Source of the DNA: a virus
Taxonomy: Duplodnaviria > Caudoviricetes
Strand: one strand, 5' to 3'
Length of the DNA: 24,936 nt
Virus record (IMG/VR): IMGVR_UViG_3300032318_001091
Location: 1 to 24,936 of that record
Shown: positions 1-24,936 of the stretch, one piece after another
Position numbering within the stretch: the stretch's first letter is position 1
How the letters are laid out: each line of letters starts with the position of its first letter
Program-made: the position numbers and the translations under genes
Notes under the pieces: generated by a model
The model's input: the letters and a program-made list of their open reading frames with translations, nothing else
What the model was told of the DNA's origin: nothing
The model's database searches: none

Positions 1-712
1 GCCAATCACTACGTCCGGCACTCTGACGCTTGGCGGCACGCTTGCCGTGGCCAACGGCGGCACAGGCGGTACCACACAGGCCACTGCGCAGACCGCACTC
101 GATGTTCCATCGCGTGGTGGTTCCGGTGCGAGCGGCACATGGGGCATCAGCGTCAGCGGCACAGCCGCAAGTGTTCCAAACGGCGTCGTGACAACGTCCA
201 GTTACTCCGACCCGACGTGGATTTCGTCACTTGCGGGTTCCAAGATAACTGGCAACATCAGCGGCAACGCGGCGACGGCCACAACGGCAAACGCGACCAA
301 CACGGCAAACAACTTCCAGATGAACAGCCTCGGCGTCGGCACCGCTGGCTCCGGCACCGCTGGTGAAATCCGTGCGACCAACAACGTCACGGCGTTCTAT
401 TCGTCCGATGCGCGTCTGAAAGAGAACGTGCGTCCGATTGAAAACGCCCTCGACATCGTAACGACAGTCGGCGGCAAGACATTCGACTGGACCGACGCAT
501 ACGTCGCAGAGCATGGCGGCGAGGACGACTACTTCGTCCGCAAGAGTGACTTTGGTGTCATCGCGCAAGACGTGCAGGAAATGTTCCCGTTGGCCGTTCG
601 CACCCGCGACGACGGCACACTGGCTGTTGATTACGAGAAGCTGGTCGCCGTGGCGTTCGCCGCCATCGCAGAGTTAAAGGCTGAAGTGGACGAGCTACGG
701 GGAGCTAAGTAA
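1..712 (+). CDS. Tail fibre, 3' part (5' end outside window), with C-terminal intramolecular chaperone (Peptidase S74 type)
   Basis: Frame is open from base 2 (PITTSGTLTLGGTLAVANGGTG, a typical fibre repeat), so the ORF-track start at 47 is internal. Autocleavage signature S-D-x-R-L-K (SDARLKENV, nt 404-430), then GVIAQDV, VDYEKL and a terminal coiled coil. Confidence 0.9.
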   Translation, partial: PITTSGTLTLGGTLAVANGGTGGTTQATAQTALDVPSRGGSGASGTWGISVSGTAASVPNGVVTTSSYSDPTWISSLAGSKITGNISGNAATATTANATNTANNFQMNSLGVGTAGSGTAGEIRATNNVTAFYSSDARLKENVRPIENALDIVTTVGGKTFDWTDAYVAEHGGEDDYFVRKSDFGVIAQDVQEMFPLAVRTRDDGTLAVDYEKLVAVAFAAIAELKAEVDELRGAK

Positions 713-1269
713 TGACGCTTAACTCTTCAGGGCCAATCAGTCTGGGTGGCAGCACTGCGGGGCAGTCTATCAACCTTGAACTGAGTAAATCCGCTACCGC
801 GCAGGTCTCGCTGAACGACACCGATGTCCGCACACTCGCGGGCGTTGCGTCCGGCGCTATCATCGTGCCGACCAACTTCTACGGCAAGAGCGCGGTCACC
901 ATCACCCTGAGCAACCAGAGTATAGCTGATTTTACCGGCGGTGGCAGCACCGCACAGGCGGGCTATCAACTTACCTCGGCTGGTGCAGCAAACGAGATTG
1001 TTGGCGCTTCAACGAACTTCTTGGAAACATGGTGCTCGCCCAGCGCCCAAGCCGTAAACTATGAGGTGTTCGTGACCGCAACTGGTTCGCCCCTCACCAT
1101 AGGCTTCCTAAACGTGTGGAGAGCCTTATCTAGCACAGAGACTTGGCGACTTGATGCAGGTATAGGTCAGAATTTAGTCGCAACATTATCGGTGACTGTG
1201 CGGCGCGTGGGCACAACTTCTCCCACCTATAGCGCGACTATAGACCTCAACGCGGATGCGAGCTTCTAA
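712..1269 (+). CDS. Putative fibre-tip adhesin / receptor-binding protein (gp38-like N-terminal attachment module plus variable beta-rich C-terminus)
   Basis: TAATG coupling to the fibre gene. N-terminal MTLNSSGPISL...INLEL...SLND..VRTLAG...FYGKS resembles the module commonly found downstream of S74-bearing fibres. C-terminus is beta-strand rich. Confidence 0.6.
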   Translation: MTLNSSGPISLGGSTAGQSINLELSKSATAQVSLNDTDVRTLAGVASGAIIVPTNFYGKSAVTITLSNQSIADFTGGGSTAQAGYQLTSAGAANEIVGASTNFLETWCSPSAQAVNYEVFVTATGSPLTIGFLNVWRALSSTETWRLDAGIGQNLVATLSVTVRRVGTTSPTYSATIDLNADASF

Positions 1270-3044
1270 TGGCCGAAAAAATCGTACAGATACGCTCTGC
1301 CCCCGGCATCAAGCGCGACGGCACCAAGTTCGAGGGCGACCAGTACGTCGACGGGCAGTGGGTCCGTTTCCAGCGTGGGCTGCCGCGTAAGATTGGCGGC
1401 TATCGCTCAATCAACAAGTTCCTACGTGGCTTGCCGCGTGCCCTGCATGAATACACGCAGGACTTGCAGACGTACGTCCATGCAGGCTCGGCTGACCGCC
1501 TCGAACGCTTCTTCATCGACGGCACATATAACACGAGCGTTATAACTGACCGCACACCCTCGTCGGGCTTTACGGCTGCCGATGGCAACCTGTGGCAGTT
1601 CGCCACGGCGTACGACACGACGAACGGCAACCAGATTGTCGCACAAGTCGCGCCAAACCTGAACTGCATCTGCAACAGCGACGGCGGCGCGCTCTTCGTC
1701 GGCGACCTCCTCGGCACGAGCGCCCTGACGCAAGTTACCGCAGTACCCGCCAACTTCAGCGTCACTGGTGGCGTTGTCACGCTGCCGCCCTACACGTTTG
1801 CCTTCGGCAACGACGGATATGCGGCGTGGTCCGTGCCGAACGACCCAGCGGACTTTACCGGCTCCGGCGCAGGCAATGCCTACATCACAGGCCAGAAAAT
1901 CGTCAAAGGCATGCCACTGCGCGGCGGCCCCGGCAACAGTCCGTCGGGCCTTTTCTGGTCGGCGGACAGCCTCATTCGTGGCACTTACGTCGGCGGCACG
2001 GCGGTGTTTCAGTTCGACACTATCAGCACGCAGTCGTCAATCCTGTCGTCCGCGTCCGTCATCGAGTATGACGGCATCTTCTACTGGATTGGCACCGACC
2101 GCTTCTTGATGTTCAACGGCGTCGTTCGTGAGGTCGAGAACAATCTAAACATCAACTTCTTCTTCGACAACCTGAACTATGCGCAACGCCAGAAGGTGTT
2201 TGCGTATAAGGTTCCGCGCTTCGGCGAGATATGGTGGTGCTTCCCGTTCGGCGACAGCCTCGAACCGAACCACGCCGTCATTTACAACGTCCGCGAGAAC
2301 ACATGGTACGACACCGAATTGCCCAATGGCGGTCGTGGAGCGGGTCTCTTCCCTGCCGTATTCAGTAAGCCGCTCCTGTCTGGCGTTGAGCCGCAAGAGG
2401 CCGAGGCCGTTGCGGCTGCTGTGGCCGCAGGCGGCACAGGTTACGCCGTAGGCAACACGCTCACCGTTGTGGGCGGTCTGGGCCAGATTGACACGGAGTT
2501 GACAGTCACGACCATCGGTGGTGGTGGCGCTATCACTGGCGTCTCTATCAGCAATGCGGGGCAGTATACCGAGATACCAACCAATCCCGTTAGCGTGACT
2601 GGCGGGGCGGGCAGTGCGGCTACGTTCAACCTGACTTTCGACAACCCGTACAAGTTCTGGGTTCACGAGGTCGGCACGGACGAAATCGACGGCCTGACGC
2701 TGAACCCGATACAGTCGTTCTTCGAGACTGCCGACCTGTCCTTGCCTGCCACGTCGCAAATCAACAAGGCGCTGCAGGTGGTTATGCTTGAGCCTGACTT
2801 CGTGCAGAGCGGCGACATGACGGTGCAGGTTATGGGCCGTGCGAACGCCCGTGCGCCTGAAGTCAACGGCATTATCATGACGTTTGTGGAAGACCCGCAG
2901 ACGCCGCAAGAGCAGGTTGTCTTCCTCAAGACACAACGTCGCGAGCTGCGCTTCCGCTTCGAGAGCAACACTCTCGGTGGCAATTATCAAATGGGCCTCG
3001 TGCTTGCGCACGTTCAGCCGGGTGATGGGACGACACTGGGATGA
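1269..3044 (+). CDS. Podovirus tail hub/nozzle (P22 gp10-like DNA stabilisation protein)
   Basis: 591 aa, beta/aromatic rich. N-terminal PGIKRDGT...YVDGQWVRF..G.P.KIGG and FGEIWWCFP...VIYNVRENTWY are patterns typical of this class. Lies directly before the putative ejection genes. Confidence 0.7.
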   Translation: MAEKIVQIRSAPGIKRDGTKFEGDQYVDGQWVRFQRGLPRKIGGYRSINKFLRGLPRALHEYTQDLQTYVHAGSADRLERFFIDGTYNTSVITDRTPSSGFTAADGNLWQFATAYDTTNGNQIVAQVAPNLNCICNSDGGALFVGDLLGTSALTQVTAVPANFSVTGGVVTLPPYTFAFGNDGYAAWSVPNDPADFTGSGAGNAYITGQKIVKGMPLRGGPGNSPSGLFWSADSLIRGTYVGGTAVFQFDTISTQSSILSSASVIEYDGIFYWIGTDRFLMFNGVVREVENNLNINFFFDNLNYAQRQKVFAYKVPRFGEIWWCFPFGDSLEPNHAVIYNVRENTWYDTELPNGGRGAGLFPAVFSKPLLSGVEPQEAEAVAAAVAAGGTGYAVGNTLTVVGGLGQIDTELTVTTIGGGGAITGVSISNAGQYTEIPTNPVSVTGGAGSAATFNLTFDNPYKFWVHEVGTDEIDGLTLNPIQSFFETADLSLPATSQINKALQVVMLEPDFVQSGDMTVQVMGRANARAPEVNGIIMTFVEDPQTPQEQVVFLKTQRRELRFRFESNTLGGNYQMGLVLAHVQPGDGTTLG

Positions 3045-3277
3045 TAGACCCTCGCGGCATGACTTGGCAAGATTGGGCCAGTTCAGTTATACTGTCGGTC
3101 AACGACGCGTGGGCGTTCGGCACGCCTCCCGCAGAGGCCGAGTGGCAAGGCTGGGCTATAGGGCTGTTGCGTGCCTCGCCATTCGCACAACAAATTATTC
3201 CCGACCCATATCAGTTCTCGGATTGGCGTGAGTGGGGTATGCGTGTATACCCGATGCTCGAAGGTAAAAGCTCATGA
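3041..3277 (+). CDS. Small Trp-rich virion-module protein (78 aa)
   Basis: ATGA overlaps at both ends; 7 Trp including three WxxW motifs (WQDW, WQGW, WREW). Confidence 0.75.
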   Translation: MIDPRGMTWQDWASSVILSVNDAWAFGTPPAEAEWQGWAIGLLRASPFAQQIIPDPYQFSDWREWGMRVYPMLEGKSS

Positions 3278-5709
3278 ACTACATCCCCGGCTTCAGTAAC
3301 TATTTACAGGCGGCTGTGCCTCGCTACGCCCGAGGGGGCGAGGTCATGAACGACATGGAGTTCAGTGATTTCGGCGTAGGCGGCCCGATGCTTGGCGCAG
3401 AAACCGTCGGCTTCGATATTGCAAACGCTTTGCTTGGTGGTCCTGAGCAAGGCGGTTCGTACACTGGCGGTATGGGTGGTGGCTCTAGCCGGACAGAAGC
3501 AGAGCGCCAACAAGCGATATTGGATGTAAATCCTTACGTCGCGCCTAGCCAAGGTGTAAATCCTAACCCAATTACAAGTCAGCGAAGTGGCGGACAGACT
3601 GGCTATTATTTTGCGAACGAACTGGGTTTGCCTGCGCGCTACGATGACGTTGGCTTGCCGCAACCGGCTGACCCCACCACGTTCGACCCAAATGCTAAAT
3701 ACGCTGCGTCCGCGCCGGGCTTTGTACCCGTTGACCAAAACGCCACATATCGCCTTGTCAACGGCGGCACAGGCGGCAGCGTCGTTTACGCTGGCGCGGG
3801 TGAAGAAGGTCTGCGCAATGTATTCCAACAAGCCAACAAACTTACTTTGGACGACCCCAAAAATGCTTACTGGGGTGTAGAAGTTCTCGACCCAGCCACA
3901 GGCCAATACAAGCGCGTCGCCGAGAACCAAGGCCCGAACGGCCTCGGCATCGTTGGCGACATCGCAGGCGTTGCGCTGCCTATCGCCGCAGCCATCGCAA
4001 CTGGCGGCGCAAGCCTTGGTGTTCAGATAGCTGCGGGCGCTGCGGCAGGTGGCCTTGGAGGGTTTCTGTCGGGGCAAGACCCGCTAAAGTCTGCCCTACT
4101 CGCTGGCGCTACGGCTGGCCTCGGAAACGTGTCGGGCTTTAATGAGGCCGTTGGAGGCGCGCTTAGTAATGCGGGCAACGCTGTTAAAAACGCGTTGATA
4201 CCAGAAGTTGCTAAGCAGGCAGCGGCCGAAGCGGGCGGCGATATTGTGGTTACTGGCCTCAGTAATCTTGCAAAGGGTTTAGGGGCCGGTGCGCTTCAAG
4301 GGGCAGCGTCAGGCGTATCTAACAGTTTAAGCGACATCACTGGCTACAAAACGCCAGCCGAGAAGTTTGTGCAACAACCAACGCCGGAAACATCTCAGCT
4401 ACCGGCAGATAACACCATTGTCGTTAGTGGAAGCAGGGCTACGTCCGCTGCGCCGAATTACGGCGGTGCGCTGTCGGGCGTGTTCGAGCCTATAGCCACC
4501 GACTTTTTACCAAAGGGCGGTTTGCCTGAATTTCTGCCGTCGGAACCAACACCCATATCGGAACCCACGCCAGTTGACGACACCATCGTTGTCAGTGCTG
4601 ACAGGTTCACGCCGAGTTCGGGGTCGCCGTTCGCAGCCGCGTTCCCTATCCCCGTAAACGCAATGCTTTCAGGAGAGTTGGCCGCAGCACAGCCCGCGCC
4701 AACAGAACAACCCACAACACAAGAGCCAGTCGACGAAATCCTCGTCGAGGCGCGCAAGTCTTTCCTCCCGCCCGAGACGTTGGCTGCGGTACCTCTTATC
4801 GGTGGCCTTGCCGCTGCTACGACGGGTGGCGCTGCCGCACCTAACGTCGTCAACGGCATCGACCAGACCACAGGCGACATCGTCGTCGAGGCCACTCCGA
4901 AGTCAGTAGCCGCACCTCCGCCGATAGCGGGCATTGAGACGGTTATGCCTGCGATAACGCAAGGCGCGCTAACGCCAGCGCAGACAACCTCCACGCCAGA
5001 GGCTGACGTTGAGAAGAAGCTCGGCATCAAGGATTACATAGACATCGCCACTCTACTCGCAGGGCTAATACCCGGTGCCAGTGGCGGTGGCGGGGGTGGC
5101 TCCGGTGGCAAGATACCTACAGGCATGGGCGCTCTTAGCTCGCTCTTCAGCAAGCAACTGCCCACATCAACGCTGCCGAGCGGCGGTGCGCTTCCTGCGA
5201 CCACACTCGCCGCGCAGGGCTTGCGCAGCCCGCAAGATTACTACCGCTATGGCTACGGCCCAGAGCAGAGCTTCTTCAGCTACGCCACACAGGGCGCACC
5301 GAACACCAGCCGCGCGTACACTGGCTATGAAGGCTCAACGGCAGAAGATATGTTCGCGGCACAGCCGTCGCGTCTGCCGCAGCCAATCACGACGCCTATC
5401 CCAGACGAACCTAGCGGCCCTTCGATGTACTTGCCAGACACAACGCGTTTCGCACAAGGCGGTTACGCCGTCGAGGGTGCTGGTGACGGTCGCGACGACA
5501 AAATTCCCGCGCTCCTGTCCGATGGTGAGTACGTCATCGACGCGGAGACCGTGGCGCTACTCGGCAACGGGTCGAACAAAGCAGGCGCGGAGTTGCTCGA
5601 CAGCTTCCGCGTCAAAGTCCGCAAGCAGAAGGGCAAGAAGCTTGCTCGCGGTGAATTTAGTGATAACGCAAAAAGGCCCGAGCATTACATGGCCGGAGGA
5701 AAATCATGA
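3274..5709 (+). CDS. Putative ejected/internal virion protein with Gly/Ala hydrophobic segments and five TonB-box-like repeats
   Basis: 811 aa of low-complexity G/A/P/T sequence. Glycine-zipper-like hydrophobic stretch at about nt 3940-4125; repeats GDIVVTG, NTIVVSGSR, DTIVVSA, DEILVEARK, GDIVVEA; C-terminal GDGRDDKIPALLSDGEYVI virion-protein motif. Confidence 0.7.
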   Translation: MNYIPGFSNYLQAAVPRYARGGEVMNDMEFSDFGVGGPMLGAETVGFDIANALLGGPEQGGSYTGGMGGGSSRTEAERQQAILDVNPYVAPSQGVNPNPITSQRSGGQTGYYFANELGLPARYDDVGLPQPADPTTFDPNAKYAASAPGFVPVDQNATYRLVNGGTGGSVVYAGAGEEGLRNVFQQANKLTLDDPKNAYWGVEVLDPATGQYKRVAENQGPNGLGIVGDIAGVALPIAAAIATGGASLGVQIAAGAAAGGLGGFLSGQDPLKSALLAGATAGLGNVSGFNEAVGGALSNAGNAVKNALIPEVAKQAAAEAGGDIVVTGLSNLAKGLGAGALQGAASGVSNSLSDITGYKTPAEKFVQQPTPETSQLPADNTIVVSGSRATSAAPNYGGALSGVFEPIATDFLPKGGLPEFLPSEPTPISEPTPVDDTIVVSADRFTPSSGSPFAAAFPIPVNAMLSGELAAAQPAPTEQPTTQEPVDEILVEARKSFLPPETLAAVPLIGGLAAATTGGAAAPNVVNGIDQTTGDIVVEATPKSVAAPPPIAGIETVMPAITQGALTPAQTTSTPEADVEKKLGIKDYIDIATLLAGLIPGASGGGGGGSGGKIPTGMGALSSLFSKQLPTSTLPSGGALPATTLAAQGLRSPQDYYRYGYGPEQSFFSYATQGAPNTSRAYTGYEGSTAEDMFAAQPSRLPQPITTPIPDEPSGPSMYLPDTTRFAQGGYAVEGAGDGRDDKIPALLSDGEYVIDAETVALLGNGSNKAGAELLDSFRVKVRKQKGKKLARGEFSDNAKRPEHYMAGGKS

Positions 5710-7109
5710 CAAGCATGGGAAATTACCAAAGAACACCGCTGACGGCCGCTCAGACAGAAATGCTTATGAAGCAAACGCAAGCGCAAGCGCAAGCGGGGCC
5801 TCCTTCACGCCCGTTTGCGGTTAATTCCGGTCTGGACAGTATTGGCGCGGGGATGCCTTTTACCGATGCGCAGCGGCAACAGTTTTTGGATAATTTCCAG
5901 CCTAAAGCGGGCGCGGACATGTACAAGCCGAATATCAGTGGAGGCCCAATGATGGAAGGTACTACGGGGGCCGCGCCAACAATGAACTCTGAGACCCCTA
6001 TGCAGGGTGATGCCCCGAGGGGCGGCAGCAATCCCACCTCGACACCATCGTCCTCGCCTAACTTCGCTTCGTTCCTTAACAACGGGCAGTTGCCTGCTGG
6101 TTCGACATTCACGTCGAAGACTAGCGAGACCGTGCTTCCCGACTGGTACACGAACTACGCCATGCAATTGCTGTCGAACCAGCAAGCACTCGCCGCGCAG
6201 CCAATGCCGACGTATCAAGGCCCGCGCGTAGCGGAGTTTTCGCCGACAATGCAGCAAGGCTTCAACATGACAGGCCAAGCGGCTACGGCGTACCAGCCCG
6301 CGCTGAACGCCGCCACACAGGCAACGCAGGGTGCAATCAACGCACCGGGCGGTCTCGCCACCGCGCAGCCGTTCTTGACGCAAGCAGGCCAGAGCAGCGT
6401 GTCCAACATCGGCCAGTACATGAACCCATACACCGACCAAGTAGTCAACCGTATCGCCGAACTCGGCACGCGCAACTTGCGTGAGAGCATCATGCCCGAA
6501 ATCGAGGGCCGCTACATCAAGGCCGGTCAGCTCGGCTTCGGTGGCCGTGGCGGTCTAGGTGGCACGCCGTCGGGCATGATGACAGACACATCACGCGCCG
6601 TTCGCGATGTCAGCGCAGACATTCTCGCCCAACAGGCGAAAGCTCTTCAGTCTGGTTACACCGAAGCCGCAGGGCTTGCGGGCACCGACCTCGCACGCCA
6701 AGCTGCCCTTGCCTCAACGGCAGGCACCCTCGGCGGACAGGACATATCCCGTCAACTTGCTGGCGCAGGACAACTCGGTGAATTGGGCGAGAGGGCACAG
6801 ACACTCGGCCTTACTGGCGCAGGCGCACTGCAGCAGGTCGGCGCTACACAGCAGGGTCAAGCGCAGAAGAACCTCGATGTCGCATACAGCGACTTCCTGC
6901 GTCAGCAGGGCTACCCACAGGAGCAGATTAATGCTATGCTCCAGACGTTCGGTGGTGTCAAAGCTGGTGTTCCGACGGCTGCTAGGGAAGAAGGCATCGT
7001 GCCGCTCGGCTACCAGCCAGACCTGAAGCCCAGCACGGCTGAGACGGTAGGCGGCACGCTGGCCACATTGGCTGGCATACTGTCTAAAGCGGGTGCCTTC
7101 GGCAAGTAG
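5706..7109 (+). CDS. Putative DNA ejection/pilot protein
   Basis: 467 aa, Q/A/G rich and helical. YMNPY and YSDFLRQQGYP motifs and a hydrophobic Gly-rich C-terminal tail are typical of podovirus ejection proteins. SD GGAGG at 5694-5699. Confidence 0.7.
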   Translation: MTSMGNYQRTPLTAAQTEMLMKQTQAQAQAGPPSRPFAVNSGLDSIGAGMPFTDAQRQQFLDNFQPKAGADMYKPNISGGPMMEGTTGAAPTMNSETPMQGDAPRGGSNPTSTPSSSPNFASFLNNGQLPAGSTFTSKTSETVLPDWYTNYAMQLLSNQQALAAQPMPTYQGPRVAEFSPTMQQGFNMTGQAATAYQPALNAATQATQGAINAPGGLATAQPFLTQAGQSSVSNIGQYMNPYTDQVVNRIAELGTRNLRESIMPEIEGRYIKAGQLGFGGRGGLGGTPSGMMTDTSRAVRDVSADILAQQAKALQSGYTEAAGLAGTDLARQAALASTAGTLGGQDISRQLAGAGQLGELGERAQTLGLTGAGALQQVGATQQGQAQKNLDVAYSDFLRQQGYPQEQINAMLQTFGGVKAGVPTAAREEGIVPLGYQPDLKPSTAETVGGTLATLAGILSKAGAFGK

Positions 7110-7125
7110 TTTGGAGTTTAAGAGC

Positions 7126-7827
7126 ATGGCGTTACCGCAAGACGAAGCTGAAGCCGAAAGCATGGGCGCACTCGCGTCCATGGAGAACCTCGACTTGACG
7201 CAACTTGGCGACCCAGCAAAACTGCCGGGCCTTTTGCAGTCGTTGTACACGCAGCAAATGGGCGCATCTAGTAAGGCAGAGGCAAGCGCTAAGGAGCGCT
7301 TCGAGGCAGGTAAGGCGCGTATCGCAGAACTCAACCAAGGACCGTCGCAGTCCGAGCAGCTCTTCATGCTGTCTAAGGCACTGCTTGCGCCAAGGAAATA
7401 CCGTGGCTTTGCGGGCACCATGGGTAAAATCTCCGGTGCGCTTGGTAATATATCCGAGGCCGAGAGCAAGGCGCGCCAACAGCGCGAGGCTCAATTGGCT
7501 GCTTTGCAGGACAGTTACGCGAAAGAGGCTGCAGGCTTTGGCGTTGAGCGCGCCAAGACGGCAGCGGACCTCGTGAAGACGGCTGCACCGCTGTTGAAGC
7601 CAAAGGCCGCATCCACCGCGTCTAAAGTCACCATCGGCCCTGACGCCAAAGTGCGCTCTCGCGCCACTGGTGTCGAGTTGAAAGAGCCTCCACTCGACGC
7701 GATATACACGCTCCAGTCCTACCTCGAAAATCCTGCAAACACTGCAGAAAACAAGATGATTGCAAGAAAGAACTTTGATAAGAAGTTTGGCTACGGCTCT
7801 TCCGACATATATGGTGAAAGACAATAG
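7126..7827 (+). CDS. Putative internal virion protein (233 aa)
   Basis: Start re-assigned to ATG 7126 (GGAG at 7113-7116, just after the upstream stop at 7109). Helical/coiled-coil with an amphipathic GFAGTMGKISGALG segment. Confidence 0.65.
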   Translation: MALPQDEAEAESMGALASMENLDLTQLGDPAKLPGLLQSLYTQQMGASSKAEASAKERFEAGKARIAELNQGPSQSEQLFMLSKALLAPRKYRGFAGTMGKISGALGNISEAESKARQQREAQLAALQDSYAKEAAGFGVERAKTAADLVKTAAPLLKPKAASTASKVTIGPDAKVRSRATGVELKEPPLDAIYTLQSYLENPANTAENKMIARKNFDKKFGYGSSDIYGERQ

Positions 7828-7829
7828 AT

Positions 7830-10800
7830 ATGGCTACTGGCGCTCCCCCACCAACCTTCGACGAGTTCACGCCACGGAAGAACGTGCCTGCCGAGCGCAA
7901 AGAGGCCGCGCAAGAAGCGACCACAGCGACTTCGCGTGCGAACGTGAACCGCGTTGAGACGCTGCTTCCCCTTCAAGTGAAGGAACTTGAGGGTAAGATT
8001 GAAAAGGGCCAAATCGACCGCGAAGCTGCGCGCATCAAGCTGGATGCGTCTCGCAAACGCATCGCAGACCGTCCGTCGCCAGAAAAACTCGACGAAGCGC
8101 GCAACGCCATCATGGTCGAGCTTAAAAATGCCATCGAAGCGAAGAAGTTAAGCCGTGACATGTTCGGCGCAAGTGGTATTGGCTACACGACCACTTCTCT
8201 GTATTCAGGTTCACCAGCAAGCAGCGTGAACTCGTTGCTTGAGCCTATATTCGCCAACACGGCGTTCAACCGCTTGCAGAAAATGCGCGTGGAAAGCCCG
8301 ACAGGCGGCGCACTTGGCGCTGTGTCGGACAAAGAACTTTCACTCCTTAAATCCTCCGAGGCGGCGATGGACCCCTCCGCAGGTGACAAGGTGTTTCAGA
8401 GCGGCCTCGACACGGTCATCGGCAACCGCATAGACATGCTTATGAAGCTGGGCGCAGACCCGCTTGAACTGGCGCGCATCATCCCGCCAGAAGACCTGCC
8501 GACGTATAAAGACAAGTTCCGCGCCTACCGTTTCCTCGAAGAAGACGTCGCTGCGATGAACAAGTATCTTAACGAGACCCGCAAGAACGGCACGTACGAC
8601 CCTGCCGACTTCGCCGAGCTTATGGGCCAAGCGTATTACAACGCCACGGGCCGTGCACCAAACGAAGACTTCTTGGGCAGTGCGTTCGAGACTGGCATCA
8701 AGTACGGCGAAAAGCCAGACGCCACGCTGAACGCGTTTGACTATGCGGCGGCGGATGAAGACATCCAAAAGCGCCTCGGTTCGACTGCATATACGGGCGA
8801 CGACGGCTTGACTTGGGGCGAGACCCTCGGTGGGGCTGCGCTTAACTTTGTGCCCAGCACATTTGAGCTGGCGTACGACACTGTTTACGCCCTCACTCTC
8901 GGCCTGCCTGACACCCTCGAGGGTGTCGCCGATATTGTCGGCGGCGCGACTGGCCTGTCCGACGACCCCTCGTCGTACGAGGCACTGAAAAAATATTACA
9001 GCGACCGCTACGGCTCGGTAGAGGGTTTCAAGAAAGCCCTCCAGACCGACCCTGCGTCAATCATGGCCGACGTCGCTGGTGTTCTCACTGGTGGCGCGAC
9101 TATCCTTGCGAAGACAGGAAGCGTTGCGTCCAAGGTGTCGAAGATTAGCGCGCTGTCAAACGCCGCGAAGGCAGCCGAAACCTTCGGCACTTACGCCGCC
9201 AAGATTGACCCGCTGAACACTGCCGCCGCGCTAACAGGCGCAGGTGTAAAGACCGCAACTCGTGCAGCCGAAGCTGCTGCGGTAGACGTTCCTGCACGTT
9301 TCGCTGGCACGACGCCAGAAGCCGTGAAGCAAGGCTTCGAGGCTGGCAAGCGCGGTTCAGAAACTTTCAAAGAATTTGCGTCTGGCGCAGGTGACATCAC
9401 CGAGCCGCTCAACAAGGCAGAGAAAGCCCTTGGCGAACTATACCAACAGCGCAGCGCCGACTATACCCGCCGCATGTCGCGTCTCAAAAAGTCCGACGAG
9501 ACGTTGGCGTTCGACGACGTCGAGAAGGCCATCGAGGGTGTGCGCAAAGTCGGTCGGCACAAGGGCATCGACATCTCTGCCGCTGCGGACGTTTGGGACG
9601 AAGTCGACGGAAAGTACATGGAGTTCCTCGACAAGGGCTTAAATTCGATTGAAGATTTCGACGCCATGAAGCGCGCAATCAAGACAATCGGCAGTAAGTA
9701 CCAGCCCGGCACTCCGCAGTTCAAAGTGGCGAACGACGTATCGAAGGCAATCAACGACGTCATCGTTGCTAAAGCGCCTGTGTACGCCGACATCATGAAA
9801 GATTACCGTCAGGCGAGTGACGTGCTCACAGACGTGAAAGCTACACTTAGCCTTGGTGCGGCAAGCCCCGACACGGCTCTCAACAAACTGCGCCGCAACG
9901 CAGAAGGCCGCACGGCGCGCGGACGCACTGTGCTCGACCTCCTTGAGCAGACGCCGAGCGGCAAAGGCATCGGTGACATGCTCGCGGGTGCGGCCCTTAG
10001 CAGCGATACCGCCACGGGCGCTGGCGCTGGGCTTACTGCTCCAGCGGCTATGGTGTCAGGTTCGCCAGAGGTGTTGACGGCTAGTATGGTTACGCCCAAA
10101 AGCCTCGGTGAGAAGGCGTATCAGATGGGCCAAGTATACGGTCCAGCCGAGCGTGCTATCAGCTCATTCGCCCAGAACCAGAAGGTGCAGGCAGCAGCCG
10201 ATTTGGCGAAGAAGTACGGGCCGCAAGGCATGGAAGCTTTGCGTGTTGTGAACCCTGCGCTCATCCAACCACAAATGAACCCTGCGCCCACCGTCGAAAC
10301 ATTCACCGCTGAAGAGCAACCTACGCCCGAGGGCTACATCGCGCAGTTTCCTGTAGCCGACATGGCTGCGCCGGACGCGCTTCGCCTCGAGAAGTTCTAC
10401 GGTGCGCCAGAGGCAGAGGGTCTCAATCTCGAAGCGTTCCGCGCCCCGCAGCCTGCGATAGGCGGTCCTGCACCCACAGCGGGCACCGTCATGATAGGCG
10501 ACCGCGAAGCTCAATTGGGTGAGGATGGTCGGTTCTATTTCACAGACACAGGCGAAAGCGCCGAGGTTGAGGAGGAGCAAGGCTACGCCCGTGGCGGTCT
10601 CGCACAGGCACCGATAGCGCTCCGCAAAGGCGGTTCACCGTCTTTCGCCGACCGTGCTCGCTCCGTCGCAAAGGGCGCGACGTTCGCTTTCAACGACGAG
10701 ATGGAAGCGGCCCTCCGCGCACTGGCGCAGATGGACCCTGCGGCGTACCGCCGTGAGGTCAGTCGCATCCGTGCGCAGCAGGCCGCGTATGAAGAAGGCA

Positions 10801-11117
10801 ACCCAGTAGAGAGCCTCGCTTACGAGATGGGCGGCTCGATGTTGCCAGCACTCGTGCCCGGTGGACAGGCTGTCACAGCAGGCCGCATGGCGTCTCTGGC
10901 AGCACGCGCACCGCGCGCAGCGATGGCGGTGCGTCGTGCAGCCCCAGTGGCAGGCAGCGCAGCGCTTTACGGCGCAGGGGCCGCTGACAGCATGTCCGAC
11001 ATTCCACGCTCCATGGCGGAGGAGGCCGCTTTCGGCCTCGGTCTGTACGGCGCAGGAAATCTGGCTGCGCGGCCAGCTAAAGCGGGGTATCGCAAAGTGC
11101 GGAGCATATTTCGGTGA
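7830..11117 (+). CDS. Large putative DNA transfer/ejection protein (1095 aa)
   Basis: Large Ala-rich helical protein with TGGALGAVSDKELSLL and several hydrophobic Gly/Ala segments; position matches the largest ejection protein of podoviruses. Confidence 0.65.
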   Translation: MATGAPPPTFDEFTPRKNVPAERKEAAQEATTATSRANVNRVETLLPLQVKELEGKIEKGQIDREAARIKLDASRKRIADRPSPEKLDEARNAIMVELKNAIEAKKLSRDMFGASGIGYTTTSLYSGSPASSVNSLLEPIFANTAFNRLQKMRVESPTGGALGAVSDKELSLLKSSEAAMDPSAGDKVFQSGLDTVIGNRIDMLMKLGADPLELARIIPPEDLPTYKDKFRAYRFLEEDVAAMNKYLNETRKNGTYDPADFAELMGQAYYNATGRAPNEDFLGSAFETGIKYGEKPDATLNAFDYAAADEDIQKRLGSTAYTGDDGLTWGETLGGAALNFVPSTFELAYDTVYALTLGLPDTLEGVADIVGGATGLSDDPSSYEALKKYYSDRYGSVEGFKKALQTDPASIMADVAGVLTGGATILAKTGSVASKVSKISALSNAAKAAETFGTYAAKIDPLNTAAALTGAGVKTATRAAEAAAVDVPARFAGTTPEAVKQGFEAGKRGSETFKEFASGAGDITEPLNKAEKALGELYQQRSADYTRRMSRLKKSDETLAFDDVEKAIEGVRKVGRHKGIDISAAADVWDEVDGKYMEFLDKGLNSIEDFDAMKRAIKTIGSKYQPGTPQFKVANDVSKAINDVIVAKAPVYADIMKDYRQASDVLTDVKATLSLGAASPDTALNKLRRNAEGRTARGRTVLDLLEQTPSGKGIGDMLAGAALSSDTATGAGAGLTAPAAMVSGSPEVLTASMVTPKSLGEKAYQMGQVYGPAERAISSFAQNQKVQAAADLAKKYGPQGMEALRVVNPALIQPQMNPAPTVETFTAEEQPTPEGYIAQFPVADMAAPDALRLEKFYGAPEAEGLNLEAFRAPQPAIGGPAPTAGTVMIGDREAQLGEDGRFYFTDTGESAEVEEEQGYARGGLAQAPIALRKGGSPSFADRARSVAKGATFAFNDEMEAALRALAQMDPAAYRREVSRIRAQQAAYEEGNPVESLAYEMGGSMLPALVPGGQAVTAGRMASLAARAPRAAMAVRRAAPVAGSAALYGAGAADSMSDIPRSMAEEAAFGLGLYGAGNLAARPAKAGYRKVRSIFR

Positions 11118-12742
11118 GCCGCATAAAGCGCCTTCTCGCAGCCGCGTCGAAATACATTCCTGACGACATCGAGAAGCCTATGCGCAACGCGCTTGGCTTG
11201 TCGAAGCCTGCGAAAACCGCACGTAAAACCGCCAAGAAGAAAAAGCCAAAAGCGGCTCCAGAAAAGCCAAAGTTCTCGGTAAAAGAAGAAGGCCCGTTCT
11301 TGCGCGTCAATCGCGAAGGCGCGAAGCGCCGCACCATCCCAGAGGCGCGCGTAGCAAAAGACATCCAAGAAATCCGCGCAATCCTGCAAGACCCATCTAA
11401 GAACATCCCGGCGCAGGCCGCTGACGAGTACACGCGCGCCGCCCTCGGTCGTGGCTATGATGTCAACGCCACACCGCCACGCACCTCCCTCGAGAAGCAG
11501 AGCGGCATCGCCCGTGTCTTCCAAGAGGCCGTCGAAGGCTCACCCGAGTATAAGCAGCGCCTGTTCGAGGCGTATGGCAACGCCATGCCAGAGGTGGTCG
11601 AGCAGGCAGGCGCGCAGAATTACGACCAACTGACCGAGGCCGCGTATCGCCAACTGGCGGACGAGACGCGCGCCCAGTTCGAGACGCTTCCCGTCCAGAC
11701 GTCGTACAGCTACGGCGCAGGTGCGTACGCAACGCCAAGCGACATGCTGCGTGACGTACTCGGTGAAGGCAACCTCAACGTCTTCAAGGGCGGCGAGCCG
11801 CACGAGTTTTTGAACGAAGTCGACCCAGATACTAGCCTTACCGCAAACGAGATGTTCCGCGCCGCGCATGACTTCTATGGGCACGGCACGCAGGGCGCTA
11901 CCTTCCGCCCCGGTGGTGAGGAGATTGCGTACGCTTCGCACAGCCAGATGATGTCGCCGCTGGCGCAGATGGCCTTGCTGTCCGAAACGCGTGGCCAGAA
12001 CAGCCTCGTCAACTACTCGCCGCTCAACGTGGACATAATCAGCGAGATGCGCGCAATCCAACGCCGGATTGACGAAGAGAAGAAGCTTCTCGGTTTCAGG
12101 GGCGAGAAGCCTCGGCCCGGTCAGTTCGACGACGAGAACGCTCGCTTGCGCGAGCTTGGCGCGATGTTCGAGTACGCGCCGCAGAAGGGGCTGTTGTTGC
12201 CCCCAGAGTATCTCGACGTAAACACCACAGGCGGCGTTCCAGAGTATCTGCGCGACGTCATTAAGGCGCGCGCACCGACTGGCCCCGAGCGTGCCGTCCA
12301 CTTGAGCCACACGGAAGGTCTATCGGCCACTGACCCTGCGTTTTACGGCACAGGGCATCGCGGCGATGATTACGCTACGCGCGGAAGGAAAGGCAGCCCA
12401 GCGCAGCACACCAGCTTCTACATGGGTCCAGAAGGCACCGTTATCCCAGAAAAGTATGTCGAGGACGTTAGCCCGTATGCGTACGAGACCGAGCTGTCCG
12501 GCCTTTACGACATAACCAAAGACCCTGAAAACTTGATGGCGCTGGCGCGCGCATATACCGAACTAAAAGACAAGACCCCCTTCCCAGATTTCAACCGCAT
12601 GGTGCGTGAGTACGGGTATGCTGGCTATAAAAACAAGTTCGGCCCACAGGACGCGGCCAACGTGTTCGACGTAACCAAGCTACAGCGCCCCATCAAGAAA
12701 GGCCCACGCGGCTACGACGAAGGCGGTACCGTCGAAGCTTAA
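11114..12742 (+). CDS. Multidomain putative injected effector: Lys-rich N-terminus, HDxxGH metallopeptidase-like domain, possible ADP-ribosyltransferase-like C-terminal domain
   Basis: GTGA overlap with the upstream gene. KPAKTARKTAKKKKPK; NEMFRAAHDFYGH (HDFYGH at 11867-11884)...GEE...ETRGQNS; C-terminal VHLS...DP..YGTG...SFY...GYAGY. The ORF is solid; domain calls are tentative. Confidence 0.55.
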   Translation: MSRIKRLLAAASKYIPDDIEKPMRNALGLSKPAKTARKTAKKKKPKAAPEKPKFSVKEEGPFLRVNREGAKRRTIPEARVAKDIQEIRAILQDPSKNIPAQAADEYTRAALGRGYDVNATPPRTSLEKQSGIARVFQEAVEGSPEYKQRLFEAYGNAMPEVVEQAGAQNYDQLTEAAYRQLADETRAQFETLPVQTSYSYGAGAYATPSDMLRDVLGEGNLNVFKGGEPHEFLNEVDPDTSLTANEMFRAAHDFYGHGTQGATFRPGGEEIAYASHSQMMSPLAQMALLSETRGQNSLVNYSPLNVDIISEMRAIQRRIDEEKKLLGFRGEKPRPGQFDDENARLRELGAMFEYAPQKGLLLPPEYLDVNTTGGVPEYLRDVIKARAPTGPERAVHLSHTEGLSATDPAFYGTGHRGDDYATRGRKGSPAQHTSFYMGPEGTVIPEKYVEDVSPYAYETELSGLYDITKDPENLMALARAYTELKDKTPFPDFNRMVREYGYAGYKNKFGPQDAANVFDVTKLQRPIKKGPRGYDEGGTVEA

Positions 12743-14118
12743 CGGTCGTTCGGTCGCCTCTTTTGGCGCTTCATCGCCTCTAGCAATATCTCTTGAACGC
12801 TGCGCTTGCTCGATAGGCGCTCCATGACCATGGCATCGACCGTGTTGCGCGCCAGTATAGGATAGACCAGCACGGGGCGGTCGTGTCCCGCCTGCTTCTG
12901 CCGCATCGGCCCGATGCGCTCGATTATCTGCATGTGCTCTTCGAGGTTCCAGTTTACCCCGAAGAAGGCGAGGATGTTCCCGCCGTCCGCGAGGTTTAGG
13001 CCATGTCCCGCCGACGCAGGGTGAGCGAATAGTATTGGCACTTTTCCGGCGTTCCAGTCCCTGACCGTACTAGGGTCAGCGTCCAACACCCTGCCGTGAC
13101 GGAAACGCGCTTGTAGACGTTGAAGGTCGTGCTTGAAATTGTAGGCCACCAGCACGGGCGCGCCGTTAGCCTCCTCGATGATGCTTTCCAGCGCGTCCAG
13201 CTTTGCATTATGAATGTTCTCCCACTTACCCTCATCGTCTACGTACATCGCTCCGTTCGTAATCTGGAGCAGCTTCTGCGTCCGCACGGCAGCGTTGGCA
13301 GCTTCGACGTCACCCGTCGCAAGTTGCGCGAACAAGCTCTCTTCCATCGACTTATACAGTTGGCGCACGGACGGGATGAAATCGACGTACACCGGAACTA
13401 TGTTCGGCTCGTCAACTGGCAGCGCGCGCACGGTCAGACAGATGTCCTTCAACTTATCCTCGACCTCGGCCTGTGTGTGGTCGTATGGCACGAGGCTGTA
13501 GCCGTCGTAACCCTTGCGGAACCAGCGCTGCTCGAAGGCGCTGAACGTCTTGCCCAGACGCTCGCCCTTGTCGAGGAACCATATCTGGCCCCATAAATCC
13601 TTTACGCCGTTGGGCGCAGGCGTCCCTGTGAGGCCGATAAAGCGGCTCCCCTCTCCATGGACCTGCTGGCCCAGCGCACGCGCCCTAGAGCCTCCCTGAC
13701 GGATGCGGTAGGACTTCAACCGGGTGAACTCGTCCGCGACGACCGTCTTGAACGGCCACTCACCGCCAAGCTGCGCAATCAGCCAGTTTATGTTGTCGTA
13801 GTTGGTGCAGTAAATGTCAGCCTCTTTGGCGACTGCACGCTCGCGCTGCTTCGGTGTTCCCGCGATGACGCTGACGCGCAGGTGCTTGAGATGGTCCCAC
13901 TTGCCGACCTCTTCCGGCCACGTCGTGCGCGCAACGCGCAAGGGTGCCAGCACGAGCGCAGGGAAGACAGGCTCAACGACGTCGAGGGCGTCGAGCGCCG
14001 TCAGCGTCGTGACCGTTTTGCCGCCGCCCATGGGCATCCACAGCGCCGAGCGACGCAGCGCGAACAGGTGCTGCATCGCCTCGAGCTGATAGTCGTGAGG
14101 CTTAAATGTCCGTGTCAT
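12739..14118 (-). CDS. SNF2-family (SF2) helicase
   Basis: Q motif HDYQ, Walker A MGGGKT, Walker B VVADE, motif III LTGTP, motif V SAGHGLNL, motif VI QIIERIG. Confidence 0.93.
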   Translation of the reverse strand: MTRTFKPHDYQLEAMQHLFALRRSALWMPMGGGKTVTTLTALDALDVVEPVFPALVLAPLRVARTTWPEEVGKWDHLKHLRVSVIAGTPKQRERAVAKEADIYCTNYDNINWLIAQLGGEWPFKTVVADEFTRLKSYRIRQGGSRARALGQQVHGEGSRFIGLTGTPAPNGVKDLWGQIWFLDKGERLGKTFSAFEQRWFRKGYDGYSLVPYDHTQAEVEDKLKDICLTVRALPVDEPNIVPVYVDFIPSVRQLYKSMEESLFAQLATGDVEAANAAVRTQKLLQITNGAMYVDDEGKWENIHNAKLDALESIIEEANGAPVLVAYNFKHDLQRLQARFRHGRVLDADPSTVRDWNAGKVPILFAHPASAGHGLNLADGGNILAFFGVNWNLEEHMQIIERIGPMRQKQAGHDRPVLVYPILARNTVDAMVMERLSSKRSVQEILLEAMKRQKRRPNDR

Positions 14119-14404
14119 GTTTACCGTTTCTTATCTTGAACACGATTTCGTCGATTTCTTCGTTCGTGCGCGCGACGTAGACAGGGACGCCAGACGTTCG
14201 CATGCGTTCAATCTCGCGGTCCTGTATCTTGCTGACCCGGTCGCCGAACGCCTTTATCTCGATGAAGGCGGCGTTGGGCCAGTCCCACCACACAAAGCAG
14301 TCTGGGCAGCCGTTACGGCCCTCCCAGCGCACCTTCCGGTAATGACCCCCACTCTTCTGCACAACGTGCTTGAGATGGTCCTGTAGGCGTCCTGCGGGCG
14401 TCAC
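14102..14404 (-). CDS. VRR-NUC domain nuclease
   Basis: PD-(D/E)xK pattern GCPD...FIEIK...Q in 100 aa, in the usual position next to the SNF2 helicase. Confidence 0.88.
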   Translation of the reverse strand: MTPAGRLQDHLKHVVQKSGGHYRKVRWEGRNGCPDCFVWWDWPNAAFIEIKAFGDRVSKIQDREIERMRTSGVPVYVARTNEEIDEIVFKIRNGKHDTDI

Positions 14405-14970
14405 AAACGCTCAAATATGGTGATTACACGGAAGCGGTGATTTGTTGATTTCACCATGCCGATGACGCCAACAATCCGCCACTCGTCTTTGCGATACATT
14501 GGTAGCACTTGGTCGAGCCAGATGACTGGCGTGCCAGAGTGAACGCCTGTCAACGCTTTGAGCACCTTGTTGCGCTTGACCATCGTCGGTTTGTAGTGTT
14601 CCGCGTCTTCTACACTATACGGCGGGTCTGCCAAAACAATGTCGTATTGCGAGAGAGGCACGTTTTCTAGCGATTGGGCGTCATCCAGATATGTTGGCTC
14701 CATGTCGGGATTGAGGTCGACGGTGTCGCCCGGCCAAGCGGACTGGTCAACGCGGCCCGAAAATACGTGCAAAGCCTTATCCTTGTCGGGGTATAGCGCT
14801 TTGATGCGTTTTAGGTAGCCATGCGGGTAGCCGCCGTAATAGCCGCTCTGCACGCCGTAGGCGTTGCCCATAATCCAAGTGCCGACAATGCGGCCATCTT
14901 CGGAGATAAACAGCGAACGGGGGAAGCCCGTCACCTTTGTGTAATTGTCGATACGGTCCTGTAAGTTCAT
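14401..14970 (-). CDS. Small amino-(N6-A/N4-C) methyltransferase-like protein
   Basis: SAM-binding motif I-like LHVFSG, then TVDLN, DDAQ and catalytic motif IV DIVLADPPY; SD AGGAAG upstream. Confidence 0.72.
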   Translation of the reverse strand: MNLQDRIDNYTKVTGFPRSLFISEDGRIVGTWIMGNAYGVQSGYYGGYPHGYLKRIKALYPDKDKALHVFSGRVDQSAWPGDTVDLNPDMEPTYLDDAQSLENVPLSQYDIVLADPPYSVEDAEHYKPTMVKRNKVLKALTGVHSGTPVIWLDQVLPMYRKDEWRIVGVIGMVKSTNHRFRVITIFERL

Positions 14971-14980
14971 GTCTCTTCCT

Positions 14981-15178
14981 TCATAAATTTAGTCGGCCAG
15001 CGGACCAGTTCTTCTGCACGCGGACCTCGGCGTTCGGCACGCACCATATTTCGCGCGTGTCATCCATAGCGACAACCCAGAGCAGGCTATGCTCCAGCCC
15101 GTAGTCTATGACGGCCAGCGCAAGGCCAGAGCCTTTAGGTGTGTCCATCGGGATTGATGGGTTCAACTGCGTGAACAT
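14981..15178 (-). CDS. Hypothetical phage protein (65 aa)
   Basis: Fills the gap in the tightly packed operon; globular beta-type sequence (QLNP.IP..TPKG...IDYG.E..L.W). Confidence 0.75.
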   Translation of the reverse strand: MFTQLNPSIPMDTPKGSGLALAVIDYGLEHSLLWVVAMDDTREIWCVPNAEVRVQKNWSAGRLNL

Positions 15179-15179
15179 G

Positions 15180-15356
15180 TCAGTGCTTCTGCCAATGCAC
15201 GTACAAGGTCGTGCCGCCGTTGGTTTGCGCGCGCGGGCTGCACCAGCATTGGCTAGAAGGCTCGTGGCTCTCGTCCGGCAAATCGTGCCCGACTATCGGT
15301 CCTGTGATGCGGCCTTGGGCGTCTGTGCAGCTTTGTTCTAGTTTGATTTTACGCAT
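15180..15356 (-). CDS. Small His/Cys protein, possibly metal binding (58 aa)
   Basis: Start re-assigned to ATG 15356, just after the polA stop, with GGAAGG upstream; H-x6-H-x5-CWC-x-P...VH pattern. Confidence 0.6.
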   Translation of the reverse strand: MRKIKLEQSCTDAQGRITGPIVGHDLPDESHEPSSQCWCSPRAQTNGGTTLYVHWQKH

Positions 15357-15357
15357 G

Positions 15358-17325
15358 TCAGTCCTTCCGATAGCGGTAGGTTTCAAAGCCCGCAGCCGAT
15401 AGGGGCAGGCCGATAGACCAGCTTGGGTTGATGGACATCATGTCGGCCAATACGTCAGCCGTGTACTCGGCGCGGTCGGGCACCTCGCAGACAAGCTCGT
15501 CATGTACGCGCAAGACGACCGGATAGTCGTTCTCCTCGGCGCGGCGCATACCCGTCATGAAGACGTCGCGTGCGACGGCCTGCACGATGTTCTCGACCAG
15601 CTTGCCGTAATAGGTGTCCAACAGTTCCCACTTGCGGGTGTATTGGTTCATGCCCTCGTACATGAGCTTGCCGTCGTCATCTATGTGCATGCTGCGGTAG
15701 CACAGGAAGCGCCCACTCGGGAGGCGGCAGCGCACGTATTCGACGCCGTCTGGCCCTTCCCTGCGGTCGAAGCGAACAAGGCCGCGCACGTCGAAGCTTG
15801 TACCAGCATCGCGGACGGCAGAGCGCGCCGCGCCCTCGACGTCGTACCAGAAGCGCTTTGTCGCAGGGTGAGCGTCACGCCACGCCTTTACGATGCCCAT
15901 GATGGTGTCGTCGTCCATGGCGTTGAACACCTCTCCGCCCATCTTGCGATAGGCACCGAGGCCGCCGCCATAGCCTCCAGCCAGCTCGGGAACCTTACCC
16001 TGCGTCTGGCGTTCCGACTTCGTCACCTCGAATGGGTCTTTGTCCAAGATACGCCCTGCCGTCACCTTGTACAGGTCGGCACCGACGCCACGGTCGTACG
16101 CCTTGAACGCCTCGATTTTCCAGTCCTCGCCTGCCATCCAAGCAAGCACGCGGCCTTCGATGTTCGACAAGTCGGCGATGACCAGCTTCTTGTTACGGCT
16201 GGCGACCAGCGCGCCGCGCACAGCGAACGCGCAGCGCTCGCTCACATTCTCGTAGATGACGTCTTCGCAGTCGTCCTTAAACGCACGTATGGTGGCCTCC
16301 TGCACGTCGCCGTCGAACCAGTCGGGCGAGCGGGGTAGGTTCTGCGGTTGGAAGATGCGGCCACTGTCGCGGCCTGTCCGCGCAGCCCCACAGAATTGTA
16401 TCGTCCCGCGCAGGCGTCCGTCGGACGACGCGGCGTCAATTAGCGCGCCGTATTTGGCAGGCGACGTAGCGGATGCCTGTTGGCGGATTTCGAGCAGTTC
16501 GCGCACGGTAGGGTCGAGTTCGCCCTTTAGCGCCTTCTCGACCGTCTCCTTGGTCAGGTCGTCTGTGTCGAAGCCGCGCTCGTCTTTCAGATACGACAAC
16601 AGCTTCTCGCGCTGCGTCGTCGAGGGCACCGCGCCGTCGGTTAGAACGGCTGCACGAGTGGCCAAAGCTCCCGAAGCTCGTCGAAAAGCTCGGATTGCGG
16701 ATTTGGCGAAGTCAACATCGACGGCGATACCACGGTCATTAATTCCTTGGTCGAGTTCCCAAAGGTGCCGCTCACTATGTGAATTGTTCCAAGACGGCAA
16801 ACGGCCATGTATGTTTCGCATCGCGTCCACATCGAGGCGGGCGTATTCGATAAATTGTTGCCACTCATCCGGGTGTGTCTCCACCGTTGCGCGCCGCACT
16901 TTCCAGTTTTTGGGGCACGGCTTCGTAAACAGTTGTATCAACCTTTTACCCGCTTTGTCTTTAGCTTTATCAGTAGGCACGCCGAGAACGTCGCAAAGCG
17001 TGCCGAGTGAGGCTGGCAGACTGTGTGCGAGGGCTGTCACCATGGTGTCGTCAATCTTTTCGACGGGTACGTGAACGCCTTGGTGGCGCAGGATGGTACG
17101 GTCAAAGGCGCTGTTGTGGATGACGACGCGCTCGGCGTAGTCAATCAGCCCCTGCAACCGCTCGCGCCAGTCGGGATGGCCCTGCGTACAGTCCCAGACG
17201 TCCACTTTGGTGTCGTCCGATGCAACGGCCACAAGCAGCACCTCCGCCTCTTCGGCATATCGGTGCGCGCCGTGCTTGATAGGCACGGTGCTGTACGTTT
17301 CGAGGTCAAGCCAAAGGGTGCTCAT
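15358..17325 (-). CDS. polA: Family A DNA polymerase with 3'-5' exonuclease (APSE/SPO2-like)
   Basis: ExoI DLET, ExoII HNSAFD, ExoIII YARLD; TGRDSG..FQPQN; motif A ADLSNIEGR, motif B R...GKVPELAGGYG, motif C VHDE. Confidence 0.95.
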   Translation of the reverse strand: MSTLWLDLETYSTVPIKHGAHRYAEEAEVLLVAVASDDTKVDVWDCTQGHPDWRERLQGLIDYAERVVIHNSAFDRTILRHQGVHVPVEKIDDTMVTALAHSLPASLGTLCDVLGVPTDKAKDKAGKRLIQLFTKPCPKNWKVRRATVETHPDEWQQFIEYARLDVDAMRNIHGRLPSWNNSHSERHLWELDQGINDRGIAVDVDFAKSAIRAFRRASGALATRAAVLTDGAVPSTTQREKLLSYLKDERGFDTDDLTKETVEKALKGELDPTVRELLEIRQQASATSPAKYGALIDAASSDGRLRGTIQFCGAARTGRDSGRIFQPQNLPRSPDWFDGDVQEATIRAFKDDCEDVIYENVSERCAFAVRGALVASRNKKLVIADLSNIEGRVLAWMAGEDWKIEAFKAYDRGVGADLYKVTAGRILDKDPFEVTKSERQTQGKVPELAGGYGGGLGAYRKMGGEVFNAMDDDTIMGIVKAWRDAHPATKRFWYDVEGAARSAVRDAGTSFDVRGLVRFDRREGPDGVEYVRCRLPSGRFLCYRSMHIDDDGKLMYEGMNQYTRKWELLDTYYGKLVENIVQAVARDVFMTGMRRAEENDYPVVLRVHDELVCEVPDRAEYTADVLADMMSINPSWSIGLPLSAAGFETYRYRKD

Positions 17326-17621
17326 CCGCGTGTCCCGTGCAGGATTTCGCTGACGCGGCCCGGATTGATGTTGTGCGCGTCGCCAATCTCTTGATGCGAT
17401 GCGTCTGGATTGTTAGCGGCCATAGCCCGAACGGACGCACGTACGTCTGCCGTGATACGCCTGCTCTTCACAGGCGCGCGGCTGTAGCTGCGGCGATACG
17501 TCTCCTGCATCAAAGCGTTGATGCGCAAGTTTATCTCATACTGCCGACGGGACAACTGCACGCCTTCATTGGTCAGTTCAGAAATCATTTCGCGGATTTG
17601 CGGGATTGTAAGTTTAGACAT
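17322..17621 (-). CDS. HTH DNA-binding protein (99 aa)
   Basis: C-terminal HTH ASHQEIGDAHNINPGRVSEILHG; SD GAGGAG 7 nt before ATG; ATGA overlap with polA. Confidence 0.75.
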   Translation of the reverse strand: MSKLTIPQIREMISELTNEGVQLSRRQYEINLRINALMQETYRRSYSRAPVKSRRITADVRASVRAMAANNPDASHQEIGDAHNINPGRVSEILHGTRG

Positions 17622-17630
17622 GCTGATACT

Positions 17631-17754
17631 CCTCTATTCTGGTGAGCCGCGCGCTTCGTGTATCAGCAACGCAGGAGCAACCCGCACCCGCGCGCGGCTC
17701 GCCAGAACAGAGGGTACGTCGGCTAAGGGTGGATAGAAACGCCGACGTACCCTC
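17631..17754 (-). ncRNA. Candidate structured antisense/regulatory RNA (double hairpin)
   Basis: Stem 17631-17654/17690-17713 (22 of 24 Watson-Crick) and a perfect 14-bp stem 17710-17723/17741-17754. On the minus strand, the loop at 17661-17682 is complementary to the conserved leader/SD of three early genes. Strand inferred from flanking genes. Confidence 0.65.
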
Positions 17755-17765
17755 GTTACTTAGCG

Positions 17766-18029
17766 CTAAAGCAAGTCCATGCCAAGCGCAGATTTATATG
17801 TGTCGAGGATGGCTTCCATCTCGGCACGGTCGTCCTTGGTCATTTTGCGGAGTGCCACAATCTGACGCATAGCTTTGGCGTCGTAACCGTTGGCCTTCGC
17901 CTCGCTGTAGACGTCGCGGATGTCGTCGGCGACGCCCTTCTTTTCTTCCTCGAGACGCTCGATGCGCTCAATGAAAAGCCGAAGCTGCTCCGCCGTCGGA
18001 TTTACCGCGTTGTGACCGATGTCGCTCAC
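17766..18029 (-). CDS. gapR: GapR-family (DUF2312/UPF0335) nucleoid-associated protein
   Basis: [50 protein letters not shown]...[10 protein letters not shown] closely matches the alphaproteobacterial GapR consensus. Confidence 0.93.
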
Positions 18030-18610
18030 AGTACGTCGTCCGCTTCGGCCTTAGCCTTAGCAAGACCAGCGAACTCGTCCGCACCCGCAGGAGCGGAACC
18101 GCCGCCCAAGCTTTGGCCTTCGCCAGTCAACATGATGCCGCGCAGCGAACAGTTGACGCGACGGCCCCACTTGTTGTCCTGCGCCCATACCTCGACCGAG
18201 GCGTTGACGATGGCACCGCTGAACGCTTTGCGCTCGATGTCGGACTTGCCAGTGACGGCCTCGCCGTACTCGTTGTACACAGTAGGCTGCGTCTTCGAGT
18301 TGCGGGTGGACAGGTAGTGCGCGTCTTCAAAGCCAGCGTAAGGTTCGCCAGTCTTCTTCGAGCGGTAGACCTTCTTGACGAAGCAAAGCTTGTTGTCTTC
18401 GGCGAGCATGGACAAAACACTGTCGGCCTTGTCCTTCCATTCCGCGACGGCTTCTTCGCGGATTGCGGCCTCGATGGCCTTCTGTTGTTCGCTGTTCGGC
18501 TTGATTGGGAATTTCGCGCCGTAGGCTGGCTCGCCTTCGCCGAACGCTTGTGGTTCAGCAATAGCAGGGAACGCAAGTTGCAGGTTCTTTAACATGATTA
18601 TAGTAGCCAT
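18026..18610 (-). CDS. DUF2815 single-stranded DNA-binding protein (T7 gp2.5-like)
   Basis: LAFP..., [37 protein letters not shown] and an acidic tail; canonical position between DUF2800 and polA. Confidence 0.88.
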
Positions 18611-19836
18611 TATTCAGTTTCCATTTCTTCAGTTTGAAATAAACCCCGGAAGTCTTCCGAGATTGGTGTAACGACCACTTCTGGCCGTTTGTCTGTGACG
18701 GGTGCCACAGACAGCTTGCCCTCTGACCGCGTGACTAAAGCTTCGGCTTTAGCCAGACGTTTCGGGTTTGCCTGCAATATCTTATCCGCCTTTGTTGGGC
18801 TGATAAGCTTAAAATCGTACATCTCCTCCTGCTTTAGCCGGAAGCTCTTGAACAGCCTCTCGACCTCGGCTTCGTCGCGCCATGCGCGGTTGCCGCGCCT
18901 GCCCTCGACCAGTTTGTAGCCGTCAACTTGCTTACCCGCAAGTAGTCTCCGTTCGACCTCGGCGCGGACGGCTTTGCACCAATCCTCGACCAGACCGACC
19001 TTCGCCATGGCGATGGACAGATAGTTGTCGCCAGACTGGCTATCGACCGTCTGCGGCAGGAATTGCGCAAAGTCATCTGCGCTGGCAACGCTGCCAGACA
19101 CGATTTCGGACATGTCCGCCAACAGGGCTGGGCAGGTCGCCTTCGCCTTGCAGAAACGGCACTGCTTCTCGCCGGGGTTGAACGTAGGCTCTTCCCACCG
19201 CGCCTTGTCCGCCGCATGGCTTACGTCGCCCCCGAAGCGCTCCAACTGGGCCACCGAGATTTCCCACTCGCTGACGTGATTGAGACGCGGCATGTGGATG
19301 ACCATGCCGACACGTTCAAAGTCACAGACGAGGCTGTACTCTTCGACCGCGCCGAGGGCGTACATCTGGAGCTGCGGGTTGTCTTCTGCGTCCACGCGCA
19401 CGCCCATGCCGTATTTAAGGTCAATCACCTCAATCGTCTTGTTGGGTATGTCGATGATGACGACGTCGCTGGTGCCTGTCGCGTCGGCCTCTCCGGTCAG
19501 GTGGCTGATTGGAAGCTTACACTCGATGTACAACGTCTTGCCCTCGGCACGTTGGCGCACGAAGCTTACATAGTCATCGACGTAGTCCGCCATCTCCTGC
19601 GTTATCTCCCACAGCATTTCTTCGCCATGGTCGTCATACCGGATTTTCTTGCCGATATAGTCCTTGGCGTGCGCGCCGGAGTGCTCGAGCACTATGGCCG
19701 CCAGCTCGTGCGCAGCGGTGCCCTCACGGGCGTAGCTGCTGCCGCTGTCGGGGTACTCGGCCTCCAACTGCACGCTGCCGGAACAGGCCATCCAGCGGTG
19801 TGCGCCGGATGGTGAAAGCTTTGCGTGTCCGGTCAT
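18610..19836 (-). CDS. DUF2800 Cas4/RecB-like PD-(D/E)xK exonuclease
   Basis: HAKLSPSGAHRWMAC, EGTAAHEL, GTSD, IDLKYG, QLQMYALG, CRFC-x5-C. Start re-assigned to ATG 19836 (ATGA overlap with the upstream gene). Confidence 0.9.
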   Translation of the reverse strand: MTGHAKLSPSGAHRWMACSGSVQLEAEYPDSGSSYAREGTAAHELAAIVLEHSGAHAKDYIGKKIRYDDHGEEMLWEITQEMADYVDDYVSFVRQRAEGKTLYIECKLPISHLTGEADATGTSDVVIIDIPNKTIEVIDLKYGMGVRVDAEDNPQLQMYALGAVEEYSLVCDFERVGMVIHMPRLNHVSEWEISVAQLERFGGDVSHAADKARWEEPTFNPGEKQCRFCKAKATCPALLADMSEIVSGSVASADDFAQFLPQTVDSQSGDNYLSIAMAKVGLVEDWCKAVRAEVERRLLAGKQVDGYKLVEGRRGNRAWRDEAEVERLFKSFRLKQEEMYDFKLISPTKADKILQANPKRLAKAEALVTRSEGKLSVAPVTDKRPEVVVTPISEDFRGLFQTEEMETE

Positions 19837-20249
19837 GCCATTTCTGCTTCTAAGCGCGCGACCAGTTCTGGCCACAGTGTAGGGTCGAGCATCGAGGCAC
19901 GTTCTACGCCAAACTCGGCGAGGATTTTCGAGGTTTCTTCCTTGGAGCGCTTCTGTACAAAAAGCAGTACAACAGGCGCGACTTGCGTCTCGAAGTTGAG
20001 CGTGGCGATTTCCTCCGCCGGGGCGGCAGGGGTATTTTCCACGATTTCTGCGGGTTTAGGGGTGATTTCCTCCGCAGAGGCGGCAGGGGTATTTTCCTCG
20101 GCCACCTCCGTCTTGGCGACATCGCGTTCAACCTGCAACGCTTCAACCGCTGTGTTGACGTCGAGGTGCTTACGCAAGCTGGCACCAAGGGCCAGCAGCT
20201 TGTCGGCGACTTCGGGGATGCTGTTGCCTGTTACTTCAATCTTAATCAT
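19833..20249 (-). CDS. Hypothetical protein with Ala/Pro/Glu linker and small C-terminal helical domain
   Basis: Two-domain layout ending KILAEFGVERASMLDP..WPEL, as often seen directly upstream of DUF2800 genes. Confidence 0.75.
   Translation of the reverse strand: MIKIEVTGNSIPEVADKLLALGASLRKHLDVNTAVEALQVERDVAKTEVAEENTPAASAEEITPKPAEIVENTPAAPAEEIATLNFETQVAPVVLLFVQKRSKEETSKILAEFGVERASMLDPTLWPELVARLEAEMA
20007..20097. repeat. 34-bp direct repeat (57-nt period), in-frame ENTPAAxAEEI duplication
   Basis: 20007-20040 gatttcctccgccggggcggcaggggtattttcc versus 20064-20097 gatttcctccgcagaggcggcaggggtattttcc; 2 mismatches. Confidence 0.9.
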
Positions 20250-20544
20250 TATTCTGTTCCTTCAATTGTTCAATAGTTTCGTCGCGCGTGGCAAGCATAA
20301 GCTCAAGCACGTCGATTTTATGCTGCAACTCGCAAAGCTCGTCGTCCAGCTTGGCGGCGTCGCGTTCAAAGTCGGCTGCACGTTCCCGCAGCGCTTCGGC
20401 TTCCTCTTCGTGCTCTATCCATGCGGCCTCCAGACGTTCGGCCAGCACGATGGCCAGCTCTGCGTTGGGGTTGTACTTTGCCTCCTCGAGTAGGAAGCTG
20501 TCCTCGCATTTGCGGTAGTGACTGCGGTCTTTCAAAAGTTCCAT
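20242..20544 (-). CDS. Acidic coiled-coil hypothetical protein (100 aa)
   Basis: Heptad-like, Glu-rich; SD GGGAG; overlaps both neighbours. Confidence 0.75.
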   Translation of the reverse strand: MELLKDRSHYRKCEDSFLLEEAKYNPNAELAIVLAERLEAAWIEHEEEAEALRERAADFERDAAKLDDELCELQHKIDVLELMLATRDETIEQLKEQNND

Positions 20545-20729
20545 GGTTCGGCTCCCTGTTGTTTCGCAAGCTGGCGCGCTTCGCGCTTGCCGCTCACGGT
20601 GAACGCAGCCACGTTCGAGCGGCGTCCGTTTGCAATGCGGTTGATGTAGAGGGTCGGCGGGTATTTGTTGGTGCCCGTCGTATATTCAGCGGCCAGAACG
20701 GTGTCGGCGGCAAGTAATTCAGTGCTCAA
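20532..20729 (-). CDS. Hypothetical early protein (65 aa, TTG start)
   Basis: Strong SD AAGGAG 8 nt upstream; first gene after conserved regulatory element 1. Confidence 0.75.
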   Translation of the reverse strand: MSTELLAADTVLAAEYTTGTNKYPPTLYINRIANGRRSNVAAFTVSGKREARQLAKQQGAEPWNF

Positions 20730-20737
20730 TTTGGTTA

Positions 20738-20797
20738 CTCCTTCGTTGCTGATAGCCCCCTATGGACCATGCAATTACACATTGCAACCCTTTATTT
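20738..20797 (-). promoter_or_regulatory. Conserved promoter/operator plus leader element 1
   Basis: Minus strand: aaataaaggg TTGCAA tgtgtaa TTGCAT N14 TATCAGCAAC ga AGGAG. Confidence 0.75.
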
Positions 20798-20805
20798 GCA
20801 CTTTT

Positions 20806-22827
20806 TTACTCGTAGAAGATTATTTTTCCACCTTCCATGCGCAGCGGACCATCCTTCTCCTTGCTAAGTAGCTGAATTGCGCGGGTTACGACCTGCCTAC
20901 GCGTGTCGCGTTTGCCTTCCTCTGGCACTGGCAAAGCGTCCACCGCACTGTTGATTAGGTCGATTGCGCTGACAACACTCTTGTCGGCAAAGAGTGTCAT
21001 CACCTCCAATACGTGATTTTCTACACGTCCGCGACGCTTGATGCCTATGCGGTCGTCGTTGGTCGTTTGCGGTGGTGCGTCTGCCTCAACTGCGACGCAG
21101 CTCGTGATGATGTCGCCGTCATAGTCGAGGCCCAGTTCGACCACCTCGAGCCTAAAGCCCCAGCGCACGCCGTCCTCGCCATCCTTCATTTTCTCGATGA
21201 CAATTTCGCGGAAGCCGTTGTCGTGACGTATCACCTCAATCTGCACGTCCGCAGCCGCCTTCAAGCCCGACCAGCCGCGTGAGCCTTTGCTAAGGTCTTT
21301 CCCTGCGTGATGGACGACAAGGTTCATCGCGGCGGTGGCGTCGTGCAACAGCTTTAGGTTCGCCAGCGCTCGGCCCATGTCTTCGGACGTGTTCTCGTTG
21401 GCACCGGGCGTCACCTGCGCCAGCGTGTCTATCACAATCAAATCGACGGGACCGATGTTCTTAATCTCGGCAATCACCTCGGATATGTCGTCGCTGTCGA
21501 GAAAGTTCGGCGCAGCGGTGATGACTTGTAGGTCGTTCATGCCGCGTAGGTTAAAGTTGTGGTACTGCGCGTACGCCTCGCCGCGCTTGCCGACACCTGC
21601 GCCGCCTTCCGCAGCGATGACGACGACACGTCCACGGGCCGTGCGGCGCTCACGCCATGCGACGCCGCGCGCTATCGTGAAGGCTAGGTCCAGCGCGACG
21701 AACGTCTTGCCACTGCCTGACGCGCCGAAGAGCACGCCCAGCTCGCCTTTTGGCAACACGCCCTTAATCAGCCAGTCCATGGACGGGCGCAGGGTGACGT
21801 CGTAGATAGGCACAGGACCGAAGCGACCGACGCTCTTAGCTGGCAACTCGGCCATGATGGCCTCGGCCTTAGCCAGCACCTGTTCGCGCTTGACGCCGTC
21901 GTCTGGTCGGTAGCCAGCTTCCTTCGCCATCTTGATGACGGAGCGCATCGTGACGGCATGCCGACCGGGCGTCTGCTTTAGACTATCCCATTGGTGGCGC
22001 AGCCCCTCGTCGCCGGGGTAGGTGTCGCCGTAGCTCGACCATTCATCCCATATCTCGAAGCCGTCATCGCCGCCCTCAAACTCATGGTGCAGCGCCATGC
22101 CGACGCGTAGCCAAGGCTCACGGCCCATGCTCGGGTCGAGGCATTTCAACATCGCCTCAATCTCGCCGATGGTCAGGCCGACGCGAGGCTCACGCCCAGC
22201 CATAAAGTCGTCGGGGTCGAACTTGGCCGTGCTGCGTTGGCCGAAGCGCTTTTCGCAGTAGTCGCGCGTCGCTTGGTCAACGTCCGCAATCTTGTCTTGA
22301 TAGCCGAGAATGTCACAGCCGGGCAAAATGTCACCCGTGAGCGTCACGAAGCCGGACGAGGAGAAGGTCTCGAACCCGTAGTCCTCGCGCGTCGTTGGTG
22401 TCTTGTGGTTGCCGAGGTCGCCCTTCAACACGGCACGGATGCCCTTGCCGCTCGGGCTGTACTCTGCGTAGGTGCGCCCGACAATCTGCTCAATCTCGGG
22501 CAGGATGACGCCGTCAGGACCGACACAGTTGTCGAAGTCGAGGAAGGTGTAACCAAAGTCCCTTAGCGGTGCGAAGCCGACGCCGTCGAAGCCCTTGCGC
22601 ACCGCAGCGTCACGCGCCGCGCTGAACGTCGTCAGACGCGCACGGTCAACCGAGCCACCCTGCTGGCCGTGACGGCGGGTGCCGTCGGCCCAGTAAGGAA
22701 CCTTTCGGGCCTTCGCTTCGCCTATGAAGTGCTCATAGCGCCAGCATATCCACGCTTGTAAGTCGCGCAGGTCTTTGGGAACCTGCACGTTGCGGATTTC
22801 GGGCGCAATTACACTGACGCTTGACAT
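20806..22827 (-). CDS. Primase-helicase: prim-pol (AEP-like) N-terminus, PriCT-2, RepA-like AAA_25 helicase
   Basis: FLDFD and EYSPSGKGIR; WLRVGMALH...WDEWS; Walker A GASGSGKT, Walker B LIVID, HHAGK, RGWSGL. Start re-assigned to ATG 22827 (SD GAGGAAG). Confidence 0.9.
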   Translation of the reverse strand: MSSVSVIAPEIRNVQVPKDLRDLQAWICWRYEHFIGEAKARKVPYWADGTRRHGQQGGSVDRARLTTFSAARDAAVRKGFDGVGFAPLRDFGYTFLDFDNCVGPDGVILPEIEQIVGRTYAEYSPSGKGIRAVLKGDLGNHKTPTTREDYGFETFSSSGFVTLTGDILPGCDILGYQDKIADVDQATRDYCEKRFGQRSTAKFDPDDFMAGREPRVGLTIGEIEAMLKCLDPSMGREPWLRVGMALHHEFEGGDDGFEIWDEWSSYGDTYPGDEGLRHQWDSLKQTPGRHAVTMRSVIKMAKEAGYRPDDGVKREQVLAKAEAIMAELPAKSVGRFGPVPIYDVTLRPSMDWLIKGVLPKGELGVLFGASGSGKTFVALDLAFTIARGVAWRERRTARGRVVVIAAEGGAGVGKRGEAYAQYHNFNLRGMNDLQVITAAPNFLDSDDISEVIAEIKNIGPVDLIVIDTLAQVTPGANENTSEDMGRALANLKLLHDATAAMNLVVHHAGKDLSKGSRGWSGLKAAADVQIEVIRHDNGFREIVIEKMKDGEDGVRWGFRLEVVELGLDYDGDIITSCVAVEADAPPQTTNDDRIGIKRRGRVENHVLEVMTLFADKSVVSAIDLINSAVDALPVPEEGKRDTRRQVVTRAIQLLSKEKDGPLRMEGGKIIFYE

Positions 22828-22852
22828 GTTATCTTCCTCGTCCACGTCGGTA

Positions 22853-23098
22853 TTAGTCGCGGTTGTTGGTCGGTAGGCGTAGCATCTCAATCAGGGCCGG
22901 GTCTACTAGTTCGCCGCGATTGACGTTGTATAATATGTGGATTTCTGTCGCGCGTGGCAAAGGCACATAGCCGCGCCGAAGCCATTGATAGACGGCTTGA
23001 TGGGTTACACCAAGCGAACGAGAAAAGGCCATTATGCCTCCCGCTTTGTCTATGGTGCGACGGAGCAACGCGACGCGCTGCGGCTTATCTAATATCAT
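22853..23098 (-). CDS. Cro-like HTH transcriptional regulator
   Basis: IDKAGGIMAFSRSLGVTHQAVYQW..RGYVP..RA..I...V.R.EL.DP is a classic Cro/YdaS pattern; lies upstream of the primase. Confidence 0.85.
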   Translation of the reverse strand: MILDKPQRVALLRRTIDKAGGIMAFSRSLGVTHQAVYQWLRRGYVPLPRATEIHILYNVNRGELVDPALIEMLRLPTNNRD

Positions 23099-23274
23099 GA
23101 GTATTTCCTGTTAATCTCTGCACGGAAGCTTTCGGGCCGTAGGCCGCACATCCGCTCCTCTTGCATGTATACTAAGCGCAGATTGACCAACTCTCGGTCA
23201 ATTTCTGCGATGCGACGCGTTAGTTGGTCGCGCTCTGCAAAGAGGGTTTTGGCTTCTTGGGTGGTGGTTGTCAT
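23095..23274 (-). CDS. Small coiled-coil hypothetical protein (59 aa)
   Basis: Start re-assigned to ATG 23274 (GGAG SD within element 2); ATGA overlap with the cro-like gene. Confidence 0.7.
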   Translation of the reverse strand: MTTTTQEAKTLFAERDQLTRRIAEIDRELVNLRLVYMQEERMCGLRPESFRAEINRKYS

Positions 23275-23280
23275 GTTACT

Positions 23281-23337
23281 CTCCAGTTGCTGATAAGGTT
23301 TAATTGCACATGCAACAGCGTCTTGCAACCCTTATTT
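23281..23337 (-). promoter_or_regulatory. Conserved promoter/operator plus leader element 2
   Basis: Minus strand: aaataaggg TTGCAA gacgctg TTGCAT N14 TATCAGCAAC t GGAG. Confidence 0.75.
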
Positions 23338-23563
23338 ATTGTTTTGTTGCGCCTAACTCGCGCAAGATTTTTCGCAAGTCGCCGAGCCTGTTTCGTGTGG
23401 CTCTGCCGTCCGACGGCGAGATGGATATGGTAATGAAGCGGCTGCCGTTCTCGGTCGTGACGACCAGTCTTCGGTGCTTGCCGCCTCTCTCGAAGCGATG
23501 GTCTATGACGCCGGACCATCGGTCCAGTTCGTTTGTAAGGTCTCGCTTTGCTCTATGGTCCAT
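23336..23563 (-). CDS. HicA-like (dsRBD-fold) protein, 75 aa
   Basis: ERGGKHRRL...FITISISPSDGRATRNRLGDLRK resembles HicA-like G-x-H proteins. Start re-assigned to ATG 23563 (GGAG 6 nt upstream). Confidence 0.55.
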   Translation of the reverse strand: MDHRAKRDLTNELDRWSGVIDHRFERGGKHRRLVVTTENGSRFITISISPSDGRATRNRLGDLRKILRELGATKQ

Positions 23564-23585
23564 TTTCTGCTCCGAATGGCGGGAC

Positions 23586-23663
23586 TTAAAATCTAATCTC
23601 ATCGTCGGCCCAGTCGTAAATATCCCAGCCGAAATTATCTTGCAGGAATTGGCGCAGGGTCAT
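23586..23663 (-). CDS. 25-aa acidic/aromatic peptide MTLRQFLQDNFGWDIYDWADDEIRF
   Basis: Translated by hand (below the ORF-track cutoff); ATGA overlap with the upstream 38-aa ORF; fills the operon gap. Confidence 0.55.
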   Translation of the reverse strand: MTLRQFLQDNFGWDIYDWADDEIRF

Positions 23664-23776
23664 TTGCGTAGCGCCGTAATGATTATCGACAAACACACTG
23701 TCAGAAGCCACACAAAGACGAAGAGCGCCAAGCCGCGCCATACGCTGACGGCAAACCAGTCAAGTATGTCTGTCAT
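23660..23776 (-). CDS. 38-aa single-pass membrane peptide MTDILDWFAVSVWRGLALFVFVWLLTVCLSIIITALRK
   Basis: Translated by hand; ATGA overlap with the upstream gene; purine-rich SD GGAGAAGGGG; about 20-residue hydrophobic helix with a basic C-terminus. Confidence 0.65.
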   Translation of the reverse strand: MTDILDWFAVSVWRGLALFVFVWLLTVCLSIIITALRK

Positions 23777-24141
23777 TGCCCCTTCTCCCGTATCTCCAGC
23801 CCACGCGCTTCCAGTGCGGCGCGGAGTTCGTCGGCGTCTATCAAAGATGCACCGGATATATCGTCCAGCACCTCAACCAGCGGGTCAGGCTTGGGCTTGG
23901 GGATGATGAGCGGGTCGAGCATCGCAGCACCCCAACTGGTAACTGCGCAACTCTCAATGACTTTCCCCACCTTGTCGCTCACCTCTTGCTTAAAGGCTTC
24001 GTGCTGTTCGATGGCGCGGCATAGGGTTTCGAGGACAGGCCCGTAACCCTTTCTGTCTCCAACTTCTTTCCAAATAGGCTGCCCGCGCTCCGCCCGAACA
24101 TCATTCACCAGCGCCACTGCTTGTTCTTCAATGTCAGTCAT
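23773..24141 (-). CDS. Hypothetical early protein (122 aa)
   Basis: SD GAGGAG; co-oriented and tightly packed. Confidence 0.75.
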   Translation of the reverse strand: MTDIEEQAVALVNDVRAERGQPIWKEVGDRKGYGPVLETLCRAIEQHEAFKQEVSDKVGKVIESCAVTSWGAAMLDPLIIPKPKPDPLVEVLDDISGASLIDADELRAALEARGLEIREKGQ

Positions 24142-24155
24142 CTACTCAATCTCCT

Positions 24156-24485
24156 CTACGCCAAGTCGCCCAATATGCGGTTAGCTATCCCGTCAATCCT
24201 ACGCATGGCGGCGCGCAGCCCCGTCAGGCTCTTGAAGCCGATAGCCTCACGCGCAATGACGCTAATCTCCTCCAGCGCCTCCAGCTCCGCCTCGGCGACG
24301 TAGTTGACTGGCTTCTCGCGATGCACGGTGCCTAGCGGTACGCTGTACCGCGTGTAGGCCACCCATGACGGGTCTTTGCCAGCGTGGCTTGGCGCGTTGG
24401 GCGCTATGCCCCAAGGCATGCCGGGCACCCAGTGCGGGGGCTGTTCACCTACTCGACGGGGCACCCATGTCTCATACTCGGTCAA
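24156..24485 (-). CDS. Hypothetical early protein (109 aa, TTG start)
   Basis: SD AAGGAG upstream; Pro/Trp-rich N-terminal half and helical C-terminal half. Confidence 0.65.
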   Translation of the reverse strand: MTEYETWVPRRVGEQPPHWVPGMPWGIAPNAPSHAGKDPSWVAYTRYSVPLGTVHREKPVNYVAEAELEALEEISVIAREAIGFKSLTGLRAAMRRIDGIANRILGDLA

Positions 24486-24518
24486 TTATATTCTCCTTTA
24501 ATTCTATGCGGGTCGGTG

Positions 24519-24800
24519 TCACAGCTCTCCGGCGAGGATGCGCCGGACGAGCGTCTGCGGGTCAACCCAGTTTTCAAAATAAGCCTTCGCGCCCTCATTG
24601 CCGTGCGCTTCTTCCGCCGCGAGGAACAGCTCGTTGTCGACGGCGCGCAGCGCGTTGACGTCCTCGCCGTAATATTCGAGATAGTCGTCACGACCGTACA
24701 AGCACGAGCGCGACGGCACTTTCACAATGCGGTACGCTGGCGGGTTGTTGCGGATGCGCTCGATGATGGCAGGTACGCGGGGGTCGGTTAGGTAGGACAT
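24519..24800 (-). CDS. Hypothetical early protein (93 aa)
   Basis: Start re-assigned to ATG 24800 (TAAGGAG 6 nt upstream, within element 3). Confidence 0.72.
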   Translation of the reverse strand: MSYLTDPRVPAIIERIRNNPPAYRIVKVPSRSCLYGRDDYLEYYGEDVNALRAVDNELFLAAEEAHGNEGAKAYFENWVDPQTLVRRILAGEL

Positions 24801-24806
24801 TGGTAT

Positions 24807-24868
24807 CTCCTTAGTTGCTGATATGGCCACCCGTAGACTATGCAAGCGGAGGTTGCAATACCTAATTT
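24807..24868 (-). promoter_or_regulatory. Conserved promoter/operator plus leader element 3
   Basis: Minus strand: aaattaggta TTGCAA cctccgc TTGCAT N16 TATCAGCAAC ta AGGAG. Confidence 0.75.
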
Positions 24869-24936
24869 ACATCCGCGCGCAAACATCCGAGGGTGCGCAG
24901 GGGTCCGCCTCGAACCTCATCCCTCTTCTTTGGTGA

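What the first reader, a model, noticed from the sequence alone, without database searches (positions are those of the whole stretch)
4237..4893. Putative phage ejection protein with five evenly spaced TonB-box-like motifs: a possible TonB-powered import ratchet
Seen: the 811-aa protein has five copies of (D/N/G)-(D/T/E)-I-(V/L)-V-(T/S/E)-(G/A). They are GDIVVTG (aa 322, nt 4237), NTIVVSGSR (aa 380, nt 4411), DTIVVSADR (aa 436, nt 4579), DEILVEARK (aa 487, nt 4732) and GDIVVEA (aa 534, nt 4873), spaced 58, 56, 51 and 47 aa apart. Most are preceded by a Pro/Thr/Gln/Ala linker and followed by a short Gly/Ala hydrophobic stretch. The intervening sequence has diverged while the motif is kept. Known: TonB boxes read DTLVVTA (BtuB), DTIVVTA (FepA) and typically E/D-IVVT-GSR/ARK in Caulobacter/Sphingomonas transporters; group B colicins use their own TonB box to be pulled across the outer membrane. 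Inference: about 50 extended residues span roughly 18-20 nm, near periplasm width, so successive boxes could let host TonB-ExbBD pull the ejected protein in stepwise. Known TonB-dependent phages (T1, phi80) rely on the receptor's box; I know of no virion protein with its own array. Alternative: the array is a TonB decoy that blocks superinfection or nutrient uptake.
Basis: partly seen in the sequence, partly recalled or inferred. Interest (0 to 1): 0.93.

Follow-up and report, generated by a model that had tools for sequence, protein, structure and literature searches.

The report
Phage protein carrying host TonB handles
A likely injected protein of an uncultured phage carries five copies of a short peptide that matches the handle by which bacterial outer-membrane transporters grip the TonB motor, and the copies' spelling shifts between phage groups to match that of their likely hosts, so these phages probably borrow the host motor during entry, though binding is untested.

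Summary
Confirmed. The 811-aa ORF (3274-5709) has five motifs at aa 322/380/436/487/534. Against a profile of 53 real TonB boxes they rank 1-5 of 7,907 windows in 29 window proteins, and no shuffle comes close. They sit in a region predicted to be disordered, not a beta-repeat fold, and 117 of 120 homologues keep at least one while the linkers diverge. The motif's spelling follows host lineage: Sphingorhabdus-type in this family, whose GapR gene independently points to that host family; Caulobacter-type in cultured Caulobacter phage RW; Steroidobacteraceae-type in a third clade. Median spacing is 52 aa, close to TonB's published 50-60 aa pull, but it is shorter (median 40) near RW, so a fixed-period ratchet is not shown. 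Best reading: an ejected protein offers TonB-ExbBD repeated handholds during entry. Four literature searches found no description. This scan noted the same array on at least six other genomes.

The parts
3274..5709 (+). 811-aa putative internal (ejected) virion protein carrying the array
   Evidence: ORF; 634 homologues at E<=0.001 among 8000 candidates scored; no Pfam or NCBIfam family; first large gene after the nozzle and 78-aa genes in most related loci, and in Caulobacter phage RW
3493..3939 (+). Predicted folded alpha/beta domain, aa 74-222; function unknown
   Evidence: pLDDT block means 78-94 over aa 91-120 and 151-220; no clear fold match, best Z 6.0 for this part
3940..4233 (+). Gly/Ala-rich helices, aa 223-320, with one hydrophobic 19-mer (aa 224-242); candidate membrane-inserting segment
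   Evidence: Helices in model; hydropathy 2.03; 47% Gly+Ala; membrane role is inference
4237..4263 (+). Box 1, GDIVVTGLS (aa 322)
   Evidence: (score 10.6)
4411..4437 (+). Box 2, NTIVVSGSR (aa 380)
   Evidence: score 12.2
4579..4605 (+). Box 3, DTIVVSADR (aa 436)
   Evidence: (score 8.8)
4732..4758 (+). Box 4, DEILVEARK (aa 487)
   Evidence: score 18.2; the one box of five that does not score best on the Sphingorhabdus profile
4873..4899 (+). Box 5, GDIVVEATP (aa 534)
   Evidence: score 9.8
5434..5706 (+). Conserved C-terminal domain (aa 721-811) starting at an FAQGG motif, shared with tape-measure proteins; last 40 residues basic
   Evidence: phrog_6090 tape measure E 2e-7; PDB 8ZDO tape measure gp16 E 1e-6; 11 K/R against 5 D/E in aa 772-811
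1269..3044 (+). 591-aa tail nozzle/hub-like protein upstream
   Evidence: phrog_3287 E 1e-35; profile matches nozzle chains of PDB 8ZKK/8ZKM, E 3e-14
5706..7109 (+). 467-aa DNA-ejection-like protein directly downstream
   Evidence: phrog_4287 'DNA ejection protein' E 2.7e-9
17766..18029 (-). GapR-like gene, used as an independent host clue
   Evidence: PF10073 E 1.5e-35; median best identity 72% in the Sphingorhabdus MAG's family (41 of 41 genomes) against 53% in the Caulobacter MAG's family (40 of 41)

Best explanation
The 811-aa protein is likely an internal virion protein ejected at infection, and its five motifs are likely working mimics of the host's TonB box that would let the TonB-ExbBD motor grip and pull the protein across the cell envelope. 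Shown: the motifs, their match to real transporter boxes, their retention in homologues, their host-lineage spelling and their gene context. Predicted: a disordered setting. Inferred: (1) the protein is packed in the head and leaves through the short tail; (2) once in the periplasm each motif adds a beta-strand to the TonB C-terminal domain; (3) the motor pulls, and further boxes within about one pull length give fresh handholds, so a 220-residue linker and the parts behind it (a hydrophobic helix about 50 aa after the last box and the tape-measure-like C-terminal domain) are drawn in. The spacing looks like a loose range rather than a fixed ruler.
For: Profile from 53 transporter boxes ranks the five motifs 1-5 of 7,907 windows. 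Hits are confined to this protein class: 2.46 per 1000 aa in 93 orthologues against 0-0.18 in neighbouring structural proteins, including the nozzle-like protein. Arg/Lys at +6, outside the search pattern, occurs in 104 of 168 non-box-1 motifs against a 4.6% background, and in 54 of 79 real boxes. Spelling follows host lineage: Ile opens 28 of 28 Sphingorhabdus boxes and 190 of 194 motifs in this family, but only 8 of 24 Caulobacter boxes and 10 of 57 motifs in the 15 proteins nearest RW gp66; 40 of those 57 score best on the Caulobacter profile; Leu at -3 marks 24 of 27 Steroidobacteraceae-type boxes and 36 of 47 motifs in a third phage clade. RW's host is C. vibrioides, and the window's GapR points to the Sphingorhabdus MAG's family. 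Region aa 285-570 is almost wholly below pLDDT 50 and the five motifs form no sheet together. Gap median 52 aa, 85% of 317 gaps within 30-65, 1% under 30; last box to next helix median 48 aa, n=51; TonB removes about 50-60 aa of plug (PMC12927319) and 20 nm equals 50 aa (PMC5413942). The module lies in virion gene blocks of two different phage types.
Against: The phage motifs score 8.8-18.2, in the lower half of real boxes (leave-one-out median 21.2, 10th percentile 6.4). Gaps near RW have median 40 and run down to 15-25 aa, and 13% of gaps in this family exceed 70 aa. Bacteriocins ten times longer than a plug segment are imported with one N-terminal box, so an array is not needed for long import. 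Fifteen distant orthologues have at most three weak matches in total, and four close ones carry only degenerate forms, so the family can work without clear boxes. TonB-box activity depends more on local structure than on side chains (PMC11658791), which leaves the strong spelling match partly unexplained and allows another partner. Homologues are related and partly fragmentary, so counts are not independent. Host profiles come from one or two MAGs per lineage.
Confidence: 0.57

Rival explanations
1. The motifs bind TonB but serve as multivalent docking points: they moor the ejected channel to inner-membrane TonB-ExbBD complexes, as filamentous-phage G3p docks on TolA, without stepwise pulling.
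For: All sequence evidence for mimicry applies. Copy number is mostly 2-7 and spacing differs between clades. A single box binds TonB only at micromolar strength (9.4 uM; PMC5413942), so several copies would add avidity. G3p binds TolA by strand addition (PMC4339652).
Against: Does not explain why only 1% of gaps in this family are under 30 aa, or why the last box is about 48 aa from the next helix.
Confidence: 0.17
2. The array is a TonB decoy that ties up the motor and blocks TonB-dependent superinfecting phages, bacteriocins or nutrient uptake.
For: Mimicry evidence fits; an array would titrate several TonB molecules.
Against: No hydrophobic 19-residue window occurs before aa 224, so no signal peptide is apparent and a protein made in the cytoplasm would not reach TonB's periplasmic domain; only the virion-delivered copies could act. 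The gene lies in virion gene blocks.
Confidence: 0.08
3. The motifs are beta-strands with another job: binding a different host acceptor such as TolA, stacking between ejected subunits, or marking packaging or maturation-cleavage sites.
For: Strand addition is promiscuous (PMC4339652). Box 1 is embedded between helices in a conserved setting. Degenerate forms persist in some homologues.
Against: A phage-internal role does not predict spelling that tracks host transporter boxes in three lineages, or the +6 Arg/Lys. A separate xAxGG motif is a better candidate for a processing or packaging signal.
Confidence: 0.16
4. The motifs are a chance or compositional feature of a low-complexity linker.
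For: The region is Ala/Pro/Gly/Thr-rich and expands by internal duplication.
Against: 0 of 5000 and 0 of 1000 shuffles approach five copies; amino acids are kept while codons vary; neighbours lack them.
Confidence: 0.02

Closest known systems
TonB box of TonB-dependent outer-membrane transporters (Plug, PF07715)
   Same: Same short acidic-hydrophobic motif with small residues and a basic residue after it; many homologue motifs are letter for letter like Sphingorhabdus transporter boxes.
   Different: Five copies in mid-protein, no plug or barrel (no PF07715 in the genome record), no apparent signal peptide, viral.
Ton-dependent bacteriocins (group B colicins, pyocin S2, klebicin C)
   Same: A foreign protein shows its own TonB box in a disordered segment and is pulled in by TonB-ExbBD (PMC12927319, passages and section 17).
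   Different: Those have one box near the N-terminus, plus receptor-binding and killing domains; this is a phage structural-module protein with an internal array and no recognised toxin domain.
Filamentous phage G3p/pIII binding to TolA
   Same: A virion protein engages a proton-driven periplasmic force transducer by beta-strand addition (PMC4339652, passages).
   Different: G3p uses one folded domain and the Tol system; here linear repeats copy the Ton handle in a tailed phage.
TonB-dependent phages T1 and phi80
   Same: Infection would depend on TonB and proton-motive force (PMC11658791, passages and section 9).
   Different: There the box belongs to the host receptor FhuA; here the boxes are phage-encoded.
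Podophage ejection proteins (P22 gp7/gp20/gp16, T7 gp14-16)
   Same: Gene block after the nozzle/hub, neighbour annotated as DNA ejection protein, Gly-rich hydrophobic helices, largely unstructured.
   Different: No sequence match to solved ejection proteins; the review PMC8954989 has no occurrence of 'TonB' in its main text.
Caulobacter phage RW group (proposed Riverwalkvirus: RW, RLK, KcrB, GB2A), gp66
   Same: Same gene order, 41% identity over the C-terminal part, five box-like motifs.
   Different: Caulobacter-type spelling and shorter gaps; annotated as hypothetical or tape measure; PMC11053796 has no occurrence of 'TonB'.

Membership tests
TonB box | Sequence matches boxes of real transporters | tested here: met
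   Ranks 1-5 of 7,907 windows; scores 8.8-18.2, inside but in the lower half of the real-box range
TonB box | Lies in an extended, accessible segment | tested here: met
   Predicted only: pLDDT below 50 over almost all of aa 285-570, coil apart from a short hairpin at aa 525-536
TonB box | Binds the TonB C-terminal domain by beta-strand addition | not tested
TonB box | Box mutations abolish Ton-dependent function | not testable with these tools
   Needs phage and host genetics
TonB-dependent transporter | Box followed by plug domain and 22-strand barrel | tested here: not met
   No PF07715 in the record, no Pfam family on the protein
Ton-dependent bacteriocin | Single box near the N-terminus | tested here: not met
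   Five boxes at aa 322-534
Ton-dependent bacteriocin | Receptor-binding and killing domains with an immunity gene | tested here: inconclusive
   No Pfam, NCBIfam or PDB sequence match; the aa 74-222 domain is unassigned
Podophage ejection protein | Encoded in the block after the tail nozzle/hub, beside other ejection genes | tested here: met
Podophage ejection protein | Homology to a characterised ejection protein | tested here: inconclusive
   No PDB match for the family profile; only the C-terminal segment matches tape-measure proteins
Podophage ejection protein | Present in the head and released into the cell | not testable with these tools
   Needs virion proteomics or structure

The most novel reading that the evidence does not exclude
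A widespread group of short-tailed phages powers entry with the host's TonB-ExbBD motor through a phage-encoded ratchet: boxes set about one motor stroke apart and tuned to each host lineage's TonB let the motor haul the pilot protein, and with it perhaps the channel or the leading DNA end, across the envelope.
Probability: 0.35. Interest if true: 0.95.

Novelty: new variant of a known kind. Interest (0 to 1): 0.85.

Why it matters
It would give tailed phages a direct, self-encoded link to a host force-generating motor, an energy source for protein and genome entry that my searches did not find described for ejection proteins. It would also supply a natural multi-box substrate for an open question stated in PMC12927319: how a motor that moves 50-60 residues imports much longer chains. 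The test is within reach because phage RW grows on C. vibrioides CB15. The host-matched spelling could also serve as a host-prediction mark for uncultured phages.

Tried and rejected
Fold searches of the whole model gave only family members in the viral library and no Z of 8 or more among 48,161 solved chains. The Atlas search of aa 310-560 gave three unnamed viral clusters under 0.8. A single-sequence model of the 467-aa neighbour was too poor to use (mean pLDDT 41). Search for prophage copies: the 41 genome-collection hits of the nozzle protein are contigs binned into very diverse MAGs, so their labels were not used as hosts; the portal of the second phage type matched 13 of 401 genomes at only 27-31% identity; the best DNA matches in 401 genomes were the GapR-like gene and one binned contig (278 weaker matches were not listed). 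Betaproteobacterial transporter N-termini were inspected but not built into a profile. A DNA-level tandem repeat was rejected. A self-contained beta-repeat fold was not predicted. The original RW paper (PMC9391073) is not held, so RW's short-tailed shape is inferred from gene content. Literature searches: 'TonB box'+phage+ejection, 5 papers; 'TonB box'/'phage-encoded'/'TonB-dependent phage', 0; TonB/ExbB/phage/'genome injection'/'TonB box' from 2021, 21; 'ejection protein'/TonB/podophage from 2020, 30 of 40 listed. No listing described phage-encoded boxes. Two broader searches returned no listed paper holding the TonB-box term. Most subscription papers are outside the library.

Full report
Setting. 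The window is a 24.9-kb virus record, 43% complete by the tool's estimate. The + strand carries a tail-fibre end with an S74 chaperone, then genes of 185, 591, 78, 811, 467, 244, 1095 and 542 aa; the - strand carries helicase, family A polymerase, exonuclease and primase-helicase. The 591-aa protein matches phrog_3287 and, as a profile, solved nozzle chains (E 3e-14). The 467-aa protein matches phrog_4287, 'DNA ejection protein' (E 2.7e-9). In P22 the hub gp10 templates a channel of internal proteins gp7, gp20 and gp16 (bioRxiv 10.64898/2026.09.03.749273, abstract and introduction). The same gene order is found in cultured Caulobacter phages RW, RLK, KcrB and GB2A. I infer a short-tailed phage with the 811-aa gene heading its ejection block.

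The observation. None of 5000 shuffles gave more than two. The codons differ at silent positions among the five copies and among orthologous boxes in 12-14 genes, where 30-71% of same-residue pairs in the five core positions use different codons (these were anchored on the motif, so core identity itself is not a test). AlphaFold2 with 56 sequences gives a confident small domain within aa 74-222, helices at aa 225-333, and low-confidence coil through the array.

Match to real boxes. I took transporter N-termini from a Sphingorhabdus MAG (28 of 28 plug matches) and a Caulobacter MAG (27 of 28; one truncated locus was left out, two gave no motif). Boxes were picked by a short pattern within 40 residues of the plug; 20 of 28 and 15 of 25 lie exactly 10 residues before it. 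One Caulobacter-set pick (L175) was a wrong stretch; it stayed in the profile and was dropped from the profiles of later calls. The five motifs rank first to fifth of 7,907 windows in 29 window proteins (8.8-18.2; next 7.5). Real boxes score higher on average (leave-one-out median 21.2). In related loci, hits occur at 2.46 per 1000 aa in 93 distinct orthologues and at 0-0.18 in five neighbouring gene classes. Arg/Lys at +6, not part of the pattern, is in 104 of 168 motifs other than box 1, against 4.6% background, and in 54 of 79 real boxes.

Conservation. Of the 120 listed homologues (of 634 found; the query is one of them), 106 have at least one strict match and 117 at least one by a phage-derived profile, mostly three to five. 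The profile gave 0.12 hits per shuffled protein. Four close homologues have only degenerate forms. Some relatives show recent duplications of 35-50-aa units, each with one motif. Fifteen distant orthologues, in two groups on a nozzle-protein tree of 67 sequences, have three weak matches in total.

Host-matched spelling. Adding 27 boxes from 30 loci of two Steroidobacteraceae-type MAGs (two of these picks lie 31 residues off and are probably wrong) gave three profiles that assign 64 of 79 real boxes to their own group when left out. Sphingorhabdus boxes open with Ile (28 of 28) and have no fixed residue at -3. Caulobacter boxes have Val at -3 (19 of 24). The third set has Leu at -3 (24 of 27). 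The phages follow suit. In this family 190 of 194 distinct motifs open with Ile and 154 score best on the Sphingorhabdus profile. In the 15 proteins closest to RW gp66, 10 of 57 open with Ile and 40 score best on the Caulobacter profile. In four RW-like loci 11 of 15 have Val at -3, and in a third clade of ten loci 36 of 47 have Leu. Two of the three links have outside support: RW grows on C. vibrioides (PMC11053796, passages and section 13), and the window's GapR gene is a median 72% identical to genes in the Sphingorhabdus MAG's family against 53% in the Caulobacter MAG's family. The third clade's host is unknown. In the window itself four of five boxes score best on the Sphingorhabdus profile. 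Motifs within a clade share ancestry, so these counts are not independent events.

Spacing. In this family the 317 gaps have median 52, quartiles 46-57, 85% within 30-65, 1% below 30 and 13% above 70. The last box lies a median 48 aa before the next helix motif in the 51 of 120 homologues where both were found. TonB dislodges about 50-60 residues of plug (PMC12927319, passages and first part of section 17), measured as 20 nm or 50 residues for BtuB (PMC5413942, passages). Against a strict ratchet, RW's gaps are 36, 25, 15 and 44, the RW-near median is 40, and the same review says one box suffices for bacteriocins ten times longer.

A second phage type. Ten viral loci without the nozzle gene upstream (L001-L005, L014, L023-L025, L028) hold a relative that shares the N-terminal part and two or three boxes (36-70% identity). 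In the five such loci printed (L001, L003, L014, L025, L026) it sits between a portal-like gene and scaffold or major-head-like genes, confirmed by PHROG for L001, and the two sequences printed in full lack the C-terminal domain. This supports a head-internal location and shows the module moving between phage types with its boxes.

Mechanism. TonB's C-terminal domain is periplasmic and binds boxes by beta-strand addition (PMC11658791, passages and section 9). The protein has no hydrophobic segment before aa 224, so it would meet TonB only by being ejected from a virion. I therefore favour ejection, binding and motor-driven pulling with repeated handholds (0.57) over docking without pulling (0.17), a non-TonB role (0.16), a decoy (0.08) and chance (0.02). 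TonB binding in some form totals about 0.8. None of these steps has been shown.

Relation to known systems. It works like Ton-dependent bacteriocins, which show their own box, and like filamentous-phage G3p, which binds TolA by strand addition (PMC4339652, passages). It is not a member of either group or of the transporters. The searches listed under Tried and rejected found no paper describing phage-encoded TonB boxes; the ejection-protein review PMC8954989 and the RW-group paper do not contain the word TonB in their main text. PMC10743462 holds the terms only in its references. Supplements were not read, and most subscription papers are outside the library. The scan's earlier notes report the same array on at least six other genomes; these are unchecked and were not counted as support.

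Verdict. A real, selected, host-tuned array of TonB-box look-alikes in a probable ejection protein, testable in a cultured phage. New variant of a known kind; interest 0.85.

Noticed in passing
window 17766-18029 (-): GapR-like DNA-binding gene (PF10073), up to 83% identical to host-family genes; phage RW has a distant counterpart (L031 24499-24738).
   Followed up: yes
L001:5582-8329, L003:3716-6607, L014:3720-5363, L025:5528-7699, L026:9692-11410: The box-bearing module occurs in a second phage type between portal and scaffold/major head genes; L025 and L026 also carry a recombinase-like gene (by eye) before the terminase.
   Followed up: partly
window, aa 18 and 726 of the 811-aa, aa 919 and 931 of the 1095-aa, aa 534 of the 542-aa protein: A short xAxGG-type motif recurs in these three protein classes (1.0-1.8 per 1000 aa against 0.08-0.21 in neighbours) and opens the tape-measure-like segment; possible processing or packaging signal.
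   Followed up: partly
window 14401-14970 (-): 189-aa ORF with a DPPY motif typical of amino-methyltransferases (recalled); no Pfam or NCBIfam match.
   Followed up: no
window 1269-3044, aa 378-459: The nozzle-like protein has an insertion matching head-decoration family phrog_9703 that is missing from shorter orthologues of about 510-540 aa.
   Followed up: no
P0004 and P0110, C-terminal part: An extra domain of about 100 aa is inserted between two xAxGG motifs just before the tape-measure-like segment.
   Followed up: no
L083:6523-9798: An orthologue with long Glu/Ala/Lys helical repeats, each ending in an INVTGG-like motif in place of typical boxes.
   Followed up: no
L032:7128-10435: A distant relative has a ketoacyl-ACP synthase gene before the orthologue, which is unusually Cys-rich.
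   Followed up: no
window 11114-12742 (+): 542-aa protein of unknown function (phrog_3170) closing the virion block, found in only a few related loci.
   Followed up: no

Follow-up and report, generated by a model that had tools for sequence, protein, structure and literature searches.

This locus raises the question of whether a single hairpin in the replication module of a phage can address the leaders of several early genes at once and, if so, what kind of RNA it belongs to. The DNA analyzed, here called the window, is a 24,936-nt stretch of IMG/VR record IMGVR_UViG_3300032318_001091, a record that is 43% complete. Its plus strand carries structural genes and its minus strand a replication module of the BPP-1/APSE type, with a Cro-like gene and genes for a primase-helicase, DUF2800, SSB, a GapR-like protein, DNA polymerase A, VRR-NUC, and an SNF2 helicase. 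Among named phages, the nearest DNA polymerases are those of Caulobacter phages RW, KcrB, RLK, and GB2A (59%), and that of BPP-1 is at 48%; together with the GapR-like gene, they point to an alphaproteobacterial host. Between polA and the VRR-NUC gene, a 189-aa gene (14401-14970, minus strand) matches phrog_3816, a PHROG annotated as DNA methyltransferase (E = 2.6e-42). A 138-aa gene contains a 40-nt direct repeat (90%; 20004-20043 and 20061-20100) that encodes a repeated acidic Pro/Ala-rich linker.

Read along the minus strand from the gapR stop codon, the segment of interest consists of a promoter-like pair of boxes, a hairpin (H1), a second hairpin (H2), a GAGGAG motif that lies partly within the H2 stem, and, after seven bases, the AUG of a 99-aa ORF. 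The features are as follows.

15358..17325, minus strand: DNA polymerase A gene (polA), with PF00476 and PF01612 matches
17322..17621, minus strand: 99-aa ORF (phrog_23243), first gene after the hairpin; stop codon overlapping that of the polA start (ATGA)
17621..17634, minus strand: own ribosome site; GAGGAG at 17634-17629, four bases of it within the H2 stem; 17629-17621 complementary to the loop
17631..17713, minus strand: hairpin H2; 12 bp, one central mismatch (C17701/A17643), 11 bp, 35-nt loop
17661..17682, minus strand: anti-leader segment in the H2 loop; anti-Shine-Dalgarno (anti-SD) and complement of the common leader start, ordered as in the leaders
17710..17754, minus strand: hairpin H1; 14 bp, 17-nt loop, 4 nt in common with the 5' arm of H2; sequence varies among relatives
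17757..17785, minus strand: predicted internal promoter; TTGGCA (17785-17780, in the last gapR codons), 17 nt, TAAGTA (17762-17757), predicted start near 17751
17766..18029, minus strand: GapR-like gene, the anchor upstream of the element; PF10073, E = 1.5e-35

An earlier note, made from the letters of this DNA alone, had described a 24-position stem (17631-17654/17690-17713) enclosing 17661-17682, and this stem was confirmed. Its two 24-nt arms are 92% complementary and form, on the minus strand, 22 Watson-Crick pairs, one G-U pair, and one C-A mismatch. Fold z-scores for 17615-17770 were -4.8 on the minus strand and -6.1 on the plus strand. The stem and loop stood as described, but the element turned out to be larger: a second hairpin, a buried downstream SD, a pseudoknot, a predicted internal promoter, and a possible cis role on the polymerase operon had been missed. 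A hairpin was also present at the H1 position in the relatives inspected. The H1 loop of the window (17724-17740) carries ATCCACCC on the minus strand, as do several otherwise different H1 stems (L008, L042, L071, and others).

Relatives were gathered by an SSB search, a stem pattern, and a polA search; the pattern favors close stems, whereas the protein searches do not. The 134 partly redundant gapR loci were reduced to 62 distinct H2 elements, all from uncultured relatives and kept behind gapR. L065 (unrelated match), L007 (incomplete locus), L138, L146, L151, and L153 (gapR but no H2), and L170 (no anchor) were dropped before these counts. Stem covariation was scored in 36 of the 62, hand-picked so that near-duplicates were thinned and the six most divergent left out. 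Both sides had changed in 16 of 21 pairs, and 95.4% of the cells were paired, a level that was reached by none of 500 shuffles; slid controls gave 41 to 56%. Across all 62 elements, wobbles read on the minus strand comprised 50 G-U versus 8 A-C, an asymmetry that favors this strand. Conservation of the structure on the minus strand, the strand favored by the earlier note, was thereby upheld, and the alternative of a plus-strand decoy lost ground. The single stem mismatch, 12 pairs from the base, is CA in 43, UU in 16, CU in 2, and CC in 1 of the 62, at a position that also served as anchor.

A model built from the alignment (R1) found one locus per genome in all five near-complete genomes. It gave weak matches in the BPP-1-like loci L155, L169, and L233 and none in the fetched regions of RW and BPP-1. 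In a motif-free scan, long stems were seen in 7 of 86 distant loci, with a threshold that missed some stems visible otherwise; none of the seven had a convincing leader match. Long stems with branched interiors lie before the polymerase operon at L155:9688-9814, L169:7502-7625, L233:9491-9614, and L041:9720-9800, all BPP-1-like, and no leader match was found for them.

The earlier note had proposed the hairpin as a candidate trans-acting sRNA, and a free small RNA found no support in the window. The terminator scan called no terminator behind H2, and the hairpin runs directly into the start of the next gene, so that the element reads as a 5' untranslated region (UTR) of the polA operon. It is thus likely, judged from its sequence, to be the 5' UTR of the polymerase operon and is not a proven free sRNA. 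In relatives, the place of the 99-aa ORF is taken by other genes or by polA itself, with the hairpin and start site kept. The predicted internal promoter at the gapR stop was not picked up by a sigma-70 scan of the window, whose own -10 box is degenerate (TAA-type). In 51 of the 62 distinct elements, the gapR stop is followed by a [CG]TAT[AG] box, in 2 more (window included) by a weaker TAA-type box, and in 9 by neither. The -35 part overlaps coding sequence and hence proves little.

The candidate targets are defined by a common leader. An exact copy of TATCAGCAAC occurs four times in the window, at 17661 on the plus strand and at 20754, 23295, and 24823 on the minus strand, compared with 0.01 expected from 100 shuffles. 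The earlier claim that three sense copies and one antisense copy are unlikely by chance was borne out. With one mismatch allowed, five copies were found versus 0.94 expected, the fifth lying within a structural gene. Against 20733-20754, the anti-leader segment forms 20 Watson-Crick pairs, one G-U pair, and one mismatch over 22 nt, precisely as had been claimed. The first T of this match is probably just upstream of the predicted start, leaving about 21 nt in the message. The three leaders are as follows.

20729..20787, minus strand: target leader P3; TTGCAA at 20787, leader start near 20753, GGAG, TTG start at 20729 of a 65-aa ORF
23274..23328, minus strand: target leader P2; TTGCAA at 23328, leader start near 23294, ATG at 23274 of a 59-aa ORF
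24800..24858, minus strand: target leader P1; TTGCAA at 24858, leader start near 24822, ATG at 24800 of a 93-aa ORF

The 65-aa ORF behind P3, the best match to the loop, heads the DUF2800-SSB-gapR operon, and the 59-aa ORF behind P2 precedes the Cro-like and primase-helicase genes. Each sense copy of TATCAGCAAC in the window lies 34 to 36 nt behind TTGCAA. In a loose search of the relatives, a TTG-type -35 box was found 34 to 36 nt before the motif in 132 of 136 box-bearing matches, and 72 of 208 SD-linked motif matches had no box. From this spacing, the motif should be where a sigma-70-type transcript starts. The leaders are predicted to be weakly folded (-3 to -6 kcal/mol). In the five genomes read whole, promoter-linked leaders were found only on the strand of the replication genes; the one opposite-strand flag (G006) was the element itself. 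The early promoters of the window (20787-20769, 23328-23310, and 24858-24840, minus strand) read TTGCAA-N7-TTGCAT, a repeat 13 nt apart that is also seen in many relatives and is possibly an operator for the Cro-like protein (22853-23098). At L143:536 and 5851 and at L144:3569, the 5' motif is kept in the leaders, and a small UUCG hairpin stands between motif and SD.

Pairing between loop and leaders was evaluated by energy calculations. When the 22-nt core, picked after the fact, was scanned for duplexes, P3 ranked best of about 24,900 windows (-35.8 kcal/mol) and P1 fourth, and P2 (-25.1) fell outside the top 12; with the whole 35-nt loop, P3 was only fifth in the raw scan. Accessibility-corrected binding, in which both partners must be opened, gave -25.3, -22.2, and -18.1 for the three leaders, compared with -5.4 +/- 2.4 for 24 other start regions (best, -10.9). 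The P1 and P2 values take in loosely paired extensions. Co-folding yielded -4.6 to -7.7 kcal/mol, not more favorable than shuffled leaders (-5.5) or other start regions, in a model that cannot place an intermolecular helix in a closed loop; the accessibility calculation was used in its place. The predicted duplex begins at position 1 of the leaders and covers the SD of all three, as expected from the earlier claim of ribosome-site occlusion at three early leaders. In the window, the complementarity is confined to the loop and ends before the stem arms.

Comparison of relatives establishes that loop and leaders co-evolve, as the earlier note had anticipated: variant loops occur with variant leaders. 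Beside loops of the common type, 101 of 119 leaders carried the exact complement and 18 differed (counted over redundant loci). Variant loops were matched by promoter-linked leaders in 5 of 5 cases in G004 and 6 of 6 in G006, by 3 of 3 leaders in L086, and also in L135. In L142, an identical extra base is present in both loop and leader, and in the L122-L130 group the SD-facing part has changed as well. A quick version of a polA tree puts these shifts at about five separate positions. Over 41 pairs, cognate duplexes between loop and P3 leader were more stable than shuffled pairings by 3.8 kcal/mol (0 of 10,000 shuffles, kinship uncorrected). Within the 32 loops of the commonest type, the advantage of cognate pairs was 1.4 kcal/mol (5 of 10,000, kinship again uncorrected). 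The own loop ranked 16th or worse for 12 of the 41 leaders.

Two to three cases were discordant overall. L078 combines a common loop with a sole detected leader of another type, for which its own loop ranks 35 of 41, and L139 has a terminal mismatch between loop and leader. L079 and G003 contain leaders with an internal A-C mismatch to the loop (3 of 6 and 2 of 8, respectively). Leaders with this mismatch tend to be the most upstream (L001:232, 735, and 1685; G003:24992 and 26016; G007:43725), with L121:12439 as an exception; the pattern would fit weaker binding to the earliest genes. It should be noted that covariation shows pairing and not its direction.

The element also has a predicted cis side. 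The 3' arm of the H2 stem is predicted to bury the SD of the next gene, with a mean unpaired probability of 0.16 over 53 elements. A predicted 9-bp pseudoknot joins 17629-17621 to loop positions 17660-17668 and extends to the A of the AUG. Complementarity between loop and start site reaches 8 bp or more in 35 of the 62 elements, where it takes at least seven different sequence forms, and is at most 5 bp in 21. It co-varies, yet may be lost while the anti-leader segment stays; loop-leader complementarity was retained without the pseudoknot in L014, L018, L021, L025, L028, L109, L122, and L140. The anti-SD is collinear with the leaders and not with the own ribosome site, and the leader duplex (-35) is far more stable than the pseudoknot helix (-12.1). 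L131:1679-1795, L132:1243-1359, and L133:1536-1649 have the same stem around another loop, which lacks the anti-leader core and whose only match is a 10-bp pairing with the own ribosome site. This form is perhaps purely cis-acting, on contigs too short to show early leaders. The idea that read-through transcripts free the own SD and internally started ones lock it was unsupported (0.19 versus 0.16; more than 0.1 higher in 9 of 53 elements, lower in 4).

Our preferred reading, which we hold with modest confidence to be correct, is that the loop pairs in trans with early and middle leaders and lowers their translation. Transcripts of the H1-H2 segment would start at the predicted gapR-stop promoter, read through from P3, or both, and the hairpin would act within the mRNA or after being cut free, e.g., by RNase III. 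Pairing would begin at the free 5' AUCAGCAAC and extend across the SD, so that the first ~20 nt of early and middle messages, from their start through the SD, would be bound and less protein made from them. The result would be feedback: transcription of the replication operon would turn the early operons down. Binding of an early leader to the loop would also release the pseudoknot in the roughly half of the relatives that can form it. Transcription of the segment, pairing in cells, and the sign of the effect are what we infer here. Repression in trans was put first because the duplex covers the leader SDs, the anti-SD is collinear with the leaders, the match outlives loss of the pseudoknot, and the stem need not open.

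The same pairing could be read in the opposite direction. The main output would then be on the polymerase operon: early 5' ends that bind the loop would compete away the pseudoknot and weaken the stem, and polA would be translated only after early messages have accumulated. The buried own SD, the recurrence of the pseudoknot in at least seven versions (including L131 to L133, which lack the anti-leader core), and the large energetic advantage of the leader duplex over the pseudoknot helix all speak for such an RNA-sensing switch. A precedent is offered by IsrK, for which the part of PMC4825925 consulted describes trans-activation of a locked phage mRNA. However, about a third of the elements keep the anti-leader segment with a pseudoknot of 5 bp or less, and pairing in the window stays within the loop, so that the lower stem over the SD need not open. 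We regard this switch as unlikely. It may be true alongside repression in trans. One mRNA-mRNA pairing would then silence all early messages through their common 5' tag and unlock translation of the polymerase operon in an apparently lytic phage, a combination that we entertain only tentatively. If it is true, this reciprocal hand-over would time the move from early to replication genes without a regulator protein.

Other outcomes of the pairing, or no pairing at all, have to be weighed as well. A processed hairpin might pair with nascent early leaders and cause premature termination or RNase III cutting instead of plain ribosome blocking. P3, the best target, stands at the head of the operon running into the element, and another complement follows immediately downstream; this is the seqA/seqC layout of P4 CI as given in the text consulted of PMC4825925. 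The stem, of 23 to 24 positions, also fits E. coli RNase III in length: according to the portion used of PMC6212723, this enzyme needs ~22 bp, and positions between its cut sites are paired in ~90% of targets; a typical substrate stem would also have A-U at D/D'. Against the preference for pairing between the cut sites, a central mismatch is present in all 62 elements (partly a consequence of anchoring) and may protect from cutting instead. There is no C4 fold, and this route appears improbable. It is more improbable still that a protein binds the motif, as DNA or as RNA (in an operator, an antiterminator site, or a plus-strand decoy), and that the inverted copy is one more such site. Altered protein specificity would likewise shift all copies together, and the TTGCA repeat, 13 nt apart, at each promoter and the Cro-like gene count in favor. 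Yet the copy is always inverted, within a covarying hairpin whose wobbles favor the minus strand, and single in the five near-complete genomes, and the complementarity runs over the SD and the variable spacer behind it. We give the least credence to a structure acting only in cis (a terminator or an RNase III stem with a ribosome-site lock) in which the leader match is the relic of a duplicated leader. Similar long stems without anti-leader do precede polA in some BPP-1-like prophages, as in the 7 of 86 distant loci, and the model matched L155, L169, and L233 weakly, but a relic would not track leader changes on several separate branches. Both the protein-site and the relic readings fit poorly.

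The element is a real, conserved, and uncatalogued structure, and the comparative sequence evidence for loop-leader pairing is good. Among 50,697 records of cultured phages, blastn found no match to the element, and the SSB-gapR stretch matched only in its gapR part. Rfam gave no match in the window at E <= 1, none at gathering score in eight loci, and on the 241 nt only chance hairpins far below the cut-off. No RNA data set was listed as a holder; four runs of one study, taken as RNA by guess and two of them flagged as probably DNA, held contigs mostly 85 to 95% alike and said nothing on expression, ends, or strand. A literature search, covering few subscription journals and no supplements of motif surveys, listed no published description of the element, and the portion consulted of a review of phage sRNAs (PMC12197685), covering sar, OOP, aQ, and others, contained nothing of this layout.

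In gene order (DUF2800, SSB, polA) and in having two adjacent hairpins before polA, the locus resembles Caulobacter phage RW and Bordetella phage BPP-1, but the regions fetched from these two contain neither a loop complementary to a common leader nor a match to model R1. The earlier note had invoked kinship to the C4 and CI RNAs of P1/P7 and P4 and a role as an immunity switch. The kinship found no support: the RF01695 covariance model had no match at E <= 10 in the window's record. C4 RNA, in the parts of PMC5320573 and PMC4825925 consulted, has three stem-loops with two target loops (a' and b'), is processed by RNase P at a GG(W) start, and has its role in lysogenic immunity. The present element has a single long stem with one 35-nt loop. 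Its H2 stem begins with CCUC and not GG. The likeness to C4 and CI is one of logic. From the same partial sources (PMC5320573 and PMC4825925), the shared traits are a position within a longer transcript, a loop complementary to sites up- and downstream, paired loop/target substitutions, and an occluded ribosome site. The H2 loop is indeed complementary to ribosome-site sequence and co-varies with its targets. Neither tyrosine integrase (PF00589) nor S24 repressor (PF00717) was matched in any of the five relatives of 98 to 100% completeness, so the immunity role is unsupported as far as these two families tell.

On its cis side, the element is comparable to Gifsy-1 IsrK (PMC4825925, in part) and the synthetic crRNA/taRNA pair (PMC4737173, in part), where a 5' UTR locks its own ribosome site and can be opened in trans, messenger and regulator being combined in one RNA. 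The trigger of IsrK is a short isoform of the same RNA, as far as that source describes it, whereas the candidate triggers here are the 5' ends of other messages. The designed RNA of the crRNA/taRNA pair rearranges a hairpin, again in the part of the source consulted, whereas pairing here occurs within the loop only. The phage antisense RNAs sar, OOP, aQ, C4, CI, and IsrK mostly target one gene or operon of a temperate phage, according to the portions consulted of PMC12197685, PMC5320573, and PMC4825925. A lytic cycle would be timed differently by a loop that addresses a whole promoter class via a common 5' tag. Because the natural variants of loop and leader already form matched specificity pairs, the idea can be tested on plasmid reporters without phage culture, and the pairs could serve as orthogonal riboregulators in alphaproteobacteria.

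The closest counterpart in mode of action is IS10 RNA-OUT, which is encoded in cis, opposite one target. Unlike it, the present element lies on the same strand as its three targets, 3 to 7 kb away from them, and stands before the start site of another operon; across genomes, three to eight targets share the common leader. The likeness is in the contact itself: in the RNA-OUT/RNA-IN pair, as described in the part of PMC4737173 consulted, the loop of a hairpin binds an unstructured 5' tail and so covers the ribosome-binding site, as is predicted here. By this analogy, the element likely acts most like RNA-OUT, but as a trans-encoded, multi-target form.
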